Origin: Podarcis tiliguerta
Taxonomy: Eukaryota
Reading direction: 5' to 3' (one strand)
DNA length: 64,000 nt
Assembly: GCA_965153285.1 (NCBI GenBank)
Contig: OZ229121.1
Both the position numbers and the translations under genes were made by a program. A model generated the notes under the pieces. The model ran no database searches and had not been told where the DNA came from. It saw only the letters and a list, made by a program, of their open reading frames with translations. Positions 1 through 64,000 of the stretch are shown piece after piece; position 1 is the stretch's first letter; every line of letters starts with the position of its first letter.

Positions 1-3000
1 CCAATACTGAACCCCTTCTTTCTCTCAGCTTTGCTAACCGCCCCCCCCCCTTCACAAATTGCACATTTTGTGGATGGCCCCTAAGGCATTTCTTTCATCT
101 GACTTCTGCTGGGGTTAACAGATGTCATTGGTGATTTGCTTTGCCAATGGCCTTAGTTTATACTTGGAGGAATGTTATTAAATGTCTCCAAGACCGCATC
201 TCATCATTTTAGACGGGATTTGGAAGCGTGTGCTAAGCTAAAACTGACTCTGAATAGCTTACACACTTGCCTCTCTTCCCCCCTTGGATCCATTACTGCC
301 ATTCTTTCCGTGCTGGCATTCCAGAGCTGCTGATTCACAGATTGTGTCTCATTCCAAATTTTGTCTTTCCCACACATAAAACGAAACCTAGTATACTGTT
401 CAGCTCTGGTCATCCAGCCGTTGCCTGCTTTTTAAGAGCTATTCAGTTTGCGTCTTGTGTTTTCTTGTTGCTTTGTCATTTTGCAACTATTCTTTCACCC
501 AAATGTCCACAAGGCCCTTTTGCCACTGTGTTTCTTCTGCTGTTTCCTGCTGCGTTCAGTCTTCAGTGCCTTCACTCCTTGGTTTACAACATAGACATTT
601 AGACGTTTAGAAGAGAAACGTGGCAATTGGGCGACATGGTCAGTTGTTGTCGTAGGAAAATCCCTGCGGTTGCTGAAATGTCAGTCTCTTCGGCTAGTGG
701 CAGCTGGCAGAATATAGCAGGGCTCCACTGACTGTTTGCCAGGCCTATCCATGTTTATTCGGAGCATAAGGACCATGAGTTTCAACGGAAATACAGTAGT
801 GTGAATGCGCAGGATATTGGAAGACTTTATTATCCACCCTTTCAACATTCTGTTGGCCACTGAAAGCACAGAAGGCTTTATTAGTCATGGTTAGAAGCAG
901 AATGAGGTCAGGAAATTGGCGAACACAAAAAAATATGCATTTTCCGCAAAAAGACACAAAACGTTTGATTCCCTCTGTTTCTTCTAGCTGGATTTGATAG
1001 TCAGTGATGGAGTCCACTCCCTCCAGCCCTGTTGCATCGCTGCTCAACTGTAAAACAGGTTTTGCGGTGTAGGGATTAATCATTTGTCTTAGAAAGGTTC
1101 TTGTAGGAATTTGTTCTAAGAGCAACCGTTGCAGAATGTTCCCTGTGATCATTAATAATTTGTAACGTGTGATATAATCACCTTCTATAATTATGATACA
1201 TTTTGCCGCTTTCTGGGAACTGAGATGTCCTGAAGTATAGAAGTCTCTGTAGGTTCTGGATGGAAGAATCCCTAGATGAGTTGTAATTTTTGCCTGAACC
1301 TTGGAGCCTTGATATTTTAGGATCCTGGATAGTACAATAATAATGATTGGTCATGTTCATATTATCATTTTATTAGATGTTGAATCCCAGGACAAGGTTT
1401 AAAATATTAAAAATGTATCAAAATTACACCATAAGTAGTTTCAATACAACAGCAACAACAAATTGACAACATATTGCTAGAGGCAATTCATCAGTTGGTA
1501 TGAGAAAGCTACCAATGAGTAAGACAGTCACATTTTTACAGGGATTCAATATCCCAGGTGCCACAACAGAGAAGGCCCTGTCCTATGTCACTGCACGACT
1601 TGCCACATTGTCACTTTAGTTTTACACTAGCCCTGTAACGTAGATCAATATGATGTCCATGATGATTCTTTCGTTGTATTTACATATCATCCCTTCTAGT
1701 ATAAATACACCAATCAGGACAGCTTACAATTTATAAAACCAATTACAAAAATGAGACAGGGTCAGCAGTTCAACTAAAATTCTAACAAAAGCCTCTGCCT
1801 CATAAAATAAAAGCCTGCTGGAATAAAATAAAAAAGGGCCTTCCATAACTGGTGAAAAACAGAAAGTGGAGTATTATCAACCCCAAACAGGGGTCTGGGG
1901 CTTGGAGGAATAGTGGTTTGTCACATATCAGGTTTGGGGCTGAAGTGAGATTTGAAGCAGGGACTGACCAGATCATTTTGAACATAGGCATTACTTGATA
2001 AAGTTCATTGTCATCTCAGATATTTTTTGTATGTGGATTATTTAGGGTCAGAATGACACATAAGCTAAAAATAATCCCTCTCCCAGCAGCTGGAGTTGAA
2101 GTTGTCAGACACCACATCAAGTGACCATGCCCAGAATAAAAAGTCATCTGCTTCAACACCATGACATTAGTGTGCTGTTTGCACGGCTGGCTGTCACCAC
2201 AGTGACATCTGTGCAAATAGCTATGCAAGTAGCTGCACCACAGGGGACAGCGACCATCGGTACTCATTTCACATTGCCATTTCCCACAAACTAAGCTAAG
2301 CAATCCATTGCATCTTCTCTCATGAGCGCATTAGACAAAATTTAAATAAAAAATAGTAAGGATGACTTGAGAATTGTTTGTGCCATAGCATTAAAAATGT
2401 ATTTTAAAATTATTGTAAAAATGAATGTGATTTTTCCAAAGCAAAATATGTTCTTTTTAAAGCAAAGGTGATATTTCCATCACATAACAAAAAGATCCAT
2501 GAAGGAACAGTGCGCAGCAGGCAGAAAAACTATGATGTACATCAGTGCTCTGTGTTCTAAATCATAAACCATATTTGTTGTCTGGTTCTTCCCTGGGATA
2601 GTCCTTACCATACACGATTAATGGTTACCAAATAATTACTGAAAAACTGCTAAAGCATCTCACAGGTTCCCATAGTAAGCGTTTTTATTCAAGTGGTTTT
2701 TATTCAATTCACTTCCAAGTCCAGACCAAGGCGCTTATGGTGATGTAGGTTGGGAGGGGGTATGCAGGCAGATGGGCCTTCTCTGTGGTGGCTCCCAACT
2801 TTTGGAATGACCTCTCTGAGCCATGTCAAACACTTTCCCTCAGCTGCTGAAAATGCACCTGTTTACTCCGGTCTTTGGGAAGGGCAGAGGTTTTGAGCTA
2901 CTCAGGTACTTTTTTTTAATTGCCTGCTTAATATGTCATTGAAGTTCTGTTTCTTGTTACTATGATATTTTATATTTTATGAGGTTTTTTTGTGACGTAC

Positions 3001-3376
3001 CTCCATCCAAGGATCAGATGATGGGTGGTTAATAAATCAGATAAAATATATCATAGGAAAATGATGGCTGTAGAACTGCACCTTACCAAGGCAAATGCAT
3101 CTTTCCGTGCTTGCTGAGGTCATGCAGATTTGGGGGCAGAGGAGAAATTTGCAGAGGATGATTGACCAGAAGGAGGATGGATGGTTAAAGCCTTGCCCTT
3201 GGACCCCTACCAGTTGTCCCTTGCAAATGCTTACTTATGAATCCAGCTGCTGGTGGGAGAGACTTTAAACAGCTTGGGGACATTTGTGGAAAATAATCGG
3301 CTGGTGGGGAAGTGTTAGGCTCCCTCCCCCTTCAATTATTCCTTTCAAACCATTTCCCATTTTCACATTTGCCTCA

Positions 3377-3429
3377 CATCAAATCCAAACATCAAATCCA
3401 AACATCAAATATCAAATCCAAACATCAAA
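3377..3429. repeat. Imperfect (CATCAAATCCAAA)n minisatellite
   Basis: About 4 imperfect copies of a 13-mer. Confidence 0.85.
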
Positions 3430-4922
3430 AATATGGGATTGGGAATCCTACATGGTACCAGCCATTGCGAATTAAGGTGCTGAAAACCATGCATTTGTAG
3501 CATAACAATGGGATTTCTCTTCCCAAGTGCCATGGCAACCAAAAGGTAGGATCCCTCATAAGCAGGCCGCAGTGATGCCCTTTCTGATAAACAAACCTAC
3601 TTGTCAAGGACGCCAATTGTTACTGACAAGAAAGCTAATTTCAGAAAGTGTTTTCTGCTCTGATTTTCCTGTGTGACAAGAAAATAAATTGCCTGTGTAA
3701 ATAAGGGTTTGAAAAAAGGCACAGAGTTGGCCCAAGGCATTTTTGCTGCCTGAGGCAACGGGGCAAATGCTACCCCTCTCAATTCCATATACAGAAAGCA
3801 GCAGAACTGGCCACTTTTGTGACTCCAGATTTCAGGACAGCTCAACTCCACATCAACAGTTCCCTGGCAAGCCATAGCCTTTCCAACATTTGCAGGTACA
3901 GTACTAGTTTCATAGTTTTAGTGGAGTCGAATGTTAGCATGGAAATAACAGAGAGCCAAGCTACATGTTACATTCATCATACTGTTTAAAAGGTGTGCTT
4001 GATGCCACCACTTTTACTTTAGAGGGAAAGCAGTTGCAGAGCCCCCCCCCCCCCAATTCAGCATGACACAACCAATCTAGATCGGGTCTCCACACTTGGT
4101 TACTCTTGACAATTGACCTCTCCCTGCGCTTGCTACCATTTACCCCTCAAAGTGCAGTTTATGGAATATAGCTGAGCGCCAATAAGATGGGCAAGCTGCC
4201 TCAGCACAGGATTCACTCCTGCAACTGGGAATTGGCCCCCAAGCAAGAGTGAGTGGGCTGTGGGGATGAGTAAGGTGTACAGGGATTCTCTTCCGAAACC
4301 TGAGCTGGCCGTGGGATTGTTCACATGATATATTCCTCAATTCTTCTGATTTGAGGTTTTATTGCCATCAAGTGGTATATAAGCGCTGTGGAAAAAACCA
4401 AGACGAAACAATTTGAGAAAATAAAGCTGATCAAAAGCTTCAATAGGCCGACTTTGTTGTTCTTCCAGATTCTCCTTTGACAAAGCTTCTTCCAACAGAG
4501 GTTATTTTCCACTTGGCGTGTGCTGCCAAAGAGTCCAGAGTCTGCATTAGGCGCATAATATGATTGCCAATTTTAATACTTTAATGCACATTTCCTTGAT
4601 TGTTGTTTTTTTAATGCAGTGAACAAAAAGCTCTGGTGTAGACGTAGGCTTGGGCAGCGGAATAGGAATGCTACCCAGAAACTGAGGCGATGCCCATGGG
4701 TGGCTTCTGCCCAAAGAACTGAGGGGGCAAAGAAAGGGGAATGAGACATTGCAAGAACCAGCCATCCTCGTGAGCTGGTGAAGAGGTAGAACTGTGCCAG
4801 TGCCATACCCAACAGTGTCATACCCAACACCTCCCAGTACATAATTAAAAGCTGTTACTTCTCCACAAGGTATCTGCTGGAGAACTGTTTGAGAGGCTGT
4901 ACATGGAGGTGGGGGAGCTGCT

Positions 4923-5168
4923 GAGCCAGCGTGGTGTAGTGGTTAAGAGTGGTAGTCTCTCATAATCTGGTGAACTGGCTTAGTGTCTCCGCTCCTCCAC
5001 ATGCAGCTGCTGGGTGACCTTGGGCCAGTCACACTTCTCTGAAGTCTCTCAGCCCCACTCACCTCACAGAGTGTTTGTTGTGGGGGAGGAAGGGAAAGGA
5101 GAATGTTAGCCGCTTTGAGACTCCTTAGGGTAGTGATAAAGCGGGATATCAAATCCAAATTCTTCTTC
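4923..5168 (+). mobile_element. tRNA-derived Squam3-type SINE
   Basis: GAGCCAGCGTGGTGTAGTGGTTAAGAG A-box head, CORE-like GGTGACCTTGGGCCAGTCAC, (TTC)n tail. Confidence 0.75.
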
Positions 5169-5742
5169 CAAACTCTACTGCTGAGGAAGTGGAAGATCTG
5201 GCATCCAATAAATGCAGACTGTGGCAGCGGGTGATGCATTCCTTGGAGGCCGGATCTGCTGCCCCTGTGGACCTTGCCACCTGAGGCACTTGCCTCACCT
5301 TGTCTCATGGGTGGGTGGGTCAGCCCTGCTCACTGCCTTTCACCCCACGACTCCCAACACCAGGCACGTCTGTCCTACTGGATCTGTGTCTTCCCTTCAC
5401 CTGTGTCCAAAATAGATTGCCAAGGGCACCATGTACACTTTCAGCCTCCAGATGGCGCCGTTCCTTCATTTCTCAGCCACTAGGCAAGGATTCTCTAGTG
5501 AACAACACTATGTGGTGAGCTAGCAAATGGGGAAAACCTCCCTTTCATTCTTGGAATTGTGCTGTTTCCCTTTCCCTAATGGTTTTTGATCCACTCAGTC
5601 TCCAGTGAGCCCAAGAAGGCAGAGAGCAAACAAAGCATGAGAGAATAACTTGTATGGCCGTATAGGCACTTCTCATGGGCTTTTAGTAGCCAACTTAAGC
5701 AGCCAGCAGAGAATGGGATAAAATGCGTGATGGGAGTAATTA

Positions 5743-6003
5743 ATAGTAATAATTTATTATTTGTACCCCACCCATCTGGCTGGGTTTCCCCAGCCACTCT
5801 GGGAGGCTTCCAACAAAGATTAAAAATACATTAAAATGTCACACATTAAAAACTTCCCTAAACAGGGCTGCCTTCAGATGTCTTCTGAATGTCAGGTAGT
5901 TGTTTATCTCTTTGACATCTGGTGGGAGGGCGTTCCACAAGGCGGGTGCCACTACTGAGAAGGCCCTGGTTCCCTGTAGCTTTGCTTCTTGCAGTGAGGG
6001 AAC
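5743..6003 (-). mobile_element. L2 LINE 3' end, same family as 8640
   Basis: Reverse-complement match to about 8775-9040. A tail-only copy lies at 39794-39870. Confidence 0.78.
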
Positions 6004-6694
6004 CTAAACATTATGCAGAGAACAAAAATTATCATGGGCGCAATAAAGCCCTGGCATATGATACTCCTATTGACTAAACGGGGTGCTGTGAAAATGGGAG
6101 AGGTGCAGCAATACAGTTCCTTCCTTTACCCCCCCCCCCCCGCAAAAATGGGTAGAGATCCACATTCCTGTTCCTGATAACCAAACAGTTTTAAACAAAT
6201 TCATAATTAAAGAATACAAATTTATTTTTCAAACCTTTCGCAAACCAAGGCTGTTATTTCTTATAAGTAAAAATGAAATACTGCACACTCCCCATATTAT
6301 TTATAATTAAAGGGGTCTCTGCCAAGAGACATCACTGCTGTGTTGAAGAATTGTTCTGTAATTGTTCTGCAGTCACTGGCAAAGTTCCACAGAACCACCC
6401 AACTAATTATCACCCATCCATATTCTGTCCCCAAGTCAATATGAGAACATTGTCTTCAAAGGGAACTCCTCAGAGCCCTCCAAAGAGAGGGTGCTGCTGA
6501 TATTATAAGTACTGTGCAGTGAGAAAATGTAAGATGATGAGACTCACTCATCTTTAAAGATGCAGCAATCCTCTGTCAGAGCAGGTAACCTAAATCAGTG
6601 CCTCTTAAACGTCTCATAGCTGAGGCCTGAGGCACACCTTTCTTTTGGTCTAAACTGGAGACAAACTTTATACCTGGGAAAGTTTACTTCCAGA

Positions 6695-6959
6695 GCAGAG
6701 ATGGGAATGTAGCCCTCCAGATGTTGCTGGACTCCAACTCCCATCAGCCTCCACCCAGAAATGATGGGAGCTGTAGTACTGCAATGTCTGGAGGGTCACA
6801 GGTTAGCCTTCCTCCTTCTAGAGCAGGCTTCCTCAAACTCGGCCCTCCAGATGCTTTTGGCCTACAACTCCCCTGATCCCTAGCTGGCAGGACCAGTGGT
6901 CAGGGATGATGGGAATTGTAGTCTCAAAACATCTGGAGGGCTGAGGTTGAGGAAGCCTG
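6695..6959. mobile_element. Two adjacent palindromic hAT MITEs
   Basis: Two CCCTCCAGATG...CTGGAGGG hairpin units separated by TTCTAGAG. Older relatives lie near 9305-9420, 10210-10385, 14290-14425, 28010-28125, 30537-30672, 34398-34535 and 44555-44680. Confidence 0.78.
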
Positions 6960-8446
6960 TTCTCAGAGTTGAAATAGCAAATGCTGATTATCCCTTCCTT
7001 CCAGCTTTCTGTGCTGCATGCATTTTTTCATGCTGCAATTCCATCAAAATCTATGAGACAAATTAGTCATGATCTGAGTTGAGTTCAATAGGACCAAAGC
7101 ATGACTAACTTAATCTGGAGAATCCAGCACGATGTATCTTGCTTGGAAGTGGGCCAAGCCAGATCTGTGACTCATTCAGGGATCAGAAGGCAGTGGGAAA
7201 ATCTGATGTGTGGCTGAATCAGGAATGACTAAAACATTCCCACTACACCTGATTTAGAGATGTGGCAAGAATCAGGCCCTACAGTGTAGGCTGATTAGGA
7301 AGAGGTAAGGATAAGCTGATGAATTAAATCAGAGATGCATCAGTCATCCTTCTTCAAAGCACAATTGTTTCTTTCTTTTTCATAGCACGCGTCATAGTTC
7401 TCTTACAGCCTACAGTATGGAAATTATTGCCCTAAGCCCAAATCTTGGAAGCTGTGGGAATCCTAGCTGCACAAAGAATCACACAAGAAAATATTGAGTG
7501 AAAGCTACTGGCAATTAACACATGCATTGGCCACAAGCCATTGTAAACTCTTTAATTAGTGGTTGTGCCCAGAGGTCTGATGCCAAGAACAAACTTAAAA
7601 GATTATGCAATCTGATAAATGTCTGCTATGTACACTGATTTATAGCAAATGTAAATACATACTTAAGTAGCTATTTTCATTGTACCATTTCTCTAGAGCG
7701 TAACAGTTTATGGAAACAAGGAAAACTTGTATTATTGCTAAGATAATGCTAGGCATAGCTGTAATTTCCACCTGCTTGTCTATTGTGACTTATGCTACAA
7801 TGAAGTAATTTCATGCTACATTAGCAGGGTAAGAAAGTGTTTATGGCAAACAAAATCAAATTGTTGTGATTAACGTGGCGGAATGCCCAGCACTTGAGTG
7901 ATAATTTTAATTAGGGAATGCTGACCTTGTTCAAAGAATCTTTCAGCGCCACAAAAAACCCAGTTTAAACATCTGTTGCAGCTTAATTCATTGACAACAC
8001 TTACCGTATGTGAACAGAACATTTGGTTGCGCTAAAAACAAACAAACTTTTGAGTTGAGAGCAGGAAACTAAATGATTCAGATGTTATTCAATGCATGGG
8101 AGTATAGCCTGCTAGATAATGAAGTAAAATCCTCAGAATGATACTGAACTTCAGATTTTGATAGCGGCATGAAAAATGCAAGAGATTCTAGAACAGAAAA
8201 CTTGCACCATTTATCTTTATAGATTCCCCAAGCATCTTCTTCCCATTAATATCAGCTCATGTCAAGGTGGTGTCTGCTCTTCGAAATAAACACCCTCTGC
8301 TCACTTAGAGAGATATTTAGTTCTTTATTTACGTATCTACAAACAGCTACAATTCCAAATCATGCGTCTGAAGAGTCAGATTCGGGGAGTGGCTCCTTCT
8401 CCAACACAGCAGATGAGATTTGATCCCTGCACTCTATCCGGGCTAG

Positions 8447-8602
8447 AGCTGGATAGCTCAGTTGGTTAGAGCTTGGTGCTGATAATGGCAAGGTTGCAGG
8501 TTTGATCCCCGTATGGGACAACTGCATATTCCTGCATTGCAGGGGGTTGGACTAGATGATCCTCAGGGTCCCTTCCAACTCTACAGTTCTATGATTCTAT
8601 GA
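8447..8602 (+). mobile_element. tRNA-Ile-derived SINE with CR1-type 3' tail
   Basis: Head resembles tRNA-Ile (TAGCTCAGTTGGTTAGAGC...GATCCCCGTA). Tail GGTTGGACTAGATG...CCCTTCCAACTCT...TTCTATGATTCTATGA is typical of CR1 3' ends. Confidence 0.8.
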
Positions 8603-8639
8603 ACTCTCTTCTCACCTGTGCAGAAGGCAACGCTTCCCC

Positions 8640-9045
8640 TTCTCTTCCGAGCACAATTCAAAGTGTTGGTGCTGACCTTTAAAGCCCTAAATGGCCTCAG
8701 TCCAGTATACCTGAAAGAGCGTCTCCACTTCCACTGCCCAGACACTGAGGTCCAGCGCTGAGGGCCTTCTGGCGGTTCCCTCGCTGTGAGAAGCCAAGTT
8801 ACAGGGAACCAGGCAGAGGGCCATCTTGGTAGTGGCGCCCGCCTTGTGGAACGCCCTCCCACCAGATGTCAAAGAGAAAAATAACTACCAAACTTTTAGA
8901 AGACATCTAAAGGCAGCCCTGTTTAGGGAAGCTTTTAATGTTAATAGGTTATTGTATTTTAGTGTTTTGTTGGAAGCCGCCCAGAGTGGCTAGGGGGACC
9001 CAGCCAGATGGGCGTGGAATAAATAATAAATAATAATAATAAATA
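8640..9045 (+). mobile_element. L2 LINE 3' end
   Basis: Decayed ORF2 C-terminus FRAQFKVLVLTFKALNGLSPVYLKERL...PALWNALP...FRRHLKAALFREAF, then a 3' UTR and (AAT)n tail. Confidence 0.8.
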
Positions 9046-10758
9046 TTATTCCTGAACTCCCAGGTTGGTGGCAGGGCTCTTCAGCATCGCAGAGCCCTGA
9101 TACCACTTGACTGCTCTCCGCCTTCTTCCGTCATTTCCCCGTTTTCCCCTTCTGACTGTTCCTGCTTTGAAACTCTCCCTTCCCTTGACCCAAGGGCGTT
9201 CCCTGTCTGTCCTGTGACAGCTCACTAGTTTCTGAATGAGGCATCAGAAAGAAACCCCCATGTCTCTGTGTGGGTTGCTGTGCATGAAAGCTATTACAGC
9301 AGAGTGGTCCTCAGATTTGTTGAACTGCACTTCCCACCATCCTTTGCCATTAACCATGCTGGTGGGAGCTGGTGGTAGTTGGGAGTCCAACATCTATGAG
9401 GCCACTTTCCCCCTCCCTGCATCAAACACATCTAGTGATTCCAGAATTACTGCTCTGCCTTGTGCTCTAGGGTGCAACTTGCGTCATTCTGCATTGGGAA
9501 GGGGAAGATCATGAAGGCTGCGCTGACCAAATTTGCTGACCCGCTAGCAGCTCCAGGACAGAATGAGTTGCAGTCAACATTGTCCACTTCTACTCGAAGA
9601 GTCTATGCTGCAGATACCAGATGCCGAAACCTATAAATCCCTTGGTTCCCATTTTAGTGAAGTGGTTGGCACATACACTATGAAATAAATGAGTAAATAA
9701 CAAGCCTACCCATATGTTTAGAGAGTTGATGTGAGTTTTAATATTTTTAGTATATTGCTATTTTTACTTTTCAAAAATTCTAATTTTTTTAGTGATAAGT
9801 TTTATTATTTTTTTGTAAACCACTTTGAGTGAGATTTTTTTACAATGAAGTGGTATACTAACTTTTATGAAATAAAAATACACTACAAAGAAGTTTTAGG
9901 ATTTTTCCAGACTGGAGCACCCATAACCACCTCTTCAATTAAGTGAAAGTCTGCTTTATTGCCCATCCAATAAAACTAGGTCCATATTATGAATCATGGG
10001 ACATCAGGCCAGTTATCTTTTCCAAAACAAATGGAAAAAGGGGTTTCTTCTGCTTGAATGGTTGCAATTTCATATATTCTCAGGGTCTCCCATCATTTTG
10101 TGTCACAGCCCCAGTACATGCATGCACAGCCATGCTTCTTCATAAATATCCTGGGCAGTTTGTATGCACTTTGACAGAGACTCAGCACCTAGAAATAAGT
10201 CTTATGGCAGAAGTGGTCCAACCTCTTGAGACTGCCAGACTCCAACTCCTATCAGCCACAGTAAACCTGACCAATGGCCGAGAGACGATAGTGGTGCAAC
10301 AAGATCCAACAGTACTTTATCTAACTACTGTTGGATCTTGTTGGAGAGTACTCCAACAACATCTGAAGAGCCACATTCTCAGGACCTCTTCAGTTTTGCA
10401 GATGCCCTTGCTCTTTTTGTGATTGGAGTTGCTTCAGTGGACATGATTCTCAACCCACCATAGAGGTGACAAGGCAATGTCTTAGTATGTTTAAAACACT
10501 CCAACTCAAATCCCTGTTATTCCCCAGTAACAAATCTATTTTCCTTCAGCATAGGTTTTTTGAGATTATAAGATTCCCACTTTTATGTTGTTTGATTTTC
10601 TATTTACAGTGTTTTCAATTTTGAATTGAGTTGTGCCGTACTGTAGTATGTGAAACTGCATTGGGGGCCTTTAGGTCAAAAGGCAAGATATAATAAACTG
10701 AATTACATATAGTATAAAACACACCACACATTTGTCTGTCAACATGTAATGCCCTGGG

Positions 10759-10764
10759 TTTATT
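10759..10764 (-). terminator. Candidate EPC1 polyadenylation signal
   Basis: AATAAA on the minus strand, followed about 30 nt later by GU/U-rich TGTGTGGTGTGTTTT. Confidence 0.55.
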
Positions 10765-11490
10765 TTGTGAGAGTTCTGTCACAATTTTCCAGGTGGGATT
10801 AAAAACCTTAAGGATAATGTACGCCATTGGAGTGGGCATTCAGGCTTCGGTACTGACAAAGCACTAGTAGTAGAGTCTTAAGTACCATTCTCTTCACAGA
10901 AGAGAGGGCAAATATTTCCAAAGGAAGGCACCCGACAGTTGTGGTTCTGGCCTTGCAGCCTTCTGGAGAATCTTAAAAGGAAAAAAAGCTGGCTGTTTTC
11001 AGAAACTGGAATGATGATACACGTACAGCAATTACTGCATTCTTCTCCCTTATAGCCTTTTTCTTAACAAGTAAAGAATGAAGTCTTTAACAATTATACA
11101 ATAAAAAAATATAATTTGTGATCAAAAAAAGGGCAAGACAACATAAAAACTCCAGTTGTAAGGACTCCATTTGCATACTTGATTTGACACCTTTTTTTTT
11201 TTTTTTTGGTGTGCAAGGAAATGGGACAACAGAGGGGGCTGTATGAAGAGCAGCAACATAACTTTAGTGCTTTAAGTACCAGAAACTGCACACGTGTTTG
11301 TGAGCTAGTCAGTTGGTAGAATCCATGAGACTTCATTTTTAGCTTGTTACTTGCCTTATGATATTAAAACAGGAAGATCCCATTGAATAGTACATTCCCC
11401 ATTTTAAACTGATGCCTTTAAAAAATTCTGTATGTATGTCACCATTTTTCACATGATACACAGAAAACTCAAGGACCCAGAGGGGGAACC

Positions 11491-11686
11491 NNNNNNNNNN
11501 NNNNNNNNNNNNNNNNNNNNNNNNNNNNNNNNNNNNNNNNNNNNNNNNNNNNNNNNNNNNNNNNNNNNNNNNNNNNNNNNNNNNNNNNNNNNNNNNNNNN
11601 NNNNNNNNNNNNNNNNNNNNNNNNNNNNNNNNNNNNNNNNNNNNNNNNNNNNNNNNNNNNNNNNNNNNNNNNNNNNNNNNNNNNNN
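11491..11686. other. Sequence gap, 196 N
   Basis: N run inside the EPC1 3' UTR. Confidence 1.
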
Positions 11687-12032
11687 TCTTACTTTGTTGC
11701 AATTCTCCCTCCCTCCCCTCCCTCCCCCAGCCCCAAGTGCAAAGCATCACAAATGAACAGTTCTGTATTCAAGTAACATATATACAAGGGTATTACAAAT
11801 ATGCAGTACTGTACAGATAATTGCTGTAGTCTTAATTTACAGTTGCTGATTCTTTCCTATTAACAGTAAGAAAAGAAAAACCAAAGCATGAGAGATGTGC
11901 ATTGCTGTCAAGTCCCCACAGCTGCCATGGAAACGCAATAGGCTGCATTCCATCATCCCTTGCATTCAAATTGCTACTGATGCATAGCACCTAAACAAGT
12001 TCCCAAAGGCTGAAGTTCCATTACTATGGAAA

Positions 12033-12105
12033 CTACGTCACCTCCATTGCTACTGTATTGTCTGCTATATTGTTCAGTGCTGGCTTTTCTGTTTCATGGT
12101 TTTCC
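12033..12105 (-). CDS. EPC1: EPC1 exon 15, coding part (73 nt, with stop)
   Basis: cacag|G then ENHETEKPALNNIADNTVAMEVT-TAG, the EPC1 C-terminus. Total CDS is 2529 nt, or 842 aa. Confidence 0.97.
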
Positions 12106-13061
12106 CTGTGAAATAAAAAGGGGAAAGGGGGGAAAAACACCCATAAATATCCAGGAAGGGCAGCAGAACCAAAGCAATCTGTCAATTCCACACACACCCC
12201 TTAACAACATTGTAAAAGTGACCCCCCAACACACACTGCATCTTTAATATGGCATTTGTGTGTTAACACATATTGTTTTAGCTTCCTTTGGTTATTGTAC
12301 ATTTTTATCTTAAGGATTCCATTTTCAAAGGAAGTATACTATTCCAGAATACTTTATCATATCAACATAAAAGAGGGGGTAATATTTCAGGAATGGGGGG
12401 GGGGGAGTTTATATAAAAATGGATTCTTGCATTGTAAATCTCACACCAAGAGAAATACATGTAGGAGTACTGAATCAACTGGGCTATGGGCCTGTGTTTC
12501 TCTGAATTGCAACCAGCAAGCCCACTTCCCCTTCCAAACAACTTTCAAAACAGAGAATTTAAAAAACACACTTTCAGATATGGAAAGAATCCCCAAGCTC
12601 TTGAGAGAATCAAGCAAAGCCCTTAGATGCCAATAATTTAAGAGATAAATCCCATCCAGATCAATGAGGCTTACTTTCACACATTTAGAATTTGGGAGGG
12701 GCAGGAGGACGGGGAATTTATTAATGACAACATGAAACAAAGCTTTACTGTTCAATACATTTTCTTCTCTCTGTAATCAGACTCTAGACACAGTACAATC
12801 CAAAGCATGCAAGTTTTCGTATTACAGAGTCTGGTTCTTTTTAGGTACAAAAAAAACGATCAGCCTCCACTTGCAACATTTCAAGAACCTCTACAAGATT
12901 TTACTATTTAGACTAGAGATGCATAAAGCAGAAGTTAGGGGCAGGTTTCAAATGTATGTCACAGAGATAATCTTGTGAGACAGACTCACAAATGCCACAG
13001 TGCCAGAATACCAGATGTGAATTATCTCCCTGCCAACCTGAATTCCAACACAAAGGCTTAC

Positions 13062-13425
13062 CTTGGTACTGTGTCCACGGAGGATGAAGCTGGCACCTTG
13101 GGCACCTGACAGTTTGCTGCAGCCAGCTTTAAGGCAGATGATGGAACAGCACTTAGAGTCCTAGGTATGTGTCGTGCATTGAGCGTAGTAATAGAGTTTG
13201 CAGTGGCAACTGATGAGGGTACAGTTAATCTAATATTGTTCCCAAACAGAACCTGAGTTGTTGCAGAATTGGCAGCAGTTACTTGGTGACTCAGTGCACT
13301 GTGGGAACTTGAAGTCTGTGTTATATTTGAAGGCTGTAACAAGGTTGAACCTGCTGTTGATGACGAGCTTGTATGTACAAGTGCTGTAGGCGTAGTACTA
13401 CTGAGGTGTAAGCCCTTATATACTC
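13062..13425 (-). CDS. EPC1: EPC1 exon 14 (364 nt)
   Basis: GVYKGLHLSSTTPTALVH...ARHIPRTLSAVPSSALKLAAANCQVPKVPASSSVDTVPR, with cacag/gtaagc boundaries. Confidence 0.96.
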
Positions 13426-13544
13426 CTGTGGAAGAAGAGAAACACAAGAGGTATAATTCCAAAACGCCAGTATCACATCCATTACTGGTTTAAGATGCAC
13501 ATCCAAAGCAAAATCTGGTCACAACCATCTTTGCTGCTTCTTAC

Positions 13545-13686
13545 CTGAGGCTTGAATGATGCCATTCACCCCAATTCCAAGCACCACTTCATCCTTCATT
13601 TTGAATCCCATGAGCTGTTCTGATGTAACCAACGCTGAAGCAGCAAATTGAGCACTAACAGAATCCAGTGTCTTGGAAATAAAACC
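13545..13686 (-). CDS. EPC1: EPC1 exon 13 (142 nt)
   Basis: GFISKTLDSVSAQFAASALVTSEQLMGFKMKDEVVLGIGVNGIIQAS. AAG acceptor, gtaaga donor. Confidence 0.96.
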
Positions 13687-14677
13687 CTTTGAAAAACAAA
13701 CAAAAAACAGACTTGGTTTAAAGAAGGAAGGGGACAAAAGGAAATCAAGAAGCCACACAGCAAGTTTTAAAGCATATACTACTACAGTAATCTACTAAAT
13801 GTCCGGATCACCTTTCCTTCAACAGTTCCCTGGTTAGTTTATATCATATCACATACTTAAAACAGTCATGTTAAAAGCCACAGGAGGACACCTGTCTTCT
13901 AAAGGCAGAGAGGAATAAACAAAACAAATAACAACAACAAAACCACTACACTACCAAAACGATCATACTCTCATTTGTTCTCTAGAAGTGTACATGAACA
14001 GATGCATCTTCACTTCCTTAATTTTTATTGTTTAAATAGACCTTGCCTTTCAAAGCTCCAACTCCATGGTGTTGGGAACCACACTAAAGGCCCTGACATA
14101 TTACTTGAAAGTTGCTAGAACTGAGCAAGCATTACAAATACATTTTAAAGTCAAGTACTGGTAGTTTTATAATCAATAAAGGAAGACCTTTTTACAATTA
14201 GTCGTGCCCACAGTTTATCTGGAAATACAGAACTGTTTAGACTTCTATAAGCCAAGTGCAACATATCTCACCAAAATCTCTTTGCCAGGGATAAAGAACT
14301 TGTAGTCCCTACAGATGTTGTTTTGATTACAAACCCCCCGTCCCACCAGACCCAGTCAACATGGCCAGATGATGGAGTTGTATCTGGGCAACATCTGGAA
14401 TGCCACAGATTCCCCATCACTGATCTATTCCTTATATTTATTAGTAGTCTTAATACATTAAGATTCTAGAGATGACGAAGTGCCTGCACTTGCATTAAGC
14501 AAGGTTTAAGTTTCAAATTCAGCTTGCTGGATGGGAATGCACACACAAACACACAATTCATGCAGTCTAAATTAGTGATGTTATCTGGTTTTTTTAGTTC
14601 ATGTATACCACGTCATTACTGACAGAATCACCTCTTTTCTGTTAGGAGGGAGCAGAGGCAGTGCCTACTATACTCAC

Positions 14678-14764
14678 CTGTAGTGTCCCTTCTAAACATT
14701 CTAGAGTATGGCTAAGATGTAGATTCGAGCGAAAGCCACTTTCCTGCTGGTTAGTTGCAAGGTG
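14678..14764 (-). CDS. EPC1: EPC1 exon 12, symmetric cassette exon (87 nt)
   Basis: ccatag|HLATNQQESGFRSNLHLSHTLECLEGTLQ|gtgagt. Resembles the human alternative segment NLASNQQKSGFRLNIQGLERTLQ. Phase 0-0. Confidence 0.88.
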
Positions 14765-14844
14765 CTATGGCAACAGTTGGCAATTAGAGATGAACCCTGG
14801 TGGGAAAAATGAGGGATAAATCATAATACAGACAACTCCCTCAC

Positions 14845-14963
14845 CTGTGAAGCGTTCGCAGAAGAATTACTATTTGCTTGCTGTTGATGAATTTGTGCAA
14901 GCTGCTGTTTCTGCATTAGTGCCAGTTGCTGTTGATGATGCTGGTATTGTTCGGCTGTAAATG
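14845..14963 (-). CDS. EPC1: EPC1 exon 11 (119 nt)
   Basis: AFTAEQYQHHQQQLALMQKQQLAQIHQQQANSNSSANASQ, with ttcag/gtgagg boundaries. Confidence 0.96.
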
Positions 14964-17900
14964 CTGAACAAAATATAAAATAAGAGAATACCATATCAAA
15001 ATACATAAACCTCGTGTGTACAGCCCTTATACTAAAATGGAAATGCAACATGTGCAGCTCCGAATCTCAGTACATATATTCAGTGTTCCTACTTCAGCAG
15101 GAGCTGCAATTAGCAGCTCTTACAAAAGGAAGTGTGCTTCTAACCCTATGAAGCAATAAAAATGTGGCTTGCCATTCAATAACAGCTGATTGCCATATTA
15201 CAACCATCATACTAAGATAGAAAAGTTATCAAATATCCATTTGAATCCCCCGTTCCTGTTTTAGATAATGCCTGCATTCCATCCCATCAAATGAACATTT
15301 ACTTTTAAAATGAATAAATTATTTTAAAAAAAAAAAAAAGCTTTATGAGGTTTTCATTCTGTTTCCCTCAATTGACCCACCTGATGTAGATAGAATGTGG
15401 GTCAAGATCTGATCTATAAGAACAGCTGGTTATGTTGATTTACAAATAAAAACTATGTTATGTCACTTATTCATCTATGAAGAGTTCTAAAAGCAGAAAC
15501 CGAATAGCATTTTGCTGCAGTTTTCATTTCAGTCCATCTTAATGAAAAACTCACAACTTTTAAAGCGGTTTAGGATAGAGAATAAGGTAATAAATCTAAT
15601 CTAGACAGCACATTGGCAGGATTTCTTGATTCCATTTTTTGGTAGAAAACTCAAATCTGAGTATTTTGGATGCTTTAGAATTTTGTTTTGAACATCTTAG
15701 AATATCAAAATAAACATTCTGCAACAGGAACTGGTTCTACAGAACATGGTCTAGTTTATCAACCCAGACTCCAAACTACAAAGAAATGCTCTGCCACTGT
15801 CAAGTTTCCAGAAACAAATTAGTTGTGCACAACTTCGCTCAATGCTAGTTAATACACATATTAAATTAAGAGTATTAATCTGTAAAACTCTTAAAGAGTA
15901 TTACTACATTCACACTCTTTTTGACCAGCAAATATAATTCACAGCTATAAACACTGCAAGTCAAAACTTTTTTACAAATCTGTTGCCAATATGCAACAAT
16001 CACCAAGTTCAAGTGTGTTGCTCTTACTACAAATCTGAGGATTGCCTAGGCTTTTGAGTCCCCCCCCTCCTATCCAAATAGTGACATTTAGACCAGGTTT
16101 TTATTTATTATTACTATTAAATCTGCATACCATCCTTCATCCAAAGATCACAATATAAAAGTTGAAGTACAAGGACAGACATTTAAAACATGACATACTA
16201 CAAAGACAAGACTTGCCTAGACACTGATCTGTGGGGTTCAACTTCCACCAGTTTTCACAAACTGAATTTGAATCTCACTTGCAACTACACTTTTAAACAA
16301 AGGACATTCTTTGCTATCAAGTTAAGGGGTTTTTAGGTACTGTATCAACATATTGCTATGCATATATATAGCCTGCATATTTGTATGGCAAGAAGGATAT
16401 ACACAAGCTACTGCTACAGCTCTACAAATAACACCAGCAAGTTGGTCCACCCAATTAGTCAACAGTTTTGTTTGATGTTCAGCTTGCATTCCTGCATTCT
16501 TAAATTCTACCCAATGTGGAGATTAAAGAGGAAAGCAGAAATATTTGGTGGCAGTTGCAACATTAATGTAGCAACAACAATGCATCAGTTGGAAGCTCTG
16601 CCAGTTTTTTCAATGAATTTCTCCAGTAATATATAGGTACACAGAGTCAGCAAGCAGTGGTGGTGATGATGACGGCAGATGTTTTTCACATACAGCCTGG
16701 TTCACAATAATATCTCTTCTTCTCTACCTAGTTGTGTTAGCTTGAGCTTCACATGACACACTGAAGGAATACAATAGCACAAACTGGCATTTATATGGGT
16801 TAGGTTCCAATTAGCTTGTTTAGAGTAGTCTAATCAATTCCTCCCCCATGTGGCATGCGAAGCTGCTGATTGAGAAACACAAGCCTAAAACCACCTGCAG
16901 CATGAAGAACTTTGGTACAATTCTTCGGATCCCTGTCCACTAGATATGTGGTTAGAACTCTGACCGCAATTGTGCATCATTTTAACACTTCAAACAAGAA
17001 CTCTTCAACTGCCTGAAGGTGCATTTAAGCTTGTTAAAATTATACTGAGCTCTACAGGAGGCAATCTGCAGATATTCTTGGCACTCCCTAGAAACTCTCG
17101 TTTATTTGCTCTATTTTAATTAGGCTGCAAGTTACCTCAAGAACTTTTGTTAGTAAGCTTGTTACAGCAAACACAAGAGAAAGTTATGTGGCATCTTAAA
17201 AACAAAGGGCTATAACTAATGTAGTTGTCCTGTTAGCGCAAGAACATCTGCCCCTTAGATACCCTGTGTTCCAAATTTGTTCCAGAGTAGATGGCGTGTG
17301 TGTGTGTGTAAGTGTGGGGAAAGTCCAATTGCACAGCCAGACATCCTTGCACTAATTGCTGAACTCAGTGGAAACAGTCCCAGAACATTATTTTCCGTAA
17401 GGGTAGCCAAGGGCCACTCCACACATGCTGTAAAAATTCTACTTAAAAGTCACATCTTTGCAGAGAGGCTGAACAACTCCCCTAGAGTGTTAGCCACAAG
17501 TGACACACATTCAACAGATTTAAGAATCATAACATTTTCAAAAGTAAAAGTGAATTCTGTACAGAAAACTAAGTCTTAGTTCAGCTAAAACTGCCAGATA
17601 TATTTAAATTTGCTTGTGAGGATGAATTTTCATTCACTCTTGCAAGCACACTACCAAGTCAAATAGGGCAACTGAATCACCCTCCATGTTTGTTTTTGTA
17701 ACCTTGCAACTTACTGAGATTTAAGTGAAATTTTCTCCCATGAATGAGTAATCTTTTCGCTTCTTTTTTTGCCAACGGGTAAGATTTATGACATAATGGA
17801 CAACTACCAATCTACAGCTTCAAAAATTTCAGAATGTATTCAAGGACTTCAGGGATTTCAAGAGTTACAGAAGGCTTTTCAGAAGTCTCTGTACTGTGCC

Positions 17901-20203
17901 CTATATATGGATTATATGGAAGCCATGTAGAGGAACCTACACTTTTGAAGAACTCAAGTGTGGGTTTCTGAGATCTGCACATTCACAAATTAGTGAGGAA
18001 AGATTAACACCCAATTTCTTCTAAGTAAATTCTTAATGATAATACTCTTGCAAAGAGTTGAATGCTCTGCAAGGCTTGCTTTATATAAGCTGCTGGGGAA
18101 ATTTCAAGTACAGGACAAAATTCTCTTGTTTTAACATCGTGGGCTGGACTATGAAACTCCTAATAAATGACCACTGACTCCGACCCATTGAGCTGTGTGG
18201 CAAAAATATGAGACTGCTTTCTAAAGCAGCTACCCACATAGCTCAAGAGCAAACCCAAGGGGGTTTCTGATAGCATTCGATTTTTGAGATGGTTGAACTG
18301 CAACAAAGTTAGAAGTCCATGACACCAAAAATATATAATTTCTACATGCTTAATCCCCACACCTGCATACTTGGATGTGATGCTTTCTCAAGGAAGGAAA
18401 TGGGAAGATTTCAACTCTTCCCCATGTTCCACAGTTCATTAGTGAGTGGTGAAAAGAAATCAAAAGCATGAATAGTGTAAACTGCATAGAACAGAGGATG
18501 TATTATTTCATTAAACTGCAGAACTTAGGTTTTAATACCCAGGCTTTATGCTTTGATACAGAAAAGAATTATAGTGCAGATTTTATAATCCTTTTGCTGT
18601 AGTTCATTTTTAAGAGCCACATAAGAAAGGTAAAATATGTTGTTGTTTTAAAACTAGATGCACAGTGCACTCATTTCCATATTTAATATAGCCAACCTTT
18701 TAGAATTCTATTAGTCAGACTCCTGTTACGCTGTTGTCACTCTGCATACTTTTGCTGCAACAGATTGCTCTATAAACTAATTGGCAATTACTTATTTTAT
18801 ATATGTTGGAGAACTTTTTTATTCTGTTACTTTATTAAAAGACATTTATGAGTATACAGATCTAATTACCCAGATAGTTAAAGTCATTAAGTGCAATTAA
18901 GCACAATGTTAAATCTATATTGTTTATTCAACTGAGTATTTATTGCGTATTTTATAATTATATTGTGATTTTGGTGTTACGTCTCTTTGCAGGAAATGTA
19001 TATGCTCAAATTGTTGTTGTTTAATTGCTTTTACTGTATTTTGTCACTGTTAATTTTATGAGCCACCTGGAGAACTACATTATTCCATAAATAACAGAAT
19101 TAATTTCTTGCAAGAAACCTTCAATAAATCATCAGTAGCAAGCCACAAAATCTGCCTTAACTGTGGAAGATTGTAATGCTGCAAGAAGGTATGAGAAGCT
19201 TACAGAATCATCTGAAAAACACTGCTAGAGAGATGCAATACATCTCAACGCTATGCTTCATGTTTCAATGTGAATCACTATTCCATGCAATATCCACAGC
19301 TCATGCCTTAACAACTTTTGAAATGATACAAGGAAGAAAAACTCTACACAGGTTGGTCAGTTTAGGTGGCACATGATGTTTAATGAGCAATATTACTAGC
19401 AGTACGCCAACTGATACTATCAGTACACAGAGGCCCTTTCATATCAAGCAATCACACTTGTTGACAATGGTTGTTGGAACTGAATCCTGAGAAACAGTTC
19501 ACTTATCTATCATTTTTCCTGCTATACTTTAGGTCACATTTATCTTTTATATAGTAAAAGGAGCATTTAGAATTGGTTCTCCATGGTGATCATGTTTAAG
19601 AACAATGTTTAAGAATCTCCCTATGATAGTACAATCTGACTGAAATGTGTAAAATGCTCTTGTATGAAATTCACCTTCAACAAAAAAGATTCAGTAAAAT
19701 AAACGAAAGGTTACAAAACCAGGCAAGTCACTAAACCAGACAAAATATGCTTCTCAAAGCTCTACACAAGTTTTTACTTTCCTAACATTCCTCTGAAAGG
19801 CCACTTACTGGCAAAAAAACCCATGTATTAGGCTACCAGACAAATGGGATGGGGGAAGTCATTTAGCCTATACAAAATAGGTTGTAAGTGCCTGAAAAAC
19901 CACCCCAAATTCAAAGATCTTCACTTCTATTCTATCAACCCAATGAAATTATAAACCTGTTGATGTGTTTGATTTAAAAGGCACGCCAGCCTTATGATAT
20001 TATCATGCAAATGCTATGGAACAGTTCTCAAAAGACACAAGTGTTCGCCAAATCAGTGAGCCTTTTTCTATACAAAACTAGCTCTCAGGTATCCAAACTA
20101 ATGTTATATATTTCTAATTTTTCATCATTCATTGCTTACAATCTAAGAAAAATAGTTAATTAAATAGTTAGTTGTTCTTTATTTGATGGTCACAATTCAA
20201 ATA

Positions 20204-20418
20204 TAGTCAAACCTCAGTTGTCAAATGTAATCCGATCTGGAAGCCCGTTCTGAAATGTTTGACAACCGAGGTGTGGCTTCTGATTGGTTGCAAGAGCTTC
20301 TTGCACTCAAGTAGAAGCTGCGTCGGACATTCGGAAACTGGAATTTACTTCCGGGTTTTCGGCATTCAGGGACTGAAACGTTCGAAAACGGAGCCGTCTG
20401 ACAACCAAGGTTTGACTG
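20204..20418. mobile_element. Tigger/pogo-like MITE
   Basis: TA|TAGTCAAACCTCAGTTGTC...GACAACCAAGGTTTGACTG|TA. The interior matches the 49735 copy in reverse. Confidence 0.8.
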
Positions 20419-20789
20419 TAATCATACCACATACTCAATATGGCTTGGGACTTGTGTTTCTGGAACACTTAACCCAACACCCCAACTTTCTAGCTTCTCA
20501 AAACAAGCCACTGTTATAACTGAGTGGATTCTCAGAAGTCTGAAATACACCATGCTGGTAGAAGACCAAAAAAAGAGAAAAAATGGTAACAGTTGACATC
20601 CAACGGACATACCTGATATGGCTTTCAAATCTGAGGCCCCCTCATACACAGCAAATACCGTCAGCATATTACTTTGCACTAATGTGCATGAAGGCGGGGC
20701 ACCAGGAAAATTTATTTCTGCTTACATTGAACTAGGCATGCCTCTTACAGTAATTATATATAGAAATGACAGTCAATCCACATCTGAGG

Positions 20790-20790
20790 G

Positions 20791-20816
<26 letters not shown>
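20790..20816. repeat. (GT)n microsatellite
   Basis: Seen directly. Confidence 0.95.
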
Positions 20817-20822
<6 letters not shown>

Positions 20823-23800
20823 TGTATGAAAATGAAACACACTTAATGAAGTTGTCATCTCTCAGTTGTAAAATACTCTATAAGGCTGCAAACCAGCCCT
20901 ATGGAGAGGTTTCTAGGATCAAGAGCCTGGTTTTCATTCTGTATTTTATTTGAAGACATGTTGGATTTTAGGAAAAATAGGAACACTATTAGTAAGGTAT
21001 GCATATTTTTGTCAAATAGCTTTACAAGTATTCCAACACTGAAGTTGCTGACAGTATTAGAATATCACTTAACATAAATGGATTTATGCCAAGGTCACAA
21101 GAGGCACTAACTAGTACAAGACCAGAAGTTTTGACGCAAGTGTTTAATGTCTGATATTGCTATTTCCTGGAAGAATTCAGCATAAATTCAAGATTTTTAA
21201 ATGAAAAACTTAAAATATTCATAGTTTGATGTAAAACAATGAATGATATAGTCAAAAAGGAACCTGGCCTTCAATGCATAGCTATATAACATGCACATCC
21301 TTTTACTTAAAAAAGGAGTTTCCCTTCAAAGTGCTCTGTTGTCACATGATACATTAATAAAAAGACTATCAGATTATATCCAGAATTTCCATCCAACAGT
21401 AGGCTTGCTAAAATGGCCACATCTCAGATTTAAGCTATAATATTATGAAGATTTTATTTTCTTCCTTTCTATATAAATAGTGTATGTACAGTGTTTCCAT
21501 TAGGGATGGACTGGAGCAGCCTAATTTTGTTCTGCTTCAGTTTTCCTGGGACCTTAATAATAGGTTTGTCCTATCTCACTTTGTGCAGATATTTTGGAAG
21601 AACACTAAAAACTCTGTACAGATTTTTTTAGACTCCCCCCCCCCCCGCAAAGTAAGTTTGTGGGGATCAGAACTGCATTTCAAAATCTGGATAAGTACAT
21701 TATCTGTTTGGGAGTTGTCTTCTGATCTGCAAGCATGTTGCATTGCTCTGCTGTGAAAAGTTTAATGAATAAATTATTTCTCCATCCTTACTTTCCATAT
21801 TACAAAAGTTAAGCCGTTATGAAACTTGGGCTGTACTTCTCAACATACAGCTGATGTTTCTCATTTGAACACAAATTTTCCAAGAGAGTAGTAGTAGTCT
21901 GAACTCTAATGAGAGATAGCTTCTCCTTTTTAATGATTATAGATAAACTTCCATTTATTATATGTATTCATAAATTTTCCATTTATTGTACATTAGTAAC
22001 AATCCATAAAAGTATAACTGACAGATTATTAGGAATTCTGTCTCATTCTGAAGCTAAGCAGATCCACTCTTAAATCCAACATCATCACTGCTACAGAGAA
22101 CACAGACTCCCACACAATTAGATTAGTAGGAAGTATCCCCAACTCATCATGCTAATTTGTTCTCTACCATGGCAGATTGTCTGGGCAGCAAGTGTGCCAC
22201 CTTAGGCTGAACTGAAACAAGTCTAGAATGCAACGGTGAAGCTGTCCTTATCTATACAGGTTACTGCAGTGGCCTGACAAGCTTCTTCCCATATTCTACA
22301 AAATTTCTATAGTGCTAATTTTTTCTAACCAGCACTCTAAACAAAAATACAACCCAAGTAACTCTTTACTTGTCAACAAATGCTCTCTTCTCAATCAAAA
22401 CCTTCTTAGAAAATGATCAAAGCACAACAATAGAGTTGCAACCATCATGGTTTTTACTATTAGTCACAGACTATAGTGTTAGCTAAGCTTCAGTTAAGAA
22501 GCTAAACTGCAGGGAGCTCAATGCACACCGTATTCCCGAAAGGCTGCTCTGAAACTCTTTGCATATTTGGCTACTTCAGAAGGATTCATGGCTGTGAAAA
22601 CTAAAGGTAACATAATACGGAGAATATAAACAGAGTTTTTAGGAAGAAAAATAAATGAATACGGCAGGGGGTGGGGTGGAGTGAAGAGTTAACAAGTGCA
22701 AGGCTTAGACTCAATGATCAAACCATGGCTATGGTGCTGCATCAAAGTCAGGCAACTGTACCAACCTCAACAATCCACCTATGAATCATTCTTAGATAAC
22801 ATTTATCTTAAGACCTCAAAGAACCTGACCTTACTATCAACTTTTAGATTTAAAATTTTGCAGCAGTAAATATATGCAACTATTGCTTGGGCAAATCAGA
22901 GCCACTTGTTACAACTACAGTCAAAGGTATGGTAAGACTAAATATTTATTCATCTGGGTGCTAACGTTTGGTGAGTAGACAACTATAAATATTTCCAGCA
23001 ACTATCCAGGGACACAGTTGATTTCTATGGCTGGAAATCATTTTCTTTTAATACAATATACTTTTGCACCTGGAAACTCTGAAGTTAATGACCACACTTA
23101 TGATTTGCTCAGTGAACCTTAAAAAGCAAAGGAATGCCACAGCCATAATGCTAAGTATAACAGAGATTGGTATTCCAGGTATGATGAACCTGGCCCTGCA
23201 CATTGTACAGGCGACAACCATTTTGCACAGGGGTTCCGTTCCTGGCCCTGTGCATGTTAGCAGAGCGTGCATAAGCATGTCCTGCTCCCGTTCGCCCTCT
23301 TCCAGGTCCAAAAGTACCCACACATCATTTGGACACACCTAAAACAGTCACTGCCTGTACATAATTTGGTTCTCTTAAAGCAGCCCAGTACAATTTGTGA
23401 CTGACTCATCAAAACTAACATGCACAGCCCACCAAATCCTGATGTTGCTGCTTATGAATAGTAAGACATGTCTGTTAGGGTACATTTGGTTTGGTAGGTC
23501 ACAAGGTGCTAGCCCAATACTATGCTGCAATGACCACACAAGTACATATTTGCACCACAAACTCTTTTCACTATTAGAATTGATAATAACTTGGCCCTAA
23601 TGGAATAAGGAAACCACTAATAAAACTTTATCTAGGTCCAACACTACTTTGAATGACTACAGAGATAATAAATACTGATGATAAATGCCATGAATGACTA
23701 ATGTAATTAGATCATCAAATATCTTAATAAAATTGCTAGGGACAACATTGTTGATATTCTTTTATTCCACAATGGTAGAGTGCTGTTTTTTTCCAAAGAG

Positions 23801-24727
23801 ACAAACATGCATTGCTACTGAAGAGTTCAACAGAAGTTAAATACCGTGGTTGACTTCTGGGAGTCTTGTATCAGAAAGGGACAAGTATACTATGATCACA
23901 CCATAAACATTCCACAGCTATTATCTATTTGCAAGTTACACAGTTAATCAGTAAATTCTGGCAACTACTTCCAGAAATCATTCTGTAGGACAGCTATTTG
24001 AATAGGATGCAAGAAGTACCCATATCTTCAAGCTGTTCACCTGGTACAAGTGTACATTTTGGAAAAACAATTTTCATTTGACTTACTGATAGTATTGATT
24101 TACTTAAGTTGTATACCTGTTATTCTAAACAATGGACTTCAAAGTTTAAGCTTCAGTATACCACATGTGTTAATTCAGGAGAGTAATTTTCTTTTTGTAC
24201 AATTTGATGAGTTCCTTAAGATCTGGTACAGCAGGTGTTACGGCATCACTGTCTATTAGGCTAATAGCCACTACCAAATTATTATTTTTCATTGGTGGAC
24301 TAAAAATATTTGAGAGTGTTGAACTTTTCAGTCAAAGTTAAGAATGTTTGTAGGCAGATATTTTCATGGTTAGCTGTTTCATGGATAATGCTGGCTCTCT
24401 GGTTTTAAACTGCCCCCATCTTTCAGGTTTTGCTGTTTACTTATGCTACATTTTAATTCTTAATTTTGTATCCCATCTTGAGAATCCCCACCAAAAAGCA
24501 AGCTAAATTGCTGAAATCAATAAATAATGTCAAATAGTCATAACAAAATTAATTCTGCATGGAAGGAGAGATTTGTCAGATTTTATACTGCCAAGAATTT
24601 CAGCAACTGCACTTAAGTGCACAATGTAAAATATAATTATTAGCTGAGAAAGACATGGAGGAGCTAAAAAGTTGGATCATCTTTGCCAAAGACAATTTTA
24701 GTATTAAGTTTGTCAAAATCAACATAC

Positions 24728-25080
24728 CAAAGTGTGCTGAACCACTGCTACTTTTACTTTGTATAGAGGTACTGCATGTCTGGGTCCCGGGTTGTGCTGT
24801 GCCAGTTCGATTTACACTCCTGTGTAATTTNNNNNNNNNNNNNNNNNNNNNNNNNNNNNNNNNNNNNNNNNNNNNNNNNNNNNNNNNNNNNNNNNNNNNN
24901 NNNNNNNNNNNNNNNNNNNNNNNNNNNNNNNNNNNNNNNNNNNNNNNNNNNNNNNNNNNNNNNNNNNNNNNNNNNNNNNNNNNNNNNNNNNNNNACGAGT
25001 GTAGTTGTGAAGAAAGCATTTCTGAATCCAGCTGGCAAAATGCACTGTTGTTCTCCGAATAGGCTCGGTCCAGTAGCACC
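24728..25080 (-). CDS. EPC1: EPC1 exon 10 (353 nt, middle inside N gap)
   Basis: VLLDRAYSENNSAFCQLDSEMLSSQLHS, then 164 N, then KLHRSVNRTGTAQPGTQTCSTSIQSKSSSGSAHF. The frame is kept across the gap. ttttag/gtatgt boundaries. Confidence 0.93.
24831..24994. other. Sequence gap, 164 N
   Basis: N run inside EPC1 exon 10. Confidence 1.
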
Positions 25081-26815
25081 CTAAAAATGGGAAGATTGTT
25101 GTTTTTATACCATACAAGCTGAAGTGACATTTACAACCCAACCCCTTTTTATATCAGCCATGTTGGGGGAAAAGAAGCAGAAACAAAAATTTTAGAATCT
25201 TGCCACAAAACTTTCCAAATCAACTGTTAACTCAGAAGACCTCCAACATTTGAAGCATAAAGAATTGTGTTAAGGGCCATATGTGAAAGAGCAAGTCAGC
25301 ATAAAGACTTAAGTTATTATTAAATAAATAAAGTCAATGTGATAAGATAACTTATTTCGACATTCAACATGTCACTTCTATTTGTAATAAGGTATTTTTA
25401 ATGTAGTTGCTATCAGCCTTTTGCTATCAGGTTTTCCACAATGCCTTATATAAATCTTTAAGAAATTACTGTAAAATTGTAATTAAAAGCACTGGCAGAT
25501 CTACAGAATTCTGAATGGGCAAAGATGAGGATACAGTGTCTTTTAAAGACATATTTACATTTGATTAGGAACTGAACAGGCAAAACAGAAAAGGAAGCAA
25601 AAGCACAAATTAAGTTAATAATTTTAGACAGCCGATAGTTGCACTTCAAACCAACAATGAAGGGCTTGTTCAAATACAATGCCACACCATGATTTGGCAC
25701 TATGTGAACAAGCTGGAGAATCTTACTGCACACAATTTTCTGCTTCCTGATAACAGCCTATGGCAAATGAATCTGACTGTTTAGATGCAGCAAGACCATG
25801 GCTTTCCTCAAACCATGATTGGGGGCAGGGAATAGCAGCATGGGGGAAGGAATAGCCTGTAAGCCTAGCGTTACTCAAGCCTTGTTTATGTAGCACCAAA
25901 CCATGGTTTAAGATTATGGCTTAGGTCTGTGCAAGAAGACAAAAATCAAGCATGCTTGAAAATACAGCTGTTTGATCATCATTTTTTATATTAAAGAAAA
26001 TATGCACATATTTCACCAGTTTTAGACTGAGCTCAACTGCCTGCAGATTAAATGACTTCACTTCAGGTTTAGCTGATGGTTGAAATATTTTTATCTTTAT
26101 TGCCAGTGACATGTTGCAAGATTTACAGAGCTTGCCAGCCCACCACTGGTAGAGAATTCACAAAAGAGGTTCATTTTTCCCCATCAAGAGGAGAGTGGGC
26201 TGGTGTTTTCTGCCTGCCTAGGCAAGAGAGACAAAGTCTATTACCCCCCAATATTTGGGTACATGGGAAAAGACTTGAGGAAGGGTGCATCAGCAAGAGA
26301 CGTACTCCAAGGCAGCAACAATCTCTCAACTCTTAAGTATTGTCCAATAAAGCACTAGCTGAATTAATTACCTGAAAAGAGAATCAGACTCTCATCTCAT
26401 GCTGTGCTTAGGGACAGCTAAAAGTAGCAAGAACATTTTCTCAAAACTTCTGAGTGTATCCCAAGCTTACTTTAATGAGAGTTGTTGACACACCAGCCCC
26501 TTCTCCTGAAGTGCTGAAAAAGGAGCCTAGACTGCTGGCCACAGGGTTAGCAATCAAGGCCAGACAATAACTTGTGGACTCCTCTTTCCCATCTCAATAC
26601 TTTCATTGCTCAAATGCTTCCAAACTTTCCTGCAGCAGATGATTTAGAGGATTATCTTAACTAAAGTAAAAAAATCCTTTAAGGGCTAGTTAGTTTTTCA
26701 AGTAAGTACAAAAATCTAAGCAAAACTAAAAGATCTTTATTGTACTGCCTTTCACATTCTCACCGATACATATTGAAACTTTTATGTTAACCACATTAAA
26801 GATAAATAAGCCTAC

Positions 26816-26964
26816 CTTCCACCACGTCCAACCCGTCTACGTGAAAACCCAATGCACCGCTGGGGTATAGTAAGGGTTGTTAAGCAATATCTGTAACGCT
26901 CATCTCCTAACGCTCCCCCTTTAGGAGTACTCCACGGCCAGTCACCAGTTTGGTCTACATGAGG
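26816..26964 (-). CDS. EPC1: EPC1 exon 9 (149 nt)
   Basis: PHVDQTGDWPWSTPKGGALGDERYRYCLTTLTIPQRCIGFSRRRVGRGGR (EPcB region). AAG acceptor, gtaggc donor. Confidence 0.96.
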
Positions 26965-27055
26965 CTTGAAGAGAAAATTTTGAGAACAAATATTTTAGAA
27001 TGTTACTTTCATTGTTAATATCAGTATTATTTGTTTGTAGAAACTCAAAACTTAC

Positions 27056-27145
27056 AGCATAATACTGACAGCCTGCTTTCCTACGGAAAGCAAATGGACC
27101 ATCAGGATCATTTTCTTCCTCAGCTTCAGAAGAACCAGATAAGAC
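27056..27145 (-). CDS. EPC1: EPC1 exon 8 (90 nt)
   Basis: VLSGSSEAEEENDPDGPFAFRRKAGCQYYA. AAG acceptor, gtaagt donor. Confidence 0.96.
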
Positions 27146-27321
27146 CTTTGAACATACAGGAAGAGAACACAGGTAAGAATCTGAGGGCACAATTTTCTTT
27201 CCTCCCCTAACTATAGCAAAATTCTAAATATCTCTATTCAGAATTAAGTCCCACTGAATTCAGTGGGCTTAGCCCCATGTAAGTGGTTATAGGATTACAG
27301 TCGAAAATATGAAAGTCATAC

Positions 27322-27498
27322 TTGGGAAAGCGGTTCATCATCAGAGCTGGGAAAGTCATATTGATTCATATCTTTAGCATTGAAGACTGGCAGTGCAGCA
27401 GGAGTTGTCTGTTGAGTAGCAGCAGTAGCCGAGGAAGGTACAACTTTGGGCTTCTTCTCATACTTTCTTTTGGGTCGTATAATGTCCGCTTTCTCTTG
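27322..27498 (-). CDS. EPC1: EPC1 exon 7 (177 nt)
   Basis: QEKADIIRPKRKYEKKPK...YDFPSSDDEPLSQ, with ttgcag/gtatga boundaries. Confidence 0.96.
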
Positions 27499-27708
27499 CT
27501 GCAAGGAGAAAACAGATAACCCATTAAGAAACGGCAAAAAAATAAAATGTCTGGACAACCAAAATATAATAAAATTGGAATGATAAATTTTTATTAGATT
27601 TACTTTACGCTTCAGTTATCTAGGATTCTTCTAGACTTGGGACTCTAAACATTTTGGCCCCATTTTAAAAAGCTGAATAAGTACGTATATCTTCAAAGAT
27701 TTAATCAC

Positions 27709-27868
27709 CTTGTTGACTTTGAATTCCTTTAGTTCCATACTTTCTTGGTGTTTAAACTGAGTGCTATTAGGAACAGGAACAACGGGAATCGCATAGGTTG
27801 GCTTCATGGGCTGCCGCTGGGCCATTACCTCAGACACGATCTCACCATTATAATCGCCCAAATTATAT
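27709..27868 (-). CDS. EPC1: EPC1 exon 6 (160 nt)
   Basis: YNLGDYNGEIVSEVMAQRQPMKPTYAIPVVPVPNSTQFKHQESMELKEFKVNK, with ttcag/gtgatt boundaries. Confidence 0.96.
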
Positions 27869-28511
27869 CTGAAAATTATAAAAAAGCTGCTATAATTCTT
27901 TTTAAGCACTTTACACTTTAATATTTATGCCTACACTTTGTGAAATCCTTTATTTATCCAGTAAATACAGATATTAGTTCATCTTACACAGACAAAATAT
28001 TCCTATAGCCTTCCTCAACCTGTTGCTCTCAATATGTTTCGGACGACACCTATTGGCAACGCTGGCTGAGGCTCATGGGGAATTGTAGGCCAAAACATTA
28101 CAGGGAGCCAGGTTGGGGAAAGCTGTTATAGAACACTATAACAGCTTCCAAAATTCTTAAGTCACGATTTCAGCAAATGGATTAGAAGTGTGGGAATTAA
28201 GTGGCAAGTACTGATTTTGAGTCAGTATTATCTACCCAGCCAACATCACTGGATTAGTTCAAGAAAAGTAGATTATGACATGGTGGTTTTTCTCAACTGA
28301 TGGCACAAATTTCAACAACGGATAGCATGCAACAAACTGAATCCCTTTAGCAATGAGAATAGTCCATTTCAAAGTGCTTCCATTACAAAATTTAATATAT
28401 TTTCCTGAAGTTTTCAATAAATCACCAATATTTAAGACAGTTACAGAAACATGCCAGACTCAAATCCCCCTTGCCCCTCTCTCTTTTTCACAATGCAGTG
28501 AAAAAGATCTA

Positions 28512-28661
28512 GTTACGAACTTAAATTTGTTCCACCAGCACACGATTTCCGTTCTCATCCTGGGGCAAACTTCTCAACTCGAGGTAACAATTCCAGGTTA
28601 GCGGAGTTTGTAACCTGAAGCATTTGTAACCTGAGGCGTTTGTAACTTTGAGGTACCACTG
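28512..28661. mobile_element. Truncated copy of the 36212 MITE
   Basis: Shares TTCTCATCCTG and TGTAACCTGAAGCAT and the right TIR GAGGTACCACTG|TA. Confidence 0.75.
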
Positions 28662-29646
28662 TACTGCCTTCACCTCAGCCTCTCATCCATCAACAAATGA
28701 ATAGTAGGGAGCAACTTATGCTGTGATTTTTAAAAGAAGTATTTTTCTAGACACCTGCCTTGTGCTTGCCTCAGTTTCAAACTTACAAAAGGTGTGCTTC
28801 AAAAAGATAGGAACCTGCCTTATACAAAGTCTGACTATTGGTCCATCTAGTAATGCTTGTTCTGCCTGGCAGAAGCTTGCGACTGTCTCTTGTCAGGAAT
28901 CTTTCCTAGCCCTAACTGGAGTTGTCAGGGATTGAATCGGGGTTAGTGACAATTTGTTAACCTTGCCCCCTCAAAGTAGCAAGACTTATCAAAGATATCA
29001 AGCTAAAAGCATGTGAACTGGAGCAAGCGATCTAAGAAGGAGCTATGTTTTTACACACCAAGAGCCATAACTGGGGAAAATGCCAGGATGCATGATGCCA
29101 CAAGTTTATGATTTGTAAGCCCATGTTATTTCTCAACTTGTAAAAGGAGAGCTCATTAATTTTGACTGGTTCTAGGTAGAAACATCAGCATTCAATCCAA
29201 GTGAAATTGTAACCAACTGATGAATACATTTGTCATGCAGTCACTCCAACAAGGCAGGTGGGCTCTCATGAAAATACGGCATTGCTTTGTGACTAGAAGC
29301 GATGTTCACTACCAAATTCATAATGTTAAATAACTACTGTACTAAGATACAAATAGTGAACATGCAAAAACGAGCTGCATTTAAGGAGACCTTCCATACA
29401 GAAAAAGCTACCTACCCTATGACAGAGTCAGACCTTTACAATATTGCAGTGCGGTCCTAACCATGTCTACTTGAAAGTAAGTCCTCTTGTTTTCAGTGGA
29501 GCTTACTCCCAAGTAAGTTAGGACTGCAGTCGGTTAAAAAATCAGAGCAAAATAAATAGAACATTATCTCTATTCTTTGTATTTAATAGTAACATTAACA
29601 ATACTTTTTAAAAAAATGAATATTTCAATAGACATTAATTCTTTAC

Positions 29647-29795
29647 CTCTTTTCCATAATTTCCAGTGTTAAATGCAGTAACTCCCTCTTACTTTTTTCC
29701 CGTCTCTTTATCATCTCTAGAATTGTTACCGCACGACTCAAATCCCGACGCAGCTTAAGCATCTTTTCATATGATGCCTCATCATTTTTCCGATT
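29647..29795 (-). CDS. EPC1: EPC1 exon 5 (149 nt)
   Basis: NRKNDEASYEKMLKLRRDLSRAVTILEMIKRREKSKRELLHLTLEIMEKR, with tgcag/gtaaag boundaries. Confidence 0.97.
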
Positions 29796-29961
29796 CTGCA
29801 AAATAAATAAATAGTCACACAGACCACACAGACACCTGCATTTTTATAAACACAAACTCTTCTGGGCCATAACACAATCCATTATCCTTTTTCCTCTTGC
29901 AGAGGGAAGCTCTAAATAGTGTACCTGTTCAAAGAATTCATATAAATATAAACATACTCAC

Positions 29962-30168
29962 TTTACGAGTCTGCATCTTTTCTGTTCGCCTTCTAAATGC
30001 AACGTAAGGATCGTTTGTGCTGGAACCATCACGCTTCTCCTGTTTTACTGCTGGGATAAGAGACGGACCTCGACAGTTTTTCCTCTTTTTAATCCAGTAC
30101 TCATATACTTCTCTAATCAGTTCATCATCTTCTTTCAAGAGTAGCTTGGCCTCCTGCAGGCTGACTGG
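29962..30168 (-). CDS. EPC1: EPC1 exon 4 (207 nt)
   Basis: PVSLQEAKLLLKEDDELIREVYEYWIKKRK...DPYVAFRRRTEKMQTRK, with ag/gtgagt boundaries. Confidence 0.97.
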
Positions 30169-30820
30169 CTAAAAGTAAAACACAAGTGTGTCACTTTTGT
30201 ACATTTATTTATTCTGCAACAGTTGTAACAGTTTCAAACAGTGATGTGAAGCCGGCATTTCCCCACTACTTTACTTTTTATATAGAAAACATTTTCATTT
30301 CATAGAGTTGCATGCAATGTTAACTCTACTCCGAGTAGACCCAATGAGATTAAAATTAATGGGCCTAGATTAGATGACTCCATCTATTGGGTTTCTCTAA
30401 GAAGAACTTTGTTGGATAAAACCCATATGCTCATTGGTAACAATGAATATATGTCAAATGTAAATGCAGTATTAGGCAAGTTTCTCAGATTCAACATTTT
30501 TAGTTATGTTTAATAAATACAAGTAAAACAAACAGGGCAGGGATGGGAAACTTACCCTCCAGAAGCTGTTGGGATTCCAATGCCCAGCAGCCCCAGTCAC
30601 TAAAGATAATAGTTGGGGATGTTGAGAACTGGCTTAACAGCATCTGGAGGGCATCAGGTTCCCCAATCCTGCTCTAGAACATCAGAAAATTTTCTGATGC
30701 AAGCTAAACATTTTCAGTTGAAAATTAACATATGCAAATTTGCTTAAGATTTTCTTTTAAATTCAGAATTTTCTAGCAAACCTACATAAATGCTTTCAAG
30801 TATCTGAAACAATGCTATAC

Positions 30821-30966
30821 CTGCTGACCACTGCCTTTTTCCAGCCGATCTATCATTTCTTCAAATTGCAAAGGAGAAATATCAATCTTTTTCTTCAGCT
30901 TATTCACAAAGGCCTCATCTTCTGAATCCAAGTCATAATCTGGCTGCTCTGCATCCAAACTAAAAG
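30821..30966 (-). CDS. EPC1: EPC1 exon 3 (146 nt)
   Basis: ctccag|CT. Encodes (P)FSLDAEQPDYDLDSEDEAFVNKLKKKIDISPLQFEEMIDRLEKGSGQQ. Donor gtatag. Confidence 0.97.
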
Positions 30967-32956
30967 CTGGAGGGGGAAAAGTATGTTTTATGCTTTTGTT
31001 CCCAGGTGTTCTGGGGAGAAAGAGGTAAGGCAGGACAGACAGCTATGTGGACATTGGCCAGATTTGGATGAAATGCTCAAGCATAGTTCAGCATCACATG
31101 AACAAGCCTTGTTTCCTTCCAGGCCTACACTTCACCCTCACTTCTCCCATATCTAGGTTTAAGATAATTATGATTAGTTTCAAACGCCGGCCCACTGAAG
31201 CTAATCAGTTCGTGTTAAGTCACCATTCCAGTTTGAATTAAAATGTTTTATGATATACCTTATACCATGTCAAACCATTATTCCATTTAGCTCTTTACTG
31301 TAATCAATGACAGAGTGAATGGCTGCAACTCACAGAGGATTCAGACAGACGTCTTTCCCACCTCTGCCTGGAGATGCCACTAACTGATACTGGAACATTT
31401 TGAAAGCAAAGCCTGTGGTTTCCCATTAAGCTATGGCCCTTCCATACTGAGCTGTGGCCATGAGAGAGGGACCTAGGTTTGATCATGCAGTTGTTAGCCA
31501 TCATATTGTTATTTCTGAACATAATGTTACAGCAGCTTTAAAAAGAGATTAGTTCAGTTTAAGTACTGTTTTTTACAGAGACCAAGTTAAAATAAATATC
31601 CTCTTTAAAAAGGTCAATTTCAATTTAGAAATCTGCATACATGTTACTGAAACATGGAATACTAACATAATTTTCTTTACAGCGTCCTGACAATGTCGAC
31701 TTAGGATAACTGGCTTACTTGCTTGTCAGGTTATACAAAGTTTTAATTAAAACCGTATCCTGAAATGACAATAGGAAGAAGTCTTGTAATGTGGACTTCA
31801 CCCACTGAATCAATTGGGCACAAAGAGCTGATTATCTGCATCATCTTAAGCATGATACTCTGAACTCTAGATACTTTCTCCAAGTCAGAAGCAAAAAAGG
31901 AGTTATAGTGCATTCTTGAGACTATAAAGTTATGCTGGAAGCCAAATGGAAAATTCCCAGCTCACTGGTTGCCTGCCCCTAGAGTAGCAGAAGCTAAACA
32001 ACTAACGACACTTGTGTATGTGTGGTGGTGGTAAACAATCCCAGAAGACAACTCTACTCTGTTAACCATAGTTGAATCACACACACTCACAGAGGTGGTC
32101 AATGGTTTGTTTCCAAGATGAAAAAGCAACACCACATTAGGGTTCCTTAGAAAGCTAATGTTTAGGCATAACAAACATGCTACTTTTCTGGAAACCACTG
32201 TAGTTGTGCTAACAGACAAAACACCCTAATTCCAGATACCTACAGTAAAGTTAAGACAAATGTAACAACCATTCACCTGCCCTCAATGAACCCCACCCAG
32301 CCACCCCACAAACCCAAATCTTTTTCCAGTGAAGCCTGGGAATTTATTATTACAGAAGGCACAGGGTATATCAATCTATAGGAAAACAAGATTTTATATC
32401 ATTGGTCTGCCCCACAAAGGACTGAAGCCACAACATTCTGTACTAGCTATGGTTGCTGAACAATCATAGGAAACTCCACTGAGCAAAGAACAGCAATTAA
32501 TCCTAGTTCTCATGCTTTGGGGAAGAGACGCAGTCAGCACGAGAGATGTCAATGAAAATGGATTCTCTGGCCAAAAGCACTCCCAGGGAAACAGAGTTGC
32601 TCTTTCAGAGCAATTCAGTGCATCAATTACAATTATACATATCTCTTCAAGATCACTTACCCCACCCCCAATACAGCTTTAGTTTTGCCTGGATTCAATA
32701 CCAGATTATTCACCCCAATCCAAACCAAGGTAAACTTGAGACACCTGTTACAACACCAACCACTGCACCCAAAATCAAATGGGAATGTAAAACAGAAGTG
32801 GGCATAATCAATGCTGGAAAACCCCACCCTAGCCTAGGTTTCTCAACAGTTCATTTATAAGATGCCAGTTATGAAGTAGCTCCACTCCTATATGACATTT
32901 CTCATTCTCCTGCACTGTCTTCTGTGACCAGACATGATAATACTTTCTTGCAAGTA

Positions 32957-33197
32957 CAGTGGTACCCGGTTTTCGAACATCTTCGCTGACAAACATTTTG
33001 GTTATCAAATGCTGTAAAACCAGAAGTAGATGCTTCAGTTTTCGAACATTCCTCGGAAGTCAAATGTGCCGCACGGCTTCTGCTGAGCACAAGATCCTGA
33101 GGCCTAGCTGTCGGCTATTGAGTTTTCAGTTTTCAAACGTTTCAGAACTTGAACGGTCTTCCAGAACAGATTAAGTTTAAAAACCAAGGTACCATTG
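32957..33197. mobile_element. Tigger/pogo-like MITE
   Basis: TA|CAGTGGTACC...GGTACCATTG|TA. Confidence 0.8.
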
Positions 33198-33456
33198 TAT
33201 GACATTTGTTTACCTCTACTGCAGTCAATTTTCTAGTTTCTGCCAAATTATTTTAGTATGCAATATTACGTAATAAAAAGGTAAAATATTAACACTGTTT
33301 TGAGAAAGTAAATTTCAAGGTGTCACAGCCCCTTTTGTCATCTTGAAACCACCAACTCACAAAGTTACTTTTCCAGAAAACAAGAGTAAGGATGGCACTG
33401 CCCAAGAAACCCAAACAAGAATCACCAGTGGAGTTTAGATGTAAAGATATACTTAC

Positions 33457-33616
33457 GCTGTATGTGAATAAGCTGCTTTGGCATCTTAAATTCTCCAGGG
33501 TATATAGATTCATAATAAGCAATATTACTTTCCGCTTCCGGGACTGGTATAACCATATTATCCCTCTTCTCGCCATATACCTGCTGTGCTGAAATGGCCC
33601 GCTGGAGATGATGTTC
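33457..33616 (-). CDS. EPC1: EPC1 exon 2 (160 nt)
   Basis: ttttag|GAA. Encodes EHHLQRAISAQQVYGEKRDNMVIPVPEAESNIAYYESIYPGEFKMPKQLIHIQ. Donor C|gtaagt. Confidence 0.97.
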
Positions 33617-35452
33617 CTAAAATTAAAGAGGGGAAAGAGAGAAAAGTTGAAAACCACAATGCACATTATTATTATGTGGGGCGGTATTTTAAATGTTTTA
33701 AAACTGCCTCTTTGGAAAAAGTCCCCTCAATGTAAGAAAATATAAACATTACTTTCGTCAAAAATTCTACCATTAAGATTTACAGGTTATGTGAATTTAC
33801 AATAGGTTAAGCTCCCAATTACAGGATTAGTAAGTAACTAGGAACAGCACAAAGCAAGTCAAAATCTGTCACTAATAGTAGCACAAGACCACCAGCAGCA
33901 ACAACAAAAGAATTAGCTAATAAGTTGGCCAAGTCCATTTTATTAATATTTTTTATTTTATTTATTGGTTTACTGCGCTTGTTGATATCAATAGTCTTTA
34001 AAGAGGAAGGTAAAACTTAATTTTCATCTCTCAAGTGAAACTGTCTTAACAGTTACTAAAGTAACCAAATAATCATACCATCAACAGGGTGGGTTAGTGC
34101 AGATGTATTGATGGCTCTCTACTAAACAAAATAAGGAAACTGGTGGCCAGCCTCTCAAAACTTCTCCTTTCCAACCCTTCTCCTTCCTGGAGCAAAACTG
34201 CCCTTCTCTCACCCTTAACTATAATTAAGTAAGTAAACCATCAACCTTCATGCCCACTGTAGACAAGGTGGAAATTTGCTCTATAGAGGAAAGGGAGGAC
34301 ACATTCAAAAGGCTGGTTCCCATTTCCTGTAACCTATAGTTAGAGATCTAGTGTTCAAATGTACCGGTAGTTCCCAGTTCTTCAGACTATGGCTCAAAGC
34401 AGCCTTCCCCAGCCTGACTCTTTCCAATATTTTGGACTACAACTCCAATCATTCGCAACTAGCATGGCCACACTGACTGAGGCTAATGGGAGCTGTAGTC
34501 CAAAATATATTGAGTGCACCAAGTTGGGCAAGGCTAGTGTAGAGAATCTAGAATATCCCTTTCCTGGTTTGTTATTTTTTACCACATATGTCGGAATTCA
34601 GCAAACTTCAATTACACAACCCAAAAGTTGCCTCCAAACAAATTGGATGAGTAGTTTACAATTTGAGGAGGAGTTACAAAGCATGGTTTGGAAGCAATTC
34701 TTAGTTAACACTAGACAAACTCTGGCCAACCCACACACCACAGTAATGAAGTCTGATGATCACTGGCTTGTGGTAACATTAAGGCAGGCTTTTTTTGGGG
34801 GGGGGGGGACCAAAGTTATGGAATGCCCTTCCTGCTGAAATACAAGAGGCTCCATCCACAGAGACATTCCACTGCTCTTGAAGACATCTGTTAGGCACAC
34901 ATACCTCTGACCTTGAACTGCCTGTAAATTTTAATTATGGATGTTTTTTAATGTTTTGATGTACTTCTTTTATTATGTTTTTACTTGTGACCCACTTAGA
35001 AGCCATTTTGGCATGTAAGCAGTACATAAATTAATAAATAATAACAAGAACAACTGATATGGTCAGACAAGAAAAGTAGGAGAGAAGGATCTGTGGGAGA
35101 GGAAGCACAAAAGCCTGTGGCCAGTATTATATCCATACTAGCTTCAAGTTTTCATTTCTAAACCTTTTTAACATGTTAAAACAGACAGCAAGTCCCTTTG
35201 GCAGTTTCCCTTTCCTTTTTGATGGTATAAATGTTGTTCCCATTTCTCAGGGTCTCTAATCAGACTTGCTCACACTGGTTGCAATAATTAGGTGGTTGCT
35301 CATTGCTCCAATCTGGCAACCACACACACTGGGCATCAGTATTTGGAATCACATTTCTTCTCTTCTTGTATTCAAGATGAATGAGCAAGAAACAGACATA
35401 TAAACCTCTGCAGTCAAATGCCACTACACACAACAATTAGAGAGCCATGGTC

Positions 35453-35808
35453 AAGGTAAAGGTAAAGGTACCCCTGACCATTAGGTCCAGTCGTGACTGA
35501 CTCTGGGGTTGCGGCGCTCATCTCGCTTTATTGGCCAAGGGAACCAGCGTACAGCTTCCGGGTCATGTGGCCAGCATGACTAAGCCGCTTCTGGTGAACC
35601 AGCGCAGCACACGGAAACACCGTTTACCTTCCCGCCAGAGTGGTACCTATTTATCTACTTGCACTTTGAGGTGCTTTTGAACTGCTAGGTTGGCAGGAGC
35701 AGGGACTGAGCAACGGGAGCTCACCCCGTCGCGGGGATTCGAACCGCCGACCTTCTGATCGGCAAGCCCTAGGCTCTGTGGTTTAACCCACAGCGCCACC
35801 CACGTCCC
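35453..35808 (-). mobile_element. Sauria SINE (Squam1), full length
   Basis: tRNA-derived head at the right end, typical GGTCATGTGGCCAGCATGACT body, (ACCTTT)n tail, flanking target-site duplication. Confidence 0.9.
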
Positions 35809-36211
35809 TTAAGAGAGCTGTGGTACTTACTCTTAAAGTAATACATTAAGGCATTGTTTGACCTTAATTAGCAGCTGCCCATTTTTAATCTTAGTCAATT
35901 CAGAGAATTCATATAATTGCCTTTTATAATAATTATACCTTGGCTAAACAGAGAAAGCTACTAAGTACAGACAGTGGTTAGCAGCTGCAGGAATGTTTGA
36001 ACTACTGCTACCTTGCCAATCATGAATGTGATTAAGGCTTTGAGAATCAACTCAGCCAACTGGCACTTCTTAAGTATGATCCCCCCCACACTTGGGAACA
36101 TTTCTTAATCTATTTTTTTGTAGTGTGCTGTAGATAACCAGGATGAAATACACCCCTGATAAAGTCTTAAAGATTTAAAGAAACATGTGACCAATTGTAC
36201 AACATAAAGTA

Positions 36212-36423
36212 CAGTGGTACCTCGGTTTAAGAACTTAATTTGTTCCAGAGGTCCGTTCTTAACCTGTAACTGTTCTTAACCTGAAGCACCACTTTAGCTA
36301 ATGGGGCCTCCCGCTGCCGTGCAATTTCTGTTCTCATCCTGAAGCAAAGTTCTTAACCCGAGGTACTATTCCTGGGTTAGAGGGGTCTGTAACCTGAAGC
36401 ATCTGTAACCCGAGGTACCACTG
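36212..36423. mobile_element. Tigger/pogo-like MITE
   Basis: TA|CAGTGGTACCTCGG...CCGAGGTACCACTG|TA terminal inverted repeats with TA TSD. Confidence 0.85.
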
Positions 36424-38081
36424 TACTCTGAATTAGGAAATAATTGGGTCCTGTTTACAAGTATTCCAAAGGGAGTATCAGGAACAAGTCATTGTTTCAG
36501 AAGACATTAATATGGTTCAAATACCACTTAAAGGCATTTTGAATTGGTGTATTCAGAAACTGGATGCTGAGACAGTTCAAATGTATTTCAGAGTTAATCT
36601 ACTGCAGAGATTCTTCTGAGGTTAAAGTTTCTAAACAAAAAAAATAAAATAAACACTAACTTTTCCAGTATGTCTTCAAAATTTTGGTTTGGGGGGGGGC
36701 AGAGGTGGAGGAAGAATATAATTATAAGTCCAGATATATGGAAGAAAATGGTGCTTCAGGTACGCCTGGGCCTAAGCACTCCAAGCGCCTGCTGAAGCCT
36801 GAAGTATTTAAGTCGAGAAGGGAATCCACAAGTTTCCTGCACGCCTATTTTTTGAGAAGAGTATAACCTCATCCTTAAAGGGCTAAACTCAAATGCCCTG
36901 ATCTTTGTTTCTATTGACTACAAGAAGCACTTCTGCAAGAAGTTACTTTGTTCACCCTCAACCAGTCCATTACTTATATCGCACACTAATTCAGAATATC
37001 AGCCTTGGCTTGTGATGAGGAGGAGATAACAATTTGATGTCGTTCATAAGCTGACAATACTGAACTCCAAAGCAAAGCCCCAGGCAACTTCCCCCTTAGG
37101 TTTCAGGCAGACTGGTCAAATAGAATGAAAAAATCAACAGAAACCTGTGGAAAACCATGCACTAGTGACCAAGCTGTCTAACAGGAGTTACCCTGCACCA
37201 CTTCTGATACCAAACCATCACTAAATAGTGCCAGCTGGTCCATCACAGCTAGGTGTTTCAGAAGGATATAACAGATAATCATACTGAAAGCTAGGTGATC
37301 CAGCAGAACCTTGCATTCTCCAAGGGGTCACATATCAGGACCTCACCTGTCCTCAAAAAATTCTCAAAGCTTATAGACAAAGGCTCTGAGATTACAAGTT
37401 GCTTTAATATCCTTGGGTGCAGCTCATCAGGCCCAGGAATCTGAATTCATGTAGTTAGATTTCCCTTACCACATATTTTCCTATATTGGACTGAAGCTCC
37501 CTACTCAGAGTAGGCCCACTGAAGTAAATAGATATGACCAGCTATCATTAATTTCAATAGGTCTAATTAAAAATTAAAAAGAAAACTCAATTGTAAATAC
37601 TGTAAATACTGACTGAATAAATTGAATTTTTCATACTAAATATGATCATTTAATGGCAAATCAAGCTATAGATACATTTTGCATTCTGTAAGAATCCTTA
37701 AGTATCAAAGTGACCTTTGTTCTGTAAAGGATGCTAATGTAGAAATACATAATGGTACAAGAATATAGAAAACTTTGACAGACCCTTCCCTGTGTGAAAA
37801 CCACAATTCAAAATGTTTCTTACACACCACACTTACACAAGGAGCATTTAGAAAGGGAGGGGAGGGAGGAAGAGCAAAGGCGATATTTAGTAATTCAGAG
37901 ATAGGTTTCACGTAGTTCCACATGCTCATAACCTGCAAGGTTATTCTTCAATTCAAGAATTGAGAATTAAATACCAAAGGATTTCAAAACATTCAGGACT
38001 CCTGACTAGCAGAGACTTGTATTTTGGCTAGTACCCCAAAACAACAGTTTATTTAAAGCAAATAATTTCACATTAAAGTAA

Positions 38082-38409
38082 AAGGTAAAGAGACCCCTGA
38101 CCACTAGGTCCAGTCATGGACGACTCTGGGGTTGCGGCGCTCATCTCACTTTAGTGGCCGAGGGAGCCATGTGGCCAGCATGACTAAGCTGCTTCTGGTA
38201 AACCAGAGCAGCGCACGGAAATGCCGTTTACCTTCCCGCCGGAGTGGTACCTATTTATCTACTTGCACTTTAATGTGCTTTTGAACTGCTAGGTTGGCAG
38301 GAGCAGGGACCGAGCAACGGGAGCTCACCCCGTTGCGGGGATTCGAATCGCCGACCTGATTGGCAAGCCCTAGGCTCTGTGGTTTAACCCACAGCACCAC
38401 CCGCATTCC
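38082..38409 (-). mobile_element. Sauria SINE (Squam1)
   Basis: Near-identical to the 35453 copy with a small internal deletion. TSD CATTAAAGTAA on both sides. Confidence 0.9.
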
Positions 38410-41400
38410 TCACCATTAAAGTAAGAACAACCATATAGAGTAAAAATAGTACCAGTCACAATTAAGGCATCTAATCACCTTAAGAGCTAAAAACAATAAG
38501 GATTGTTTGTAATGGGAGCACTCAAGTGTTGTTACCCTCCCCATCACAGAATAAATAACACAGGTGGTTAATACTGCACATGCTCCTAGAGCAGAGGTAT
38601 GGAACATTTTTGGCTCTATGGGCCAGGTCTTTATCAGGATCTGTCTTACAGGCCACATTTTACAGGTGAGTGGGGCCACCCACCTGCAAAGCACATGGCT
38701 TTGCAAGTGAGAAGGGGGCGGATGCTTCAAACAGCACTTTTGAGAAGCCCTTTACAGAAGCTCCTTCAGTCCAATTTCAGCTACAACAGGAGCATGGGGG
38801 CTTTTTAAGTACTTCTCAAAAGTGCTGTTTGAAACAGATCACAGAAATCTCTCCCCATCCTGCCACCCACACCCCACCCACATGCAGAAGTGCAGGAGCT
38901 GTTTCACACAGCACTACAGAGGTGCTTTGATCTCCTCTCATCAGGGGAAGAGCAAGGATTAAATCCTGCTGCCTTGACTGTGCAATTATTTTCCCTACTG
39001 GGAACCGGGCACATTGCCAATGCAGGATTAGCCGCTGTCGTCCTGCCCATCAGTTAATGTTGCCAGTGATATTGGGTGGGCAGGTGAGCATGGTTTGAGG
39101 AAAATAGCCCTGTGGTCCAACTTGCCCCCCTCCCCGAGAAGGCAAGGTTAGCCTGCAGGTCGAAGGTTCTCCACCCTTATTCTAGACCAGGGTGGTTCAA
39201 CTTTTACTAACAAGTGGGCCGCAAGAGTACTTTGTCATAGAGCCTGTGAGCCACACACTGCCTTGTCACATGGGGGGTGGGAAGCAAGGCCAAAATTGAC
39301 CCCCCCCAGCCCTTGTGCTACCTTCTCAAAGCCAAGCAAGCAAGGCACCAGGCTTTAGGAAGGACGCATAAGACTCTGGCAGAGTCCTAGAACCCTCCCA
39401 CTTCCTTGCCAAAGCTGGGAAAGCACTTCGAGGAAGAGGCCGGAGGACTCTAGGAGCCTCTCAGAGCCTCCTTCCCAATGCTAAGTGCCTCGCTTAGCTG
39501 GCTCTGGGAAAGGCAGCCCAAGGGTTCCAAATGTTGCTGAGAGCTGCCAAAAAAGGCCTTGAGGGCTGCACTGGATCACCCTGTCCTAGACCAACCAAGC
39601 AGCCAGCAAGTAATAAAACTACAAGTACTGCCATTATGCCATGGAGCGTTATCTGGCACAGCCAACAATTCTACAGCAGAGCTTTACTCATCTCACCGGT
39701 CCAGTGAATTACATTTGAATAGGTTTCATGTATGCTAGTTGTGTATACTATTGTAAGATATACAGTCTTACAATAGTATATAAATATAATAGTTAATAAT
39801 AATAATAATAATAATAATTATACCCTGCTCATCTGGCTGGGTTTCCCCAGCCACTCTGGGCAGCTTCCAAAGAAGTATTAAAATACAGTGGTCTATTAAA
39901 ATACACTGATCCACTATAACATTTGTGTAAACATACACCAAGATAGAATTGCTAGTGTCTCCCTTAACATGACACATGATGAACCTGGTATAAGAAACAA
40001 TCCCATACTGTTTCTACCAGGAATGAAAATTTAAGATTCCCTTTTAATTCAAATCCCCTCAGGAGCTTAACACTGAGTCTCTGTGATAGCTTCTCAATTT
40101 AAAGCAGAACATATTGCAACTGAAGTATTTTCAGAAACAAATCCAAGGCTTCTCCCCCCTCCACGCAATACTGTTAAGATAGTGTGTCAGAGTATTATTA
40201 TTATTTTACTTTCCAGAAGGAAAATTGGTTGGCAATGTTAATGCCTCCAATGCTTACTCCTAAGAATTATCTTGAAAGGCAGTATTTTTATAGCCAGAGG
40301 GACAGATCAGTCTATTTCTGGTCCTTGCCAGTTTTACATGTGTTTACTCATCAGTCCATTCAGTTTTGTTTCTGCATTAAGTTGATGGGAGTGGGGTGGG
40401 GGAAATGTATTTAAATACAACAGGGTGCGGAACCGTTTTCTGAAGGCCACAGTTCCATCTTAGTAGCCTTCAGAGATGTCACACGTGGGGCAGTGTCAGA
40501 GGCAAAAGTGGGTAAAGCAGCAAATGTAACTTTTACCTTTGTACAGTAGGCTACTTTCTTGACACAGACCCTTTATCCAGGCAACCAAGGGGCATTAACA
40601 GAGTTCAAGGATACATTTCACCCAGGCTAAACACACAAGGTGGATGTAAAGGAGGGATAGTGAGTAGTTTGGTCTAGGGTGAATACCAAGGGGTCAGACA
40701 AAGAGGGCTGGAGGGGCAGATTGGGCCCCTAGGATTACAATTCCCAGTCCCTGAAATATGGAAAGTTATATATTATGTGCTTTTTTCCACAAAGAATGTA
40801 CGTTATCCCAATGTATTAATTTCTAAACAAGTTTTGTCCTAAAATGGGCATTTCTAACATGTTTTTGTATTTTTTTGAGCCATGAAACAATTTGCAAAAG
40901 AAGTGTAAAATGTATAGGTTAATTAGGTACCAATCTGTGTATTAGTCTGGGAGGTACAAATGAAGACCAAACAAAAGTCTCCTCCATACATATATAGCAG
41001 GGGTGGGGAACCTCTGGTCCATGGGTCAAATCTGACCCACCAGTCCTCCTCATCCGGCCCACAAGGCCATTTTCCTCCAACCACACTCACCTGTGGACAA
41101 CCGCCTGTCAAAGTTAGTCCACAGGGTGGAGCAGATAAAAGATCTAGATTCTAGGCTCCTAGGCCTGCACAGCAGGCACATCCAACTGGTCGATCGCAGC
41201 TACCTGTCAATCGTGGGGTGTCCCTGCTCGATTGCGTGCTTATTAATTTCCCCCCACCAAATAAAATAAAAAGAAAGATCAACAACTTTGGGTCCCCCCA
41301 AAAAAGCTTTTTAATAGTGGGTGTAGATCACTGTCACTTGCGAGTTGAACATGCCTGCTATATAGGATCTATCCAGTTCCACAAGTAAGCATTAACCCCT

Positions 41401-42279
41401 GCACCCTGGAGCAAGTGGCCTTTACAACTGTACGCCTAAGGCCTAAGAACAAAACTGCAGAAAGGCTAATGCAAACACATCCCACTAGGCCTTTGAAAGT
41501 GGAGAACAAACATATTTCAAGGGGCATGTTGTCAGTGAATGATGCTTACAAATTTGACCCCTGGGCATTACTAGATAATAGTGTTTCTAATTGTAGCTGT
41601 TTGTTTTAGTTAGTATAACTTAGTCTTCATTGTGCAATTTTAGATTTATAATTGTGAGCCACCACATGAAAACACAGCAAAAATGTATGGAAATTTTAGG
41701 TTTGGAGCTCTGTATGGTAGATCTGTCATCTGAAACAGTATCTCTTCATGACAATATAGATGCACACAGTGGAGTCCAAATGAAGCAGTGATTTTTATTT
41801 TATTTTAATAAGGTATAGTAGAGGGGGGATATTTTAGACAGAAATAAGAATTTGTCAGAATACAGGATGACTGGTGGCTGTGTCCATTAGTTTTAGCTCT
41901 CACAATCACTGCTCTTGAAAATTAATTGTCAGTCTTGAATTATGGCAGTGTTGAATTAAAAGTAGGGAAAGGGTTTTTTTTTAAAGAAATCCATGAGGGG
42001 AACTCTCCCCAATTTTAGCCAAGCCATGCCTTCACAGTCTTTTTAAAACGGTAGTGCAACAGCCATCACAGAAGTTAAACAGGAAGATTTCACTGTAATT
42101 CAAATATTGATTAGTACTTTGGTATTAAGGAAGATCCTGAATGCAAAACAAGAAGCCAGGTACTCAAAATAAACTGTTCCAATGACATAGCTGCCTAGAG
42201 CAATTAAAGCACAGACAGATACAGGGGCCAGCGAGAACTGGAAAAGGGCTCATGACAGAAGTTGGCAGTGTTGGTGATA

Positions 42280-42469
42280 TATCCTGCCTTTCCTCCAAGG
42301 AGCTCAAGGAGTTCTCCCCCTCCCCAATTTTATGCTCACAACAACCCTGTGAGGTAAGTTAGGCTGAGGATCAGTGGCAGGCTAAAGCTCACTCAGGGAG
42401 CTACATGGTTGAGTGTGGGTTCGAACTCTGGTCTCCCATGTCCAGCAGCCCAACCACTATACAACACTG
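42280..42469 (-). mobile_element. Older CORE/Squam3-like SINE
   Basis: CTCACAACAACCCTGTGAGGTA body, B-box-like GGTTCGAAC, and AACCACTATACAACACTG (inverted A box). A related fragment lies near 57770-57925. Confidence 0.65.
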
Positions 42470-43386
42470 TCCCTTTCAAGCAAATATAGCAAGGACTGAG
42501 ACTCCACCTCCCTTTTTCTGCACGGCTGGAAGTGGCTCATAGCAGCATAAGACTTGATGCCAAAATACTTAGGAGTCTGTTATACAGCAAGCACTCTTTT
42601 CTGCATGGTCAAATAGAATGTTAAGGCAACACCCTTCTGCCAATACATTCACAAAAGAGTCATGAGCCTATCAAGACAGAACAAGATCTCCCAACAAGTT
42701 TTCCATTGGAAAAACATATATACTTCTATTCTAAACACTGTATTACCAATGGCAACTGAGAGCACTTAATGTCTTGTGTCACTTATGCAAAATTAGCATG
42801 TGTCATCCACCTCTGGACATTACTTGACTTCATTCATTGGCACTTTTCTACTTAAGCAGAAATATTTAACTTGGAAACCTTGAATAGTTACTGAAGTCAA
42901 TTGACTCTCATTTGTTTAAACATCTAAGGATGATAAGGAGGAGGAGAGAGATCAATGTGTTAACAGTCTCTAGAACATAACCTATTTTAAGTTGAACCCA
43001 GCCAGAATCATACTTTCATGGATCATGGATCTGTGTTAGCCAAGGTAAACATTGAAATTATTCTTTAGATGCAAGGGAGAAAGATGAATCAACTTCAAGT
43101 CAGAACTCAGGCAACAGTTTAAAGACAAAACAGAGCCACTTATATATAAAGTTATGCTTCTACATACTTGGAGCCCCCTAGGAATGCAAAAGTATGTAAA
43201 TTTCTAAAGTAAAACTGATTTTTTTTGGCATGCCACTGACAGTAGAGCTTAGATGAAAAAGAAAAAAAGGGCTAAAGAAAACTCAGGCATGCAATGGTTG
43301 AGATACAGACTATCGGGATGTCAGTTGGGACTCAGCTACATTGGCAATGGTAAATAGCTTTATATGCGTTGTATATGCATTATAAC

Positions 43387-43731
43387 GGGATGCGGGTGGC
43401 GCTCTGGGTTAAACCACAGAGCCTAGGACTTGCTGATCAGAAGGTCAGCGGTTCAAATCCCCATGACAGGGTGAGCTCCCGTTGCTCAGTCCCTGCTCCT
43501 GCCAACCTAGCAGTTCAAAAGCACGTCAAAGTGCAAGTAAATAGGTACCGCTCCGGCGGGAAGGTAAACGGCGTTTCCGTGCACTGCTCTGGTTCGCCAG
43601 AAGCGGCTTAGTCATGCTGGCCACATGACCCGGAAGTTGTACACCAGCTCCCTCGGCCAGTAAAGTGAGATGAGTGGCACAACCCCAGAGTCCTCTGCGA
43701 ATGGACCTAATGGTCAGGGGTCCCTTTACCT
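43387..43731 (+). mobile_element. Sauria SINE (Squam1)
   Basis: Reverse complement of the two copies above. CCTTTACCTTT tail, TSD TTATAAC. Confidence 0.9.
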
Positions 43732-46700
43732 TTATAACACTGTGACACCAGATGGCGCTGTGGAGTTCCTTTTTTTGCCAACCCAATTTCTCATACAAAG
43801 TTTAACTGAAACTCTTCTTTGATTTGTCTAGATCCAGCCTTGAAAAGAAATCCCCCACCAAATGGAATATGGAAGGGAGGATGAGAGAGGAAATCAATTT
43901 GCTCAGCACTGCACATCTTTTACCTATTGCCTGGGCAGGGAGGGGGAGGATTAGAATTGGGGAGATGCATGCTGATAGATCCATACTATAGTCCTATAGT
44001 ATGATGATTGAGTCTCTAGAGCTGATTGCTGCCCCCACTATATAGCTGGAAAACGCTTCGGTTGCAGGTGGTGGCAGCCCGACCTATATGACACAGTAAG
44101 TCAGGGCTGGCAATGGAATAGTATAGTGTTGATTATCCTTCCCCAACTCCTGAAACTCCCTCTCCCCACCTGCACTTCTCTTAGGAGTGGGGATGCAATG
44201 GAACATTGTTCTGCAGGCCCCACTTGATTCCCCATTTTAGCATCTCGTTCAATTTAGCAGTGTAGCAATTCATATATATTACTCTGGAAACAAATTGTAT
44301 TATAGCTCATATTTTTAGTTCATTCAGTAAGGTGCAAGAATCCAACTGGACTGCATAATTTGAGACTTGATATAACAGTAGGACTGACACTATTTCATGC
44401 ATAAGCATTTTGCAGCTAACACAAGCATATTTTCTTGTAAGCACTTTTACTTGGATTATACAGTAGATTCTGCCCTTGAAGCAATTACGCAGCTGTTGCT
44501 GTGCACCACTTCCCTTACTCCAGAGCATTTCTAATGATTCAATGAGCACTTTGGCAGGGTAGCCAATGTGGTGACTTTCAAGTGTTATAGACTCCAACTC
44601 CCATTAGCCTTAGCCAGCATGGTCAAGGGTCAAGGTAGTCATACTGCACAAAATCTGGAGGGAACGACACTGGCTACCACTGAGTTATTGGTTACAGGCA
44701 AGTGTCTTTAGAAGTCATAATCTGATTCCATGCAGTTAGGTATACATAAGCCCATCTAAGCTTTTAAGCGTGCATAAAACCAGGCCTTTTGGTGCAAAAG
44801 TAGCAATTTCCATGCACCTGCTACAGAATATCACACAAGGTAGTTTGTCACTGTTTATGCACCACATCTTGGATGTCTTTGAAGCTTTTACCATCAGAGT
44901 AGCACGAACCTTTCCATAACTGGTCTGAATTAAAAGATTTATGAAAGTATTATGGTCCCTTCCAACTCTACAATTCTATGACTATGTCTTGTTGTCCACT
45001 GTAACACTGCCCTCTCACCTTTGCATTAGTTTTTTCTGTTTTTGTTTAATTTGGACCAATGCACCCACAGACGCATTCACCTCCACTTCCCTCACTAATT
45101 TAATCTGCTGATTTGTCAGCAGGAGCGCAAGCCTTGTGACTTCCTAATCCTCTCTTTTTCAAGTGCAATTACATAAATTCAGCACTAAGAAAGCACAAGC
45201 CTAAAATTCAAGGAGGCTGAATTACATAGACTAGTCCCAGGGCATTAAGGCTCAAAAGGGGGAGACAGGACAGAACAGGTCTTGCTGCTTTTTTGTGTCC
45301 TATTCATGCTTACTCAGGATTAAGCCCCATTTCTTAGGTTGATTTTATAGGACTGCTATCTTAGCTCTGGTACTTGTTCCATCACATATACCATACAACA
45401 GACAATGCCAACAGTTGCTATTTAAATTGATTTGGCATTTTGTTTACATTCACCACACAGTACCATTGGCTGAAGTAAATGAAATGCAGACAAATGTTGA
45501 GAGGTTAAAAAAATACTCATTTCACACGAGCTGGCTACCTTTCTACCTCTGCTTTAAAGGTACCTATTCCGTGCACTTGTTATAGCTTGAGTTTCTAAGA
45601 AGAATTTCAGGAATTCCTACATAGATAAAAACTATTTCCCCAAGTGTCTTGGGTATGCCTTAATTCATAAACTCATGACTCAAGAACTCTGAATTCTGTT
45701 ATTACAATATTCTTACAACTCTTCTAAATTTGTCACTTGACTGTATCATCATAAGCAACAGCATCCTTTCAGCTATAAACTTTATTTGAACAAGCACATA
45801 CTATTTAGAAACAGCAGGTTTCCTCCCTAGTCCTTTTTCTCTATCTAAACTTAAACCTCCGTCTTTATAGATCCTATCTACTAATATAGTTTGCAACATG
45901 CCTTACCAGAAAAGCTACTGCCCCACATCTGCTTTACACAGGTCTTGTTTTATAAAGCAACAGGAGAACCATCACCCATTGCTTAAATTACTGTTAGCTC
46001 TACTACTAAAACAAACATTTAGAACACGTGCATTCAGAAAAATCAGGTGTCCAGATAAAGGCTGAAATCATAAGGCTCCTTACTAAGGAATAAGGACCAC
46101 TGAACTTAGTGGGACCTCCTCCTAGTAAGTACGTATGCACAGGATTGCGAGGAAAGAATAATAGTGTTGTGACTCCTAACCACTGATTTATAAATCTACT
46201 AATACTAAAACCTTAGCTGTACTGTCAAGCGTCCCAAAACAGACTTCAAAGCATGAATAAATTTATTTGGAGAAAGTAGGGAAGATCGTGCTTCATTCTT
46301 AACTGCTATTCTATAAATGAGATGACAGATGGTTCTCCTAGTAGTAATAATCAAATCACTTTTATTTGGAAAGGCCGTACAATCAAAATAGATCTTTACT
46401 TAGAAGACACCAACTTCTGTATTGCAGAGCTTGCTTTCTGCACCACTTTTCAATTGGCAAATCATGTCACTAAACAAGCAAATGTTAAACCCCAGCCTAA
46501 AGAAGAATGTGCAGGGGCAAGGCCTGTTTTTCTTACCCTTCGCTACCGGCTTAAGATTCTGCGCTACGCGGCCAGGCCAGGCCAGGCCAAGCTAAGCTAA
46601 GCAGAATTCCAAATGAAATAAACTCTCTGGCGCGGTTCTAGTGCTTTTACATGGAGCCTCGGCCACGCTACTAGCGAAGCCAGAGAAACACACTGGGAGC

Positions 46701-47239
46701 ACACATGGGCAGCCGCAACTTCCTCGCACCTTTCCCCGCCCCCGCTTTTGCTATCCCGGCTCATTGCAAACGCAGAGACGCCACCTAGCGACCGGACGGC
46801 GGCACTTCCACCTAGCCCTCTCGCGCCGCCGCCGAGGCTCGCGCTCTCTCACACAGCTGCCTGCTGCACAAGGCCCAGCCCAGCAAAGTCGAAGCACAAC
46901 AAAATGGCGGCTGGCCGCCGCGTCACGTGACCCCCTTTGTGCCTTTCGGGGGGCTGAAGGGAGCCGAGCCGGAGGCCTCGGCGCTCCAGCCCAGAGCGAA
47001 AACGAGCCTCGGCCGGGTGGGGTGGGGGCTCCCGGAGGGAAGGCGACGGGGCTGTTGAGGGACTAACGTCGCCCTCTTCCCTCCCCCCCCCCCCGCACAC
47101 CCGGGGGGAGGGAAGCGGGAGGAAGCGGGGAGAAAATGGCGGCCATTTTGTGCTTGCGCAGAGGCGATGGTGGGGGCCCGGGTGTGGGGCGATGGCGGGG
47201 CCCGGCCGGAGCAGGGATGGGAGGGGGTCTCTCACGTAC

Positions 47240-47392
47240 CGACTCCTCTTCCTTCTCCATGCCCGTGGGCATCTGCGGCACGGCCCGGTTGATGGAGGCA
47301 TACTCGGCTAGGTCGGGCAAGTCCTCGCAGCGGAAGACGGGAAGCGGCTTAGACGCGTCCAGCGCCCGGGCCCGAAACGACAGTTTGCTCAT
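47240..47392 (-). CDS. EPC1: EPC1 coding exon 1 (153 nt)
   Basis: Translates MSKLSFRARALDASKPLPVFRCEDLPDLAEYASINRAVPQMPTGMEKEEES, the EPC1 N-terminus (EPcA). Donor TCG|gtacgt. Confidence 0.98.
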
Positions 47393-47919
47393 GTTAGTCG
47401 TCGGCGGCTGCGACTGCTATGGCGGCTGCTGCTCCAGCTGAGGGGGGGGAGGCAGCGAGAGCGCTCCGAGCTGAGAGCCGGACCCCGCCGAGCGCTCTCA
47501 TGGAGGGACCGGGGCTCCCGCGGCGGGGCGGGGCTCGCTCCGAGGCGGGTCCCAGCGGCGCCGGCTGGCGCGGCTAGGCTAGGGCGCCGATTTCTCTCCT
47601 CCGCCGCTCCGGCTCTGCTCAATACGCCACGGCCAACATGGCGGACATTAAACCTCGACTGGCCGCCTCTTTCAGCCAACCCCAGCGCCACAGCCATTCC
47701 CACACTGCATCGCGCAAAGGCGCGGGCACGGCGCTGCCGGGGGGGGGGGGAGAAGGGGCGCGCGGCGCGGGCACGGAGGCGAACGAGCAGGAGCGCTCGG
47801 GTTTCCCCCCCACTTTTTTTTTTTTTACTGCTTCTGCTCGGGGATGATGATGATGAAGAAGGTGGTCCCGTCTTCGTTCCCCAAAGCTGTCACTGCTCGG
47901 GAGTCTCCTTCATTGTGAT

Positions 47920-47940
47920 GCAGCAGCAGCAGCAGCAGCA
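47920..47940. repeat. (GCA)7 trinucleotide repeat upstream of EPC1 exon 1
   Basis: Seen directly within the CpG island. Confidence 0.9.
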
Positions 47941-49734
47941 CAGAAGCCGACCCAGCCGCACGCAGTTCCCTCGCACCACGCCGGAGACTGGGGAGGGGAG
48001 GGACGGCGCCGACGCCTGGAGGAAGGCACGAGGCGGCCGGGGATGCCTCAACCCCAGCGAGGCGTTAAGGAGGCGAAGAGCTTCCCCTCGGCACCGGGCG
48101 AGCTGCTCCGCGCTGAGGGCGGCATGGCACACGGCGAGGCACGGGCTCCCGGCCAGGAGCAAAAGGGCACAACACCCAATTTCTCTGTAATTATTTCGGC
48201 TACAGGGCCCGGGCTAAAAAAAACTCCAAACCAAACAGCAGCAGGACTCGCCTCCCCTGTATTGTCGCTAAACCATAATTTATCTACACACACTCCACCG
48301 AGTCACTTTGTTCTTTACTCTGGAAGACCGGGGCTCTGTGACATCAAAAAATTCTATAGAATTGACTGGGAATTGGGATGGATGTGGATATTATACACAG
48401 TTATTTGGAACGTTTAGTCTGAAATTTTGAACTTAAACCATTTCCCTAAATTTTTTGTTCACCACACACACACTTTTTAAAGAATGCACCAGGGATGAAT
48501 GAGATGCATACAACAGAACATACACCTTGGAAAATTTTGCCACCACCTTCCGTGTTAACATTGAAGCCCTTGCTTTGTAATGGCTTGACTGTGAGATATA
48601 ATTTTTTTTTTTTTTTGCTATTAACTGCATCAAATTATACAGCAGCACTTTTTAAGCTTTTTGAATTTGGCTACATTTTAAACTTCTCCTTCCTTCAGCC
48701 ACCCCCAATTGGCTAGCTGTCACAGCTTTTGACAAGTGAGTGCATGAGATTCTCACACAGCTGCCTAGAAGTACCGGTACCTGCTGCATCCCTCACTTAA
48801 CAGTAGCATACTTTAAGTAGTTATAGGCTCCACACCTCAAAAATGTAATTTCCCGAATGTAGATACAGCATGCAACGGTGTCAATGAGATTTGCTCTTCA
48901 ACATCCTAACTTTCTATGTGAAGGAATGTTTGTTATTGGGGACATCTTTCATCATAGTGCACCTGAAACAGTACCAGTCTAGTAGTTGTGAAAACCAAAG
49001 ACCACCAGCCTTTTCCCTAAATCAGCCAGCCAGGAAAGGAGGCAAGATGGGAAGAAGCTGCTATAACAGAACACAGTCTGTGCTTCTTTGCAGCTTTCGT
49101 AATTAAAAAGCAGTTTGGATGGCTGTAATAGTAAATATTTGCAGTATCTCCCCTTCCCAACTTTTCCAAAATTTTACATTTTCTCCTGAGTGTTGGACAT
49201 TCTGTTTGGGTTGACTGGAGAAGGGAAATCTATCTCATACTGGCCTAAGGAATTTGGTATTTATTGTAACATTAAAAACGACTTTACAACTTAAGCAATA
49301 GTCATTGTAGACCCTTAAATACTGTGAGGGCAAAGGTTAGATGCAGTAAATTAACAGAAAAGTAGGTATAAATACTAAATGTTTTAGAAGACACTAGGAA
49401 GACATGAAGGCCAAGTGGTATAAAACACAACCACTCACTATCTATCTGTGCAAGGCTACAAATGTACTAATAGCCATGTGATTTCTTCACATGCAAGCTA
49501 CCAGCTATCGTTCAAAGTGCAATAAATAAAACCCGTTCAACAGGCTGAACAGATTTGGAGGAATGCTTTAGGTGTCAACAGATGGTCACCTATCAGGACC
49601 CACTGGTTTGTTTTCAGACCTTACTTGAATACTCTCTTTTTTCACATTTGATCTGGAGCCTTCAATTATATTCTGCAGTCATTTGCACTGAAACACTTTC
49701 TGCATGGATTGGAAGACCACAGCAAACAGGAATA

Positions 49735-49972
49735 CAGTCGTACCTTGGTTTTTGAACAGGTTAGTTCTCGTTTTGGCTCCTGAACGCTGCAAACCTGGAA
49801 GTGACAGTTCCAGTTTGTGAACTATTTTTTAAAAGCTGAACGTTTGACAGGAATTTCAATTAGCTGCAGGAGCTTCCTGCAGCCAATCTGAAGTCGTGCT
49901 TTGGTTTCTGGACGTTTTGGAAGTTGAACGGAGTTCCAGAACGGTTTCCATTTGACTTCCAAGGTACGACTG
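49735..49972. mobile_element. Tigger/pogo-like MITE
   Basis: TA|CAGTCGTACCTTGG...CCAAGGTACGACTG|TA, a perfect 14-bp TIR. Confidence 0.85.
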
Positions 49973-50671
49973 TACTGCAGACTTGGAGCGTTTGGAGAGC
50001 TCTGCACCTTTGCTTTAAGGAGCAGCTGCATGTACAGAATACATATTCTTGGGAGGGGAAGTTGTTCTGCTATCACTCTGTGGGGGTGAACTGCGCCAAA
50101 TGATGCATACAAATTTTCCATGAATAACACCAGTGATGGAAGGGGAGGGGAAATCTTTAACAGGGTTTATCTGGCACATATTTAACTCATAAATTCAGCA
50201 AGTGCTTTATGAAAAAATAAAATGGCATTTCATATGCTTTAATAACATCACAAATATACAAAAGTCATGTCCCCCTCACTTTTTGCTAAATTACAATCTG
50301 GCACTATGGATATCTACTTGGGAGTTCAATCAAATAATATATAAAATTTCTGTCTTAGCAAGCAACAGTTTTTTTGAGAAATTCGTATTATTTTGCATAT
50401 TGCACGACATTTTCTCCAGTGGGAAGCTAAACGAAGAAATCTAACAGAGTTCAGTGGGATTTGCTCTCAAATAACTGAGCATAGGACTGCAGCTCAAAGT
50501 ACAGGTAACTGCGAGTCTGTTTTGTGGATTATAAGGAAATGCTACATGGCATGGCTTCTCTCTCCAGCTCTTCCTTAGAGTGTTTGTGCTGCTCTTTCTT
50601 GGGCTAGGCATATGTACAGGCACTACACTTACAGCTGTGCAGAGGAAGTGTGCTGAGCGGTTAATGCAGTT

Positions 50672-52287
50672 ATGAGCGAGGGTATAGCGAGGGATAGGAT
50701 GAGCTTCCGCCATGCTTTTTCTGAGCAGCATCCGGAGGCTACAAACAGCCCCATTCTACACAAAGTTCTAACGGTGCTGGACCCAACAATCTATCGCAAC
50801 ATAGATTATGATATATTGTTGAGTGACCATAAAGAACTTCTAAAATGCAGCACATAACATTCGCGGGACATCACTACAATTTAGGAGACGCATGCCAGGA
50901 CCATAATGGGGGAGGACCATAATGTCACGGTCTTCCATGAGGATCTAGGGAAGAAGCTGGTTGTATCAGCTGAGAATTTGTAGCCATTACAACAAGCTCC
51001 CGCGTTGGGCGGAGGGCCCTTTTTAAGAGGAGGTATAGATGTGAGACAACAGAGATTGTTCCAAGGAACATACAACATGGGCCCTCCTTGCTTTCTTTCC
51101 CGGGAATATTGCTTTAGGTTGGGCATCCCTATTTCCTTACACTCAAATTCCTTTTGAGCATTACCAGCCACAGCACCCTGGCAGGAAATATGGAACGCCC
51201 AAATAACACAGGTACAATCATAGATGCTTGCAGTGTAGAGGACCCTGGTTTGGAGAGTCAAACCAGGGAAAGTAAAGCACTTCAGGACTTGGAAGAAGCC
51301 GCCACTTTCTGTGAAGCCAAAGAAGACCTCAAAACTTTTCCTGCTTTTGATAATGATGGCAATGAAGGTGCAGCGGCTCCAGCTCCTGCAAGAGGTTGGA
51401 TGACAAGGTGATCACCAAGTGCATTCCCCTTTGAAGAGCCAGGTCAGCTTTCCTCCAACGAAGATGAAGAGCAAGGCGATGGAAGATCTAAGCCATGAAT
51501 CTCCAGATACGTTTAGTCAAGCAGAATCTACTGCAAGCTTTGTTGGGGCAGCTAGTTCATAATCTTCAGAAGTTCCTGTGTACAGCAGCTCCTTGGAGGC
51601 TGAAGTGGCCGGTTCAGAAGAATTTCCTCTATATGGTTACTTCCAGGAGGCTATGGTGAACCCAGCCATCTCAAGCAGCATTGTTCACCCTAATGCACCT
51701 TTGGCCTTTTTCTCCACGACTGAACATTTAGCTTCAATCAGCAGCCCTGTACCTGCATCACACTTTCCAGTACAGCCAGCCTTCATACCATCTTCTACAT
51801 CAAGTCCAGATGTATTTATTCCTGTGCAATCCTGGTGCCAACAACCTTCTCTTCTATCTGATTGTGTTGCTGGGTACAGAGAGGGAGTTGTTATTCCTCC
51901 CTACTCCTGGCCCCCAAACACATGTGACCTGCCCAAGGACCTGAGAGTAGTGCAGTTCTTCTATAATAAAGACATTCAACATTATCCCCAGAACTGCTCA
52001 ATTCCTGTGATGTGCATCACTCCATCCAACAAGCAGTTTTCATCCAGTTGGTGCATCTGCACCTGGGGCACACACTGAAGCTGCAGTATCCTTTTCAGAA
52101 CCGTAAGTTCCTGTTCATAATCAAGTCCCCCCCCCCCGAAGAACCCCAGAAGCCTATTTTTGCACCATAGCATGGAGCCCACTACCAGTTAGTGCATTTG
52201 TACCCTGATCCTTCCCCCTTGGAGTATGCTGTGCCGTTCCATGTGGTCAGATCCAGTGCACTGCATGGTGCAGCTAGCTGTCTGTAA
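50672..52287 (+). pseudogene. ALG13: Intronless, disabled ALG13-like retrocopy (Tudor plus C-terminal region of long ALG13; OTUD4/ALG13 family)
   Basis: Collinear peptides HKVLTVLDPTIYRNIDYDILLSDHKELLK, FAGHHYNLGDACQ, NVTVFHEDLGKKLVVSAENL*PLQQ, IDVRQQRLF, LEEAATFCEAKEDLKTFPAF and PPYSWPPNTCDLPKDLRVVQFFYN match recalled ALG13 motifs ([116 protein letters not shown]). Frameshifts near 50850 and 50910, stop TAG at 50981. Confidence 0.85.
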
Positions 52288-55200
52288 AAGAACAATTTTC
52301 TAGTTGCCAAGCATTCCTGTGTTTCTTTTTCCTTTTTTCATGTTTCATTTGACACAATGATTTGTTATATAGAGGAGGGGGAAGTCTGTATATTGGGGAG
52401 AGGGGTTACTACACTGCACATAGCATGCTCTCCACATAAAAATTTATTTATTTATAAATTTATAAATTTAAAAGCTGTTCTCCTTTGCGTATGATGACAG
52501 CAAGATGGAAGAATTTCCAAAGCATTATTTTGGTAGTAGTGAATTATGTCAAAATGGTACTGCCTTGCCTTTTGACTTATGTGTTTTTAAGTCGCAGCAA
52601 AAAGCTGGAATGTACTTTAATGAAATGACTGCTTTTTGTATACAATTGTATTATGATGTTCCTGGGAAGAAAGACTGGCTGTGAATTGGGTCATACATAC
52701 AAATACACTGTCTTGCCAACTAAGGCCAACACTTCTTTCTTCAAAAACAGACCGAAAATCTTGACACATACTTATAATATAATAATAATAATACTTAACA
52801 CATTTTCCAAATGTAAACACTGTAGGACATACAAGCAGACACATCTTGTTTCAATCCCATTTTATAGTAAAAAGGGCATGAAGCTGCCCAGCAGAACCTC
52901 TCATTTAGTACATTTCTATCCCACCCTTCTTCCATCAAGGAACTGAAGGTGATGCATGTAGGATCTTGGGTGGTCTCTCATCCAAACTGAGTAGACTAAG
53001 ATCTGCTTTGCTTCAGCAAAGCTCCTGTGCGTAAGACCATGTGCCTGGGATATACTAGTATTTACACTATGCTAGGCAGAATATGATCAAGATAATGAGC
53101 TCAGAAACACTGAAATGAAAAGGAACAGGATTTGCAAGGCAGGACCAAAAGACTGCAGATATATGCAGAAATTCTAGGAAAGCAAGTTCTAGGGTTATTC
53201 AAATGCTGTTACCGAACAGAAAGTTACACACAAGACATATCATATCATATAATCAGAGATGTAGGATGTGTGAGGGCCTGTAAAGAATATTACATCTTTT
53301 GCAAGATTTGTATTAATTTCACAATTTCACAGCATTAAGTTATTACAACAAGTGGCAATGGCTACTACCTTAGATGGCTTTTTAAAAGGATTAGAGAAAA
53401 TCAGAGAGGATAGTCTGTCAACGTGTATTAACGATAAAAGCTAAATTGACTCCCCATGTTCAAAGGCCGTCTCTCTGAATACAAACTGCTGGGACCAAAT
53501 AGAGGATAGCTATTAACTTCATGCCCTGCTGTTGAGCTTCCTGGCAGTCTCTGATTGGCTGCTATTGAGAAAATGCCAGATTAGCTGGAGTTCTGGTCTG
53601 AGCCAATGGCCTATTTTTATACAAGATGGGGATAAGACCATTGGCTATTATATGGTAAGTTTAGGTTGAACTAAAGACAGGAAAGGCCTTTGTAGAGTTT
53701 GCAAAGGCTTTGCAAGGGACTTACAACAACATGCTGTGGCGTCTCCATCAGGGTTCCAGACAGCCTGCTATGCCCTCTCCTAGGACACTCCGTTCAATTC
53801 CTTTCCTTTGCTCACAGAAAAGCAACATTCAGTGGTACTACTGTGTAGGCTCAGTCCTCTTTAGGATGATTTTTTTGAGGAGGGGGAGTCACTTCCTTAG
53901 GCTACCCCCTTAAAATGATCCCCTGTGGTTCTCCAGAGCCTGCCAATAGACCCCTCTTGTTTCTCCGAGGCTCCAATTTGGAGTCACCTCTGATAGCATT
54001 TATCCACTGAGTTTACTATTAGAGGGAGTTAAGGAGGCGAGGAAACCAAAAGCGGGTAGGGAGGATAGGAAACAAAAATGTGTGGATGTTTTGCATCCAT
54101 ATTGAACTTTAAAATGAGTTTATGCCAAGTCTGAATATCCTCTCTGGACATCTGTTACATAACTGACTCAAACCTTGGTTGAATGAAAATGTATTCATCC
54201 AACCAGGAATTGGAATATCAACACCATAATCAATGTGAGAGGTCAACCCTTCTTCCTCTTACTTTGTCATTTCCTTTTCCTTAAGGTTAGCTGAAATGAC
54301 ATGAAAGAATACTCAATCATTATATTTGCTGTCATCAAAGAAGATGGCCATAGATGGAATTAAACCGCTTAGGGAAATATTCCTCTGTTTCTAACAAATC
54401 AAGCAGTTCATTTGTAAACAAGTCTTCTGTCTCCTAGCTTTCCCTCATTTACTTCCCAATTAGTTGGCCCAATTTTCACATGAATTCATCATAATGGATG
54501 CTCAGTCAGTTTAAAGAATTAGGCCACTTTCATGTATGGCAGGAGCTTGAAAAATGTATTATGTCTTTCAAGTATTAACACTCCTGAAAATACATCACAA
54601 AGGGACACTGCAAACAGAGCTCTGTGGAGAAGGAGGATATCTAGGGCTTTTTATTTTTCTATATCCCATCCTACTCCCAGTTATTTACCCAGGAAGCGGG
54701 ATTTTTGTGTATAAATATCTTCCTTGCTTTATTCAGAATTTCTACATAACATGGATTTTTAATATCAAAGAATACTGTCCAGGTGGAATGGTAGGAAGAA
54801 GGACAAGAGGGGCTTATGGGCAGGCAACCAATTTCTAAGTCAGAATCAATGGACTAATAGCAGTACAAGTCACAGGCTCCCTGAACCAGCAAGATTTTCT
54901 GCAGACTTTGTAAGTCTTGCCGTGGAGATACAAAATTGTCCTTTAAAAAACAATCAGAATCTGCAGTACATTGATCTACTGTACATTGCTCCACAAGATT
55001 CTGTAGTTAATGGAAATATGGAAGAAGAAAATCTAATCAAGCTCCTTACATAGTACTTGATTACCTGCAAGATTACCTGCAATTAAAAATATCAAAGCAT
55101 TTCACGCTTTTATTTTAACTCATTTAACCTAAAAACACACACAAGCACTTGAGGCCCTTTGAATGTGAACAGATGGGTTATTTTCCTTCTACGTTTGCAG

Positions 55201-55431
55201 CCATCTTAAAGACTATACAAAATTATTCAAGGTAGTTAAGTGGAAGCTGACTAGAAAGTGTCATAGAATGATCTCACATAACCAAGTGCTTAGAGAATAA
55301 AATGTCATATTGCCACACAGTGTTGATAGGTATGAAGTTAAATTTACTGACGAAACATTTCCTTACACATACGACACTATGGTCACAAAAGCTCCTAGAA
55401 TTCAAGAGAGCCCTGTTTCTCTCCTCCACCC

Positions 55432-55433
<2 letters not shown>

Positions 55434-55490
<57 letters not shown>

Positions 55491-55495
55491 TGTGC
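55434..55495. repeat. Compound (CT)n(GT)n microsatellite
   Basis: Seen directly. Confidence 0.95.
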
Positions 55496-56739
55496 ATATG
55501 GAGACACTCACCAGGACAGCCTAGAGCAACGGCCTTCAAATGCAAGATCTACCTCTAATTCACAATCTATAACATGGGACCCAATTTCACATTTGAGTTA
55601 TAATTAATAATGCACATTATTAATCCTAAAATGGCAATTCACCATAGCAATACTTCCAAATGAAAAGCAGTTATTTCTGCACTTAATCTTAGCTGAGAAG
55701 TGAATTGTAGGAGAAGTCTAGAAAGCCATAAAATAGACTAGAAAGTGAACAGAGTGCCCCTCCTGCTCCAAAGAGAGGTCCCTCACTAGAGGCATAGATA
55801 TAGAAAGGTGGGACATGTAGTTGGCCAGAAATATGTATCTTATTTAGAAAAGGTTCAGGCCTTTCTCCTGCCACATTGCAGCCCTCATGAAAAATTATAA
55901 AATAAGTGTCTCAACATGTCCTAGCTCAGACCCCCCTTGTACTGCTTCCTTTGGGCTAGTCAGCCGTAGATGGAATCCAATATGGCAGCAACAACTTTGC
56001 TACGTCCCACCTATGGGTCCTGACCCTCTGGCTGAAGACCTACGGCCTAGAGAAGTAGAGGTGTGCCTACAGTATGGATACAGAATTGCCTCTGTGCATA
56101 GAAAGTCTAAGTCTGCAATCCTATATATGTTTACCTGGAAGTAAATCCCAATGAACACAGTGTGGCTTAGTATTAAGTAGACAACACGTAGGATTGCACA
56201 GCAAGGCTCTTCAGCTTAGAAACATAATAGCACAATGGGTTATAGTAGAGAAACATTAATGAGATGAATGCAAACAGACCTGCAATATATCTTATTCTTG
56301 TAACTTAACTATGAGCTACTCAATTAAATTATCCAGTATCATTAGTCAAGATGACCATGGGATGCAAACCAATGCCCTGGGTACCACCTGATCCTCTGGC
56401 TGCTAAATCCTGAGAAAGGGTGAAGCCTCTTGTAATTTACCTTTTCTTCATCTCCTGCAAGTAAGTCTGCACTTACTCTCAAATACCTAGGACTAACCAC
56501 TGTCAAGCTTAGGACAGGATAAGATATTCTTTTCCTTGCCACTTTCTGTCCCACGCCTCAAAACAGATGCAAAATGTGTGTTTTAGCAACACAACCATTA
56601 CTTGAAAGTAACTTGCATAGATTCAGACCTTACATACTCATCATTATCCAGAACTAGTTCATCTTCAGAAACTGTAGCAAGCGTAAGTTTATCTTTGTAC
56701 CAGCTGAGTGATGAGAAAAACAAACTTGGTATCTTAGAC

Positions 56740-56875
56740 CAGGCAGAGGCAAACTCAGCCCTCCAGATGTTCTGGGACTACAACTCCCATCAACCCTAGC
56801 TAACAGGACCAGTGGTCAGGGATGATGGGAGTTGTAGTCCCAAAACATCTGGAGGGCCAAGTTTGCCTATGCCTG
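56740..56875. mobile_element. Palindromic hAT MITE
   Basis: CAGGC...GCCTG termini, long internal inverted repeat (CCCTCCAGATG...CATCTGGAGGG), perfect 8-bp TSD TCTTAGAC. Confidence 0.88.
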
Positions 56876-57041
56876 TCTTAGACTAAGCAAACGATCTTCA
56901 ACTATTCATAGATATCACTCATTCATGTCTTGCTCAGGGCTTATTTTCTAAGAGCTAAAGTAGCAGGGTTCAAATTTGTCTCAAAATAGTTGCATCCACT
57001 GATCACAAGCTTTACTCCGTAATCCTAGATGTGTATAGGCT

Positions 57042-57082
57042 GTTTTATGGTTTTATGGTTTTATGGTTTTATGGTTTTATGG
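57042..57082. repeat. (GTTTTATG)x5 tandem repeat
   Basis: Seen directly. Confidence 0.9.
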
Positions 57083-58145
57083 CAAAGCCCTTCCATTCAG
57101 CGAAAATGCTGAAACTTCTCCTTCCTGGTCTTACCTCCTGCAATATCTCCACATAATTCAGAATATCTTCATTAAGCTAGTATTCTCCATAACTATACAC
57201 AAGGTCACCTCTTAGCTCAGACCCTTACATCAGCATGTTTTTATTTAGCTGTCAAGTTTCCTCTAGATTGCCACTTCTCTGTCTTCTGTTATATGGTCTC
57301 TATTGTTGCTTTGTGCTGCACAAAGTCATTCACTCAGGGGTCCTTGCATTATGATTTTGAAGGTACCACTCATACTTTCTGTCATGTTTCGTATGCTGAA
57401 GAAAGAGTGCCCACCTCATCTATTCAGGAAAGTGTTAAACTCCTTAAACTCTTTTTTTCTGAACTGCCCTAGCATCATATCAGCTCTTGCATTGCCTTAG
57501 GAATCTCCCTTACCCCAATCTCACTACTCATTGTCATACTGAAGACTCCCTTCCTTCATTATTGACTTCGCTAGCATTGGCACCATGTCCATTATATTCT
57601 GTAAAGAACTTAGCACATGGCCAGTAGTAGACAGAGTCACTGTAAATTTTTTGTCTGCGGCAACGAAGAATTGGTAACAGGCAACCAAGTAAAAAATGAT
57701 TTGTAAACTGTGGCAGTTGGGCTTCCTTCCGTCTATACGCCATCAGGGTGCCACAAAACAACCACAAGTATTTATTTATCATATATTCTCTGCTTCCTCC
57801 AAGAAGGTCAAGAGCACAATTTTAACTTTACAACAACCCTCTGAAGTTAGGCAGAGGAAAGTGGCTCACCTAAGGGCACTCAGTCAGCTTCATAGTTCAA
57901 CAGAGGTTTGAATCCATGCTTCCCATGGATTCAACAAAATGGTGCAGGGTAGTAACTTCTGTGGGCTTATTTGCAAGGTTGACTTACAGTAATCTAAATA
58001 GATACTATAAAAATGCACAAATGTATAAGCTGCATAAGTAATAAGATTTCCCTTCCAGCTACAGTGGCAAGAAAATCTAGTTTGGCACACAGCTCATGCC
58101 ACTTGGCACCAGCAAACTACACCTAAAAGGGGGTGTAGCAATACG

Positions 58146-58291
58146 TCATAGAATCATAGAGTTTGAAGGGACCCCGAGGGCCATCTAGTCCAACACCCTG
58201 CAATGCAAGAATCCTGCCCACAGCTGTCCCTGGGTGGGTTCTAACCACCAAACTTCTGGTTAACAGTCAGATGCACTGACCCATTGCGCCA
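58146..58291 (-). mobile_element. tRNA-Asn-derived SINE with CR1-type 3' tail
   Basis: Minus strand reads TGGCGCAATGGGTCAG...CTGTTAACC...CCCACCCAGGGAC (tRNA-Asn-like), followed by the same body and CR1 tail as the 8447 copy. Confidence 0.75.
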
Positions 58292-61038
58292 ATATCTGCA
58301 GAGGGGAGGATAGAGGTATACCCATGGATGAACTGGAGAACAACCTGGCAGCATTTGATTTAAATGGCCAGTACCACTGTAGAGTGACCCAAATCTGGGG
58401 TTAAGGTATTTCCTAGTCCTTTTAACCGAGAATGTTTAAATAGAAGTAGCAAGGAATGAACCTCAGACCTTTACACATGCAAAGCATATGTTCTGTCACA
58501 AACATGGACCTTCCCCATATACTGCTCTGAGTTCCTTGGAATAACAGAAGTATAACAAACAGCAAAATTCCACCTTATTACATGTAGTGCAACTGTGAGC
58601 AAATGGATGTGGATACTTTCCTATCAGAATGCAGAAAGGACTAAGAAGTCGTCTCTACTTATACACAGATAACAGCTGTTGTACGACTACCAGCCATGGC
58701 ACATTCATATGCCTCTTGTTTCACAACAGCTGTGCATAGAATGCACCCATGTACCAAGGTGTCTGTAGCACTGCATGGTGCAATCATGTGCTGCACTGCC
58801 ACATCTTATTGAGATGGAGGCTGCATGAGTTGCATTCCTAGATCTGTAAGAGTACATCCATGATTGGCCTTTTCAGGGAACCATTGTTGTTACACAGTAG
58901 GGCCCATAACTAGTGAAAGCATTTTCTGTTGCTAATCTGCCCATAACTGATAAAATTTTTACTTACATGCTCAAATGTAGATTTTTTAAAAAGCTATTTA
59001 CCCAACTAAATTGCCTTCCTCTTCTTTATTAAGCAAATTTACTCAGAAACCTTCAGATACATTCTGCAGCATCAAACTCCTTGTAAAGAGATTTCTTTCA
59101 AGGGTAAGAAAGAACACATTCCCTTGAGGTGTATGATATAAATATCTGTGGTACAACAGACACACATACAAAAGAAATGTCCTCTATGATTATTGTGTTC
59201 AAATGTGTGTGCCAAAGAATTCCATACCTAAATTTCTAATACAAAGAAGTTCAGAGTACTAGCGTGAAGAATTCCTAAAGAAAGAAAATTAAAACATTCC
59301 TTTACAATACTTTAGTAGATTCCCTAACCTGTTGCGTATTCTAATATATTTTTTAATCATTTCAAAACCATGCATTTATAAGATAATGCCATTTATTTCA
59401 TGATTTTGACATGTGGAACTACATCTTCCCAGCCATCTTTGCATCACATTAACCACTTTTTGTTTACATATGAACAATAAAGATTTTTGCAGGGGATGCT
59501 ATATATTTGTGTTCTTAATATGTGGTATATACACAAACACTTAAAATAGTTTGAAGACTACTTGGAAATTTATAAGAAGCTTTATGCCATATGTGTCTTG
59601 CACAAGTTAATTTCCATGTTGATGCAAATAAATCTGAATATTCCTAAAATATTTTGCAGGAGCTGAAAGAAATTGGCCAATCCTAATCTGTAGTTCATCT
59701 ATCAATGCTTTTTTAACCTTTTAAATCAGGGAAAATGAATTAGGGCTTTTAAGGCTGTACCAGCAATTATGAAAAATACTATCGCATAATGAATATATAA
59801 CACAATAAAATTATATAGACATATATGAACCCACTACACACACACACACACACACATTTTTCAGCCACTGAGAAATAATCCTGGAGAAGGGATAAAAATT
59901 ATTAAAGAATGGCATAATTCTTCACATACCTCAAGAGGATTTTTTTTAAGCAAGGGGGAAAAATCCAAACCCTGGCTCTAGTCTCACAAAACAACAAAGG
60001 ACTGTGACGACATGTCTGTTATGGTGTACACTGTACTTCACGTATATGGATTTTAATATTTTATCTATATTTTTACACACACACGCACAGTGTGGTATAA
60101 GGTTGTAGGCTGCATTTCGTTAGAAGAAAAGAGGAAATGATACAATAGATCAAATCTTGCCCCACCTTTCCCCCCACCTTTTCTTGGTGAAACGAACATA
60201 AATTGTTTAGGAGCACCACAGCGCCACCAACACAGATCAATACAAAACAAAAAAGATTTCCCACCGTGTGCAAAAAAAAAAAAAAAATCGCCTAGAAAAA
60301 TGCCAAAAATTACAAAATGTCTCCCAAATGCACCTTCTCAAAAGAAGAACACGACACCTAGATGAGGTATACTCCTTAGGAACCTTTATATAAAGAATGC
60401 TTTGAGATGAGTGACCAAAAAGCAGCTTACTGGCGAATAAAAAAGGCCAATGTTTAGTAACAGGCATAACTTAATAAAAACCCAGTTATGTCAATACCCT
60501 CCTTCAATACACGAAGGGCAGTTTCTCTGGTACTTTACACCAAGCGAAACCACCCCCACCCCCTAATTAGTCACAACCACTAATATCTTAAAGGGTATTC
60601 CTATTACAAACAATACATTTTCTTTCTTTCTTTTCTCTCTCTCTCTCTTCTCTCTCTCTCTTTGTATTATATTTTGTTCCGCACGTATTTATTATTAACG
60701 TTAGAGAGTCCAACTCCACCTTGAAAATATCCGAGTTCTTGATGGCGCCATAAAAAAAAAAAAAAATCAAAGTACAAATATATAGTTAGAATACAGTCAC
60801 TCCTAGGGAGAAAAGCAAGATAGGTTTATAATACTCAGAAATAATGAGACGACGTTTAGTGTGCTTAATTAGGAGAGCTCAGACCTCGGGGTGGGGGTGG
60901 CGCGGGGGGGGGGGAACAAGCCTACATTAGATTCATCAACATTAAGGAACATGATTATTATTATTCTTTTTGCGCTAGCCGATTGCCGCGAAAAAGAAAA
61001 TATAAACATACATATTTGAAAGACTGGGGAAAACTTAC

Positions 61039-61320
61039 CTCGAAAGGCAAGCAGACAGCTGCCTCCTCACAACGACGGGAAGAAAATAGGTTGTGTATAG
61101 TTTCTCGCTTGCAGATAGCCGCCTCCACGCAGCCAAAGGATCCCCGAACATCTTGAAAAAACCTTTGCAAACGACCACGGAGACCCTCTCCCAGGATCGG
61201 CGGCGGATCCCGGAGGTTTTTTTGCTCGGGATCTGTGGGGGGCGTTTGGGTAAACCGGAGAAATATCCAAAGAAGATTAAAAGCAAGAGGCGGCAGGAGC
61301 CAGAAGACTCTGGGGTTAAC
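61039..61320 (-). other. EPC1: Probable distal alternative first exon of EPC1 (5' end approximate)
   Basis: CpG-enriched block about 60880-61340, a consensus donor GAG|GTAAGT at 61039/61038 in EPC1 orientation, and a CCAAT box (CCAATCAG) near 61348-61355 upstream. Confidence 0.6.
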
Positions 61321-63749
61321 AACTTTGTAATGGCAAACAGGCGTGTTCTGATTGGTTGGGAGGGCAGTGTCCCTCCACAGTCTGCACTATCCCCCGCTCT
61401 CCCCCTTCTGCAGCCTGGAAAAAATGCAGAAATGCAGTGTGCCATTTTATACAGGCTTTAAAAACACACCCCAAACCCAGCCACCGAAAGCATAGGCATC
61501 ACATTTTTTTGTGTGACACTGCAAAACAAGAGCTCCCCCAAAAGCTTTACCAAAAAAAAAAATTTTAAGGTCTCCTTCAGTACATATAAACGTGTCCTTG
61601 GGGTGCAGAGAAAAGAGGGAAAGAAAAGAGACGCACAAAAATAATCCACACAGGGGGGCTGGGCCATTTCCCCCTCCCACCTCAATTCTTTCTTCTAAAA
61701 TCACGTCCAACTGTGAAACAAGGCAATTGCCCAGCCGCCCCCACCCCGGTCAAGGAACCTAGAACCATTTTTATTATTATTATTTTAATGTAAAGAAATG
61801 AGTTTGCCTGAATGATATCACCTAAAAAAGCCAGTCACGCCTGGAACAAAAATCCATGACTCCTTGATACAGAATTTGAGAGGCTGCTGCAACAGTAGGA
61901 AAGGTTTCCTTCCCCCCTCACAAATCTGCTTACCTACCGTCATAGGCAGAGAGCCAAGAATATTAATTTCAATAGATACATCCATTGTGGTAGGCATAGT
62001 TATTCTACAAAGAATGTTTAAAATCCCCTCCTTATACTGACTGACAGAATTCTACCATGCTGCCCACAAACAAAATGGCTGTGGCACTGAGTTTTTTTGG
62101 ATCCTCCCACCGTGCTTCTCCCCCCGCGGCCTCCGGGAAGTGGTAGAAATCCAAAATAAATCAGTACTCCAAGTACAATGCCCAATCCAAACTCCCCATG
62201 ACATCGGGAAAGGCGAGGGGCTCTGAGAAGACGCGGTCCTATCTTGAAGGGATTTTTAAAAATTGTTTAAAAATGTGCATCAATCATTGGGAATTTACAT
62301 GGCAGTGTAATCCGAACTTCCTGCTTTACATATGTATGAGGTCTTTCACCTATCTTGGCAGGCTTTCAAATTAAGTGGGCTGGGAAATTTGATGCTGTGT
62401 ATCTTCAGTTGCGAGCTGAGTCAGGTACTCAGTCGCTGTGTGCTGGTAAAAATGAAGGCGAAACGCCTGGCCTAACAAAGGAAAAAAGAGAGAGAGAAAT
62501 CAAAATCTGGCAACCCCAACCCTCCATTTCCCCTTTCACTCTTTTGGAGGGTATATTTAATTAAGCAAGGCAAGTTACTATGAATGTGGACTCTCTACAA
62601 AAGTACAAACATGGAACTTTGTGTCTTAAGTGTTTTGTATAATTATTTGTGTGTATGCTATATGCATTTATGACTTCAACTGATATTATTTCTTTGTGAT
62701 CAACCATAAATGTTAGTTCTGTCCAGTTCTTTACACTAAAGGGAAATATTGTTTATTCAAATTTAATTTACTGGCAATTTATTTCAAACCTTGAAACATT
62801 AGATATGACACATTTCAGGTGCCAATTCTCCAGAACCTGCAATGCTCCCCACTGAGTTCTCATGGGTGTTGTTTACTTCAATGAAAGGTATTTTATTAGA
62901 AAGCCTCAAAACACTTATAAAATAGTCCCCATTGAAGACTACTCTTGATCACAAGAATTGTGACTTTATAATGCAAGCTATAAACTACTTAAGCCAGAAT
63001 GTTTTCACTTAAATTAGCTTAACTCCACTGGTGGCAGTAATAAACTTCAGTAGGACCAAGCTGGTTTAATAGATTTCAATGGAATATATTTACAAACAAG
63101 CATTTTATTCAAATTTCAGTTTTGCAACCTAATTTCAAAAGGCTGTTTTAGCTGAAACAGTAATACCCACATTACCCCCCCCCCCACACATTTATACTAC
63201 TGTAGCATAAACTACATTGTATCCTCTGAGCCCCCACTCTGCTCATGACATTTCAATACACAGAAAGCCTTTTAATTTCCCTTTGTTTGGAAAATACTGG
63301 TATTGAACAAAAGATACAGAACCTTTTGATTCTGTGATGGGTCATAAGTGGAACCAAATATTTATTGCAAACTAATAAAAAATAATAATGTTTTAATACT
63401 GTTATGAACCACCATGGGATTAGTAACATGAAAGGGCAGGATATAATTTAATAAATATGCAAACTTATTTCACAGCAGTACGGATGGTGGCTGTGCCAGC
63501 TCTCTGGCACTGGTGCTTTCATATGTTAAATCCCATTAGATACTGCTTTAGTATTTCAGCACAAAGGACTAGGTCATATGTAACAAAATCAAAAGCTTGA
63601 ATATACATTTCTGGATTGATTTATGCATGCAGTGCCAGCCCAAGACATTTTGGCACATGAGGTAGACCCCAAAATTGCACGCGCACACACACACACCCTG
63701 CCAGGGAAGAAGGGGTGAGAGAAGATCTACATCATGAACAACCAGAGAA

Positions 63750-63968
63750 GGAAGATCAACATAGGGATCTGTTGCCCTGGGGAATCCTGCCACCTGAGGC
63801 ACTCACCTCACCTTGCCTTATGGGTGAGCCAGCCCTGAATAAAGATCTACAGCAAGATCTGCTGCCCCTGTGGATTCAGCTGCCTGAAGCAGTTGCATCA
63901 CCTTACCTCATGGGTGGGCTGGTTCTGAATAAAGATCTACTTTGGGATCTGCTACCCAGTGGAATCCG
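63750..63968. repeat. Tandem repeat of 90-bp period (about 2.4 copies)
   Basis: GATCTG at 63766, 63856 and 63946, each preceded by AAGATC(T/A)AC. The unit is similar to a dispersed repeat at 5253-5328. Confidence 0.75.
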
Positions 63969-64000
63969 TATGGACTGTGCATGTGCGGTGACCATACAGG

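What the first reader, a model, noticed from the sequence alone, without database searches (positions are those of the whole stretch)
50672..52287. Hidden ALG13-derived Tudor retrogene relic nested antisense between the two EPC1 promoters
Seen: six collinear motif blocks of long ALG13 within 1.6 kb, with no introns, several frameshifts and stops, and an AT-rich tract near 52435-52473. No glycosyltransferase or OTU domain is visible. The frame opens with its own ATG about 30 codons before the first conserved block. Many changes in the motifs are conservative (VEFD>IDYD, LQYYFN>VQFFYN) while linkers appear shortened. Inference: this may have been a selected, catalytic-domain-less Tudor retrogene of the otu/OTUD4/ALG13 family, possibly germline-expressed, that later decayed and might be intact in other squamates. 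I know of no such gene at the mammalian EPC1 locus.
Basis: partly seen in the sequence, partly recalled or inferred. Interest (0 to 1): 0.8.

Follow-up and report, generated by a model that had tools for sequence, protein, structure and literature searches.

The report
Dead ALG13 retrocopy upstream of EPC1
This stretch of wall-lizard DNA is a broken, intron-free, front-truncated copy of the ALG13 deubiquitinase/Tudor gene that landed about 3 kb upstream of EPC1; it looks like an ordinary processed pseudogene, and nothing shows it ever worked as a gene.

Summary
The observation largely holds. On the + strand, 50657-52075, four collinear blocks match a profile of 83 teleost ALG13 proteins. They are the four best hits among 3426 six-frame pieces of the window (E 3.5e-11, 6.7e-4, 0.01, 0.78). 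They cover the pre-Tudor YRN block, both ends of the Tudor domain and the C-terminal PPYS..DLP.D.RV.QF.N block. No OTU or glycosyltransferase match exists anywhere in the window.

Fish ALG13 genes have two introns inside the last block, and the lizard copy is contiguous there, so it is a processed copy. It has at least 6 frame changes and 5-6 in-path stops.

Lesions differ between lineages. This genome has a private 38-bp deletion in the Tudor. Sister species carry a 5-bp and a 15-bp deletion. Two ORFs from another lineage (P0001, P0144) lack one stop but share a frameshift before the last block.

All named hits are ALG13, but no tetrapod ALG13 or OTUD4 sequence could be fetched, so the parent is settled only at family level. 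Nothing supports the 'once selected, intact elsewhere' idea or the 'between two EPC1 promoters' idea. Expression is unresolved. The scan had no earlier ALG13, OTUD4 or Tudor note in this genome.

Verdict: ordinary 5'-truncated processed pseudogene, low interest.

The parts
50657..50854 (+). First stop-free piece (frame 0), with the ATG at 50672. Block 1 at 50726-50845 is the pre-Tudor 'KVL..LD..YRN..D' motif.
   Evidence: Profile positions 233-272, E 6.7e-4 against 3426 pieces. tblastn with P0002, P0004 and P0005, summed E 2.6e-5 to 9.7e-5 with block 2.
50839..50898 (+). Block 2, start of the Tudor domain ('FAG..Y.LGD.CQ'), frame 2. It is reached from block 1 by a 1-base shift in an A run near 50840.
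   Evidence: Profile positions 271-290, E 0.01. X13 and X14 show no indel at the shift, so it is shared with them (table 8 gap counts).
50899..50907 (+). Site of a 38-bp deletion private to this genome, in the middle of the Tudor domain. It causes the frame 2 to frame 0 jump.
   Evidence: Runs X13, X14 and X17 have 45 letters where the window has 7 (table 5). With them the span between blocks 2 and 3 is 57 nt, which is in frame and 19 codons, against 21 in the teleost profile.
50918..50983 (+). Block 3, end of the Tudor domain ('VTVF.E.LG.K.VV'), frame 0. It is closed by an in-path TAG at 50981-50983.
   Evidence: Profile positions 312-330, E 0.78 window-wide and 0.013 among the 63 local + strand pieces. 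Translation.
51108..51224 (+). Candidate fourth block in frame 1 ('FEHYQPQHPGRKYGTPK*HRYNHR'), with a stop at 51204-51206.
   Evidence: Not significant against the teleost profile. The resemblance to ALG13 rests on my memory only. A second locus in species D matches this piece at 82% (record 5).
51412..52075 (+). Frame-0 stretch of 221 codons, broken here only by TAA at 51560-51562. It contains the 171-codon open piece 51563-52075 and block 4, with the core 'PPYSWPPNTCDLPKDLRVVQFFYNKDIQHYPQNC' at 51896-52000.
   Evidence: Profile positions 643-742, E 3.5e-11. phmmer hit to teleost ALG13 P0002, E 3.1e-5. P0001 and P0144 have Gln at the stop. It is contiguous where fish genes have two introns.
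52171..52287 (+). Candidate C-terminal end in frame 2 ('EYAVPFHVV..SSALHGA'), with TAA at 52285-52287.
   Evidence: Translation. Not testable with the teleost profile. The second locus in species D matches 52211-52323 at 88%.
52440..52470 (+). AT-only tandem tract (AAATTTAT)x3.9, possibly a degenerate poly(A) tail.
   Evidence: Tandem Repeats Finder. No target-site duplication above chance.
47240..47392 (-). Context: EPC1 exon 1 (residues 1-51), inside the only CpG island (46401-48400).
   Evidence: E 6e-28 to EPC1 chains in solved structures. ORF. CpG scan.

Best explanation
It is a processed pseudogene. A long ALG13-type mRNA (OTU, Tudor and a disordered C-terminus) was reverse-transcribed and inserted on the + strand about 3.3 kb upstream of EPC1 exon 1, in the opposite orientation. 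The copy was cut short at its 5' end, within the linker between the OTU and Tudor domains. That truncation alone explains why it has no catalytic domains. It most likely never had a function and has decayed neutrally since an early lacertid ancestor.

Shown:
- homology to ALG13
- collinearity of the blocks
- absence of two introns
- absence of the OTU and glycosyltransferase parts
- many lesions, some shared and some specific to one lineage

Inferred:
- the retroposition mechanism
- that the parent is ALG13 rather than OTUD4
- that it was dead on arrival
- that the AT tract is a poly(A) remnant
For: - The four best hits of a profile of 83 teleost ALG13 among 3426 six-frame pieces all lie on the + strand in 50726-52000 and are collinear (profile 233-272, 271-290, 312-330, 643-742). 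tblastn agrees.
- phmmer against 1.84 billion representatives gives teleost ALG13 as the only named family. The profile search gives only ALG13-named fragments.
- Fish genomic ORFs P0135, P0137-P0143 read through introns after 'DLPR' and after 'NLGVQ'. The lizard DNA is contiguous there, 51929-51997.
- No OTU or glycosyltransferase match in the 64 kb.
- At least 6 frame changes and 5-6 in-path stops.
- Lesions arose independently. This genome has a 38-bp deletion. Species D and E have a 5-bp deletion at 51766. D, E and F have a 15-bp deletion at 51969, inside the most conserved block. P0001 and P0144 have their own 8-residue gap and a frameshift before block 4.
- In the two whole-genome runs, divergence from sister species is the same in the relic and its flanks: 2.1-4.0% against 2.5-3.7% (table 8).
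- Only 18 of 28 columns that are 99% conserved in teleosts are kept.
- An AT-only tract lies 150 bp after the last stop.
Against: - No target-site duplication above chance, and no clean poly(A).
- The parent was never compared directly. No tetrapod ALG13 or OTUD4 sequence could be obtained. No tetrapod protein reached E 0.001 against the 171-residue piece, so the copy is not very close to any extant representative.
- The 171-codon open piece is long for old neutral DNA. It was 221 codons in the ancestor shared with the P0001 lineage. The chance of no stop in 171 codons is 0.11 at 0.1 substitutions per site and 0.012 at 0.2. Loss at conserved columns suggests roughly 0.13-0.2. This mild tension leaves room for a short functional phase.
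- In runs X15 and X17 the relic is about three times more diverged than the few flank pieces. This is unexplained.
Confidence: 0.72

Rival explanations
1. It was once a working, OTU-less Tudor retrogene. It kept an open frame under selection for a time, then died around the lacertid radiation, and may survive intact in other squamates.
For: - The ancestor shared with the P0001/P0144 lineage had at least 221 open codons at 51412-52075.
- The Tudor was in frame in sister species.
- The open stretch is improbable if neutral divergence exceeds about 0.15 per site.
- Conserved-column loss hints at 0.13-0.2.
- An ATG precedes block 1.
Against: - All lineages seen are broken.
- No intact relative exists among 1.84 billion representatives.
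- Key invariant residues (W, G, G, P) are replaced.
- The 'conservative' changes are single-base changes expected under neutrality.
- The ATG lies in a small tandem duplication.
- The statistical tension is weak once one allows for picking the longest open piece.
- dN/dS could not be measured.
Confidence: 0.12
2. It is a processed pseudogene of OTUD4, the paralogue of ALG13, not of ALG13.
For: - OTUD4 and ALG13 share the OTU-Tudor layout (PMC4654579; PMC12147562).
- No OTUD4 sequence could be fetched for a head-to-head test.
- From memory only, a few residues (DLPKD, FF, LGKK, DHNG) resemble human OTUD4.
Against: - Every named hit in three searches is ALG13, none OTUD4.
- Block by block, more residues agree with the teleost ALG13 profile (LDP.IYRN, KEL.K, VTVF, RV.QF, Q.C) than with what I recall of OTUD4.
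Confidence: 0.1
3. It is an exon of a living non-coding transcript, for example a divergent transcript from the EPC1 CpG-island promoter. The ALG13 relic would then be raw material and not the functional unit.
For: - The relic is on the strand that a divergent EPC1 promoter transcript would use.
- Run X15 has contigs over 50224-52283 at depth 12-36 against 0-5 in the flanks.
Against: - The tool only guesses that X15 and X17 are RNA.
- X17's depth fits low-coverage DNA.
- Contigs show neither strand nor ends.
- No Rfam match.
- Sequence divergence in the relic is not lower than in the flanks.
Confidence: 0.2

Closest known systems
Processed pseudogenes (LINE-mediated retrocopies of spliced mRNAs)
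   Same: Intron-free copy of a multi-exon gene at an unrelated locus. It is 5'-truncated, carries frameshifts and stops, has an A/T-rich tract after the 3' end, and diverges neutrally from sister species.
   Different: No recognisable target-site duplication and no clean poly(A). The parent mRNA was not compared directly.
ALG13 long isoform (OTU, Tudor, Pro-rich C-terminus)
   Same: The pre-Tudor block, both ends of the Tudor and the C-terminal 'PPYS..DLP.D.RV.Q..N' block occur in the same order.
   Different: No glycosyltransferase part and no OTU domain. The reading frame is broken, and several invariant residues are replaced.
HIN1L / OTUD4P1, the human pseudogene of the same family
   Same: A dead member of the OTUD4/ALG13 family in a vertebrate genome (PMC4654579, PMC3705208).
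   Different: HIN1L is placed in OTU-domain trees, so it keeps an OTU domain, and the lizard relic has none. Its locus was not checked, and I have no evidence of orthology.

Membership tests
Processed pseudogene (retrocopy) | Homology to a protein-coding parent gene located elsewhere | tested here: met
   Four collinear blocks match the ALG13 profile. The locus is EPC1 upstream DNA.
Processed pseudogene (retrocopy) | Introns of the parent are absent | tested here: met
   Two intron positions seen in fish ALG13 genomic ORFs are contiguous in the window at 51929-51997. This assumes the lizard parent shares those positions.
Processed pseudogene (retrocopy) | Poly(A) tract at the 3' end | tested here: inconclusive
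   Only an AT-only tandem tract at 52440-52470.
Processed pseudogene (retrocopy) | Flanking target-site duplication | tested here: not met
   The best shared word is 9 bases. Shuffles give 1.7 such matches by chance. This is expected for an old insertion.
Processed pseudogene (retrocopy) | Disabling lesions and neutral evolution | tested here: met
   At least 6 frame changes and 5-6 stops. Indels are lineage-specific, and divergence equals that of the flanks in the whole-genome runs. P0001 and P0144 are broken elsewhere.
ALG13/OTUD4 OTU-Tudor family | OTU cysteine-protease domain | tested here: not met
   No match to profile positions 1-160 anywhere in the window. P0002 itself hits Pfam OTU.
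ALG13/OTUD4 OTU-Tudor family | Tudor domain | tested here: inconclusive
   Both ends of the region called Tudor in the literature are present, but it is broken by a deletion and a stop. Pfam does not detect a Tudor even in intact P0002.
ALG13/OTUD4 OTU-Tudor family | Conserved C-terminal 'PPYS..DLP.D..VLQYYFNLG' block | tested here: met
   E 3.5e-11 to the profile.
ALG13 specifically (against OTUD4) | Closer to ALG13 than to OTUD4 of the same or a near species | not testable with these tools
   No tetrapod ALG13 or OTUD4 sequence could be fetched. All named hits are ALG13.
Functional retrogene | Intact ORF in some lineage, with dN/dS below 1 | tested here: not met
   No intact relative was found. 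All lineages seen are broken. dN/dS was not computable.

The most novel reading that the evidence does not exclude
Lacertid or other squamate lizards once had a working ALG13-derived gene without a catalytic domain, made only of the Tudor domain and the disordered C-terminus. It died near the lacertid radiation. A living copy may persist, either at this locus in other squamates or as the second intron-free ALG13-like locus seen in a sister species (run X13, record 5).
Probability: 0.1. Interest if true: 0.45.

Novelty: new member of a known kind. Interest (0 to 1): 0.15.

Why it matters
As a dead retrocopy it matters little. It is a dated neutral marker upstream of EPC1 that could help lacertid phylogeny through its shared and private indels. 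It also shows that the long ALG13 mRNA was present in the lizard germline. Only if a functional Tudor-only phase or a living copy were shown would it say anything about the non-catalytic roles of the OTU-Tudor family.

Tried and rejected
- Pfam on seven stop-free pieces: nothing.
- Solved-structure sequence search with the 171-residue piece: nothing.
- ESM Atlas with the piece and with the Tudor part of P0002: nothing usable.
- Word search with P0002 to reach tetrapod ALG13 or OTUD4: the 120 listed hits were all teleost ALG13.
- Profile search with the relic, P0001 and P0003: only fish fragments besides the relic's own relatives. These did reveal the intron positions.
- Solved structures contain no ALG13 or OTUD4 chain beyond other OTU domains.
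- Target-site duplication search: chance level.
- Self-similarity of 50-53 kb against the window: none.
- Rfam: none.
- A second EPC1 promoter upstream: only a small CpG-rich patch at 61.0-61.4 kb with no EPC1-like ORF.
- Literature: HIN1L/OTUD4P1 is the known pseudogene of this family in humans, but its locus is not given in the papers read.
- The broken frame was never joined. Pieces were searched apart.

Full report
**Setting**

The window carries the 5' part of EPC1 on the minus strand. The ORF at 47240-47392 (minus) matches residues 1-51 of EPC1 in solved structures at E 6e-28. It lies in the only CpG island of the window, 46.4-48.4 kb. Earlier notes of this scan call the genome a wall lizard, Podarcis; I did not test that. 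The finding lies 3.3-4.9 kb upstream of EPC1 exon 1, on the other strand. I found no second EPC1 promoter or first exon upstream of it. There is only a small CpG-rich patch at 61.0-61.4 kb with no EPC1-like ORF. 'Between the two EPC1 promoters' is therefore not confirmed.

**The observation**

The + strand of 50600-52480 has no long ORF. It has stop-free pieces that alternate between frames. Pfam, solved structures and the ESM Atlas gave nothing for the pieces.

A phmmer search of the 171-residue piece (51563-52075) against 1.84 billion representatives gave three hits:
- P0001, a 144-residue ORF from a Logan contig, 80% identical;
- P0002, E 3.1e-5;
- P0003.

P0002 is a teleost protein that NCBI names ALG13 isoform X2. 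It has an OTU domain, the Tudor region and the C-terminal 'PPPYSYDPNGSDLPRDCRVLQFYFNLGVQWY' block.

I built a profile from 83 teleost ALG13 proteins and scored all 3426 six-frame stop-free pieces of the window. The four best hits all lie on the + strand inside the finding and are collinear:

| Window | Frame | Profile positions | E |
|---|---|---|---|
| 50726-50845 | 0 | 233-272 | 6.7e-4 |
| 50839-50898 | 2 | 271-290 | 0.01 |
| 50918-50974 | 0 | 312-330 | 0.78 |
| 51698-52000 | 0 | 643-742 | 3.5e-11 |

The next hits, elsewhere in the window, have E above 3. tblastn with nine teleost proteins shows the same picture. Nothing in the 64 kb matches the OTU domain or a glycosyltransferase.

The teleost profile does not reach the other two, near 51108-51224 and 52171-52287. 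They resemble what I recall of human ALG13, which is a lead and not a test. The ATG at 50672 and the AT-rich tract, (AAATTTAT)x3.9 at 52440-52470, are real. The ATG sits in an 11-nt tandem duplication.

**Processed copy**

The last word search returned fish genomic ORFs that run from ALG13 exons into introns. P0135, P0141 and P0142 read 'SDLPR', then unrelated residues, then 'DC[RK]VLQYY[FY]NLGVQ', then unrelated residues. P0137-P0140 and P0143 break off after 'SDLPR'. The fish gene therefore has introns after DLPR and after NLGVQ. In the window 'CDLPKDLRVVQFFYNKDIQHY' is contiguous DNA. Intron positions are usually shared among vertebrate orthologues, which is an inference here. On that basis the lizard sequence derives from spliced mRNA.

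The missing OTU part is what 5' truncation produces. No target-site duplication above chance was found. That is not surprising for an old insertion.

**Decay**

The homology path changes frame at least six times. It carries stops at 50981, 51204, 51409, 51560, 52076 and 52168. Contigs of four public runs from sister species were laid on 49000-54000.

- In the two whole-genome runs the relic differs from the window by 2.1-4.0%, and the flanks by 2.5-3.7%.
- Where the window has 7 letters at 50899-50907, runs X13, X14 and X17 have 45. The window therefore has a private 38-bp deletion in the Tudor. With the 45 letters, blocks 2 and 3 are in frame, 19 codons apart against 21 in the profile.
- X13 and X14 share a 5-bp deletion at 51766.
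- X13, X14 and X15 share a 15-bp deletion at 51969, inside the most conserved block.
- The 1-base shift near 50840 is shared by the window, X13 and X14.
- P0001 and its cluster mate P0144 have Gln where the window has the stop at 51560. They share an 8-residue gap and a frameshift just before block 4, which puts that block out of frame.

Different lineages thus carry different lesions, and none seen is intact.

**Was it ever selected?**

By parsimony, the ancestor of the window lineage and the P0001 lineage had at least 221 open codons at 51412-52075. About 4.3-4.8% of substitutions there would create a stop. The chance of no stop in 171 codons is 0.11 at 0.1 substitutions per site, 0.036 at 0.15 and 0.012 at 0.2.

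The relic keeps 18 of 28 columns that are 99% conserved in teleost ALG13. Allowing for tetrapod-specific differences, this suggests roughly 0.13-0.2 substitutions per site since the copy left its parent. The number of stops suggests about 0.07-0.1.

This mild tension would allow a short functional phase. It is weak for three reasons: the longest open piece was picked after the fact, the true parent is unknown, and the numbers are small.

The highly conserved W, G, G and P of the profile are replaced. No intact relative turned up in any search.

**Parent**

All named hits are ALG13. No OTUD4 or tetrapod ALG13 sequence could be obtained. The literature says mammals have OTUD4, ALG13 and the pseudogene HIN1L/OTUD4P1 (PMC4654579, PMC3705208). 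It also says the family carries a single Tudor domain (PMC12147562). I give ALG13 as the likely parent and OTUD4 about 0.1.

**Expression**

Run X15 covers 50224-52283 at depth 12-36 against 0-5 in the flanks. The tool only guesses that X15 and X17 are RNA. X17's depth relative to a high-copy repeat fits low-coverage DNA. Contigs show no strand and no ends. Expression is unresolved. Rfam finds nothing in 48-54 kb.

**Verdict**

This is a 5'-truncated processed pseudogene of an ALG13-type mRNA. It is shared by several lacertid lizards, is decaying neutrally, and is of low interest.

Noticed in passing
window 49733-49974: Very high-copy element with terminal inverted repeats (GTCGTACCTTGG...CCAAGGTACGAC). 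Summed contig depth there is 63,785-233,653, against about 42 for single-copy DNA in whole-genome run X13. It looks like a MITE.
   Followed up: partly
run X13, record 5 (3063 nt), laid on window about 50914-50943, 51018-51046, 51108-51224 and 52211-52323: A second single-copy locus in a sister species is collinear with pieces of the relic at 82-88% identity, but with much shorter spacers (35 letters for 74, 349 for 986). It may be another intron-free ALG13-like copy. It could not be fetched.
   Followed up: no
window 50224-52283: Run X15 (kind only guessed as RNA) covers this span at depth 12-36, while the flanks are at 0-5. In X15 and X17 the relic is about three times more diverged from the window than the few flank pieces. 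It could be a transcript, a capture target or extra copies.
   Followed up: partly
window 50884-51411, minus strand: A stop-free stretch of 176 codons lies antisense to the relic. It has no Pfam match and is probably a by-product of the former coding frame.
   Followed up: partly
window 61001-61400: Small CpG-rich patch (GC 0.51, observed/expected CpG 0.73) far upstream of EPC1. No recognisable ORF, unassigned.
   Followed up: partly
proteins P0002 and P0004-P0122: Teleost proteins named ALG13 start directly with the OTU domain and show no glycosyltransferase part. Pfam does not detect the Tudor domain in P0002.
   Followed up: partly
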